Origin: a virus
Taxonomy: Duplodnaviria > Caudoviricetes
Length of the DNA: 45,005 nt
Strand: one strand, 5' to 3'
IMG/VR virus record: IMGVR_UViG_3300011335_000151
Span: 1 to 45,005 of that record
This document shows, piece after piece, positions 1 through 45,005 of this stretch. The notes below the pieces were generated by a model that saw nothing but the letters and a program-made list of their open reading frames with translations, searched no databases and was not told the origin of the DNA. A program made the translations under genes and the position numbers. The first letter of the stretch is position 1, and every line of letters starts with the position of its first letter.

Positions 1-189
1 CCCGATGCCCTCGAAGCCCAGATCAAGGAGCGCATCAAGCGGTTACTGAACGCCGACATTATAGATGTAACCCCCACCGGCATGGACCTCGACGAGGAAT
101 TGGGCGTCTACACGCGCAACGTGACCCCACCCGTCGCAGATGACGAAGAAGCCGAAGAAGAGGGCGAAGAAGAGGGCGAAGAAGCCTAA
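1..189 (+). CDS. Partial CDS (C-terminus), probable terminase small subunit
   Basis: Frame 1 is open from the window edge (PDALEAQIKERIKRLL...DEEAEEEGEEEGEEA*). Its stop overlaps the TerL start (TAATG). Function inferred from position only. Confidence 0.5.
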   Translation, partial: PDALEAQIKERIKRLLNADIIDVTPTGMDLDEELGVYTRNVTPPVADDEEAEEEGEEEGEEA

Positions 190-1742
190 TGGCGCAGCGC
201 GGTCGGCCCAACATCAAGACAATCAACGAGATTAGCCTAGCTGATCTGCCTAAAATCCTGCCTATGTTACCTGTACACGAGCAGGAGAAGCTGCTGGCCG
301 AGTTGGAGAAGCTCCAAGAGCTTAAGACCAAGAAGCTGGCGCAGGACAAGTTCCTGAAGTTCGTGGAACAGGTTTGGCCGACATTCATAGGAGGTAGGCA
401 CCATGCGAAAATGGCTGATGCGTTCGAGCGTGTCGCAAGGGGCGAGTGCAAGCGGCTCATTATTAACATGCCGCCTCGTCACACAAAGTCCGAGTTCGCA
501 TCTTACCTCCTCCCCGCGTGGTTCTTGGGCAAGTATCCCCATAAGAAGATTATCCAATGCTCGCACACGGCAGAACTCGCTGTAGGCTTCGGTCGTAAGG
601 TACGTAACCTTGTAGATACGGACGCCTACCGTAACGTATTCCCCGACCTTGTTCTGGCCTCGGACTCCAAGGCGGCTGGCCGATGGAACACAAGTAAGGG
701 CGGGGATTACTTTGCTATCGGTATCGGTGGTGCCGTGACCGGTAAGGGTGCTGACGTGCTCATCATCGACGACCCGCACTCAGAGCAGGAAGCTGCTATC
801 GCGGAAGTTAACCCAGATATCTACGACAAAACGTACGAATGGTACACCTCAGGACCTCGTCAGCGTCTCCAGCCGGGCGGTGCCATTGTGGTCGTGATGA
901 CGCGGTGGTCGAAGCGCGACCTAACCGGGCAGATTCTCAAGGACGCAGCGGCCAACGACAGCATCGGTGAGTGGGAAGTTATTGAATTTCCAGCAATTCT
1001 TCCTTCGGAGAAGCCACTGTGGCCTGAGTTCTGGGAGCTAGACGAGCTTGAGAAGGTTAAGCGCGACGTCCCCAACAGCAAGTGGATGGCGCAGTACCAG
1101 CAGAACCCCATCTCCGAGTCGGCTGCTATCGTCAAACGTGAGTGGTGGCAGGAGTGGCCCAAGGAAACGCCACCTCAGTGCGACTTTATCCTCATGGCAT
1201 GGGATACGGCCTTCGAGAAAACGCAGCGTGCCGACTATTCAGCGTGCACGACATGGGGTGTATTTTACCATCCTGACGACACGGGCACTGAACAGGCCAA
1301 TATCATCCTCCTAAACGCCTTCCGAGACCGCATGGAGTTCCCACAGCTTAAACAAATGGCAGTCGAGGAGTATAAAGAGTGGGACCCGGACAGTGTGATA
1401 ATCGAGAAAAAGGCTTCCGGTGCACCTTTGATCTACGAGATGAGGGCGATGGGGATTCCGGTACAAGAGTTTACACCTACACGGGGGAACGACAAAATCT
1501 CCCGCTTGAACGCTGTGAGCGATCTGTTTGCCTCTGGACGGGTATGGGCACCTGCAACTCGGTGGGCCGAAGAAGTAATTGATGAAGTAGCTGAATTTCC
1601 CGCAGGTAGCCATGATGACTACGTCGATACGGTGTCTATGGCGATGCACAGGTTCCGTCGTGGGGGCTATGTGACTACTACGCTAGACGAACCGGACGAA
1701 ATCCAGTATTTCAGGTCAAACCGTAATCAGGGGTATTATTAA
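189..1742 (+). CDS. terL: Terminase large subunit
   Basis: Walker A-like INMPPRHTKS, Walker B LIIDDP, coupling motif MTRW, RNase H-like nuclease residues (AWDTA, HDDYVD); directly upstream of portal. Confidence 0.96.
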   Translation: MAQRGRPNIKTINEISLADLPKILPMLPVHEQEKLLAELEKLQELKTKKLAQDKFLKFVEQVWPTFIGGRHHAKMADAFERVARGECKRLIINMPPRHTKSEFASYLLPAWFLGKYPHKKIIQCSHTAELAVGFGRKVRNLVDTDAYRNVFPDLVLASDSKAAGRWNTSKGGDYFAIGIGGAVTGKGADVLIIDDPHSEQEAAIAEVNPDIYDKTYEWYTSGPRQRLQPGGAIVVVMTRWSKRDLTGQILKDAAANDSIGEWEVIEFPAILPSEKPLWPEFWELDELEKVKRDVPNSKWMAQYQQNPISESAAIVKREWWQEWPKETPPQCDFILMAWDTAFEKTQRADYSACTTWGVFYHPDDTGTEQANIILLNAFRDRMEFPQLKQMAVEEYKEWDPDSVIIEKKASGAPLIYEMRAMGIPVQEFTPTRGNDKISRLNAVSDLFASGRVWAPATRWAEEVIDEVAEFPAGSHDDYVDTVSMAMHRFRRGGYVTTTLDEPDEIQYFRSNRNQGYY

Positions 1743-4225
1743 TGGACATCGACAAGGCCCTCAACCAAGCACCGCTTGGCCTTTCACCCGAAGATATGAT
1801 GGGCCGCGAGCCTGACATTGAGATTGAGATTGAAGACCCGGAGGAAGTAACGATCCGTACCGGCGATATGGAGATCGAGATCGACCCCGATGCGGAGGAA
1901 GACGACGGCTTTAATGACAACTTGGCCGAAACCCTTGATGAAGGCCAGCTTACGCAGCTTGCGGGCGACCTGTTGGGTGAGTTTGAGGAAGATTTGTCGA
2001 GCCGCAAGGACTGGATTCAGACTTATGTAGACGGGCTTGAGCTTCTGGGGATGAAGGTTGAGGACCGGACTGAGCCTTGGCCCGGTGCATGCGGTGTATA
2101 CCACCCGCTGCTGAGCGAAGCGCTCGTCAAGTTCCAAGCTGAGACCATGATGGAGACGTTTCCGGCAGCAGGACCGGTGCGTACGGAGATTGTAGGCAAG
2201 GAAACGCCTGAGAAGCGCGATGCCGCTACGCGTGTCCAAGCCGATATGAATTACCAGTTGACCGATGTGATGGTCGAGTATCGCCCTGAACATGAGCGCA
2301 TGCTGTGGGGGTTGGGCCTCGCAGGAAACGCGTTCAAGAAGGTGTACTACGACCCATCACTCGGTCGTCAGGCGTCGATGTATATCCCGGCAGAAGATGT
2401 CGTGGTTCCTTATGGCGCGTCCAGCTTGGAAGTCGCTGGGCGTGTCACCCATGTGATGCGGAAGACCCCGAACGAGCTTAAAAAGCTCCAAGCGTCGGGC
2501 TTTTACCGTGATATAGACCTGCCTGAGCCGACTGATACGCTCGATGACATCGAGAAGGCTATCGCTGAGAAGATGGGCTTCCGAGCTTCGTCTGACGACC
2601 GGTACAAGCTGCTCGAAATGCACGTCGATTTGGTCCTGCCAGATGACGAATTTGCCGTAGACGAGGCTGAAGCTGAGATTGCCGTCCCTTATGTCGTGAC
2701 CATGGACAAGGCGACCGAGACGATTCTGTCCATTCGTCGTAACTGGGACCCTGAGGATGACCTTAAAAAGAAACGCAACCACTTCGTACATTATGGATAC
2801 GTTCCGGGCTTTGGCTTCTACGCTTTTGGCCTTATTCACCTTGTCGGTGCTTTTGCTAAGTCTGGTACCAGCCTTATTCGGCAGCTTGTTGATGCTGGTA
2901 CTCTATCTAACCTCCCGGGTGGCTTCAAAACTAAGGGTCTGAGGGTCAAGGGTGACGACACGCCGATTGCGCCTGCTGAATGGCGCGATGTGGACGTGGC
3001 CAGCGGTACGATGCGTGATAATATCATGCCGTTGCCCTATAAGGAGCCGAGCCAAGTCCTGTACTCGCTTCTGGGTACCATCGTAGAAGAAGGCCGTCGC
3101 TTTGCCGGGGCTGCTGATATGAAGATCAGCGACATGTCTGGGCAGGCACCTGTCGGTACCACGCTGGCAATTCTTGAGCGCACGCTCAAGTCCATGTCTG
3201 CTATCCAAGCGCGCATCCACTATTCGATGAAGCGGGAGTTCCAGCTTCTTAAGGGTATCATCCGGGATTACACACCCGACACTTACGACTACGAGCCGGT
3301 CGAAGGTAGCCGCATGGCTAAGCAGTCTGACTATGACTTGGTCACGGTCATTCCTGTTAGCGACCCCAACGCTGCGACAATGGCGCAGAAGATCGTCCAG
3401 TATCAGGCGGTCCTCCAGTTGGCGCAGGGTGCGCCGCAGCTTTATGACATGCCCTTCTTACACCGTCAGATGCTCGAAGTGCTTGGCATCCAGAACGCCG
3501 AGAAGCTCGTACCGCTCAAGGATGGTGACGAGATGAAGCCGCGTGACCCTGTGTCTGAGAACATGGACATCATCAACGGTAAGCCGGTCAAGGCGTTCAT
3601 CTACCAAGACCATGAAGCCCATATTCAGGTGCACATGAACGCGATGCAAGACCCCAAGGTTGCGCAGCTTATGGGCCAGAACCCCAACGCGCAGGCTATG
3701 CAGGCTGCCATGCAGGCTCATATAGCAGAACACTTGGCCTTCGAGTATCGTCGTCAGGTCGAAGAGCAGGCCGGTGTGCCGATGCCTCCGCCAAATGCTG
3801 AGATGGACGAGAACACCGAGCTTGCAATCTCTCGTCTGGCTGCCGCTGCCTCGTCGCAGTTGCTTCAGAAGAACCAAGCCGAAGCTCAACAGCAGCAGAA
3901 CCAGCAGATGCAGCAGGACCCAATCGTCCAGATGCAGATGGCTGAGCTTGAGATTAAGAAGGGCGAACTCGAACTCAAGAAGCAGAAGCTACAGATTGAT
4001 GCGGCTGAGAAAAACGACCGCCTCGAACTTGAGCAGAAGCGCATCGAGTCGCAAGAAGAAATCGCTGGCCTCCAAGTTGGGGCCAAGATGGCAACGGATA
4101 AGGCTAACCTGTCCGCCAAGGAGCAGATGGAAGGACTTCGTGTCGGCGTGGAAGTCGCCCGCGAACAGTTCCGTGACGCAAAAACCCCTGTTTCCCCAAC
4201 CCAGCAACCGAAGGAACTTGAATGA
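1742..4225 (+). CDS. Portal protein with Gln-rich C-terminal coiled coil
   Basis: 827 aa after TerL; GNAFKKVYYD and FYAFGL motifs typical of podovirus portals; long helical Q-rich tail. Confidence 0.88.
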   Translation: MDIDKALNQAPLGLSPEDMMGREPDIEIEIEDPEEVTIRTGDMEIEIDPDAEEDDGFNDNLAETLDEGQLTQLAGDLLGEFEEDLSSRKDWIQTYVDGLELLGMKVEDRTEPWPGACGVYHPLLSEALVKFQAETMMETFPAAGPVRTEIVGKETPEKRDAATRVQADMNYQLTDVMVEYRPEHERMLWGLGLAGNAFKKVYYDPSLGRQASMYIPAEDVVVPYGASSLEVAGRVTHVMRKTPNELKKLQASGFYRDIDLPEPTDTLDDIEKAIAEKMGFRASSDDRYKLLEMHVDLVLPDDEFAVDEAEAEIAVPYVVTMDKATETILSIRRNWDPEDDLKKKRNHFVHYGYVPGFGFYAFGLIHLVGAFAKSGTSLIRQLVDAGTLSNLPGGFKTKGLRVKGDDTPIAPAEWRDVDVASGTMRDNIMPLPYKEPSQVLYSLLGTIVEEGRRFAGAADMKISDMSGQAPVGTTLAILERTLKSMSAIQARIHYSMKREFQLLKGIIRDYTPDTYDYEPVEGSRMAKQSDYDLVTVIPVSDPNAATMAQKIVQYQAVLQLAQGAPQLYDMPFLHRQMLEVLGIQNAEKLVPLKDGDEMKPRDPVSENMDIINGKPVKAFIYQDHEAHIQVHMNAMQDPKVAQLMGQNPNAQAMQAAMQAHIAEHLAFEYRRQVEEQAGVPMPPPNAEMDENTELAISRLAAAASSQLLQKNQAEAQQQQNQQMQQDPIVQMQMAELEIKKGELELKKQKLQIDAAEKNDRLELEQKRIESQEEIAGLQVGAKMATDKANLSAKEQMEGLRVGVEVAREQFRDAKTPVSPTQQPKELE

Positions 4226-4416
4226 GAAACGATGTTCTAAAACACATCGCTGATAAAATCCAAGAAGAGATCACGGTCATGAGCGACGACCTCGCTCGTG
4301 GCGGTGCTAAGGATCACGGCGATTACAAATATGCCTGCGGTATCATCCGTGGGTTGATGATGGCAACCAGCGTCCTTGCGGACACTGCACAGCGCTTGGA
4401 GAACGACGATGACTGA
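4222..4416 (+). CDS. Small hypothetical protein
   Basis: ATGA overlap with portal; DYKYACGIIRGL motif resembles small proteins found between portal and GroES in related phages. Confidence 0.8.
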   Translation: MRNDVLKHIADKIQEEITVMSDDLARGGAKDHGDYKYACGIIRGLMMATSVLADTAQRLENDDD

Positions 4417-4819
4417 TCTCGTTGACCTGTCCGGACGTCCCATCCCCAAGGTGGGTGCAGCCCCTGAGCTTGCCTTTGAAGACCGCGCTAAGCAGCTTCC
4501 TGAGCCTTCTGGTTATCGCATCCTGTGCGCTATCCCTGAGATTGAGAAGACGACTGAGGGCGGCATCATCAAAGCCGACGTCACCATCCACCACGAAGAA
4601 ATGCTCGCCACAGTGCTCTATGCCGCAAAGCTCGGTCCGGACTGCTATGCTGACGAGAAACGCTTCCCAAGCGGTCCTTGGTGCAAGGAAGGTGACTTCA
4701 TTCTCGTGCGTCCGCATGCGGGCACGCGCATCGTAATTCATGGCCGTCAATTCCGTATTATCAATGATGATGCGGTTGAAGGCGTCGTGGAAGACCCTCG
4801 CGGGATTTCTCGCGGGTAA
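4409..4819 (+). CDS. groES: Co-chaperonin GroES (cpn10)-like protein
   Basis: P-x-GYRIL, mobile loop EKTTEGGII, KLGPDCY, KEGDFIL, FRIINDDAVEGVV match the cpn10 pattern; ATG 4409 preferred to TTG 4376. Confidence 0.9.
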   Translation: MTDLVDLSGRPIPKVGAAPELAFEDRAKQLPEPSGYRILCAIPEIEKTTEGGIIKADVTIHHEEMLATVLYAAKLGPDCYADEKRFPSGPWCKEGDFILVRPHAGTRIVIHGRQFRIINDDAVEGVVEDPRGISRG

Positions 4820-4849
4820 AAACGGGTAACCGTACAAAGGAGAAGTAAT

Positions 4850-5803
4850 ATGGCATCAGAGCCAAATGAAGACGATTTCCAGTGGGAAGTCGAAGAAGAT
4901 ACCCCTGTTTCCGACGAAGGCAACGAGCCTGATATTGATGTAGAAGACGATACCCCCGAGGCAGACCGTGGGCGCGAGCCTATGCCGAAGGAAGTCGTTG
5001 ACGAGCTTGAGGCTGACGAACTCGAAGAATACTCCGAGAAAGTCAAAATCCGCCTTAAGCAGATGAAGAAGGTCTGGCACGACGAGCGCCGTGAGAAAGA
5101 ACGGCTCCAGCGTGAACAGAACGAAGCTTTGAGCGCTGCTCAGCGGCTTCTTGAAGAGAACCGCAAGCTGAAGTCCACCCTATCTGAGGGTGAACAGACG
5201 TTGGTTGGTAGCTTCAAGCAGAACGCTGAGTTCGAAGTGGAGAAGGCCCGGCGTGAGTATCGTGACGCGATTGAGGCTGGTGACACAGACCGCCAGTTGG
5301 ACGCCCACGAGAAGCTGACCTCGGCCCAGTATAAGCTTCAACAGCTTGCGGGCTATCGTCCTACTTTACAAGACGTAGAGGAAGATGTACAACCCAACCA
5401 ACCGCAGGTGCAAATCCCGCGACCAGACCAGAAAACTGTTGCGTGGCAAGAGCGCAATACGTGGTGGGGTACTGATCCGGAGATGACTGCATCGGCACTT
5501 GGGCTTCATCAGAAGCTTGAGAAAGAACGTGGTCCGCAGTTTGTGGGCACCGACGAATATTGGGGCGCTATCGACACAACGATGCGTCGTCGTTTTCCGG
5601 AATATTTCGGAGACGAGTCCAAAGCGACCGAAGGCACTGCGAAGGCTCAACGCGCCTCGAAACCTGCCAATGTAGTCGCGCCAGCTTCCCGAAGTACGTC
5701 CTCCAAAAAGATTGTACTAAAACAGTCTCAGCTAGCGATAGCTAAGAAACTGGGCTTAACCCCCGAGCAATATGCTCGTGAATTTGCGAAGATGGAGCGT
5801 TAA
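4850..5803 (+). CDS. Capsid scaffolding protein (putative)
   Basis: AAAGGAG RBS; acidic N-terminus, coiled coil, C-terminal IAKKLGLTPEQYA helix; lies between portal and capsid genes. Confidence 0.7.
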   Translation: MASEPNEDDFQWEVEEDTPVSDEGNEPDIDVEDDTPEADRGREPMPKEVVDELEADELEEYSEKVKIRLKQMKKVWHDERREKERLQREQNEALSAAQRLLEENRKLKSTLSEGEQTLVGSFKQNAEFEVEKARREYRDAIEAGDTDRQLDAHEKLTSAQYKLQQLAGYRPTLQDVEEDVQPNQPQVQIPRPDQKTVAWQERNTWWGTDPEMTASALGLHQKLEKERGPQFVGTDEYWGAIDTTMRRRFPEYFGDESKATEGTAKAQRASKPANVVAPASRSTSSKKIVLKQSQLAIAKKLGLTPEQYAREFAKMER

Positions 5804-5804
5804 A

Positions 5805-6254
5805 ATGGCAGAAGTAAGAACAGCACGTGAGCACGAAGATCGTACAAGCACGAAACGACCTGAGTCGTGGGCACCAGCAGCAGGGCTTCCTGAGCCTGAT
5901 AAGCAGCCCGGGTACTCATATAAGTGGATTCGTACTTCAACGATGGAGCAGTCAGACGCCAAAAACGTCTCAGCCAAGTTCCGCGAGGGATGGGAACCGG
6001 TACGGATTGAAGAGCAGCCCAAGCTCGCCTTTCTAGCCGATCCTAATAGCCGCTTTAAGGACAGCATTGAAATGGGCGGGTTGTTGCTTTGCAAAATCCC
6101 GACTGAGTTTATGGTTCAACGGAAGCGTTATTTCGCTGACAAGAACCGCGCTCAGATCGAGTCTGTAGACAATAACTTCATGCGTGAGAACGACGCTCGT
6201 ATGCCTCTCTTCCGTGAGAAGAAGTCATCGACGTCATTTGGTAAAGGCAAATAA
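5805..6254 (+). CDS. Conserved head-module hypothetical protein
   Basis: YKWIR...REGWEPV...GGLLLCKIP motif; start 5805 immediately follows the scaffold stop. Confidence 0.75.
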   Translation: MAEVRTAREHEDRTSTKRPESWAPAAGLPEPDKQPGYSYKWIRTSTMEQSDAKNVSAKFREGWEPVRIEEQPKLAFLADPNSRFKDSIEMGGLLLCKIPTEFMVQRKRYFADKNRAQIESVDNNFMRENDARMPLFREKKSSTSFGKGK

Positions 6255-6271
6255 GCTAGGAGCTTAGAAAC

Positions 6272-6874
6272 ATGGCATATCCTTCTGTTTCAGCCCCCTA
6301 CGGGCTGATCCCGATCAATTTGATCGGTGGGCAGGTTTTTGCAGGTGCTACGCGTCAAATTCCTATTGCGACCAACTCTTCGACAGCCATTTATTATGGT
6401 GACGTTGTGAAGCTGGCCGACACGGGTACTTTGGCAAAGGACACCGGCACAACTGCCGCCACGCCAGTCGGCGTGTTCCTTGGTTGCTCGTACACCGATC
6501 CGGTGTTCGGGAAGACCTTCCGTCAGTACTACCCCGGTACGACGAACATCACCGACGTTGTTGCATACGTGCAAGACGATCCGGATGCTCTGTTCAAGTG
6601 TGCCGTCGTTAATGGTCAGAGCACCACGATCAGCTACGTGAACCGCACTTCGGTCGGTAACAACGCTGTCTTGGCTCAGAACACAGGTTCGACCATCACT
6701 GGCAACTCGCAGGTGGCAATCACTTCCGCGACTAACACCACTTCCACGTGGCCAATTCGCGTTATTGATGTTGTTCCCGAAACTGCTTTGGCAGGTAACC
6801 CCGGTTCTTACACCGAAGTTATCGTCAAGTGGAATCAGGGGATGCACCAGTATCTCAACCCAACTGGCGTGTAA
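6272..6874 (+). CDS. Putative capsid decoration/cement protein
   Basis: AGGAG RBS; APYGLIP, IYYGDVV, GVFLGCSY, DDPD motifs; beta-rich; directly upstream of the capsid gene. Confidence 0.6.
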   Translation: MAYPSVSAPYGLIPINLIGGQVFAGATRQIPIATNSSTAIYYGDVVKLADTGTLAKDTGTTAATPVGVFLGCSYTDPVFGKTFRQYYPGTTNITDVVAYVQDDPDALFKCAVVNGQSTTISYVNRTSVGNNAVLAQNTGSTITGNSQVAITSATNTTSTWPIRVIDVVPETALAGNPGSYTEVIVKWNQGMHQYLNPTGV

Positions 6875-6886
6875 GGAGACTGACTA

Positions 6887-7798
6887 ATGGCAATTTCACG
6901 CGCACAACTCCTTAAGGAGCTATTGCCCGGTCTGAACGCTTTGTTTGGTCTGGAATACGCACGCTACGGCGAAGAGCACAAAGAGATTTTCGAAACCGAA
7001 AGCTCTGAGCGTTCGTTCGAAGAAGAAACGAAGCTGTCGGGTTTCTCCGCTGCTCCGGTCAAGAACGAAGGTTCTGCTATCGCCTATGACAACGCGCAGG
7101 AAGTCTTCACTGCTCGCTACAACCACGAAACGATTGCCCTCGGGTTCTCGCTCACGGAAGAAGCGATTGAAGATAACTTGTACGACTCTTTGTCGTCGCG
7201 TTACACAAAGGCTTTGGCTCGTGCCATGGCGTACACCAAGCAGACTAAGGCTGCTGCAATCCTGAACAATGGCTTCGACACCGACTATGCCGGTGGCGAC
7301 GGTCAACCACTGTTCTCGGCTTCGCACCCGCTCGTCTCTGGTGGCACCAACTCGAACATCCCAACCACACCTGCTGATTTGAATGAAACGTCGCTTGAAG
7401 CGGCTGTCATTCAGATTGCTGCGTGGACGGATGAACGTGGCCTGCTCATCGCGGCTAAACCGCGTAAGCTGGTAGTTCCGCCAAGCCTGATGTTCGTTGC
7501 AACACGCCTCCTCGAAACCGAACTTCGCGTTTCGACGGCTGACAACGACATCAACGCGATTAAGTCGAATGGCTCGATCCCAGAAGGTTACACCGTTAAC
7601 CACTTCTTGACCGACACGGATGCGTGGTTCCTGACCACCGACGTGCCAAATGGCCTGAAGCACTTCGTTCGTACGCCCATGCAGAACAGCATGGACGGTG
7701 ACTTTGATACGGGCAACGTCCGTTACAAGGCCCGCGAGCGTTATAGCTTCGGCTGGTCCGATCCACTCGGCATGTACGGTTCCGAAGGCGCTGCCTAA
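6887..7798 (+). CDS. Major capsid protein (Mu gpT-like HK97 fold)
   Basis: AAGGAG RBS; MAISRAQLLKELLPGLNALFG start, DGQPLFSASHP, KLVVPP, YKARERYSFGWSD; biased codon use; followed by a terminator. Confidence 0.9.
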   Translation: MAISRAQLLKELLPGLNALFGLEYARYGEEHKEIFETESSERSFEEETKLSGFSAAPVKNEGSAIAYDNAQEVFTARYNHETIALGFSLTEEAIEDNLYDSLSSRYTKALARAMAYTKQTKAAAILNNGFDTDYAGGDGQPLFSASHPLVSGGTNSNIPTTPADLNETSLEAAVIQIAAWTDERGLLIAAKPRKLVVPPSLMFVATRLLETELRVSTADNDINAIKSNGSIPEGYTVNHFLTDTDAWFLTTDVPNGLKHFVRTPMQNSMDGDFDTGNVRYKARERYSFGWSDPLGMYGSEGAA

Positions 7799-7809
7799 GG
7801 AAACAGGGG

Positions 7810-7846
7810 GAGGGGAAGTGGGAAACTACTTCCCCTCTTTTCTTTT
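7810..7846 (+). terminator. Rho-independent terminator after capsid gene
   Basis: 10-bp stem GAGGGGAAGT/ACTTCCCCTC followed by TTTTCTTTT. Confidence 0.88.
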
Positions 7847-7865
7847 AGGTGTTATACCTACGCAT

Positions 7866-7932
7866 CTAGGTGATTAATTCGTACCGACTGCCCTAGCAGA
7901 CATAGTAGAGACGGTGCGAACAAGTGCTACTA
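7866..7932 (+). ncRNA. Structured RNA with two potential pseudoknots, candidate Mu-gpT-DE motif
   Basis: Stem TTCGTACCG 7878-7886 / CGGTGCGAA 7912-7920; inner hairpin CTG-CCCTAG-CAG; loop CCTAG complements CTAGG 7866-7870; TAGTAG 7903-7908 complements CTACTA 7927-7932; located downstream of a gpT-like capsid gene. Confidence 0.65.
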
Positions 7933-7946
7933 CACGGAGATTTATA

Positions 7947-8315
7947 ATGGCTAACACAACTTTCAATGGTCCAGTCCGTTCTGAAAACGGCTTCCAGACC
8001 ATCTCGGTTAACGCTTTGACCGGCACTGTAACCGTTGACGCCACTTTTGGCGCAGCTACCCAAGTAACTAGCTTGGCCGCTACCGGCAACATCACTGCTG
8101 ACAGCGCTTCTGCACTCGTCGCTGGTGGTGCCTCTGCGTTCATCGCAACCAACACTGCTGCTGGTATGGGTATCTATGTCGGTTCTGGCGCTCCAACCGT
8201 GGCTGCTGCCAAGGGTTCGCTCTACCTGCGCAGCGATGGTTCGGGTACCGGCGACCGTGCGTATATCAATACGAATGGCTCGACCACGTGGACCGCACTG
8301 ACGACCGCAGCTTAA
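7947..8315 (+). CDS. Putative minor virion protein
   Basis: GGAG RBS; MANTTFNGPVRSENGF start; C-terminal GSGAP...GSLYLRSDG...YIN...W module typical of fibre/decoration proteins. Confidence 0.7.
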   Translation: MANTTFNGPVRSENGFQTISVNALTGTVTVDATFGAATQVTSLAATGNITADSASALVAGGASAFIATNTAAGMGIYVGSGAPTVAAAKGSLYLRSDGSGTGDRAYINTNGSTTWTALTTAA

Positions 8316-8343
8316 TCGGTAACCTCTAAAAAGGAGAAATCCG

Positions 8344-8652
8344 ATGGCAATGCAAACTGACGTCAAATCCACCAAGCCGCTTGCGGCAACCGGTGTGTTC
8401 AAGACCCAAACCAATGCTGATTGCACGTTCCGTACCCGTATCAAGGGCGTCTACGCCGTATGCGGTACTTCGGCAGGTTCTGTCGTCATTACAGACGGCG
8501 ACGGTGGGAGCACGCTCCTAACGGTTGATACCCCGACGGTAGCGAACGCTGGTTCGGTCTATTTCCTTGTGCCGGATCAGGGCATCCTTGCAGAAAACGG
8601 TTTATACGCTACTGTGACTAACACGGCGTCAACCGTCATTTTCTATGGGTGA
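8344..8652 (+). CDS. Hypothetical virion-associated protein
   Basis: AAAGGAG RBS; beta-rich 102 aa ending TVIFYG. Confidence 0.75.
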   Translation: MAMQTDVKSTKPLAATGVFKTQTNADCTFRTRIKGVYAVCGTSAGSVVITDGDGGSTLLTVDTPTVANAGSVYFLVPDQGILAENGLYATVTNTASTVIFYG

Positions 8653-8655
8653 TAT

Positions 8656-9393
8656 ATGCAAGCACAAAAAGGTTACGATTTAGCAGGTAAGAGCATCTTC
8701 ATTGCTCTGCCTGCCTACGACTTCAAGGTCTCCTTGAAGCTGGCGATTTCGCTGGCTCGGTTCACTCAGGTGGCTGGCCAGCATGGCATTGCGGTACAGA
8801 TTGGCAGCATCTGCGGATGTTCTGTCGTCTCCCGCGCTCGTAACCTGCTTGTTCAAGACATGCTGGAATCCACCTGCGACTATCTGCTCTTCATCGACAG
8901 CGACATCAACTTTGAGCCGGAACACATCTTCCGTCTTATGGCTTGGGGTACTGACCCGAAGAAGGGCATCGTCGCAGGTGTTCCACGCACACGTAGCGAA
9001 AACAAGGTCTACATCGCTGACCTTGACTACGACGAGAACCACGAACTGACCATGAACGGCATGGGTCTGGTACGTGGTAAGCGCGTTGCGACCGCCTTTA
9101 TGCTGGTTCGCCGCGAAGTATTCGAGCAGATGGCTGCTGCTAACCCCGAGTGGGTCTATAAGGATCAGCGCTCAGACCGCATGATCCCCTGCCTCTTTGA
9201 TTTCAAACTCACCGAAGAGGGCTACATGGGCGAGGACTTCTTGTTCTGCGACCGTGCCCGCGAAATCGGTTTCGAGGTTTGGATCGACCCCAGTATTCAA
9301 CTTGGTCACATGGGCGTACAGGAATATGAAGGCTGCTTCGGCACCGACGTACTCTATCCAATGCTCGCCCCAACACAGAAGGAAGCAGCATAA
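8656..9393 (+). CDS. GT-A fold (family 2-like) glycosyltransferase
   Basis: IALPAY, SRARN, LLFIDSD (DxD), TAFMLVRR, GEDFLFC, LGHMG motifs. Confidence 0.85.
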   Translation: MQAQKGYDLAGKSIFIALPAYDFKVSLKLAISLARFTQVAGQHGIAVQIGSICGCSVVSRARNLLVQDMLESTCDYLLFIDSDINFEPEHIFRLMAWGTDPKKGIVAGVPRTRSENKVYIADLDYDENHELTMNGMGLVRGKRVATAFMLVRREVFEQMAAANPEWVYKDQRSDRMIPCLFDFKLTEEGYMGEDFLFCDRAREIGFEVWIDPSIQLGHMGVQEYEGCFGTDVLYPMLAPTQKEAA

Positions 9394-9818
9394 TGGGTAT
9401 TAAGCTGGGTGATATTTCGCCGGTCGCAGGAGCGATAAGCGGTAAAGGTATGTTCGGTAAAGGACTGGCCAAGCTGAATGATGCGCTCGGCCCTATGGCG
9501 GGTCTGGGACCACGCATGGCAGCTTCGGCACAGAAGAAAGACGCCCGACGTGCAGCAACCGCCGCAGAACTGGCGGAAATGCGTAAAGCCGACTTTGACG
9601 CTAAGATGCGTAGCGCATCTGGTATGAAAAAGGGTGGTATGGCCAAGAAGAGCGACATTAAACAAGACAAGGCTATGATCGCCGCAGCCGTACATAAGCA
9701 CGAGCGCGCCAAACATAAGGGCCAGCCACTGACCAAGATGGCCAAGGGTGGCTCCACTGCCTCCAAGCGCGCCGACGGCTGCGCGACCAAGGGCAAAACC
9801 AAAGGAAGGTTTGTGTAA
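9393..9818 (+). CDS. Small basic protein with ASKRADGCATKGKTKG motif
   Basis: Coupled ORF (TAATG at both ends); K/A/G-rich. Confidence 0.8.
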   Translation: MGIKLGDISPVAGAISGKGMFGKGLAKLNDALGPMAGLGPRMAASAQKKDARRAATAAELAEMRKADFDAKMRSASGMKKGGMAKKSDIKQDKAMIAAAVHKHERAKHKGQPLTKMAKGGSTASKRADGCATKGKTKGRFV

Positions 9819-10168
9819 TGGCTGATAAACCGAAAACTACTTATCTAAAACCTGTAGCTCCAAAAGAGGGATACCGTCGTGGCTTTGAGCCTCGCCCCGG
9901 TGAAAGTGATGCCGCCCGTTTGAAGCGCGAACTGGAAGAACTCAAGCGTCGTGCCAAAGGTAGGGCTAGTGGTGCCAATTATGACCACTATAACAACGCC
10001 GCTGGGGGAGCTATCGGCAAGCCGAAGCCCATGCCCATGCCACTACCAAAAGACCCGACCAAAACACCGCCTAAGAGTGGTGTAAAGAAGATGGCTGCTG
10101 GTGGCTCCGCCTCCAAGCGCGCCGACGGCTGCGCAACCAAGGGTAAGACGAAAGGGCGTTTTGTCTGA
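9818..10168 (+). CDS. Small basic protein with ASKRADGCATKGKTKG motif
   Basis: Coupled ORF; last 19 aa identical to those of the previous gene. Confidence 0.8.
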   Translation: MADKPKTTYLKPVAPKEGYRRGFEPRPGESDAARLKRELEELKRRAKGRASGANYDHYNNAAGGAIGKPKPMPMPLPKDPTKTPPKSGVKKMAAGGSASKRADGCATKGKTKGRFV

Positions 10169-10428
10169 TGGCTAAGACACCTGCTTGGACCCGCAAGGAA
10201 GGGAAGAATCCCAAAGGTGGCCTCAATGCCAAAGGCCGTGCGTCGGCCAAGGCACAGGGCATGAACCTCAAACCTCCAGTTTCGGCCAAGCAGGCCAAGA
10301 AGTCCCCCAAGTCCGCCGCACGACGTAAAAGCTTTTGTGCTCGGATGTCAGGGATGCCGGGACCGATGAAAGACGAGAAAGGTCGTCCAACACGTAAAGC
10401 TCTGTCGCTCCGTAAGTGGGATTGCTGA
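10168..10428 (+). CDS. Small basic phage protein (RRKSFCARM family, DUF6321-like from memory)
   Basis: PAWTRKEGKNPKGGLN, RRKSFCARM, LRKWDC; coupled ORF. Confidence 0.8.
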   Translation: MAKTPAWTRKEGKNPKGGLNAKGRASAKAQGMNLKPPVSAKQAKKSPKSAARRKSFCARMSGMPGPMKDEKGRPTRKALSLRKWDC

Positions 10429-10429
10429 C

Positions 10430-10678
10430 ATGGAGATGATGCTATGGAACATCGTACTGAGCGTAGTGGTGGCGGTTATGGGATTCTTCCTTAAGGGGAA
10501 GATCGACGAGTTGGATCGTCTCGGCATCCTACTCAACAAGACCCGTGAAGAAATCGCCCGCGAGCATGTGACTCGTGCGGAGATGAACACACTGGTTGAT
10601 AAGTTAGGAGACCGGTTCGACCGGGCCTTCGAGCGCCTTGAAGCTAAAGTTGAAGAGATTGGAAGGACGAAGTCATGA
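10430..10678 (+). CDS. Small membrane-anchored coiled-coil protein
   Basis: N-terminal hydrophobic helix WNIVLSVVVAVMGFFL followed by a heptad pattern. Confidence 0.75.
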   Translation: MEMMLWNIVLSVVVAVMGFFLKGKIDELDRLGILLNKTREEIAREHVTRAEMNTLVDKLGDRFDRAFERLEAKVEEIGRTKS

Positions 10679-11067
10679 TGGATAAGAAGAAAAAGTCGAT
10701 GCCCCCGCAGCCAACTGCTGCTGAGCGCGCAGCGGATGCTAAGTTCCGTAAGTCCGTAAAGGACCTCAAAGTTACGCCTGCACAGGGTAAGGTAATCGAC
10801 AGCGCAAACCGTTCCGAAGGTCCGGGCTATAAAAAGGGTGGCAAAATGGCACCCAAGTTCGGCGCTGCAATGGTGAAGAAGTCTGCCGACACCAAGGGTC
10901 GTGCAATGGTCAAGAAGGCCGGTGGCGGCAAATGCTACGCTTCGGGTGGCTCAGTTTCCTCTGCTTCCAAGCGTGCCGACGGTTGCGCTACCAAGGGTAA
11001 GACCAAGGGCAAGATGTTGGCGATGGGTGGCATGGCTGGCTACAAGCGCGGTGGGAAAACCTGCTAA
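10675..11067 (+). CDS. Small basic protein with ASKRADGCATKGKTKG motif
   Basis: Third copy of the motif; several x-x-x-GG repeats; ATGA overlap. Confidence 0.8.
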   Translation: MMDKKKKSMPPQPTAAERAADAKFRKSVKDLKVTPAQGKVIDSANRSEGPGYKKGGKMAPKFGAAMVKKSADTKGRAMVKKAGGGKCYASGGSVSSASKRADGCATKGKTKGKMLAMGGMAGYKRGGKTC

Positions 11068-11345
11068 TGCGTGCCTGTCGGGGTATGGGGATCATGAATC
11101 CCTCTAAAATGCCGGGGGCGAAGACAATTCGTCGGAAGGATAACCCCGACGAGGTAAAGGTCTATGCCAAGGGTGGTGAGTCCAAGGTCAATGAGGCCGG
11201 AAACTACACGAAGCCCGGTATGCGCAAGTCTTTATTTAACGCAATCAAAGCGGGTGGTAAAGGCGGCGCACCGGGCCAGTGGTCAGCCCGTAAGGCACAA
11301 ATGCTGGCGATGCAGTATAAGAAGAAGGGTGGCGGCTACAAGTGA
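11067..11345 (+). CDS. Small basic phage protein
   Basis: NYTKP, GQWSARKAQ, YKKKGGGY motifs; coupled ORF. Confidence 0.8.
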   Translation: MRACRGMGIMNPSKMPGAKTIRRKDNPDEVKVYAKGGESKVNEAGNYTKPGMRKSLFNAIKAGGKGGAPGQWSARKAQMLAMQYKKKGGGYK

Positions 11346-11596
11346 GCGGACTTGCTAAATCCCAGCAGAGCCTGAAGAATTGGACCAAGCAGAAGTGGCG
11401 GACCAAGAGCGGTAAGCCATCGACGCAAGGGTCCAAGGCGACAGGTGAGCGGTACCTACCAGAGAACGCGATAAAGTCTCTGTCTCCTGCTGAATATGCA
11501 GCGACGACAAAGGCCAAGCGGGCTGGTAAGGCCAAGGGTAAGCAGTTCGTGAAGCAGCCTAAGACCATCGCAAAGAAGACGAAGGGGTTCAGGTAA
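11342..11596 (+). CDS. Small basic phage protein (DUF5872-like from memory)
   Basis: SLKNWTKQKW, ERYLP, KQFVKQP; GTGA overlap. Confidence 0.78.
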   Translation: MSGLAKSQQSLKNWTKQKWRTKSGKPSTQGSKATGERYLPENAIKSLSPAEYAATTKAKRAGKAKGKQFVKQPKTIAKKTKGFR

Positions 11597-11871
11597 TGGC
11601 ACTTAAACCAACCGATAAAAAAGCTAATCCCGGATTAGCTAAACTACCTACAGACGTGCGCAATAAAATGGGCTATGCGAAGAAGGGTGGTAGTACAAAG
11701 TTCATCCAAAAAGCGATCAAGAAGCCCGGCGCACTCCGTGCGGAGCTTGGCGTTAAGAAGGGTGAGAAAATCCCAGCAGGAAAACTTGCCAAAGCTGCCA
11801 AAGCCCCCGGCAAGTTAGGCCAGCGTGCGCGGTTCGCTCAACTCTTGAAGGGTTTCAAGAAAGGTAAGTAA
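11596..11871 (+). CDS. Small basic phage protein
   Basis: IQKAIKKPGALR...LGQRARFA motif; coupled ORF. Confidence 0.78.
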   Translation: MALKPTDKKANPGLAKLPTDVRNKMGYAKKGGSTKFIQKAIKKPGALRAELGVKKGEKIPAGKLAKAAKAPGKLGQRARFAQLLKGFKKGK

Positions 11872-12581
11872 TGACCACAAGCGGCACTTCAGCATTTAAC
11901 CTGAACCTTAACGAACTCGTTGAGGAAGCGTTCGAGCGCTGTGGTGCCGAGCTTCGGACGGGCTATGACCTGCGTACGGCGCGGCGCAGCCTGAACCTGC
12001 TTACGATTGAGTGGGCAAACCGTGGTATTAACCTGTGGACCATCGAGCAAGGCTCAATCCCCATGGTGCAGGGGCAGATTGTCTACGACCTTCCTGTAGA
12101 TACCATCGACCTGCTTGACCATGTGATCCGTACGCAGACTGGCCAAGGCCAGACGGATATCAACATTACCCGTATCAGTATAGACACATACTCTACGATC
12201 CCGAACAAGAACGCTCAAGGGCGTCCTATCCAAGTTTGGATCAATCGCCAGTCAGGTGCGACTGAGCCGGTATCCGGCGTGGCTTACCCTCAAATCAACG
12301 TCTGGCCCGCCCCTGAGCAGTCGGACTACTACACGTTCGTCTACTGGCGGCTTCGCCGTATTCAGGATGCTGGCAACGGTATCACGACGCAGGACATCCC
12401 GTTCCGCTTCCTGCCGTGCATGGTAGCTGGTTTGGCATATCATCTGTCGAAGAAAATCCCCGGCGCGCTTGAGCGCAGCCAGATGCTCAAGATGGAATAT
12501 GAAGAGTTGTGGCAGCAAGCTGCCGACGAGGACCGTGAAAAGGCGTCGTTGCGCATCGCACCGCGTCAGATGTTCTATTAA
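11871..12581 (+). CDS. Head-tail adaptor / gatekeeper-like virion protein
   Basis: Helical N-terminus EEAFERCG, ARRSLN, WANRG, then beta region and GLAYHLS helix, the usual adaptor architecture. Confidence 0.65.
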   Translation: MTTSGTSAFNLNLNELVEEAFERCGAELRTGYDLRTARRSLNLLTIEWANRGINLWTIEQGSIPMVQGQIVYDLPVDTIDLLDHVIRTQTGQGQTDINITRISIDTYSTIPNKNAQGRPIQVWINRQSGATEPVSGVAYPQINVWPAPEQSDYYTFVYWRLRRIQDAGNGITTQDIPFRFLPCMVAGLAYHLSKKIPGALERSQMLKMEYEELWQQAADEDREKASLRIAPRQMFY

Positions 12582-12590
12582 GGAGACAGC

Positions 12591-13031
12591 ATGCCAAATA
12601 GGTTTGCCTCCGGTAAATGGGCAATTTCGCAGTGTGACCGCTGCGGGTTCCGCTATAAGCTAAAGCAGCTTCGGCGTCTCGTCATCAAGACGAAGAACGT
12701 CAATATACTCGTGTGCCCATCGTGCTGGGAACCAGACCAACCGCAGCTTCAACTTGGTATGTATCCGGTCGATGACCCTCAGGCGCTGCGTAACCCGCGC
12801 CCTGACACGACATATTACCAAGGCGGCTTGACTGGCCTCCAAGAAGAAACACAGGGCGAAGTGCCCAACGAAAACGTGCTGGCGTTCGGTACACCGTCAG
12901 GTGGTAGCCGTGTAATCCAGTGGGGGTGGAACCCTGTCGGCCTGAATGATCCTTTGGGTTTGTCCGGCCTTGTAAATGTGCTATTAGCACAAGGTGACGT
13001 AGGCACCGTAACTGTTCAGACGGAGAATTAA
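12591..13031 (+). CDS. Zinc-ribbon protein
   Basis: AAGGAG RBS; CDRC and CPSC pairs; DPQALRNPRPD. Confidence 0.78.
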   Translation: MPNRFASGKWAISQCDRCGFRYKLKQLRRLVIKTKNVNILVCPSCWEPDQPQLQLGMYPVDDPQALRNPRPDTTYYQGGLTGLQEETQGEVPNENVLAFGTPSGGSRVIQWGWNPVGLNDPLGLSGLVNVLLAQGDVGTVTVQTEN

Positions 13032-13032
13032 A

Positions 13033-13158
13033 ATGGCTAAAGGTGGCAAGACGAATAAGCAGATGCTGAATTTGGGCCGTAATCTGGCGAAGATTGCGAA
13101 CCAGAAGAGCGGCAGCAAGCCGAAGAAGGACATGGGAAAGGTCAATAAAAATGGCTGA
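13033..13158 (+). CDS. 41-aa basic protein, absent from the ORF track
   Basis: GGAG RBS; MAKGGKTNKQMLNLGRNLAKIANQKSGSKPKKDMGKVNKNG*; exactly fills the gap between neighbours. Confidence 0.7.
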   Translation: MAKGGKTNKQMLNLGRNLAKIANQKSGSKPKKDMGKVNKNG

Positions 13159-13303
13159 GATGAAGAAGATGCCTCAGGTCTATACACAGGCCGACCTCGG
13201 CAATAACGGCTACCCAAACAAGGTCGCCAACACCCAGACGCTGAAGACTCGCGGTACGGGTGCGGCTACTAAAGGTACGCACAGCAGCAAGAAGATGGGC
13301 TAA
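13151..13303 (+). CDS. 50-aa basic protein
   Basis: ATG 13151; KTRGTGAATKG motif; stop overlaps the next start. Confidence 0.72.
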   Translation: MAEMKKMPQVYTQADLGNNGYPNKVANTQTLKTRGTGAATKGTHSSKKMG

Positions 13304-13983
13304 TGAACTACGCTGAACTGTTCGAGACGATAAAGGGGTACGTCGAAAACGACTTCCCCAATACCTCATGGACCGACTCTGCCGGTTCCGGCACGGTGAC
13401 GTTTACGTCTACCGAACAGATCAACACGTTCATTCAGCAGGCCGAGCAGCGTATCTTCAACACGGTCCAGCTTCTGGACCTGCGCAAGAACGTGACCGGT
13501 AACGTCACTTCGGGGAACAAGTACCTTTCGGTGCCCTCCGACTGGCTTGCTAACTTCTCGCTGGCCGTGATCGACGGTGATGGGAATTACGAATATCTGC
13601 TGAACAAGGATGTGAACTTCATCCGGCAGGCGTACCCCAACCCGAACGATCAGGGTCTCCCATATTGCTACGCCTATTTCGACGAGAACTCGTACATCCT
13701 AGGGCCAACGCCAGACGCGAACTACGCAGTCGAACTACATTACTTCTACTACCCACAGTCCATTGTGGAAGCTGGTACGTCTTGGTTGGGTGATAACTTC
13801 GACAGCGCGCTGCTTTACGGTTCGTTGTTGGAAGCCTATACCTACATGAAGGGCGAGGCGGATGTCATTGCTGGTTACCAGAAACGGTACGAAGAGGCGA
13901 TGGGTCTGCTCAAACAACTTGGCGACGGCAAGAACCGTCAGGACATGTATCGTTCTGGCCAAGTTCGGTATCCTGTGAGGTAG
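13303..13983 (+). CDS. Second adaptor / tail tubular-like virion protein
   Basis: MNYAEL, FIQQAEQRI, LGPTPD, LLYGSLLEAY pattern of podovirus adaptor proteins. Confidence 0.65.
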   Translation: MNYAELFETIKGYVENDFPNTSWTDSAGSGTVTFTSTEQINTFIQQAEQRIFNTVQLLDLRKNVTGNVTSGNKYLSVPSDWLANFSLAVIDGDGNYEYLLNKDVNFIRQAYPNPNDQGLPYCYAYFDENSYILGPTPDANYAVELHYFYYPQSIVEAGTSWLGDNFDSALLYGSLLEAYTYMKGEADVIAGYQKRYEEAMGLLKQLGDGKNRQDMYRSGQVRYPVR

Positions 13984-13984
13984 T

Positions 13985-14266
13985 ATGTTTAACGGTTTAA
14001 ACGATGTCGGAAGTGTGATGGTCATGGCGACCGAAGGACGTGGTTTCACGCCTGAGGAAACTGCTGAGCGCGCTCTCGACAAAATCATTTATGTGGGCAG
14101 TCAGGCACACCCTGCTATCCGCGATCAGGCCGAAGCCTTCAAAGACAGCATCCGTCAGGTGCTCGTTCACTACATGCACGAGGCTGTGCGGTCCCATAAC
14201 GTAACTCTGGTTAATAAATTCAAGCAGGCGGGTCACCCAGAGTTGATTCCGATCCTCGACGCATAA
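13985..14266 (+). CDS. Hypothetical protein
   Basis: GAGG RBS; in-operon ORF; IRDQAEAFK motif. Confidence 0.75.
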   Translation: MFNGLNDVGSVMVMATEGRGFTPEETAERALDKIIYVGSQAHPAIRDQAEAFKDSIRQVLVHYMHEAVRSHNVTLVNKFKQAGHPELIPILDA

Positions 14267-14278
14267 GGAGGCCATTAG

Positions 14279-14758
14279 ATGCCAATCACACAAGCAATGT
14301 GCACCAGCTTTAAGGCCGAGCTTATGCTGGCCGTGCACGATTTCCGCGCTACCGGTGGCGACACCTTCAAGCTGGCGCTGTATACCTCGTCCGCTTCATT
14401 GGACGCTAACACCACGGCGTATAGCTCGTCGAACGAAGTTTCGTCTTCTGGCACCAACTACACCGCTGGCGGTGGTTCGCTGACCAACCTTGGTGTTGTG
14501 ACGTCGAACAACACGTCTTCGACGGGTACCGGCTTCACCGACTTCTCGGACCTGACCTTCGCCAACGCGACGATTACGGCTCGTGGAGCGCTGATCTATA
14601 ACAGCACGCCTTCGGCTAACTCGAACGCCAACACCACGCTGACCAATGCGGCTGTGGCTGTGCTGGACTTCGGGTCGGACAAGACCTCGACGAACGGTGA
14701 CTTCACCATCATCTTCCCGACGGCAACCAACACCACTGCTATTATCCGGATCGCCTAA
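14279..14758 (+). CDS. Putative tail structural protein
   Basis: AAGGAGG RBS; FKLALYT, YTAGG, TARGALIYN, VLDFG; T/S/N-rich. Confidence 0.7.
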   Translation: MPITQAMCTSFKAELMLAVHDFRATGGDTFKLALYTSSASLDANTTAYSSSNEVSSSGTNYTAGGGSLTNLGVVTSNNTSSTGTGFTDFSDLTFANATITARGALIYNSTPSANSNANTTLTNAAVAVLDFGSDKTSTNGDFTIIFPTATNTTAIIRIA

Positions 14759-16782
14759 TGCCTCTTGTTCTCGCTGATCGTGTCCGCGACACCACCACTA
14801 CGACTGGTACTGGCACGGTAACGCTCAGCGGGACCGCACCTACTGGCTATCAGAATTTCTCGGTAATTGGGAACGGCAACACCACCTATTACACGATTAA
14901 CGCAGGTTCTCAGTGGGAAGTCGGCATCGGGACCTATTCGTCCACTGGACCTACGCTTTCCCGCACGATTGTGCTTTCTTCCAGTTCCAGTGGGTCGTTG
15001 GTAAACTTCTCTGCTGGCACTAAGGACGTCTTCGTGACCTACCCCTCAGGGGAGTCCGTATATCAAGACGGGACAGCGATTGCGGCAGGCACCTCCATCC
15101 TTGGGGTCACCAACGGTGGTACGGGTACCAACACTACTTTCACGTCAGGGTCGGTCGTCTTCGCTGGTGCGTCCGGTGTTTATTCGCAGGATAACGCAAA
15201 CCTGTTCTGGGACGACAGCAACAACCGCCTCGGTATTGGCAACACGACTCCCGGTTATAGGCTCGAAGTCACGGGTGACCTTCGCCTCGGTAGTGGTGGC
15301 GACCTCCGTCTAGGGTCTGCAACAGGCACGACCACTTCTGCTGGCGATAGTTCGATCTTCAGCGACGCCAATGACATGAACTTCAGTGTTGGCAGCAATA
15401 TTCGGATGTACATCGCCAACGGCGGCAACGTGGGTATCGGCAACACTGGCCCCACCTACCGGCTCGACGTCTCCTCGGCAGACACAACTGCTGGACTTGG
15501 CTATGCTATGCGCATCCGCGCCAACGCAACGGCAGCGGGCGGCGCGTTCCAGTTCACCGACAGCGGCGCTACGGCGCAGTGGGGCTACTTGGCTGCTACG
15601 TCCACCTCGGTGACCTTGGATTGTTCGTCCGCAGGTTCGGTCGTTTTTCGCACCAACGGTAGCGAGCGTATGCGCATCACCAGCGCGGGCGACGTCGGGG
15701 TTGGCACGACGACACCAACATTCCGTCTGGTAGCCGCAAATACCAACTTTGATGGTGTGGGTCTGGGTAGTTCTAGCACCTATTCGTTCGCAACTCTTGG
15801 CGGGTATTTTAGCAGCACTGCTGGGGCTGCGCAGATTGGATATGAGCGTTCAACCGGCGCGTTTGTTTTTGGTAACGGGACACGCGATGTCCCCACAGAG
15901 CGCATGCGGATTGATAGCAGCGGTAATGTCGGGATCGGCACCACCAATCCAAACTACAAGCTCGAAGTCTTCGGCAGCCCAGCATGGATGAGAAACTTTG
16001 CTGGCACCCCGTCGTCCCCAACTGAGACGCAGGATTGGCCAGTTGCGGCGTTCAACGTGGCGTCTTACGGTGACTTCAGTTTGCAGACCATGATGGCGTT
16101 CACGCTGCCGAACGATGGGAACTATTTTCTCGGCTACGGCGTTTGGAACTTCAAGCTTGATCAGACCGCAAGCTCGACCACTTCGTCAGGTGTTAACGGC
16201 ATGCAGTTTGGTGGCCCCGGCTATCTCGCGTTCATGCCCGGCACCAGCGAGAAAGCGCGCATTACCAGCGCGGGATACCTTCTTGTAGGCACGACTGCCC
16301 CCTTAGCGGGTAACACCTCAAACGAGTTCAAGAACACAGGTGCAGGCTCGTGGCCGCTCACGCTCAACGCAAATGATCGCGGTCTTTTGGTCCGCAATTC
16401 GGCGGCAGGTAGCGGTTTTTATGCGTACTTTGAGTACAACGGCGGCACCAACAACGGGTCTATCTCGTGGTCTGGCGGTACGACCGCGTACAATACCACA
16501 TCGGATTACCGTCTAAAGGAAATTGACGGCCCAATCACCAATAGTGGCGCGTACATCGACGCGCTGAACCCAGTGCAAGGTAGTTGGAAGGCGGATGGCA
16601 CACGTTTCGTTGGTCTTGTTGCGCACGAGGTTCAGGAAGTCTCCTCGACCCCTGTGGTCACTGGCGAGAAGGACGGCGAGATGATGCAACAGATGGACTA
16701 CTCTTCGCCCGAAATTATTGGTAATATGATCGCAGAACTTAAGTCACTCCGTGCCCGTGTGGCGCAACTAGAAGGAAAATAA
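14758..16782 (+). CDS. Tail fibre 1 with C-terminal intramolecular chaperone (peptidase S74)
   Basis: Repeated ERMRI-x-S-x-GNVGIGT units; TSDYRLK cleavage motif; GLVAHEVQEV; terminal coiled coil. Confidence 0.88.
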   Translation: MPLVLADRVRDTTTTTGTGTVTLSGTAPTGYQNFSVIGNGNTTYYTINAGSQWEVGIGTYSSTGPTLSRTIVLSSSSSGSLVNFSAGTKDVFVTYPSGESVYQDGTAIAAGTSILGVTNGGTGTNTTFTSGSVVFAGASGVYSQDNANLFWDDSNNRLGIGNTTPGYRLEVTGDLRLGSGGDLRLGSATGTTTSAGDSSIFSDANDMNFSVGSNIRMYIANGGNVGIGNTGPTYRLDVSSADTTAGLGYAMRIRANATAAGGAFQFTDSGATAQWGYLAATSTSVTLDCSSAGSVVFRTNGSERMRITSAGDVGVGTTTPTFRLVAANTNFDGVGLGSSSTYSFATLGGYFSSTAGAAQIGYERSTGAFVFGNGTRDVPTERMRIDSSGNVGIGTTNPNYKLEVFGSPAWMRNFAGTPSSPTETQDWPVAAFNVASYGDFSLQTMMAFTLPNDGNYFLGYGVWNFKLDQTASSTTSSGVNGMQFGGPGYLAFMPGTSEKARITSAGYLLVGTTAPLAGNTSNEFKNTGAGSWPLTLNANDRGLLVRNSAAGSGFYAYFEYNGGTNNGSISWSGGTTAYNTTSDYRLKEIDGPITNSGAYIDALNPVQGSWKADGTRFVGLVAHEVQEVSSTPVVTGEKDGEMMQQMDYSSPEIIGNMIAELKSLRARVAQLEGK

Positions 16783-16783
16783 A

Positions 16784-17113
16784 ATGCCTATCACAAACAC
16801 TTGGGCCGTTGTGCAGATGGACGCATACCCAGAAGTAGACGGTGAAACCGATGTGGTATTCAATGTCCACTGGACGCTGACCGGCACGGACGGCACTTAT
16901 TCCGGCAACGTCTACGGCGCACAGGCTGTCACCACTGACCCAGACGCTCCATTTACACCTTATGCCGACCTGACTGAAGAGCAGGTCATTGGTTGGGTGC
17001 AGGCTGCTATGGGTGAAGAAATCGTAGCGGGTTACGAAGCAAACGTCGCCGCTCAGATTGCTGACCAAGCCAATCCACCTGTTGTCACTCCAACCCTCCC
17101 TTGGGGCACATGA
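16784..17113 (+). CDS. Tail fibre-associated small acidic protein
   Basis: Follows fibre 1; VHW, FTPYADLTEEQVIGWV, LPW end. Confidence 0.7.
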   Translation: MPITNTWAVVQMDAYPEVDGETDVVFNVHWTLTGTDGTYSGNVYGAQAVTTDPDAPFTPYADLTEEQVIGWVQAAMGEEIVAGYEANVAAQIADQANPPVVTPTLPWGT

Positions 17114-17901
17114 TGATCCGGCGCGTTCTGGTAGGTTTCGTGGGTGCCGTTAGTGCGGCTTCTATGGTGCTCGCTCAGAGCGCGCCAACATCTTACGTGT
17201 ACGACACTACGACGAATAGCACGTCGAACAACACCAATACGAATAACAACAACAGCACGTCGGCTAGCACGTCTACCAACACAAACACGAACACCAACGT
17301 CAACCAGAATATCAACTCTGGGACGGTGACCAACATCAACCAGAACACCAATGTGAACTCTGGCACGATGACGAACATCAACCAGAACAACAGCACCAGC
17401 ACCTCGGTGAACTCGAACTCGAACCACAACTATAACAACGACACGTCGAACTCGACGGTCAACAGCACCTCGACGGCGAACAACGTCAACCAGAACAACA
17501 ACGTGAACGTATCCGACAGCAAGAGCTATAGCGAGAGCATCAACCGGCAGGTTATCGACCAGAATATCAAGTCGCCTCCGCCCAGCGCTATTGCGCCGTC
17601 CATGATGTCCTACAGCCAAGACCTTTGCACCACTGGCCAATCTGGTGCGGTGCAGACGCAGATTATCGGTCTCTCGGCGGGTCGCACCGTGCGTGACCAG
17701 AACTGTGAGCGGATGAAGCTATCGAAGACCCTGTACGACATGGGTATGCGCGTTGCCGCTGTGAGCCTCCTATGCCAAGACCCACGCGTCTTTAAGGCGA
17801 TGGAGATGGCCGGAACGCCCTGCCCGTTCATGGGTAAGATTGGCGAGGAAGCAACAACGGCTTGGGAAGAAAATGCCGACCGCCGCCCCGACGCAGAATA
17901 A
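17110..17901 (+). CDS. Exported protein with Asn/Thr/Ser-rich region and Cys-containing C-terminal domain
   Basis: Signal peptide ending VLA-Q; N/T/S low-complexity tract; C...NCERMKL...LLCQD...GTPCP. Confidence 0.8.
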   Translation: MMIRRVLVGFVGAVSAASMVLAQSAPTSYVYDTTTNSTSNNTNTNNNNSTSASTSTNTNTNTNVNQNINSGTVTNINQNTNVNSGTMTNINQNNSTSTSVNSNSNHNYNNDTSNSTVNSTSTANNVNQNNNVNVSDSKSYSESINRQVIDQNIKSPPPSAIAPSMMSYSQDLCTTGQSGAVQTQIIGLSAGRTVRDQNCERMKLSKTLYDMGMRVAAVSLLCQDPRVFKAMEMAGTPCPFMGKIGEEATTAWEENADRRPDAE

Positions 17902-19288
17902 GCGCCTCGTTGCTTTACTGGTTGCGTTACTGGTCAGCACATCTGCGTCTGCTCAAACCTATGAGCCTGTCTTAATCCCTCCGCAGATCAATGGCACCCC
18001 GACAACAATGACGCCGCTTAATTTGGGCGATGATGCCACGCGGAATCTGCCACTTGGGTTTGAGTTTGAATACTGGGGCCAGAAATTTACTGACGTTTGG
18101 GTGTCGTCTAATGGCTTTGTGTCATTCCAAAGCGGCGCGCATCTGTGCTGCAATGGTCGGCCCATAGAAATGGCGCAGCGCAATACGATATACGCCTATT
18201 GGTCAGACCTAATCAGCTACACTGGTAACCCATATTATCGTCGCAGTGACGGCTCGATCCTGTTTGGCTGGTATAATGTCCAAGAATACGGCACGAACAA
18301 CAGCAGCACCTTCGAGATTGGCCTCTTTGCCGACGGTAGGATACAACTGAACTTCGGCAACCTTGGCTTCTCTGGCTATCGCGACTTTACTGCGGGCCTC
18401 ACCGGCCCCACCGCAGATGACAATATATCCCTCTTTTACGGGCGAAACCCTCAGTACCTTCAGAACCAATCCGGCATCTTGTCGTGGATGATGCCAACGC
18501 CAGTCGTTGACTGTAACGTGACGCCTATGGACCCAAGCTGCCCGCCAACCACCATCGACGCTACCCCCGACCCCCTAGAAGCCGTTGCCGAAGCCGTTGA
18601 GCAGAGTGTGGACCTTACGCCAGAAGAGATGGAGCAAGTCCTCGAAGTGGCTGTCGCGGCGCTTGAGCAGGCGGAGGAATCCGTAGCAGCGGCTGAAGAA
18701 GCAGAAGAACCCGAAACCACCACAGAGGTCGCTACGCGTGAGGCCGACACAGCCGAACGTCTGGAACCCGACCAAGTTGCTGCGCTGGCCGCAAGTGGCT
18801 CAGACTTTGGCGGTGCGCAACAAGATGATAGTACCCAAGGAACGCAAGACGGTTCGTCAGGCACGTTCACGACACAAATGCGCTTCGATACTACGTTTGG
18901 TGGGGTGTTTGGGCAGGGACCAACTATATCCGTAGCGCAGAGCGCGTCACCGTTGGATGCGGCAATCTCGGCGGGTAGTCCGTTGTCTATGGCCAACACG
19001 GCTGAAATTCTAGGTCTTGGGTCCTCTACGGCTACACCGTCCGGTGCAAACACGCCTCCGGCTGACAACGACGTGTCCGACGAAGAGAGCGAAACCATCT
19101 CTGCGATGGGGGCCGTACCGGGCTTCGCCGCGTACACACAGGCGTCCTTGCAAGATAGGGCTGACTTTTACGCAATTCGTGATATATACCGCAGACGTGT
19201 GCTGCGGGACGCAAACTTTGAAATGTATCGTATGATGCAAACGAATGATGCCCGTTGGCAGGAGATGGTAGATGAGCAGTACAGATGA
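17873..19288 (+). CDS. Exported protein with nidogen/NIDO-like N-terminal domain and acidic stalk
   Basis: Signal peptide ending ASA-Q; GDD...LGFEFEYWG...VSSNGFVSF...IYAYWSDL pattern; E/A-rich region. Confidence 0.7.
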   Translation: MPTAAPTQNKRLVALLVALLVSTSASAQTYEPVLIPPQINGTPTTMTPLNLGDDATRNLPLGFEFEYWGQKFTDVWVSSNGFVSFQSGAHLCCNGRPIEMAQRNTIYAYWSDLISYTGNPYYRRSDGSILFGWYNVQEYGTNNSSTFEIGLFADGRIQLNFGNLGFSGYRDFTAGLTGPTADDNISLFYGRNPQYLQNQSGILSWMMPTPVVDCNVTPMDPSCPPTTIDATPDPLEAVAEAVEQSVDLTPEEMEQVLEVAVAALEQAEESVAAAEEAEEPETTTEVATREADTAERLEPDQVAALAASGSDFGGAQQDDSTQGTQDGSSGTFTTQMRFDTTFGGVFGQGPTISVAQSASPLDAAISAGSPLSMANTAEILGLGSSTATPSGANTPPADNDVSDEESETISAMGAVPGFAAYTQASLQDRADFYAIRDIYRRRVLRDANFEMYRMMQTNDARWQEMVDEQYR

Positions 19289-19793
19289 AGACCCTAAGGT
19301 CTCCTTCGACGAGAGCGGCTTCAGCTTTAAGCTTGGCGGTTTGAGCAGTGGTAAGATAGCCATTATTCTTTCGGCTATAGCGACCATCGTCGGCGGTCTG
19401 TGGGCTGGCTTCCAAGTGTATCAGCAGTTCCTAACCATGAAGGAAGTGACTGCGGCTTATGTGCCGCCTGACCTATCTGGTATCGAGGGCCGCATTTCTG
19501 TGCTGGACGAGCGCGTCACAAGCGTCGAGCGTCTGACCAAGATTAACGGCGAAACCCTAAACTACATGACTGGCTCTATTTCCAGCAGCGTCAGTGGGAC
19601 GCGCCAAACGGTTGACGCGGTATCGAGCAGCGTCCGTAACAGCGATGCGCAGAACATGGCAATGCAGCGCGCTATAATCGAGCAGTTGCGCCAGCAGGAC
19701 ACAGAACAACAGCGCCGGATTAAGGACCTTGAGGCCGAGACCGCTGCACGTATTCAGAAGACGCTAGCGAATCCGCTGGCCGGAAAGGAATGA
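19272..19793 (+). CDS. Single-pass membrane coiled-coil protein
   Basis: GGAG RBS; TM IAIILSAIATIVGGLWAGF; coiled coil; LANPL end. Confidence 0.78.
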   Translation: MSSTDEDPKVSFDESGFSFKLGGLSSGKIAIILSAIATIVGGLWAGFQVYQQFLTMKEVTAAYVPPDLSGIEGRISVLDERVTSVERLTKINGETLNYMTGSISSSVSGTRQTVDAVSSSVRNSDAQNMAMQRAIIEQLRQQDTEQQRRIKDLEAETAARIQKTLANPLAGKE

Positions 19794-20299
19794 ACATGGA
19801 AGATAAACTTATGGATGCGCGCATCAAGGCGCTTCTGATGGCTGCCCGCACGATGGCATTTGTCATCTGCACCATCACCATCGCTATGATTGCTGGTCTG
19901 TTTGTATCGAACGAGATCATCGACAACAAGGACGTGTTCGGCCTCCTTAGCTACGTCATGACTTCGGTTGTTGGTGCTGTCGCAGGCTCCTACGCCACGC
20001 TGATGGGTATGAAAGGCGAACTCGTTCCGCCACCACCTGAAGACCGCGACGACCCTGAACCAGAGCCAGAATATGTACCCAAGGGCGTGCCGATTGATTT
20101 GACACCTGACATGGTTGCCTCTCAACCTGTAGAAACAAACTCCGTTGTCTCTCACGAAGAGCCGGTTTTGGAAGACAACGACGATGATGACGACATGGAG
20201 CCTTGGGAAAAGTACCGCAACGATATGCGCTACGACATCAACGGCGACGGCGTAGTTGACGAAAATGACTTTCCAGATTGGCGGAGTGCTGGCAAATGA
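19790..20299 (+). CDS. Holin-like two-TM protein with acidic tail and EF-hand/dockerin-like loop
   Basis: Two hydrophobic helices; overlaps the endolysin start; DINGDGVVDEND. Confidence 0.55.
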   Translation: MNMEDKLMDARIKALLMAARTMAFVICTITIAMIAGLFVSNEIIDNKDVFGLLSYVMTSVVGAVAGSYATLMGMKGELVPPPPEDRDDPEPEPEYVPKGVPIDLTPDMVASQPVETNSVVSHEEPVLEDNDDDDDMEPWEKYRNDMRYDINGDGVVDENDFPDWRSAGK

Positions 20300-20907
20300 G
20301 CTTGATTAACCTTCAACAGAAAATCGGAGTAACCGCAGATGGTGCGTTCGGTCCGGGTACATTTAAGGCGGCTGCGGCTTATTATAAGTTATCACCTAAT
20401 CGGGCTGCGCATTTCTTTGCTCAAACGGCGCATGAGTCGGGCAACTTCAAAGCGTTCAGCGAGAACCTGAACTACGGCGCAAAGGGGCTGCGTGGTATCT
20501 TCGGGAAGTACTTCCCAACGGATGCTCTGGCCCGTGCTTATGAGCGCCAGCCGCAGAAGATTGCTAACCGTGTTTATGCCAACCGCATGGCAAACGGCGA
20601 CGAGGCGTCGGGTGACGGCTGGAAGTATCGCGGGCGCGGTGCACTCCAACTCACCGGAAAGGCTAACTACCAAGCGTTCTCCGACTACATCGGTCGCCCA
20701 GATGTGATGACGAACCCGGACCTTGTGGCTGGCGAACTCTGCTTTGAGAGCGCCTTGTGGTTCTTCGATAAGAATAAGCTTTGGGGCATCTGCGACCAAG
20801 GCATCAACGACGCTGCGATCCTTGCTTTGACAAAGCGGATTAATGGCGGAACCCACGGTCTCGACGACCGTAAACTGAAAACCAAGAAGTACGCTGCTTG
20901 GTTGTAA
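20296..20907 (+). CDS. Endolysin, glycoside hydrolase family 19
   Basis: FFAQTAHESG, ENLNY, YRGRGALQLTG, NY, TKRINGG; N-terminal DGAFGPGT resembling a peptidoglycan-binding motif. Confidence 0.92.
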   Translation: MSLINLQQKIGVTADGAFGPGTFKAAAAYYKLSPNRAAHFFAQTAHESGNFKAFSENLNYGAKGLRGIFGKYFPTDALARAYERQPQKIANRVYANRMANGDEASGDGWKYRGRGALQLTGKANYQAFSDYIGRPDVMTNPDLVAGELCFESALWFFDKNKLWGICDQGINDAAILALTKRINGGTHGLDDRKLKTKKYAAWL

Positions 20908-20915
20908 GGAGAAGA

Positions 20916-21098
20916 ATGATGGATTTTAAAAGCAAACTGAAGCAGGAAGCCGAAAAGGTAATCCTCAAAAAAGCCGTAGGTAAAATCTTGCCTATGGACG
21001 GCGAGAAGCCCAAGATGGGCACGAAGGCCAAACTGGCTGCGCTCCTCGCTGCAATCGCCGCACTTGCCGCTGCTGGTGCACAATATCTCGGCGGCTAA
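20916..21098 (+). CDS. Small protein with C-terminal hydrophobic helix
   Basis: AAGGAG RBS; LAALLAAIAALAAAGA; follows the endolysin. Confidence 0.7.
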   Translation: MMDFKSKLKQEAEKVILKKAVGKILPMDGEKPKMGTKAKLAALLAAIAALAAAGAQYLGG

Positions 21099-21116
21099 CA
21101 ACCTACTAACAACCTA
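21095..21116. repeat. Tandem 11-bp repeat CTAACAACCTA x2
   Basis: Read directly; mostly intergenic. Confidence 0.85.
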
Positions 21117-21144
21117 CCCATAACGAAAGGAGGGAGGCAGAATT

Positions 21145-22107
21145 ATGTTCGGTTTCTCTCCTTTCGCCTCTTCCGCTTTTGCGGACATTCTTGAGACCAA
21201 CGACGTCGCAGTCACCGTAACCGGTGTTTCCGCAACCTGCTCAGTTGGCACGGTCGCCGTAACGGCTGCGGCCAACACCGCCCTGACCGGTGTCGAAGCC
21301 ACCTGCTCGGTCGGCACTGTCGAAGTCCAAGCTGATAATAATTTTACCGTCACAGGCGTTGAAGCCCTTGGTGAAATCGGCACAGTTAACGCAACCGGTG
21401 CAGCAAACACCACGCTTACTGGCGTAGACGCCGCAGGCTCCGTTGGTACCGTTGAAGTTCAATCCGATACCAATATCGACGTCACCGGGGTTGAGGCCAC
21501 GGGTTCGGTCGGCACGCTTGATGTTACCGGTAAAGCCAACGTCACGCTCACTGGTGTAGAAGCTGCCGGGCAACTCGGCACCGTCGAGGTCCGTTCGGTT
21601 AATAATATCGACGTCACTGGCGTTGAGGCCACGGTTTCTGTGGGTACGGTCGAGACCAACTGCGAAGCAGTCGTCGTCGAAGACGGCGTTGAGGCATCCG
21701 GTGCAGTGGGTACGGTGGCTACTTCGGGTAAGTCCAGCGTCACCCTGACGGGTGTAAACGCATCCTGCACTCTCGGCTCGGTCACAATCGTCACAGGGCA
21801 ACGGGTACAAGTCACGGGCGTTTCAGCCACTGGCGATGTCGGTACGGTATCAACCACCTCCAAGGCCAGCGTATATTTGACAGGGGTTTCGGCCACCGGG
21901 TCCATTACCACCGTGCTTGTTTGGGGTATAATTAACGACAACCAAACACCTAACTGGCAAGGTGTAAATAGCTCGCAAAGTGAAACTTGGTCTGCTATAT
22001 CCGACACACAAACGCCAAGTTGGCAGACGATTGATGACGCCCAGACTAATAATTGGGTGCAAGTGAATGATGGAAACACAGTAGTCTGGACTCAGATACC
22101 GACGTAA
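21145..22107 (+). CDS. Repetitive fibre-like virion protein
   Basis: About 11 repeats of ~22 aa (TGVEATGSVGTV...), then Trp-spaced 11-aa repeats (QTPNW/QSETW/QTPSW/QTNNW). Confidence 0.75.
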   Translation: MFGFSPFASSAFADILETNDVAVTVTGVSATCSVGTVAVTAAANTALTGVEATCSVGTVEVQADNNFTVTGVEALGEIGTVNATGAANTTLTGVDAAGSVGTVEVQSDTNIDVTGVEATGSVGTLDVTGKANVTLTGVEAAGQLGTVEVRSVNNIDVTGVEATVSVGTVETNCEAVVVEDGVEASGAVGTVATSGKSSVTLTGVNASCTLGSVTIVTGQRVQVTGVSATGDVGTVSTTSKASVYLTGVSATGSITTVLVWGIINDNQTPNWQGVNSSQSETWSAISDTQTPSWQTIDDAQTNNWVQVNDGNTVVWTQIPT

Positions 22108-22116
22108 GGACAAGAG

Positions 22117-23991
22117 ATGGCAAGCACGTACAGCAACATTAAAATCCAGTTGATGGCCACAGGTGAGAATACCACCACGTGGGGTGACGTCACGAACGTC
22201 AATCTTGGTACAGCGCTTGAGGAAGCCATTGTTGGTTCGGCTGATGTGGCCTTCTCCAACGCTAACGTCACGCTGACATTGACAAACACCAACAGCACGC
22301 AGGCTGCACGTAACATGCGCCTCAACCTGACGGGTACAGCTACTACTGGCTATAATCTGGTCCTTGGTTCCGGGTGCCAGATTGATAAACCTTACATCAT
22401 CAACAACGGTACTGATGGCACCATCACCGTCAAAAACACCACTGGTACTGGCGTTGCGGTTCCGGCAGGTAAGACCACGTGGGTCTTTAATAATGGCACC
22501 AACGTGGTGGACGCCGTTACGTATCTCTCCTCGCTCAACGTGGGGGGTAGCGCCAGTATCGGTACAAATACGGTTTCTGCGGGCACCCTTCAGGTAAACG
22601 GTCAGACTTCAAACACCGATGGCACCGGCCTCGACCAAGGTCAGCTTTTCATTACAGATAGCGATAACAGTACAACTAGCGGACTTATGGTTGGGTACCG
22701 CTTCCAAAGTGGTGTTGCGGAGTACGGGCGCATCCAAGCTACGAACAACGCGGGAGCGACTAATCTTGTTGTTCAGGCTGGTGGCGGCTTCGTCGGAATT
22801 GGTAGTAACAGCCCTAAAACAAAACTCCAAGTCACTGCGGGTGGCTACCTAAACGCCCCCGTGCTTGGTAACGCCACTGGTGCACCGTTCTACGTCACTA
22901 ACGCGGACAGCGCGTATGGCCTTGTTGTTGGCATCAACTCGGCTGATGGCCGTGCTTTCCTTCAGGCACAACGTACTGATGGCACTGCGTCCTCAGGTCC
23001 GATCACGCTAAACGAAGCAGGTGGTAACGTCGGGGTCGGCATCGTTCCTGCCGTTAAGTTTGACGTCAACGGACGCGGGCGGTTTCTCCAAGACACCGCT
23101 GCTACCACTGGCGCTATCGTCCTGCGGCAGAACTCTGGCAACACGCTTGGTGGCTACATCCAGTGGGTGACTAACGACAACTCCGGCGAAAAGGGTTGGA
23201 TGGTTGTTGATTCATCCAGCAACATGCTCTTTGCGCCGAACAGCGCCGAGGCAATGCGGATTACTGCTGCGGGTAAAGTCGCGGTCGGCACCACCGCAGT
23301 GGCTGGTGGTCAGATGCAAATTAATGGTCAAGTGTCCGATACGAATGGCACGGGTCTTGACCAAGGGCAGCTTCTTATCACCGACAGCGACAACAGCACC
23401 ACTAGCGGTATGATGCTCGGGTATCGTTTCCAGACCAGCGTAGCTGAATACGGGCGCATCCAATGCCGCAACGCGACTGGGGCCATCAGCCTTGCCCTTC
23501 AAGCTGGCGGCGGTAACGTCGGAATTGGGACCTCTGCCCCTACTTACAAACTCGAAGTTGCAGGTGACGTCCGCGTAGCCAGTGGTGGTGACCTCCGGAT
23601 TAGTGCTGCGGCTACCGGCAACGACGTTGCCATGTACAACGATAACGGCGACCTTTACTGGAACAACGGTATCGCGCTGATGTATCTAAGCGCCACTGGC
23701 AGCCTGACTGCCACTGGGAACATCACTGCCTATTCGGACGCTCGACTCAAGACCGACCTTACCCGCATCGAAGGCGCGCTCGACAAGATCGAGAAGCTCG
23801 CTGGGTATACCTTCACTCGTACGGATAGCGGCGAGCGCCAGACCGGCCTCCTCGCGCAAGACGTGCAGAAGGTGTTGCCGGAAGCAGTTGTCGAGGGTGA
23901 ATATCTCTCGGTGGCCTACGGCAATATGCTGGGTCTGGTGGTTGAAGCCATCAATGAGCTACGGGCCGAGGTAAAGGCACTTAAGAAATGA
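22117..23991 (+). CDS. Tail fibre 2 with C-terminal intramolecular chaperone (peptidase S74)
   Basis: GENTTTWG N-terminus, GNVGIG repeats, AYSDARLK, GLLAQDVQKVLPEAV, VAYGN. Confidence 0.88.
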   Translation: MASTYSNIKIQLMATGENTTTWGDVTNVNLGTALEEAIVGSADVAFSNANVTLTLTNTNSTQAARNMRLNLTGTATTGYNLVLGSGCQIDKPYIINNGTDGTITVKNTTGTGVAVPAGKTTWVFNNGTNVVDAVTYLSSLNVGGSASIGTNTVSAGTLQVNGQTSNTDGTGLDQGQLFITDSDNSTTSGLMVGYRFQSGVAEYGRIQATNNAGATNLVVQAGGGFVGIGSNSPKTKLQVTAGGYLNAPVLGNATGAPFYVTNADSAYGLVVGINSADGRAFLQAQRTDGTASSGPITLNEAGGNVGVGIVPAVKFDVNGRGRFLQDTAATTGAIVLRQNSGNTLGGYIQWVTNDNSGEKGWMVVDSSSNMLFAPNSAEAMRITAAGKVAVGTTAVAGGQMQINGQVSDTNGTGLDQGQLLITDSDNSTTSGMMLGYRFQTSVAEYGRIQCRNATGAISLALQAGGGNVGIGTSAPTYKLEVAGDVRVASGGDLRISAAATGNDVAMYNDNGDLYWNNGIALMYLSATGSLTATGNITAYSDARLKTDLTRIEGALDKIEKLAGYTFTRTDSGERQTGLLAQDVQKVLPEAVVEGEYLSVAYGNMLGLVVEAINELRAEVKALKK

Positions 23992-24503
23992 CACTGCCGT
24001 CCTCCGGCCCCCTTTCGCTAAGCGATATCCAGACCGAGTTTGGCGGTTCGAACCCCATCTCGCTTAGTGAATATTACGCTGGCGGCGCTTACGTTCCGGC
24101 TGGGACCACTGGCACGAATGGTCCTGTGCCTTCTTCGGGTACGATAAGCATCTCAAACTTCTATGGCACAAGCAACATCCCAGCGCTTTCGGTAACTGCC
24201 GACGACGTATCTGGCTTCGACAGCGGCCCTAATTTTATCGGGTCTGTTACTAGCTCGGGTAGCCCCAACACGACACCTGCCGGTGGAGTTGCTCCATATA
24301 CCTACGCATGGACGGAGTTGGGAACTTCCAGCGGTAACACCCCGAGTGTTTCCTCGTCTACAGCACAGAACCCCTCATGGACTGCATTTGTAGAATCCGA
24401 AGTAGACAGCATCTCGACTTGGCGCGTGACCGTTACGGATAGCGCGACTACTACGGCTTTCACCGACATTACCGTAACTCTTACTTGGATTGATAATAGC
24501 TAA
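23988..24503 (+). CDS. Putative fibre-tip adhesin
   Basis: ATGA-coupled to fibre 2; SGPLSLSDIQTEFGG...SLSEYY...ISISNFYG N-terminus plus Ig-like GGVAPYTYAW domain. Confidence 0.55.
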   Translation: MTLPSSGPLSLSDIQTEFGGSNPISLSEYYAGGAYVPAGTTGTNGPVPSSGTISISNFYGTSNIPALSVTADDVSGFDSGPNFIGSVTSSGSPNTTPAGGVAPYTYAWTELGTSSGNTPSVSSSTAQNPSWTAFVESEVDSISTWRVTVTDSATTTAFTDITVTLTWIDNS

Positions 24504-26428
24504 TGGCCTTCATCAAACTCCAGTTCAAACCCGGTGTAAACCGCGACCAGACCGACTACTCCAACGAGGGTGGCTGGTATGAGTGCGACAAAATCCGGTT
24601 TCGGTCGGGCTATCCCGAAAAGGTTGGTGGTTGGGTAAAAGCTACCCCCACCGCATTTGATGGCGTGTGCCGTCAGATGTGGAACTGGATCACCACGTTT
24701 AGTGATGACTTTTTGGCGCTCGGGACCGATGATAAAGTCTACATCGAGACTGGCGGCTACTTCTATGACATCACGCCTTTCGACCCAGTACCGCTTGTGG
24801 GGTCAAACACCTTTGCTGTAACCAACGCTTCCACAACCGTTACGGTGACCACGACGACTGCGCTCCCTGCATGGGTGGAAACGGGCGAGCCAGTTTTTGT
24901 TGCTGGCTTTGCGTCTCCCCTTGGCGGCATCCCTATTACTGAACTTAACGGTGCCCAGACAATTACCAAGACCGGTGCAAACAGCTTTACGTTTGTCACA
25001 ACCACGGCTGCCTCCTCGACCACTTCGGTCAGCGGCGCGGGCTACACGGTGCAGGTAGAAATCGAGCCGGGTAACGCCATTTCTATTACCGGCTTGGGCT
25101 GGGGTGCTGGCCCGTGGAGTCGGGGTTCGTGGGGTTTAGGTACCACTACGGGCGGCGTTAAACTTTTCCAGCGTGACTGGTGGTTCGACAACTTCGACAA
25201 CGACCTCGTGATGAATATCCGCAACGGTCCGGGTTATTGGTGGGTCCGTGGGTCGATTAACGACCCTTCGGTTTCTTTGGCTACGCACGCTATCACACTG
25301 GAAGATTTTGCGGCCAATGAGGGTTTTTCATCTCCCGCAGTACCCACCAAGATTATGCAGCTATTGGTATCCCAGCAGGACCGCCATTTGCTCGCCTTCG
25401 GTGCGGTGCCTTTTGGTTCTGTTGACCCTCTGGACTTTGACCCGCTTCTGATCCGTTGGGCCAGCCAAGACTCTCCGGGAGACTGGACGCCTTCGGCGCT
25501 GAACACGGCTGGTGACCTTCGTATTTCACGTGGGTCGCGCATCGTACGTGCGCTTCCAACTCGTCAGGAAATCTTGGTTTGGACTGATACCAACCTGTAT
25601 ACGCTTCAGTTCCTCGGGACAGTCGATGTCTTCGGGTTACAAGAATATGCAGATAACATCTCGATTGCTTCGCCGCGTGCGGTGGCTTCGGCGGCCAACA
25701 TTACCTATTGGATGGGTCAGGACAAGTTCTACGCCTACACTGGTCGCGTCGAGACGCTCCCCTGCACGCTGCGCAACCACGTGTTCAACAACATCAACTT
25801 CGATCAGTCCGACCAAATCATCTGCGGCACTAACGAGCAGTGGAACGAGGTTTGGTGGTTCTATCCAACTGCTGACAGCAGCTACAACAATGCCTATGTG
25901 GTCTATAACCACCTTGAGCGCATCTGGTATTACGGCACTTTGGACCGGACAGCGTGGCTCGACACCCCGCTGCGGCAGAACCCACAGGCTGCGAACACAG
26001 CAATTACTCGGGATGGCAACACCGTTACCACTGGTCCGGGCTATCTCTATAACCATGAGAACGGCGTTGACGACGACGGTGCCCCGTTGATTAGCTACAT
26101 CCAGTCATCCGACTTCGACCTCGATGATGGTGACCAGTTCATGCTGACCCGGCGTATACTGCCTGACGTCGGTTTTGAAGGTTCCACCGCTGATTCCCCC
26201 GAAGTGACGTTGCAAATCCGCCCACGCAACTTCCCCGGTAGTACGTTCAGTGCGGACGCCGCTGATACCCAGCGCGTCATCGAGACTTCAGTTGGTGTCT
26301 ATACCGATCAGGTCTTTGTCCGTGCCCGTGCCCGCCAGATGGCGCTAAAGGTTCGGTCGCAAAACCTCGGTGTTCAATGGCAGCTTGGTGCACCGCGCCT
26401 TGATGCGCGACCAGATGGACGTCGCTAA
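24503..26428 (+). CDS. Tail nozzle / DNA stabilisation protein (P22 gp10- or T7 gp12-like)
   Basis: 641 aa, beta-propeller-like, IRWASQ and EVWWFYP motifs; precedes the ejection genes. Confidence 0.7.
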   Translation: MAFIKLQFKPGVNRDQTDYSNEGGWYECDKIRFRSGYPEKVGGWVKATPTAFDGVCRQMWNWITTFSDDFLALGTDDKVYIETGGYFYDITPFDPVPLVGSNTFAVTNASTTVTVTTTTALPAWVETGEPVFVAGFASPLGGIPITELNGAQTITKTGANSFTFVTTTAASSTTSVSGAGYTVQVEIEPGNAISITGLGWGAGPWSRGSWGLGTTTGGVKLFQRDWWFDNFDNDLVMNIRNGPGYWWVRGSINDPSVSLATHAITLEDFAANEGFSSPAVPTKIMQLLVSQQDRHLLAFGAVPFGSVDPLDFDPLLIRWASQDSPGDWTPSALNTAGDLRISRGSRIVRALPTRQEILVWTDTNLYTLQFLGTVDVFGLQEYADNISIASPRAVASAANITYWMGQDKFYAYTGRVETLPCTLRNHVFNNINFDQSDQIICGTNEQWNEVWWFYPTADSSYNNAYVVYNHLERIWYYGTLDRTAWLDTPLRQNPQAANTAITRDGNTVTTGPGYLYNHENGVDDDGAPLISYIQSSDFDLDDGDQFMLTRRILPDVGFEGSTADSPEVTLQIRPRNFPGSTFSADAADTQRVIETSVGVYTDQVFVRARARQMALKVRSQNLGVQWQLGAPRLDARPDGRR

Positions 26429-27099
26429 TGGCGTTAGATAAATTCAAAGCCGCTCCGATACCAAACCCGCCTTCGACGTATGACGCGCAGTACATCCGGC
26501 AGGTTATCCGCGTATTGGAAACCTACTTCTCGCAGTTGGACTCGCGTGCGGGTAACAACGCTGAGACCTACAGGGCCGATTTCTTCTATGGTAGCGGCGT
26601 TCACCTGACTTTCCCTTATGGGCAGTTTCAGAGCCAGACCGACCAGACCGCTGCCGCAATCGACCAAGCCTATGCTATCACCTACGACCAGTCAGACTTT
26701 TTGGATGGCGTCACGCTAAGCAGTGGTTCGCGGCTGACTGTGCCCTACGAGGGCGTGTACACGGTTACCTTTAGTATCCAGCTTCAAAACACGACTAATG
26801 ATGTACAAGATGTCGATATTTGGCTGCGGAAAAATGGAACTGATATCCCTGACACTAACAGCCAGTTCTCAATCTCACCACGTAAAAACGCTGGTGTTTC
26901 TTCACATCTTATCGCCACGACATCCATCATGGTTGAGTTAGCTGCGAACGACTACATCCAGCTTATGTGGCATGTCACAGACACTGGTGTGACAATGCAG
27001 CACTTCCCAGCAGTTGCGTATTCTGCGGGAGTAACGCCCGCTATCCCTGCTACTCCGTCAGCCATCGTGCAGGTCGAGTTTATGTCAGAGGTCATGTGA
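26428..27099 (+). CDS. Virion protein with C1q/BclA-like beta domain
   Basis: N-terminal helix then GVYTVTFSIQL, IWLRKNG, DYIQLMW jelly-roll pattern. Confidence 0.6.
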   Translation: MALDKFKAAPIPNPPSTYDAQYIRQVIRVLETYFSQLDSRAGNNAETYRADFFYGSGVHLTFPYGQFQSQTDQTAAAIDQAYAITYDQSDFLDGVTLSSGSRLTVPYEGVYTVTFSIQLQNTTNDVQDVDIWLRKNGTDIPDTNSQFSISPRKNAGVSSHLIATTSIMVELAANDYIQLMWHVTDTGVTMQHFPAVAYSAGVTPAIPATPSAIVQVEFMSEVM

Positions 27100-27110
27100 T
27101 GTGTAAGGGC

Positions 27111-27157
27111 TTTAGTTCTGTACGAATTGACGCTATAAGCGTAGGTATAAGGTAGGT
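27111..27157 (+). promoter_or_regulatory. Possible promoter/regulatory site upstream of ejection genes
   Basis: 62-bp intergenic gap with two TATAAG, inverted repeat ACGCT-ATA-AGCGT, and GTAGGT twice 11 bp apart. Confidence 0.35.
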
Positions 27158-27161
27158 AATC

Positions 27162-28691
27162 ATGATGGACATGCAGGCTGCTCCGCCAACATACGCAGAA
27201 ATGGACACTGGGCGACCCCCAGTAGGTAACCCTCCCCAGCTTGGGCAGCAGGTTCCGGGTATGTCTGGTGGCCTGCCTTCGCAGGGTGGTCTGTCCGTTC
27301 TTGCTAATCCAATGGCCCAGCAGCTTCAGAGCTTCGGTCGTGGCGACGACTCCATGCTCGTGCACATGACACCGGGTGAAGTTAACAGCCTCCAAGGTCT
27401 GGCTATGGCCACAGGCGGCTCCCTCACCATCAACCCAAACACTGGCCTCCCCGAAGCTGGCTGGCTCGGTAAACTCCTCCCAACGATCCTTGGCGCTATT
27501 GCTACGCCGCTTACTGGTGGGTTGATTAACCCTCTTACGGCCAGCGCTTTGATTGGTGCGGGTACGGGTATTGCCACAGGCAACCTTAAGAAAGGTTTGA
27601 TGGCTGGCCTCCAAGCTTATGGCGGCGCGGCTCTCGGTTCTGCGGCTGGCCTCAATGCAGGTTCGTTTGGTATCGGTCAGGCGGCAAATGCTGCTAAGGC
27701 GGTTACGCCCGCACTTACAAATGCCACTTCTGTTGTACCAGCAGCTACGCGAGATGCTGTTACTTTTGGTTCTCAGGTCGGTGCCCCTGCTGGTCTTAAG
27801 GTTGCATCATTTGCTCCCGGTGCTTCGGGTACGGGGCTTACCGCTGCTGTGAATACTGCGGCTAGCGCTCCTACCGCTGCCGCTCCCGGTTTCTTTGGTA
27901 AGTTTGCTAATGCTGCTCGTGCTGGTCTACCTGCGGGTACTCCGGGCATCATTGCTAAGAACGCCCCGATGATTGCCGGTCTTGGAGTACTTAGCGGTGT
28001 CAGTAACGTTATGACCCCCTCAATGGGCAGCATGGGTTCGGATGGCGTGGTAGATAACTCTTATGCTGGGCCATATACGGCGCAGAAGCGCACGCCGAGC
28101 TTTGCTAAGGACACCAGCGAAATCCTAGACTCGTCCAAGGAGCGCCGCTACTTCGACGTTGACATGCCTGAAGTTTACAACATGCAGGGGCAGATTGTGC
28201 AGCCGGGTTCCAGCACTGCGCCGGGCACGCCGATCCTTCAGAACGTACTTAATCCAAAAGCGAAGAAGGGCCAGAACCGCTACACCCCGACGTTCATGCC
28301 TTATATGGGCGTACAGGATGAAGGCTACGCCGATGGCGGTGAAGTCGAACTGGCCGATGGAGCCTTTGTGCTCGATGCCCGCACGGTGTCTGAGATTGGT
28401 AACGGTAGCAGCAACGCTGGCCTTGAAGCCCTTCGCCGTATTGGTGGCAGGCCAATCAAAGGCCCGGGCGATGGGGTCAGCGATAGCATCCCTGCTCGTA
28501 TTGGTCGTGACCAGCCTGCGCGTGTTGCGCGTGATGAAGCCATTATCCCTGCGGACGTTGTAAAGCGGATCGGTAAGGGTAACCAGAAGCGCGGTGCTGA
28601 TAAACTCTACGCACTTATGGATAAGGCCCACAAAGCCCGGAAGAAAGCCAAGCGTGGGCAGGATACTAAACTACGTCGGGGTCTCGCATGA
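27162..28691 (+). CDS. Putative internal virion (ejection) protein
   Basis: GRGDDSMLVHMTPGE, INPNTGLPE, G/A-rich hydrophobic segments, GPGDGVSDSIPA motif. Confidence 0.65.
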   Translation: MMDMQAAPPTYAEMDTGRPPVGNPPQLGQQVPGMSGGLPSQGGLSVLANPMAQQLQSFGRGDDSMLVHMTPGEVNSLQGLAMATGGSLTINPNTGLPEAGWLGKLLPTILGAIATPLTGGLINPLTASALIGAGTGIATGNLKKGLMAGLQAYGGAALGSAAGLNAGSFGIGQAANAAKAVTPALTNATSVVPAATRDAVTFGSQVGAPAGLKVASFAPGASGTGLTAAVNTAASAPTAAAPGFFGKFANAARAGLPAGTPGIIAKNAPMIAGLGVLSGVSNVMTPSMGSMGSDGVVDNSYAGPYTAQKRTPSFAKDTSEILDSSKERRYFDVDMPEVYNMQGQIVQPGSSTAPGTPILQNVLNPKAKKGQNRYTPTFMPYMGVQDEGYADGGEVELADGAFVLDARTVSEIGNGSSNAGLEALRRIGGRPIKGPGDGVSDSIPARIGRDQPARVARDEAIIPADVVKRIGKGNQKRGADKLYALMDKAHKARKKAKRGQDTKLRRGLA

Positions 28692-29131
28692 TTGAAGTAA
28701 GCCTAGTCCCTCCCGAACTGGTAAGAGGGCTTTGGCCCCGCGTGTTCCCCTACCTCAGCAGCGCTGCGGAATATACTTTCGGTCGCTACGAACCAGAGGA
28801 CATCGTTGAGTTCGTGCTCAGCGGCCAAGCGCATTTATGGATTGTTCTTGACGGAGACGATATTAAGGGTGTGACAATCACCCGTTTCTGGCAGTACCCA
28901 CGTAAGAATTGCCTCGATTTGGTCTTCCTTGCTGGTGATGATGGGTTTAGTTGGAAAGACGAAATGCTGTCCACGTTGCAAAATTGGGCACGTGATAGCG
29001 GATGTGATGTTATCGAAGCATCGGGCAGGGCAGGTCTTGCACGCGCTTTTAAAGATGACGGATATCGTGTATTGTGGCAAGTGTTTGAATTACCCGTAGC
29101 TGAAACGGGCTTTGGAGGTCAGAATGGCTAA
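28688..29131 (+). CDS. GNAT-like protein among internal virion genes
   Basis: Alpha/beta pattern with WARDSGC...GRAG; position equivalent to T7 gp13. Confidence 0.55.
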   Translation: MIEVSLVPPELVRGLWPRVFPYLSSAAEYTFGRYEPEDIVEFVLSGQAHLWIVLDGDDIKGVTITRFWQYPRKNCLDLVFLAGDDGFSWKDEMLSTLQNWARDSGCDVIEASGRAGLARAFKDDGYRVLWQVFELPVAETGFGGQNG

Positions 29132-30254
29132 GGGCGGCGGTAGCAATCAACCAGTCAAGCAAGAGGTAACCCAGTCTAATCTTCCCGAATACGCACGTCC
29201 GTATTTCGAAGGGCTGATGCAGCGGGCGGGTACTGAACTGACGAGGGGCTACACCCCCTACGGACAAGAGCGCATTGCCGGGTTCACCGACCAGCAGAAG
29301 AACCTACAGAACGAGATTATGGGTCAGAAGACCCCCGGTGAGTTTGGGCAGGCTGCGGGTCTCGCGGGTCTCGCTGGCCAGCGGTCGATGGACTTTGCCA
29401 ACTATGATACCGGCCAGTTTAACGCAGACCAAGTCCGCGCTGGGCCGCTCAACTATTTCCAGATGCAGGGTCCGGACAGCTTCACGCAGTCGGGTATGGC
29501 CCAGCAGTATATGTCGCCGTTTATGCAGGCAGCGTTGGAACCACAACGCCGTGAAGCCTTGCGCGCTGCGCAGCAGGGGCAGCTTGTTCAGGGTCTCGGT
29601 TCTGCCCGTCAGGGTGCTTATGGTGGTAGCCGCCAACTACTTGCTGGTATGGAGCGTGAGCGTAACCTCGGCCAGAACCTTGCTGATATCCAAGCACGTG
29701 GTATGCAGACTGCGTTCGAACAGGCACAAGGCCAGTTTAATACTGAACAGCAGGCACGGCAGGCAGCAGGACGTACCAACCTTGAAGCGGCCCTTGGCGT
29801 TCAGAGCCTTGGCTCGGAGCAGGGTATGCGCGCTGCATTGGCTAACCAACAGCAGAACCTCGAAGCGCAGCGCATGCGGGAGCAGTCACGCCAGTTTGGT
29901 TCGACGCAAGGTCTCGCGGCTCTTGCTCAGGCTGGCCAGATGGGCCAGACGCTTTCGAATATCGGTAGTGCACGTTCACAGGCCGACCAAGCTCGCTTCG
30001 GGTTGCAGACTCAGACGGCAGCACAGAAACAGGCGCTCCAACAGCAGTATCTCGATACTGCATACCAAGACTTCTTGCGCCAGCGTGATTTCCCAATGGA
30101 GCAGTTGCAGCAGTATAGCAGCCTGCTCCGTGGTGTCCCGATTACGCCGTCCTCGACGACATCTACCTATGGGCAGACACCGGGTATCGGCCAGCAGCTT
30201 CTTGGTACGGGCCTCGGCGCGGCCAGCATCTATAAGACTTTTGCGGGGGCATAA
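29124..30254 (+). CDS. Putative DNA ejection/pilot protein
   Basis: GGAGG RBS; LPEYARPY, YMSPF, GAYGGSR; Q/A-rich helices; Gly-rich hydrophobic C-terminus. Confidence 0.7.
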   Translation: MAKGGGSNQPVKQEVTQSNLPEYARPYFEGLMQRAGTELTRGYTPYGQERIAGFTDQQKNLQNEIMGQKTPGEFGQAAGLAGLAGQRSMDFANYDTGQFNADQVRAGPLNYFQMQGPDSFTQSGMAQQYMSPFMQAALEPQRREALRAAQQGQLVQGLGSARQGAYGGSRQLLAGMERERNLGQNLADIQARGMQTAFEQAQGQFNTEQQARQAAGRTNLEAALGVQSLGSEQGMRAALANQQQNLEAQRMREQSRQFGSTQGLAALAQAGQMGQTLSNIGSARSQADQARFGLQTQTAAQKQALQQQYLDTAYQDFLRQRDFPMEQLQQYSSLLRGVPITPSSTTSTYGQTPGIGQQLLGTGLGAASIYKTFAGA

Positions 30255-30256
30255 TC

Positions 30257-31636
30257 ATGGAAACTAAACCCTATAACCTTCAGTCCCCTGAGCAAATCGC
30301 CAAGGATTACGGTGGCAACAAGCAGAAGATTGCCGAAGCTATGCAGATGGGCATCCTTGACCCCACGGCTGGCACGATGGCTGGTATGTTTATTGACCGT
30401 ATGCGCCAAGCGGCGCAGCAGGAAGCTGCGCCACAACAGACTATAGCACAACAGACGTTTGCTCCCCCAGCGCCGCCTCAGATGCCGCAGGGTATGCCCC
30501 CAATGCCGCAAGGCGCTCCTGCCGGTCTTGGTGCTACGCCAGAAGCTGCTGCTATGCCTCCGATGGGTGCTGCGCCCCCTATGGGTATGCCTGCTCCGCA
30601 GGGTGAAATGCCGATGATGGCTATGGGCGGTATGGTTCCTCCCTATGCTTCGGGTGGTGGTCTTTCTGATATGCCGCTTCCTGATGGTATGTTCGACGAA
30701 CCCAGCAATGGTGGTTTTGGCGACGGCTATGCTGGCGGTGGTATTGTTGCGTTCCTTACAGGCGGAGAAGTTGAGGACAAGAACAAGGACCCCAACGACG
30801 TCAACGGCGACGGCGTGGTTAACGGAGAAGATATCTTGGTTACCGCGCAGAAAGACGACGAGGTCCTCACGCCGCTTATGAAGCGCGGCATGATGTTTGG
30901 TTCAGTCCCATCTGGTTATGGTGGGTTCGACGATACGCTGGGTGGCAACCTAGAAACCATCAACCAAGAAGCTCCCCGCGAGGTCAAGCGCGCCGAACAA
31001 TACCAAGCGTATCTCGACAAGATGCTTGACCCTGAAGAGCGTAAGAAAAGCAAGAAGGAAGACATGTGGCTGGCCCTTGGCCAGATCGGTGCGCGTATGG
31101 CGCAGACACCGGGTTCTCTACTTCAAGCTGCCGGTGCCGGTATTGGTGAAGCTCTGCCGGGTATCGCGGCTGCGGCCAAGGAACGCCGTGGCGAAGAGCG
31201 TGCTGTCATCAAGGATATGCTGGAGCAGGAGCGCACTGGCAACAAGGAAGTCATGGAACGCGCTAATGTGGCCTTGGATATGCTTAAGGGTTACAACGTC
31301 AACGAGCAGTCATTCCAAAACCAGCAGTTTAATAATCTGCTGACGCGCCTTGGCATCGACGCCGACATTATGAAGGCCAAGATTATGGCTGGGGCCGGTA
31401 TCCAAGAAGCGGTTATCGCTGGGTCTGCATCGCGTTATGGTTCCGACCGTCAGGTTGAAAGTGAGCGGTACCGTCTACAGGCGGGGGTAACCGAGGCAAT
31501 CCGGGAAGCCATTAGCAAAGGCGGCACTGATTACGGTGACTACATGAAGGCGCTTAAGGCGGGTAAGGGTACCCAGTACATTGCCAACTTGCGGGCTGCG
31601 TATAGTGGTGGGACTGTAGACTTAGGGTCTTACTAA
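30257..31636 (+). CDS. Putative internal virion (ejection) protein
   Basis: P/M-rich linker, several xAxGG motifs, EF-hand-like loop, helical C-terminal half. Confidence 0.62.
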   Translation: METKPYNLQSPEQIAKDYGGNKQKIAEAMQMGILDPTAGTMAGMFIDRMRQAAQQEAAPQQTIAQQTFAPPAPPQMPQGMPPMPQGAPAGLGATPEAAAMPPMGAAPPMGMPAPQGEMPMMAMGGMVPPYASGGGLSDMPLPDGMFDEPSNGGFGDGYAGGGIVAFLTGGEVEDKNKDPNDVNGDGVVNGEDILVTAQKDDEVLTPLMKRGMMFGSVPSGYGGFDDTLGGNLETINQEAPREVKRAEQYQAYLDKMLDPEERKKSKKEDMWLALGQIGARMAQTPGSLLQAAGAGIGEALPGIAAAAKERRGEERAVIKDMLEQERTGNKEVMERANVALDMLKGYNVNEQSFQNQQFNNLLTRLGIDADIMKAKIMAGAGIQEAVIAGSASRYGSDRQVESERYRLQAGVTEAIREAISKGGTDYGDYMKALKAGKGTQYIANLRAAYSGGTVDLGSY

Positions 31637-31676
31637 AGATACACATAAGGCTACTACTCCTAGGGAAGCTGCGTAT

Positions 31677-34600
31677 ATGCCAACTTACACAATGAAGGGT
31701 CCTGATGGCCGTGTATACCAGCTTCAGGCCGGAGATGACGTGTCCCGGGAGAAGGCGGAAGCGGAACTTCGTAGGCGTATCGGCGCGCAACTGGGGAAGC
31801 AGCCCAGTGCGACATCCGAACCCGAACCCAAACCCGAAACCCCTAAACCTGTGCCCGCCCCTGTGGCGGCTGCGCCGCTTGCGGGCACCCGTGAAACTGC
31901 ACCACTAAAAGAGGTTAAACCCGCAGGTATCTTTGACTATTTTACCGACCGGCAGGCGGCGATTAAGCAGGACCGCGAGAACCGCGCATACCTAGCAGAC
32001 CGGATGCAGCGGGCTTATTTGAAGGACATGGAGACCCAGACTGGGTTCTTTGACCGACTGGGGGACCTGTTCTCCCGTGGCCTGCTTAGTGCGCGTTCTG
32101 GGGTTAAGGATGTCCAAGCCGCCATAGAACAAGACCCAGAACTAAAAAAGCAATTCACCCAAGAGGCGCGCAAGTTCGCAGCCGATAAAGGTGTGGAGAT
32201 TAAGGGCGCTACGACTGAGGAAGATGTAAAGAAGAACTTCCTACGTAACGTCGTTCCATACATCATTGAAAAGGGGGCCGAAAGCCTTCCGCAAATGATT
32301 GCGTCCTTCAACCCTCTTGGGGTCGTTGGTGTAGCATTGCCCTCCAACCTTGGCGGTCAAGCCCGGGAAGCGGCAGAGTTACAGGGGCGTCAGGACGTAA
32401 GTGGTACGGACGTAGCCAAGGTTGCCCCCGGCGCACTGGCAGTTACTGCGCTCGATACTCTTGGTTTGGGTGGTATTCTTGCTGCACCTGCTAAGACAGC
32501 ACTTGGGCGTATTGGTAAGGCCGCGCTCCTTGAAGGCGGCACCGAAGCCATCCAGTCAGCCATTGAGTACGCCAACCCACGTGTGGTTACTGGGTCGGAT
32601 ATCGACGCAGGTGAAATGTTTGAGCAGGCTGCGTTTGGCGCGCTTGCTGGTGGTGGTATCGGTGGTGGTCTACGTGGTGTTGGCGAAGCTGTCGCGGCAC
32701 CGTTCCGTCCCAAAGCTGAAGCTACAGACGCAGACGTCACCATCAACGCCGCAGTCCGGCAGGAATTTGGGCGTCTTGTAACCGAAGAAGTTAATGCAGC
32801 TATGGCGGCAGACCCAGCACTTAGCAGGGATCAGGCTGTTAATGCCGTTATGGAACGCGCCGAAGAAATCTCCGCGCAGGCCACAGATAATATAGCTAAG
32901 CGCGCAGAAGCAGAGGTTGCCGCCGAAGGAGAGGCCGATGTCGTACCCGATGTTAATACCGGAATGGATGTCGCCGGAGGAGTTGGAGCAGGCGTTGCTC
33001 CTGATCTCGGAACCACACCGCCCGTACCCAGTGATACAGACCTTGGAGAGACTGTCGGAGGAGGACTGGAGCAGCCTGTTTCTGGCGTATCAGTTCCTGA
33101 TGTTAGCGCGGGAGCGGGAGTCAGTCCACTAACGGTTCCGCCTGCGCCAGTATTCGACATCACACCAATCATGGAAGCCCCTACACTGAAGGAGCGGACT
33201 TCGGCTGCCAAGCAGATTGCGTCTGAGATTGTCGCTACTACCCCTGAACTTCAAGGACTGCCCCCAGCCACGTATGGCTCAGCCGTCAACCAGATGGCGA
33301 GGAGCGCGGCGCGTGGCGAGCAGTTTGATCCTGTCGATGTTGTATATAATGTAGCAGGTATAGAGCGCCCCGCACCGGCCACGGTTGAAGAGACCGCTAC
33401 GGTTGAGGCTCCGCCCGCAGTGCGCACTGTGAACGACATGGCTGGCCTTGGTTCGGTTAACCCTGACAACACCAATGAAGTGTTGGTCGGAGGCGGTGGC
33501 CTTCAACTTACGCCCTTGGCGGATAATATCCTCAAGGTGGACAGCCTGCGCGCAGTCGAGACGGGTGGTGGCCGCAAGGCCATGGAGCAACTTACCGAAG
33601 TGGCGGACGCCAACGGCACCGAGCTTCAACTTAGCCCCGAGCCGTTTGCTGCTGAAGCGGGCAAAGAGATGACACCGACCGAGCTTAGCGAGTGGTATCG
33701 CGGGTTTGGCTTCCAAGAACAACCTGACGGCACCATGGTGCGTCCGGCCCCAACTGCTGCACCTTCTACTATCACGCCAGCGGCAGCGGCTACCCCACAG
33801 GAAATCCTAGCGGACCTCGATAGCTTTGCTATCTCCGAGGCCCAAGACCGTGACTTCGACCAAGACGCGTTCCTTGAAGGCGTAGATGACATCCGCAGTG
33901 GTCGTGAACCAATGGCGTACCCGGATGCGCTCAAAACCTATGGTTCTTCTGGTAAGTTTGAAATTAATGATCCGAACGCTGCTAGGGCTAGTTCACGTGT
34001 AGCAGGGGCACAATGGGCACAAGAGCGCGTCGCCGAAGCACAAGCTGCTGCTACGCCAGCACCCGTAGAGGTTGCTCCCGAGTTTACTCCCGCAGAAGTT
34101 GCTAGCCAAGCCGCGCCTGAAGGTGGTACCGAACCACTCACGGACGCCAATGTGGATGCAGCGGTCTCGGTTAAGTTGACCAAGGCGCAGATTAAACGGT
34201 TGGAAGAAGCTGCTGGTATCCAGCGCATGAAGCTCAACAACATGCAGAAGCGGATTGCGCGTAGCCGCAGCGCAGAAGAAACCATGAGCCTTGCTGGTAA
34301 GCTGATGCTTATGTCGCGGAACCCGGACGACAGCGTTAATATCCTCACCAGTCTGTTTAACAGCGTGCCGCCCCCAATCCTCCAAGGGTTGCTGGCTCCA
34401 CTGGAAACTGCTGATGTCGTACGCCTTGGTCAGCGCGCCGGGATGGAGAACGTCACCCGCATCGACAAAATGATGCGTGACGAATATATTCCCTACGTCA
34501 ATCGCATCATGCAGCGCGCATCGAAGCTGGCGGAGAAGTGGGCAGATTTCGCGTCTCGGTCGCCAGAAGGCGCTAACGCTATGAGCGACGTCATGTTCTT

Positions 34601-37451
34601 CTCCAACATGACCAACGCCGACCCGTCACTGGCTCCGACTGCTGCTGAGTATTTGAAGATTGACCCAGAGTTCCAAGCGCTACGCAAGGAACTTGGGAAC
34701 GAGACTGACGCCAAGAAAAAGAGCGCAATCCAAGGGCAGATTACCAAGCGTCGCGGTGAAATCCAACGGCTGTACTTTGGAGCCACTGACCCGGACGGTA
34801 CTAAAATCTCTGGCTGGAACGACGTGCCTCCGCAGGGCAAGCAGCTTTTCCGTGAAGCGCGAGACTATTACCGTGCCGATTTCCAAGAGCATTATCGCCT
34901 GTTAATCCAGCGGATTGACGACGCCCAGTTTGAAGAGGAGCAAGCAACGCGCCTTAAAGCAGCCGTGGACAAGATGTTCAAGGACGCGTCCGAGCGTGTT
35001 ATCTACTTCCCCTTGAAGCGCTTTGGTGACTACTGGGTCAGCGTCGGTAAGGGCAAATCCGGTGAGTTCCACATGTTCGAGTCCGCTTCCGAGCAGGACG
35101 CGTTCATTAACCAGCTACGCCGCGACGGAGAGTCCCGCGAGATCGACTTCAGCAAGGGTAAGGATACCTTGCGCCTTGGTATACGCAACCAGACAGCCGA
35201 CGCCAGCGCCGCGCTTAAGGGTATTCTCGACCTCATTGATGGGGGCGGGGTCAGCGACGTTGACCTGTTGAAGGACCACATCTTCCAGATGTACCTGTCG
35301 GCGCTACCCGAGGCAGACATGCGTCGGCGCTTTATCCATCGTCAGTTCAAGACTGGCTTCAGCACCGATACGTTGCGGACCTTTGCGTCTACGGCGATAG
35401 CTTCAGCTAATCAGCTTGGGCGTCTGGCGTATAACTATAAGTTCGACAACCTCATCGACCAGTCCTACGCTGAAACTTCGGGTAACCCTTCGAAGCGCCG
35501 CCTCGACACCATCACGAACGAAATTCGGATGCGTATCGAAGACACCATGTCGCCCGAGGCAGAAGGCTTCTGGCAGCAAGCGGCCAACTTCGGGGCTAAG
35601 GCTACCTTCCTCTTCATCCTGTCCAGCCCCAAGTCTGCGATCATGAACCTGACCCAGCTTCACATCGTGGGTCTCCCGACCCTGTCGGCTGAGTTCGGTG
35701 AGAAGGACACCTACGCCATGGCTGCGCGCTACACTGGGCAGATGCTCACTGGTCAGCGTATCGCTAACCCCTTCCGCAACGAAGATGGTGACGTACAACT
35801 CCAAACCCCTAACTTCACGACGGAGGGCAGCGCCTATATCCGTGGCCTGCGCGAGACGGACCCTGACAGGTACGAAGCTATCCAGAAGGCATGGGACTAC
35901 GCCCAACAGCGAGAAGTCACAGAAAGCACCTTCTCCTCTGCGGCGAATGTGTATGAGCGGAGTAACGAGCCATCTGGGGAGTTGAACTTCACACAGGCTG
36001 TGCGTCAGGGTGACGCGACGGCTGCTGTCCAGCGCGCAACTGCAAATGCTGTGAACGCCATGGGTGCGCTCTTCCACCACACTGAGCGCATTGGGCGTGA
36101 GGTCATGTATATGTCAGCCTTCGAGTTGGCGTACGACCGGAACCTCAAGAATGGAATGAAGTCCGATGCGGCTGCGGATGCGGCCATGGAGAAGGCGGCT
36201 GAGCTAACCAACAAGGGGATGTTCGACTTCTCCAACTGGAACAAGTCACGGGCTGCCAAGCACCCTGTGGGTAAGCTGGCGCTCCAAATGCGTTCGTACA
36301 GCATCGCCATGACGTCGCTGCTATTCCGTAGCTTCAGCAATATGGTTGCTCTCCAGCGTACCAAAGCCGAGCGGCTGGCTGCGGCTCGTGTGTTCTTCGG
36401 CGTTGGCGCTATGACGACGCTCTATGGCGGTCTTCGGGCTTCCCAGTTCTACCTGATGGCTATGCTGGGCTTCGGTCTCTATGAGTACGTGAAGTCGGCG
36501 TTTGGCGATGACGAGGAAGAGCAGGAAATCGAGCAGGGTTACCTCAACCCTGAGACCATCGACAAGGAGCTATTCAAGTACGCGGATGAGCAGGGTCGTG
36601 AGTTGACCAAGAAGGACATGGACTATTTCATCCGGACGGTTTGGATTCCTGAAACCCTCGGTGAGGGTGGCACCATGCAGACAGCCCTCGGTCTAAGCGA
36701 TGGAGTGGCCAAGAAGCTGGCTACTGCTTCGGACATGGGTATTCCCGGTATCTTTGGGGTGGACATCTCGAACTCTGTGGCACTCACCAGCCTGTGGCAC
36801 CCTGTCGATACCAAGTCCGACAATCCTGAGGCTGCGTTCTACGAAGGTTTGGGTCGCACCATCCTTGGTCCGTCTGCGTCGATGCCGTCCGCAATTATTA
36901 AGTTTAACGCGGAAGCAAATGCCGGAAACCTCGACAAGGCCATCGAGGCGATTACACCTGCTTTCCTACGTGGTTATGTCAAAGCGGAGCGCCTCAAAGA
37001 CGAGGGGCTTGTGATTGGCAAGGACCGGGATATTGTCCTTAAGGACCCCAGCTTCTACGATACCTACACGTTGGCGATGCAGTCGCTGGGCTTTGCAGAG
37101 GCCGAGACTTCGCGGAACATGCAGCTTGATATTGCAGCGGGTGAGATTGAAAGGTCTATATCGGAAGAACGGACTAAGCTGCTCGACCAGCGGTACCGTG
37201 CCGTGCTCAACACCATAAACAATCCGGGCGAAGAAGCGGAACGTGAACTGGCGAAAGTCGAGCGCGATATGGAAATCTACAGCCTCAACTACCCATCGAA
37301 CGCTATCACCGAAGACGCCAAGAAAAAGTCGTTCAAGGCGAAGAGCGTCGAAGCCGACGAGAAAATGTACGGCATGGGTATGGACGAGAAAATCCCAGTG
37401 CGTGAGCCACTGGCGGAAGAACGGACGGAGCGCTTCTTCGAGGGCCAATAA
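31677..37451 (+). CDS. Giant 1924-aa internal virion / polyvalent-type protein
   Basis: Last late gene; G/A-rich membrane-like segments, GNAT-like insert, YFPLKRFG motif, helical C-terminal region. Confidence 0.75.
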   Translation: MPTYTMKGPDGRVYQLQAGDDVSREKAEAELRRRIGAQLGKQPSATSEPEPKPETPKPVPAPVAAAPLAGTRETAPLKEVKPAGIFDYFTDRQAAIKQDRENRAYLADRMQRAYLKDMETQTGFFDRLGDLFSRGLLSARSGVKDVQAAIEQDPELKKQFTQEARKFAADKGVEIKGATTEEDVKKNFLRNVVPYIIEKGAESLPQMIASFNPLGVVGVALPSNLGGQAREAAELQGRQDVSGTDVAKVAPGALAVTALDTLGLGGILAAPAKTALGRIGKAALLEGGTEAIQSAIEYANPRVVTGSDIDAGEMFEQAAFGALAGGGIGGGLRGVGEAVAAPFRPKAEATDADVTINAAVRQEFGRLVTEEVNAAMAADPALSRDQAVNAVMERAEEISAQATDNIAKRAEAEVAAEGEADVVPDVNTGMDVAGGVGAGVAPDLGTTPPVPSDTDLGETVGGGLEQPVSGVSVPDVSAGAGVSPLTVPPAPVFDITPIMEAPTLKERTSAAKQIASEIVATTPELQGLPPATYGSAVNQMARSAARGEQFDPVDVVYNVAGIERPAPATVEETATVEAPPAVRTVNDMAGLGSVNPDNTNEVLVGGGGLQLTPLADNILKVDSLRAVETGGGRKAMEQLTEVADANGTELQLSPEPFAAEAGKEMTPTELSEWYRGFGFQEQPDGTMVRPAPTAAPSTITPAAAATPQEILADLDSFAISEAQDRDFDQDAFLEGVDDIRSGREPMAYPDALKTYGSSGKFEINDPNAARASSRVAGAQWAQERVAEAQAAATPAPVEVAPEFTPAEVASQAAPEGGTEPLTDANVDAAVSVKLTKAQIKRLEEAAGIQRMKLNNMQKRIARSRSAEETMSLAGKLMLMSRNPDDSVNILTSLFNSVPPPILQGLLAPLETADVVRLGQRAGMENVTRIDKMMRDEYIPYVNRIMQRASKLAEKWADFASRSPEGANAMSDVMFFSNMTNADPSLAPTAAEYLKIDPEFQALRKELGNETDAKKKSAIQGQITKRRGEIQRLYFGATDPDGTKISGWNDVPPQGKQLFREARDYYRADFQEHYRLLIQRIDDAQFEEEQATRLKAAVDKMFKDASERVIYFPLKRFGDYWVSVGKGKSGEFHMFESASEQDAFINQLRRDGESREIDFSKGKDTLRLGIRNQTADASAALKGILDLIDGGGVSDVDLLKDHIFQMYLSALPEADMRRRFIHRQFKTGFSTDTLRTFASTAIASANQLGRLAYNYKFDNLIDQSYAETSGNPSKRRLDTITNEIRMRIEDTMSPEAEGFWQQAANFGAKATFLFILSSPKSAIMNLTQLHIVGLPTLSAEFGEKDTYAMAARYTGQMLTGQRIANPFRNEDGDVQLQTPNFTTEGSAYIRGLRETDPDRYEAIQKAWDYAQQREVTESTFSSAANVYERSNEPSGELNFTQAVRQGDATAAVQRATANAVNAMGALFHHTERIGREVMYMSAFELAYDRNLKNGMKSDAAADAAMEKAAELTNKGMFDFSNWNKSRAAKHPVGKLALQMRSYSIAMTSLLFRSFSNMVALQRTKAERLAAARVFFGVGAMTTLYGGLRASQFYLMAMLGFGLYEYVKSAFGDDEEEQEIEQGYLNPETIDKELFKYADEQGRELTKKDMDYFIRTVWIPETLGEGGTMQTALGLSDGVAKKLATASDMGIPGIFGVDISNSVALTSLWHPVDTKSDNPEAAFYEGLGRTILGPSASMPSAIIKFNAEANAGNLDKAIEAITPAFLRGYVKAERLKDEGLVIGKDRDIVLKDPSFYDTYTLAMQSLGFAEAETSRNMQLDIAAGEIERSISEERTKLLDQRYRAVLNTINNPGEEAERELAKVERDMEIYSLNYPSNAITEDAKKKSFKAKSVEADEKMYGMGMDEKIPVREPLAEERTERFFEGQ
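32938..33132 (+). CDS. Overprinted 64-aa gene in the +1 frame of the giant gene
   Basis: AAGGAG 6 nt before ATG; helical protein-like sequence; host frame is a low-complexity linker enriched in GGA codons. Confidence 0.55.
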   Translation: MSYPMLIPEWMSPEELEQALLLISEPHRPYPVIQTLERLSEEDWSSLFLAYQFLMLARERESVH

Positions 37452-37484
37452 AAAGACCCCCGGCTGAGTGAGCAACCGGGGGTC
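37447..37484 (-). terminator. Rho-independent terminator, - strand (hairpin may also act on +)
   Basis: - strand GACCCCCGGTTG-CTCACT-CAGCCGGGGGTC then TTTTT; lies between convergent operons. Confidence 0.88.
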
Positions 37485-37526
37485 GGGGAGTGATGCGTTT
37501 CATCAACGGGAAGGAGCAAACTTCCG
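37447..37526 (-). ncRNA. Candidate anti-RBS small RNA
   Basis: Three hairpins; segments complementary to the RBS regions at 42164-42175, 43822-43832 and 40566-40574; candidate promoter directly upstream. Confidence 0.5.
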
Positions 37527-37531
37527 AGGCC

Positions 37532-37560
37532 CTCATACCTACTTTCGCCAGATGCGTAAA
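37532..37560 (-). promoter_or_regulatory. Candidate sigma70 promoter for the sRNA
   Basis: TTTACG-N17-TATGAG on the - strand; predicted start ~37526 is at the base of the first hairpin. Confidence 0.35.
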
Positions 37561-37733
37561 CCCCTAATCCCATTTTCGATAGAGGGCTTGACCAATACCT
37601 TGATGCGTAAGCGTTTGAGGACCACCATTAGTTGTGTTTTGGCGCGCACTTGGTCGAGGCAGGGGAAGAACATGGAAGCCCCCTTCCGAAATGCGCGCCA
37701 GTTAATTTCGTAGGTTACACCCTCAATCTGCAT
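37539..37733 (-). CDS. Small basic hypothetical protein
   Basis: GGAG RBS; overlaps primase end; GASMFFPC and GLRIWR motifs. Confidence 0.75.
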   Translation of the reverse strand: MQIEGVTYEINWRAFRKGASMFFPCLDQVRAKTQLMVVLKRLRIKVLVKPSIENGIRGLRIWRK

Positions 37734-40563
37734 CGCCTGATGTGTCTTCCTTGGCGTACTCGTCTACCTTGATGAAATCATCGTCGAGCTTGAACCATAG
37801 GCAGTGCACGTTACCACCCGAGACCGCCATCCCCTTGGACAACCGCTTACCTGCGCGGGACACCAGACGCCCTTGCTTCTCCAGCTTGTTGAGCGTGTCG
37901 TTGTAGTTAATCTGGTACTTGACGCAGTATTCCTTGAACGGCTTGGCGATGAAGAACATCATCTTGGTGTCCGGCTCGATGCGGATTAGCAACTCACCCT
38001 TTGGTTCGCGCTTCGGCAGGGCTTGCATATTGGTGCGCAGGTCCGCCATGTCATCGACGACGAGGATGTTCTGCACGTGGCGATAGAGGTAGTCGTTGAT
38101 GACTTGCTCCACGCCGTTCAATGGCGCTGCTGTGTCCACGCGAAGCCGGTCAATCAAACCACAGGCCCACATATAGATGCGGTCCATATCCCAGTCGATT
38201 AACCCACACTGCTTGGCGACCATGCCGCCTACGATATTAGCTGCAAGCGTAGCTGACCAGAAACGCTCCTTGGGTAGAAGCTGAAGTTCGCGGTCAATCT
38301 TCTCCTGCATTTGGAGGCACTTGTTAACCACATATTCCATGTTCGCCAGCACGTAGCGGATATAGATAGGTCCGGCGTGACCGTAGTTGGCGAAGAGCAC
38401 CTTATCGAACAGGTTCTTACCATGCGCAGTGCTGACGGTATCTACCAGCCCAATGGGGTACTCGATGAGGCGCATAAGTTCGCCTTCTGGATTGTCCTTC
38501 AAAATCGACAGCTTCTCGACGAACGATGAGTTTGACGTCGAAACCGTGATGTTCTGCCACGTGGTGTTGTTCTCGCGCAGTTCGTTGGACCCTGCCAGCA
38601 TGCGCTCCTTCCCCTTGCCGTTGGACAGCGAGTATAGGAAGTCCGAGTATTCCTTCGGCGTGGCGTTGGTAAGCTCGTCCATGGTGGCGGGGATGTTGTT
38701 CAAGACCCCAACCCATTGAAGCTTGCCGTTCATGGTGTCGATTTCCTTGAGGCGCAGTTCCTTGGGGTGCCCATAGACGCTGTTCACCATGTTAAGGATG
38801 GTGGTCTTACCCGTACCGGAGAGCGAGTTGAACAGGTTGATGACCGCCCCCGTCTGGTCGAGGAACTTGAGCAGCGGAGAGCCGAACGCGCTGAGCGCAG
38901 CGAAAGCCTGTGCTTCCATGCCTTCTACGCCGTAAAGGCTCCAAACTTCTTTCCAGTTTTCCAATGACCCGACTGGGCCGACGAACTTGGCCAGCTTGCT
39001 TGTGGCCTTGGAGGGAGGAGAATAGATGTTGCCGTCAATGGTGATCTCTTGGTCGCCCAAAACGAAACGGCTGTTGCCGTCTACCCAGCCAAATTGTTGT
39101 CTCATAATCTCTGCCTTATTTCTGTGTTGGAGTTCTTCGACCGACTTCATGACATAATCCATGAGCACATCGAACTTCTTGCCATAACTAACCACACCCC
39201 GTGCGGAGAGCGCTTTGCGAAGCTCGTCCTTCTGGGTGACCTTGTACATCGGGATGGAAAATTCACGTAGCGGGTCGCGTGGTAGGTGTAAGCGAAACAG
39301 CGCGGAGTCGCCCTCACCCGGGTCGTGCATCCGCTTCACCACATATAGGTCGTTGGAATAAACCATGATGGGGTCAGTTTCTTCTGCGTCCTTGGGTGGC
39401 TTGCGCCAGATACCCCCACCTTCGCCCCGATAGAACGGGAAAGGATATTTGGGGATTTCGATTTCTTCGACCACACCGGGCGCTGTCTCGACCGTGACCG
39501 AATCCTCAACGGACTCTTTGACGATTTTACCCAGTTCCTTGGGGCCAAGGATTTTATCGAGGTGCGGACACCCCACGCACAGGTCAGGGTTGACGCTCTT
39601 GAACTTGGCGCAGCTTGTCGCCTTCCGGATGGTGGCTACCTTCTTGTCGATGGTCTCTGGGTCGTAGTCCGGATGGCCCTTCGACATCATGTGCACTGCT
39701 GTATCAGCATCTCCGCACATAGCAGCCACGGACAGCGCGTAGAACCACTCGTAGTAGCCAACGGTGGCTTGGTTCTTATAGGCATGCAGAAGCTGGTTGC
39801 ATCCGTCACCTTTAGCAGTGCGGACCATTATGCGTTTGAAGTTATAATCCACGCCGTTCATCAACGCCTGTTGGCGCGGCGACATCTCAAAGTTGTCGTC
39901 GAAGATTGTAGCTTGCTTCTTAACCCCAAAGGCAGTCCGCATGGCCTCGATGGTGGTCGTCTCACCCACATGGATAAACTCGACTGGGCGCGGCTCTTCC
40001 TGCTTGAAGTTAAACGTGCCCGGGATGCGCAAGATGCGCGCCACTTCGAACACCTTGTCATCGACGTAGAAGTTCTGGGCGCGGCAAACCGCCTTGAAGC
40101 GTTCGGCCACTGGCTCCCAGTCACGACGGGATACTTCTTCCTCAAGCGGCCAATAGGCATGTATGCCTCCGCCTGAGCTTACGAGGGTGGGAGTAGAAAG
40201 ACCAACCGTCTTGCAGAAGCCACGCAGCGCCTTGAGCGCCGCCTTCTGGTCAATATATCCATCAGGGCGTTTAGTGTTAGGGTCAATCTCGGCCTTGGTC
40301 GGGCCGCAATCTATATCGAGCCAAAAGGCTTTCAATCCCTTCACGTTTTCCTTCGTGCGGTTGTCGCCAGTTGCGTACTTGGCGACCCCGAAGAACACGT
40401 TCCACCCAGCGTTGACGTAGCGCTCAACCAGAGCGTCTACTTCTTCCCGCGTAGCCACAAGTTCCTGACGGACGTCAGCGTTCTTCCCACTCCCTTTAAT
40501 ACTCGTAATTGCGAACCAACCATCGGCTGGCTGCACGAGGTCTAGGAGATCGGGTTGTTGCAT
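37723..40563 (-). CDS. Primase-helicase (RepB/AEP-like primase + DUF927 + P-loop)
   Basis: WLDID, SSGGGIHAYW, RILRIPGT primase motifs; C-x9-C-x2-C; FGW; SGTGKTT Walker A; MDE Walker B. Start could be 40563 or 40578. Confidence 0.85.
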   Translation of the reverse strand: MQQPDLLDLVQPADGWFAITSIKGSGKNADVRQELVATREEVDALVERYVNAGWNVFFGVAKYATGDNRTKENVKGLKAFWLDIDCGPTKAEIDPNTKRPDGYIDQKAALKALRGFCKTVGLSTPTLVSSGGGIHAYWPLEEEVSRRDWEPVAERFKAVCRAQNFYVDDKVFEVARILRIPGTFNFKQEEPRPVEFIHVGETTTIEAMRTAFGVKKQATIFDDNFEMSPRQQALMNGVDYNFKRIMVRTAKGDGCNQLLHAYKNQATVGYYEWFYALSVAAMCGDADTAVHMMSKGHPDYDPETIDKKVATIRKATSCAKFKSVNPDLCVGCPHLDKILGPKELGKIVKESVEDSVTVETAPGVVEEIEIPKYPFPFYRGEGGGIWRKPPKDAEETDPIMVYSNDLYVVKRMHDPGEGDSALFRLHLPRDPLREFSIPMYKVTQKDELRKALSARGVVSYGKKFDVLMDYVMKSVEELQHRNKAEIMRQQFGWVDGNSRFVLGDQEITIDGNIYSPPSKATSKLAKFVGPVGSLENWKEVWSLYGVEGMEAQAFAALSAFGSPLLKFLDQTGAVINLFNSLSGTGKTTILNMVNSVYGHPKELRLKEIDTMNGKLQWVGVLNNIPATMDELTNATPKEYSDFLYSLSNGKGKERMLAGSNELRENNTTWQNITVSTSNSSFVEKLSILKDNPEGELMRLIEYPIGLVDTVSTAHGKNLFDKVLFANYGHAGPIYIRYVLANMEYVVNKCLQMQEKIDRELQLLPKERFWSATLAANIVGGMVAKQCGLIDWDMDRIYMWACGLIDRLRVDTAAPLNGVEQVINDYLYRHVQNILVVDDMADLRTNMQALPKREPKGELLIRIEPDTKMMFFIAKPFKEYCVKYQINYNDTLNKLEKQGRLVSRAGKRLSKGMAVSGGNVHCLWFKLDDDFIKVDEYAKEDTSGDAD

Positions 40564-40619
40564 TACATCACTCACCATTGCGGGGAAACCCCGCTCATTA
40601 TTTTGCTCTTTAAGAAACC

Positions 40620-40853
40620 TCAAGCGAGGCTGGCTATATACGCCTCAATAGCTTCACAGGCAGGTCCTCTTGGCTCACTTTTTCCAAGAAACCAGTGGTA
40701 TATAGTTTGCCGTGTAACCCCAAACGTCTCTGCTACTGCGGAGACTGGGATGTCTTGGGCGAGACAAACTCGCCCAAGCTTTACTCCCATGAGGTTACCA
40801 TCGGCTTCCTTGATGCCTTTAGCTACGCGGATGGTGTAACCCTGCATAATCAA
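40620..40853 (-). CDS. Cro/XRE-like HTH protein
   Basis: VSAVAETFGVTRQTIYHWFLG helix-turn-helix. Confidence 0.85.
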   Translation of the reverse strand: MIMQGYTIRVAKGIKEADGNLMGVKLGRVCLAQDIPVSAVAETFGVTRQTIYHWFLGKSEPRGPACEAIEAYIASLA

Positions 40854-41752
40854 GCCTCTTCTTCGTCATCAAGCCATTCGTTGAGGACTTCCGCCAGTTC
40901 TGGCTTGACCTCGGCAGTCGCCTTGGGCTTCGCGGTCCGCTTGACTGGTGCCGCTTCTTCCTCTTCGTCGTCATCGCCGAACGGATTGGCAGTCACAACA
41001 GGTGCGGCAATAGCAGCAGGAGCAGGAGCCTTGGCCCCGTCCATCGCAGCAGCCGTAAGCTGGATGTAACGCTGGGTCTCTGAATCGTCCTGTGCGGCAT
41101 CAACCAGACCAGCTTCCAACTCGGTGAGGTGGCGGATGGCTTTGAACTTCAGCTTCGAGGTGTCGGACTCAAGGTCGTACATTACCCGAGTAACGACGGT
41201 GTCGAGGTTTTCACCATTGGCCGACAGGAACTTCCGGTAGGCTTCGAACGGATGGTTGTTACCAACGCTCTTACCGAACAGCGAAGTCGCTGCGTAATTC
41301 ATCTGGTAGACTTCACCCGATGGGTCACCAGCAACGAGGACCGCTACGCGGCGCTTGAAGCGGCAAGCCTTACCCTTACCGTTCTGGCCCGAACCATCGA
41401 CGTTCTTGGGGCATGCAGCGCAAGAGTCAGACTGCGGAGCGGAAGCCTTGGCGTCCGGCTTATCACCCAGTCCCGACCAGCAATCAGGCAGCGTGGCTTT
41501 TGCGTCTGGGTCATACGCCTTAACGTAGAACTCACGCGACACGTCCTTCATCCAGTCAACGATGATGACGTCCAGTTGGTGCGGCACAGCCTTACCAATC
41601 TGTTCCCCGCCAACGACACGCTTAAACGTAGCGGCGTTCGTGGTAGCGATGCGACGGAGGCCAGTGCCACCACCCATCTTATCTGCGCGGCGCGTCTCAC
41701 GGCGTACCGTGGGCAGGTCGGAGGCTTCTTCAAAAATAGTAATGTTGCTCAT
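40850..41752 (-). CDS. Putative single-stranded DNA-binding protein
   Basis: CWS...CAACP...GKAC Cys cluster; acidic C-terminus WLDDEEEA; in replication operon. Confidence 0.6.
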   Translation of the reverse strand: MSNITIFEEASDLPTVRRETRRADKMGGGTGLRRIATTNAATFKRVVGGEQIGKAVPHQLDVIIVDWMKDVSREFYVKAYDPDAKATLPDCWSGLGDKPDAKASAPQSDSCAACPKNVDGSGQNGKGKACRFKRRVAVLVAGDPSGEVYQMNYAATSLFGKSVGNNHPFEAYRKFLSANGENLDTVVTRVMYDLESDTSKLKFKAIRHLTELEAGLVDAAQDDSETQRYIQLTAAAMDGAKAPAPAAIAAPVVTANPFGDDDEEEEAAPVKRTAKPKATAEVKPELAEVLNEWLDDEEEA

Positions 41753-41757
41753 GGTTT

Positions 41758-42162
41758 TCACTTCTCGCTTGGTTTGCGGACTTGGATTACGTACTTGTTA
41801 TCGACTTGGAGGCCGATGGGAAGAGCGTCCGGATTCTCTTCCAAGAATTGCTTCATGTTACCATTGTGGATGCGCTTTTCCAGAATGAACGGCACATCGT
41901 TTTCTCCGATGAACTTGTACATCTGGTCCCAATCTGTGGTCCAGTAGCGGGTTTGGACACGCCGCGATACCGTCCCTGCTGGGGTCTTCACGCTATCAAG
42001 GTTCTGCTCGTTACAAAAGGTCAGGAGTTCGCTAGACACAAGGTCCAGCTTCTCCTTGAGTGAGGATACCTTAGCCTCATGGGCTTCTTCCGCCTCGGCA
42101 ATGGCTGCGCGCAACTTGCGATACGCAGCCACGAGGTCGTTAATCGGTACTGGTTCTGACAT
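41758..42162 (-). CDS. Conserved replication-module hypothetical protein
   Basis: GAAGGAG RBS; coiled coil then SVKTPAGTV, DWDQMYKFI, LEKRI. Confidence 0.78.
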   Translation of the reverse strand: MSEPVPINDLVAAYRKLRAAIAEAEEAHEAKVSSLKEKLDLVSSELLTFCNEQNLDSVKTPAGTVSRRVQTRYWTTDWDQMYKFIGENDVPFILEKRIHNGNMKQFLEENPDALPIGLQVDNKYVIQVRKPSEK

Positions 42163-42180
42163 GGTTTGCTCCTTCATTTG

Positions 42181-42255
42181 TGTGCCGGTCCCCACTTAAC
42201 CTGTCTATTCGGGTCCGCCTTTTTTGTTCAGCGCCATCGCAAGGGGACCGACACA
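42181..42255 (-). other. Structured 5' leader (13-bp closing stem)
   Basis: - strand TGTGTCGGTCCCC pairs with GGGGACCGGCACA (one G-U) around 49 nt. Confidence 0.55.
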
Positions 42256-42260
42256 ACCTC

Positions 42261-42289
42261 CTTATACTCCTTGTATTATACAGTGTCAA
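42261..42289 (-). promoter_or_regulatory. Sigma70 promoter with palindrome in spacer
   Basis: TTGACA-N17-TATAAG; spacer contains TGTAT-N-ATACA (42272-42282). Confidence 0.75.
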
Positions 42290-43820
42290 GTTCTCTCCGG
42301 TATAGGTCAATGATTTTCTCGTGATTGTCGATGTTCCCACGGAGCATCGAGTACAGACGCGCTTCAACTTCGCTGCCCGTGATATGCACGATGGTCATGG
42401 CGTTCTTCTGGCCGGGGCGGTTGATACGGGCATTTGCCTGTAGGTAGGTCTCAACACTTGTCACCGGGGCATACCAGATGATTGTGTCTGCTGCCGTAAG
42501 CGTAAGCCCGTGCGATGCAGCCTGTGGCTGGATGATGAGGACATGCGGGTTCTTCTCGTTCTGGAACCGCGTGACGATCTCGCTGCGCCTGTTGACTGGC
42601 ACCTTACCGTTGATGACATCACACGAGATGCCTTCTTTCTCCAACTTGGCGCGTAGAAGCTCGATGGTGTGCGTGAACGGCACAAAGACCAGCACCTTAC
42701 TGGTGGCTTCCTCAATGACTTCCAACACCGTGTTGATGCGGTTGCTGACGTCGAACTCAAGCACCTCACCAGTGTCCGTGTAGACCGCGCCTCCGCTGAT
42801 TTGCAGAAGCTTGTTAATCCGGCTGGCGGCGTTGACCGCGCTGACCTCTTCGCCCCCAGCTTCAATCAGCATCTGGCTCTTAAGCTGCTTATAGTATTTC
42901 ATCTGCTGCGCGGAGAGCGGCGCTTCACGCTCGGTATGGGTCACCTCGGGTAGGTCGAGGCAGTCCTTCTTCTCGAACCGGATGGCTGGCTGGAGTATGT
43001 TGTGCACGATGCTCTCTGCCTGTGGCTTGGGCACCCATTTGAACTGGGTCACCTTCATCATCACTTGGTCACGGTACTGACCGTAGAACTTGGGGCAGTT
43101 GGGTCCACCAGCCAGCTTGGCTAGGCCGTAAGCGTCAAGAGGGGATTGCGCTGCTGGCGTACCAGTAAGCATCCAGATGTGGGGTTCTGTCGCGTTCACG
43201 ATTTGCTTGAGGATTTTCCAACGGTTGGTCTGCGCGTTCTTGTAGGCGTTAGCCTCGTCGATGACGATAAGGTCGAAGCCACCATTGATAATCTGGTCCT
43301 TGGCGATGGCCACACCGTCGAAGTTGATGATGACGAACTCGGCACCCGCTGCGATAATCTTCTCCCGCTGCTTGGCGGCACCATGTGCCACGCTGCATGA
43401 ACGGTGCATAGCAAAGGTAAACAAGTCCTGCTGCCACGCTGACTTCATGATTGACAGGGGGCACAACACCAACACGCGCTTCACATCGCCACGGTTCATG
43501 AGATAGTCGGCTGCCCAGATGACGGACGCCGTCTTGCCTGTGCCCTGCTCGTTGAAGCAAAATGCCCTGCGCCGGATGGAGAGGAACGATGCCGTGGTCT
43601 TCTGGTGCTCGAACGGCGTGTACTTACCTGTCCACTGGTAGCTCTTAAGGATGGGCGATGGGGTGTCTTCGAAGCCCAGCTTGGCTAGGATTTCGCTCTC
43701 GTTGTGTCCCCATTTGACAAGGACACCCTCGGCTACCTCTGCGCTCTTATGGATATTGTCCGTGATGACGGACGCATCCGCTGCGCTGACTAGCAGCGCC
43801 TTATTCTCAATGATTTGCAC
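42276..43820 (-). CDS. SNF2-family (SF2) helicase
   Basis: EQGTGKT, VIDEA, LTGTP, HGLTLT, QANARINRPGQ motifs; AGGAG RBS before GTG. Confidence 0.92.
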   Translation of the reverse strand: MQIIENKALLVSAADASVITDNIHKSAEVAEGVLVKWGHNESEILAKLGFEDTPSPILKSYQWTGKYTPFEHQKTTASFLSIRRRAFCFNEQGTGKTASVIWAADYLMNRGDVKRVLVLCPLSIMKSAWQQDLFTFAMHRSCSVAHGAAKQREKIIAAGAEFVIINFDGVAIAKDQIINGGFDLIVIDEANAYKNAQTNRWKILKQIVNATEPHIWMLTGTPAAQSPLDAYGLAKLAGGPNCPKFYGQYRDQVMMKVTQFKWVPKPQAESIVHNILQPAIRFEKKDCLDLPEVTHTEREAPLSAQQMKYYKQLKSQMLIEAGGEEVSAVNAASRINKLLQISGGAVYTDTGEVLEFDVSNRINTVLEVIEEATSKVLVFVPFTHTIELLRAKLEKEGISCDVINGKVPVNRRSEIVTRFQNEKNPHVLIIQPQAASHGLTLTAADTIIWYAPVTSVETYLQANARINRPGQKNAMTIVHITGSEVEARLYSMLRGNIDNHEKIIDLYRRELDTV

Positions 43821-43838
43821 CAGTTTGCTCCTAGGTGT

Positions 43839-44117
43839 TTACTTCTTACGTTCCCGCTTGCTCGTCTCACTCACGAGGTTACCCTTGGCGTCCCGCTTGA
43901 ATGAGCGGTTGGCAGATTTGCTAACGAGCCGAACACCGTCCTTGATTGAGCCACCCTTGTCAATGGCTTTCACGTGGCCGACGTCTTTCCCGTCACCCTT
44001 CTTGGCTTTACCAGCCTTCACCATCTTGGCACGGGCTGCATTGCGCTCCGCACGGTTCTTAATCTGCTCTGGCTTGCCTTGGTACTTCGCGTACTCCGCC
44101 TTGTAATCTCTCGCCAT
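43839..44117 (-). CDS. Small basic HNH-like protein (probably degenerate)
   Basis: RDYKAEY, DGKDVGH...GGS...ANRS; GGAGG RBS; TAATG overlap. Confidence 0.6.
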   Translation of the reverse strand: MARDYKAEYAKYQGKPEQIKNRAERNAARAKMVKAGKAKKGDGKDVGHVKAIDKGGSIKDGVRLVSKSANRSFKRDAKGNLVSETSKRERKK

Positions 44118-44788
44118 TACTTCCTCCGTGGTTTCCAGTGTTCGCAAGCGGTGACGGGGCACCACCCACACAACGGACTTGTCTTGGCGTTCCATATACC
44201 ATTATCCATGGCAGCTTCCAACTGGTCTAGTTGGTCATCGAACACGGAGAAGTATTGGTTCAGCTTCTCCCGCACGTGCACCTTCTTGGGGAACTCGTTA
44301 CTGACCACAAAGGCCAGCGCCGACTTAATCTTCTGCACCTCTGGGAAGTGTACGAAAATGGCACCAGCCATAAGGTCAAGCTGCTTCATGTCCGCATACT
44401 TGGCGCTCTTGCCTGTCTTATAGTCAATCATGAAACCCGTGTGGCCATTCACGATTAGCAAATCGACGATACCGCGCCACCATACGTCCTTGTCGAAGAA
44501 GCCACATGGCTCGTAGCCAGCGTCCGTCTTCCTGACACCGAGCTTCAACTCGGTGTGCTTCGTGCCCTGCTTCGCAGCCAGTGGCTCCACGATGGGCCGC
44601 ATATAGGCAAACTTCTCGGGGATGGGTGTGCCATCCTTGATGAACAACTCGGCAGCTTCATGGACTGCGGTCCCATAGTCAGCGGCTTCTCCCGGCGTAT
44701 CCTTGACGTCCTTCACAACCTTGAGGTGGAAGTACTTCTTCGGACACTGGTCGAAGGTCTTGATGCTGCTGTAGGACCAAGCGGTCAT
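44117..44788 (-). CDS. PD-(D/E)XK Cas4/RecB-like exonuclease
   Basis: WSYSS...QCP, GTAVH, GIVDL, IDYKTGK, C-terminal CGWCPVTAC (1+3 Cys). Confidence 0.9.
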   Translation of the reverse strand: MTAWSYSSIKTFDQCPKKYFHLKVVKDVKDTPGEAADYGTAVHEAAELFIKDGTPIPEKFAYMRPIVEPLAAKQGTKHTELKLGVRKTDAGYEPCGFFDKDVWWRGIVDLLIVNGHTGFMIDYKTGKSAKYADMKQLDLMAGAIFVHFPEVQKIKSALAFVVSNEFPKKVHVREKLNQYFSVFDDQLDQLEAAMDNGIWNAKTSPLCGWCPVTACEHWKPRRK

Positions 44789-44997
44789 ATTTCTTCCTTT
44801 ATTTGCCGCGCTGCGCAGCGGACTTGGGTTATGGTGTTGAGCAGGGCGCGGTTGTGGGCATCTTGCTTCTTACCAAGAGGATACACCGCTACTAACCTGC
44901 CGCAAAGCTTCACCTTATAGTGTTTTGAGCCATCTTCAACCTTCCATGGGAGGCCCGTATTATCTAGGGCCTCCCGCAGCCGCTCCGGCAGTTTCAC
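44785..44997 (-). CDS. Small protein, possibly HicA-like fold
   Basis: 70 aa, helix-3 strands-helix pattern with GSKHYK; ATGA overlap. Confidence 0.5.
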   Translation of the reverse strand: MKLPERLREALDNTGLPWKVEDGSKHYKVKLCGRLVAVYPLGKKQDAHNRALLNTITQVRCAARQIKEEI

Positions 44998-45005
44998 CGG
45001 ACTTT

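Follow-up and report, generated by a model that had tools for sequence, protein, structure and literature searches.

The C4 RNA of phages P1 and P7 and, alongside it, the CI RNA of P4 are close described systems to the phage locus analysed here, a candidate RNA element in the gap between two convergent operons. In the passages of two sources that treat it, C4 is a phage RNA of ~77 nt whose loops pair with its own mRNA, one of them occluding the ribosome binding site (RBS); RNase P releases it from the transcript of the operon that it controls, and it has a three-stem fold and a single target operon, icd-ant, and serves lysogeny (PMC5320573, PMC8198154). The gap RNA is C4-like in being phage-encoded, in having a loop complementary to an RBS and in a specificity that was found to shift in step with its target. 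It is unlike C4 in its predicted own promoter and terminator, in its 10–12 dispersed targets carrying one common leader, in having no Rfam match and in belonging to genomes where no lysogeny genes were found. Its predicted folds are separate hairpins followed by a terminator, not three stems closed by a P1 stem that RNase P could cut, and its putative targets are early genes such as those for Gam-like, SNF2 and primase proteins, not an icd-ant operon with its antirepressor. The Rfam model of C4 gave no gathering-level match in the window (the whole 45,005-nt stretch of DNA analysed) and was absent from eight weak matches with E up to 10.

The alphaproteobacterial small RNAs Cuckoo, RSs0680 and ar14 are described, in the part of the source devoted to them, as chromosomal and built of 2–4 repeated hairpins with a fixed CCUCCUCCC loop (PMC4615179). 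On that description, the gap RNA shares with them a short hairpin showing a pyrimidine-rich anti-Shine-Dalgarno sequence; unlike Cuckoo, it has one hairpin with a UUUGCUC loop and an extension matched by a phage-specific leader. Instead of 2–4 adjacent hairpins, each with a CCUCCUCCC loop, we found one seed hairpin, and it has no Rfam match. The phage RNAs sar (P22), OOP and aQ (lambda), 24B_1, PreS and VpdS tune development by base pairing; in the relevant sections of the source their action is on one phage gene, on host genes or, for VpdS, via Hfq, and none is described as working through a leader common to a whole class of phage genes (PMC12197685). Judged by sequence and predicted fold, the gap RNA would act like P1 C4 or the anti-Shine-Dalgarno small RNAs but is not a member of either group. 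The RNAs that control plasmid copy number, ColE1 RNA I and R1 CopA, are encoded in cis, with full complementarity to a single target. Like these, a constitutive RNA tracking template number would inhibit replication by loop-first pairing; unlike them, the gap RNA is trans-encoded, with 8–12-nt seeds and many targets. Inspection by eye revealed no hairpin after the primase gene in the cultured phages Rollin and RHph_TM3_14A. MinM2 has a shared early leader, GCAACGGAG, at 4 genes, and no antisense copy of it was found beyond other start regions.

A candidate small RNA between convergent operons

The gap spans 37452–37538 (87 bp), and the coordinates of the original prediction were all correct. 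Read on the minus strand, it presents a conserved promoter-like sequence, a hairpin showing GUUUGCUCC, a variable linker and a terminator, and the presence of a hairpin complementary to an RBS is confirmed. The features of the element are as follows:

37539..37733, minus strand: 64-aa gene of no known family; its 3′ end carries the predicted promoter
37555..37560, minus strand: predicted −35 TTTACG, within the last codons (Gly-Leu-Arg) of the 64-aa gene
37532..37537, minus strand: predicted −10 TATGAG, without T at −7
37450..37525, minus strand: predicted small RNA of 76 nt, starting at the first G of hairpin 1 and ending in the U tract
37509..37525, minus strand: hairpin 1, GGAAG-UUUGCUC-CUUCC, with seed GUUUGCUCCUUC at 37521–37510 complementary to the shared early RBS
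37486..37507, minus strand: variable linker and putative second guide, with CAUCACUC at 37495–37488 complementary to the primase start region
37450..37484, minus strand: intrinsic terminator and U tract, from terminator prediction, with similar structure in relatives

The minimum free energy fold of the gap (−36.6 kcal/mol, z −2.1, equalled by 6 of 200 shuffles) consists of hairpin 1 (37525–37509), a middle hairpin (37505–37491) and the terminator (37484–37455) followed by the U tract. The three hairpins ending in a terminator that had been proposed for the gap are reproduced by this fold, but the middle one varies in relatives; this hairpin within the linker is weak and unconserved, three-hairpin folds with differing stems occurring in 41 of 71 relatives, and it was rejected as a conserved structure. 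Both sides of the hairpin 1 stem change in 3 of 5 pairs. A seed hairpin with the UUUGCUC loop or variants of it is present in 108 of 118 distinct relative sequences and a terminator-like structure in 116 of them, and the predicted RNA has a median length of 70 nt in relatives. The terminator overlaps the stop codon of the convergent 1924-aa gene, and the 64-aa gene had no match among cultured phages. The Rfam search suggested with the original prediction returned nothing at gathering level in the window; eight weak matches, the best being NsiR1 at 20.8 bits against 39, were taken as noise.

The proposed promoter, TTTACG-N17-TATGAG at 37560–37532 on the minus strand, was found as a motif conserved in relatives, although a consensus promoter scan of the window did not call it. 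Among 66 distinct upstream sequences, the −35 element reads TTTACG in 57 and TTGCG(T/C) in 9, and its Leu codon is TTA in 57/66, a codon used for 4% of the leucines of the primase genes. The TA of the −10 element, at a spacer of 16–18, is present in 66/66 motif-selected and 46/54 protein-selected sequences and never belongs to the stop codon, and hairpin 1 begins 6–7 nt past the −10 in 61/66. Both an own promoter and an intrinsic terminator, which characterize trans-encoded small RNAs, are recognized here by sequence conservation only.

Complementary start regions and their covariation

The start regions proposed as targets in the window are these:

42164..42175, minus strand: GAAGGAGCAAAC, RBS of a 134-aa Gam-like gene (ATG 42162), 12/12 complement
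43822..43832, minus strand: AGGAGCAAACT, RBS of the SNF2 helicase gene (GTG 43820), 11-nt complement
40554..40576, minus strand: target region of the DUF927 primase-helicase gene, around the Shine-Dalgarno sequence and ATG 40563, a start that relatives support

Hairpin 1 and both RBS matches were found again at the predicted positions. On the minus strand, the gap region has no longer match within the window than the complement between GTTTGCTCCTTC and 42175–42164, and the gene concerned matches Pfam PF07352 (29.7 bits, cut-off 28.3); the SNF2 match (43832–43822) ties with two unrelated 11-mers. At the primase site the complements are 8 nt (GAGTGATG) and 7 nt (TGAGTGA) long. When dinucleotide shuffles of the gap were compared with the same 8 minus-strand start regions, 12 nt was reached in 18 of 20,000 and 11 plus 10 nt in 5 of 20,000, placing the matches of the window beyond chance. 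When 42 start regions were ranked with accessibility charged, those of the Gam-like, SNF2 and primase genes together occupied ranks 1, 2 and joint 3, the primase start having the best net predicted interaction (−11.7 kcal/mol) and a late gene (19790) tying with SNF2. Since the stem contains half of the seed, net energies stay modest, between −7.6 and −11.7 kcal/mol.

Of 80 protein-selected relatives, 68 retain the hairpin element and 12 lack it; it is conserved from 44% to 96% primase identity. Of 127 sequences with the 17-mer, 32 lacked a homologue of the 64-aa gene in the DNA examined, and most of these, with unrelated context, were dropped. Complementarity of at least 8 nt occurs in 82/85 relatives for hairpin 1 and the Gam-like site, in 38/68 for SNF2 and in only 16/83 for primase; perfect linker/primase complements of 14–17 nt were found in four relatives (L004, L006, L023 and L067). 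Cognate complementarity exceeded non-cognate at the Gam-like (9.89 vs 8.98 nt), SNF2 (8.41 vs 7.87 nt) and primase (6.08 vs 5.33 nt) sites, in each case with 0 of 5000 permutations reaching the excess, and five control genes showed no cognate excess in the permutation comparison. Relatives were then thinned to clades. Covariation of hairpin 1 with the Gam-like site persists at 15 clades (median p 0.006), as does that of the linker with primase (4.94 vs 4.03 nt, median p 0.004), so that both pairs passed the covariation check attached to the original prediction; the SNF2 signal is weaker (median p 0.089 at 12 clades). The 8-nt linker match to primase is thereby upheld, but the companion 7-nt match of the terminator loop lost its excess when relatives were thinned (median p 0.077 with 34 clades and 0.277 with 15), and this loop was rejected as a third guide and is probably not one.

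A short conserved seed, several start regions and covariation, all expected of a trans-encoded small RNA, were thus observed. Only about three clean independent seed swaps can be counted on a FastTree tree. Exceptions include one relative with RBS GGAGCTAAC and an unchanged loop (L032), five with a changed loop and no matching change at the Gam-like site (L150, L152, L153, L246 and L253) and three that retain the window-type linker without the primase match (L025, L029 and L068).

Early-arm sites and seed switches

In five near-complete relatives, the complementary site GGAGCAA marks 10–12 early-arm genes and 0–1 late genes, and GGAG-type sites are extended to GGAGCA in 60/112 early vs 2/82 late cases. 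The marked genes encode Gam-like, SNF2, primase, MoxR-type ATPase, DUF2201, Holliday-junction resolvase and other early proteins. The claim of several targets that include replication genes is supported, but the putative targets make up an early-arm class of 10–12 genes and not three genes. Seed variants GUUAGCUCC and GUUACCUC are accompanied by the new complement in 5–7 early sites. Tallied by motif, the switched genomes carry GGAGCTAA at 5 early and 0 late sites (G006), GAGGTAA at 6 and 0 (G008) or 7 and 2 (G014), and CAACCAAGG at 3 and 0 (L303), and these motifs are rare in G001–G005 (0–2 occurrences). In G010 the seed lies outside any hairpin and only 2 early GGAGCAA sites are present, and G015, with seed UCGCUCC, yet has 3 GGAGCAA vs 2 GGAGCGA sites.

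Proposed mechanism, alternatives and implications

The gap very probably encodes a base-pairing RNA, and since hairpin and shared RBS change together in relatives, a single small RNA is likely; a multi-target anti-RBS RNA that would act on the phage's own replication genes is supported by these comparisons. A separately promoted RNA of ~76 nt would be made by host sigma-70 polymerase. Its hairpin 1 loop would pair with the extended RBS AGGAGCAAAC common to about a dozen early-arm genes, pairing first through the loop and then opening the stem so that its 3′ strand covers the Shine-Dalgarno sequence, and its linker would pair with the primase start. Given the loop/RBS and linker/primase complementarity, ribosome loading would be blocked on early and replication genes as a class, with late genes spared. 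As the RNA level would climb with time and genome copy number, we favour, as a reasonably likely role, a negative-feedback brake that closes the early phase of lytic infection.

The same RNA and pairing could instead serve immunity, silencing the early arm in a carrier or pseudolysogenic state or blocking a superinfecting relative; seed types would then be immunity groups. A host-type promoter could fire without phage proteins, replication genes are among the targets, and the seed swaps resemble the C4 specificity of P1/P7, where, in the section concerned, a 4-nt difference is said to limit cross-reactivity (PMC5320573). This role is nevertheless unlikely: integrase, resolvase and ParA were not found in 5/5 near-complete genomes, which favours a lytic-cycle brake over the carrier-state switch first suggested, a role that gained no support. 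The seven GTDB matches, contigs no longer than 64 kb, fall in bins from unrelated lineages, all 58 metagenome contigs are at most 63,644 bp long, no host-flanked contig was found, and one seed dominates over 44–100% primase identity, unlike the expectation for diversifying immunity groups.

If the element were merely the 3′-terminal part of the mRNA of the early operon, active after processing or in the full transcript and without an own promoter, its location immediately beyond the last early gene and on the strand of that gene, the shared terminator, the silence of the consensus scan and the use of the −35 bases as conserved codons would all be accounted for. The fixed rare TTA codon (57/66 vs 4%), the TA at spacer 16–18 in non-coding DNA (66/66) and the hairpin 6–7 nt on (61/66) make this improbable. 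Slightly more improbable is that GGAGCAAAC is a protein-binding site, for an mRNA translational regulator or as a DNA operator, the gap copy being an extra DNA site or a decoy on plus-strand late read-through RNA. The Watson-Crick hairpin can fold on both strands, the operon contains a helix-turn-helix (HTH) gene, and the plus strand lacks a U tract past the terminator, so that late transcripts may read through; the bias of G-U pairs at target positions, examined as a strand test, did not decide between the strands. However, the predicted promoter and the U-tailed terminator agree on the minus strand, a second, unrelated segment tracks the primase start over as much as 17 nt spanning the AUG, a wholesale change to GAGGTAA or CAACCAAGG would come easily to a base-pairing RNA but hardly to a protein, and exactly one reverse copy occurs per genome in 5 genomes. 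A generic anti-Shine-Dalgarno or chance match without specific targets is the least credible reading, and very remote: the original prediction had cautioned that part of the match is generic, and CUCCUU does complement any AAGGAG site, late genes included, but the extension past it is confined to the early arm (60/112 vs 2/82), covaries with the loop and is rare in shuffles.

Transcription factors, nucleases or repressor proteins are the usual explanations for early-gene shut-off in phages. On balance, we lean towards early genes carrying a tag built into the RBS that one small RNA would read, shutting off the whole class in translation as an RNA-only early-to-late (or copy-number-sensing) switch, with tag and RNA rewritten together more than once. 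Our literature search found no description of this RNA, nor of such a timing layer; for a published set of 10,006 phage RNA candidates, the seed did not occur in the 7 supplement files searched, and files 1 and 2, outside the search, may hold the motif (PMC10690425). With an RNA of 76 nt, sites of 9–12 nt and at least three natural seed/RBS sets predicted to be orthogonal, the family is a possible source of compact translational switches, and the paired rewrites across 5–7 genes would, if real, be natural orthogonal RNA/RBS sets. The family is widespread and uncultured, an estimated 1300 or so IMG/VR stretches matching the primase patterns. If the proposal is true, one RNA in these phages would control a regulon of 10–12 of their own genes marked by an extended RBS, amounting to a class-wide translational switch.

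The element and its predicted promoter

The gap between the convergent operons was analyzed together with the three replication genes named as targets in the original prediction:

37452-37538, 87-bp intergenic gap holding the element
37525-37450 (-), element, a predicted 76-nt small RNA: hairpin 1 with the seed, variable linker, terminator
40563 (-), ATG of the DUF927 primase-helicase gene
42162 (-), ATG of the Gam-like gene
43820 (-), GTG of the SNF2 helicase gene

All predicted coordinates were correct on re-check, and the 12-nt complement to the ribosome-binding site (RBS) of the Gam-like gene was confirmed; within the window, the gap region has no longer minus-strand match. The 11-nt complement at SNF2 was also present, but two unrelated 11-mers in the window are equally long. 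When the gap was dinucleotide-shuffled 20,000 times and compared with eight minus-strand start regions, 12 nt was reached in 18 shuffles, and 11 plus 10 nt in 5. In an interaction scan with opening energies charged, all three named genes headed the 42 start regions (predicted net energies of -11.7 kcal/mol for the primase, -9.1 for 42162 and -7.6 for SNF2), although SNF2 was tied with the late gene 19790.

The element is real and conserved. The exact 17-nt hairpin occurred at at least 119 loci, and a homologue of the 64-aa gene preceded the motif in 95 of 127 motif-bearing sequences, whose primases are 43-100% identical. In a second set of loci picked by protein, thus avoiding motif selection (two of its searches being the best 80 of 595 and the best 80 of 474), the exact 17-mer was found in 31 of 80 distinct loci, and GCUCC lay within a hairpin in 68, the other 12 lacking such a hairpin. 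The hairpin 1 stem varies on both strands among relatives (GAGAG/CUCUC, GACAG/CUGUC, GCAAG/CUUGC); across 17 hand-picked hairpins with 7-nt loops, pairing was retained in 98.8% of cells, with double changes at three of five stem pairs. A terminator followed in 116 of 118 distinct sequences. Of the three predicted hairpins, the middle one is unconserved. An Rfam search with the element returned no match. Two related loci, L147 and L156, carry after the 64-aa gene a longer element with an additional 5′ hairpin and a second anti-SD-like loop, and the terminator loop of L069/L160 holds a second GTTTGCTCC copy. On the plus strand, the terminator (37449-37484) lacks a trailing U tract; late transcripts may therefore read through and run antisense to the sRNA, which could serve to switch the RNA off.

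The proposed promoter was borne out as a sequence pattern conserved in relatives (66 of 66 motif-selected and 46 of 54 protein-selected upstream sequences), suggesting that the element is transcribed. In the 66 distinct motif-selected sequences the -35 reads TTTACG in 57 and TTGCG(T/C) in 9, TA always lies 16-18 nt past it, and hairpin 1 starts 6-7 nt past the -10 hexamer in 61. Because the -35 sequence forces it, the Leu codon is TTA in 57 of 66, a codon with only 4% usage in primase genes; in the protein-selected set the TA is never that of the stop codon. T at -7 was present in only 11 of 66 motif-selected and 18 of 46 protein-selected sequences, which is likely why a consensus promoter scan of the window did not call the element's promoter. 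Most alphaproteobacterial sigma-70 promoters lack this T, according to PMC8407463, and its absence gives a weak hint that the host may be alphaproteobacterial.

Covariation of the predicted RNA with its candidate targets

Covariation was measured over distinct loci as the longest perfect complement of each RNA to its own start region against other genomes' regions. The expected loop/RBS covariation was found at the Gam-like gene (own 9.89 vs other 8.98 nt, n=92), with smaller values at SNF2 (8.41 vs 7.87 nt, n=66) and the primase (6.08 vs 5.33 nt, n=84), each with 0 of 5000 permutations; five control genes gave no excess by the same measure. When related loci were thinned to one representative of each clade (62% primase identity), the signal was kept at 15 clades for hairpin 1/Gam-like (median p 0.006) and for linker/primase (median p 0.004), was weaker for SNF2 (0.089, 12 clades), and was lost at 15 clades for the terminator loop (median p 0.277), which had been proposed as a guide for the primase.

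Paired changes were seen in L181 and L182 (loop GUUAGCUCC with site GGAGCTAAC), in L186, L193, L196, L199 and L201 (loop (G/A)UCGCUCC with site GGAGCGA), and in L231 and L238 (loop GUUUUGCUCC with site GGAGCAAAAC); the tree shows about three seed swaps as clearly independent events, and L032, L150, L152, L153, L246 and L253 are mismatched exceptions. Linker complements spanning the primase AUG are perfect over 14-17 nt in L004, L006, L023 and L067, and are different 10-11-mers in L009, L015 and L046. Pairing of at least 8 nt was found at the primase in only 16 of 83 relatives and at SNF2 in 38 of 68.

Several start regions showed features of their own. In L025, L029 and L068, linker and terminator are of the window's type, the neighbouring primase is 48% identical, and no complement lies at its start; this may reflect either mosaicism or another target. 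The GGAGCAAAC site is missing where the stop codon of the preceding gene directly adjoins the SNF2 start (L015, L017, L021, L034, L039, L049 and others), which suggests that translational coupling replaces it there. Immediately 5′ of the primase SD, a GC hairpin (40594-40580, minus strand; GCGGGG-TTT-CCCCGC), with GAGCAAA and an ATG (40598) upstream and similar hairpins in many relatives, may gate primase translation.

Target sites across the early arm

The multi-target prediction was supported, but the predicted set is an early-arm regulon rather than three genes: in a count by motif, GGAGCAA sites number 10-12 in the early arm and 0-1 in the late arm of the relatives' genomes G001-G005. GGAGCAAAC has 2-8 early-strand copies in five near-complete relatives and exactly one reversed copy, in the hairpin. 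GGAGCA occupied 60 of 112 early-arm GGAG-type sites vs 2 of 82 late ones in these related genomes, using simple gene calls made for this analysis. Marked early genes include those for a MoxR-type ATPase, a DUF2201 protein, a Holliday-junction resolvase and DUF6378.

Where the seed differs, the sites differ with it. G006 (seed GUUAGCUCC) has five early and no late GGAGCTAA sites along with a single GGAGCAA; in G008 and G014 (seed GUUACCUC) the GAGGTAA sites number 6 early/0 late and 7/2, respectively; L303 (seed CCUUGGUUG) has three early and no late CAACCAAGG sites. No other evidence speaks more strongly for base pairing than this switching of a whole class of sites. The fit was poor in G010 (2 sites) and G015 (3 GGAGCAA, 2 GGAGCGA); G007, G009 and L302 were uninformative, containing too little of the early arm or none of the motifs tested. 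In addition to the seed, G008 and G014 (L261, L262) carry a further segment, GTTGACTCC, that matches GGAGTCAA sites of 1-2 early genes, and in G006 the segment GATACTCC matches the leader of its ATPase gene.

Phage group and possible role

The plus-strand arm of the window encodes structural proteins (terminase, portal, head, tail fibres and a 1924-aa DarB-like protein), and its minus-strand arm starts with a PD-(D/E)XK nuclease, the SNF2 helicase, the Gam-like gene, an HTH gene, the primase-helicase and the 64-aa gene. The 45,005-bp window is without most of the early arm, given that complete relatives measure 61-65 kb. Among cultured phages, the closest terminases share 50-57% identity (023Pt_psg01, HTVC027P, DSL-LC04, HTVC023P, MinM2); a search of cultured phages for the 64-aa gene gave no match. 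A GroES-like co-chaperonin gene (4376-4819, plus strand) adjoins the portal gene and is likewise annotated in HTVC023P and MinM2, and G003 has an early gene for an RNA polymerase alpha C-terminal-domain homologue (L286:4606-4995; PF03118, 53 bits). Cultured MinM2 (L325), which has a MoxR-DUF3150-VWA module, has its own early leader GCAACGGAG common to four genes; no separate antisense copy was found in its early arm.

In the parts of PMC5320573 and PMC8198154 covered, P1/P7 C4 is an RNA of about 77 nt, processed by RNase P, with loops a′ and b′, the latter partly occluding an RBS; the element would resemble it in mode of action but fails the C4 model, fold and target tests. Likeness to cuckoo RNAs, as portrayed in part of PMC4615179, is limited to anti-SD loop display. 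The sections covered of a 2025 phage sRNA review (PMC12197685) list none acting via a leader common to a gene class; the element is undescribed in the passages covered of PMC5737381 and PMC10690425, and its seed is absent from seven supplement files of the latter. Literature searches, with most subscription literature outside their reach, found no description of it.

The sequence match, early-arm restriction and covariation are established, and the most probable reading of the element is a phage sRNA that acts in trans on a whole class of targets. Host polymerase would make a transcript of about 76 nt, whose loop would pair first and then invade the 3′ stem strand, covering the SD, while the linker, as another guide, would cover the primase AUG. 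SD occlusion usually leads to translational repression, and target translation would be repressed.

That the element is instead a promoterless 3′ UTR seems a slim prospect, a protein-binding site with a plus-strand decoy a slimmer one, and a generic anti-SD highly improbable. A role in immunity or the carrier state, the latter having been part of the original prediction, is rather unlikely: no tyrosine integrase, ParA or resolvase was found in five genomes rated complete, seven GTDB matches were contigs of ≤64 kb in unrelated bins, and among 58 metagenome contigs none was longer than 63,644 bp. For these reasons we favor a feedback brake, and the RNA probably serves to end the early phase.
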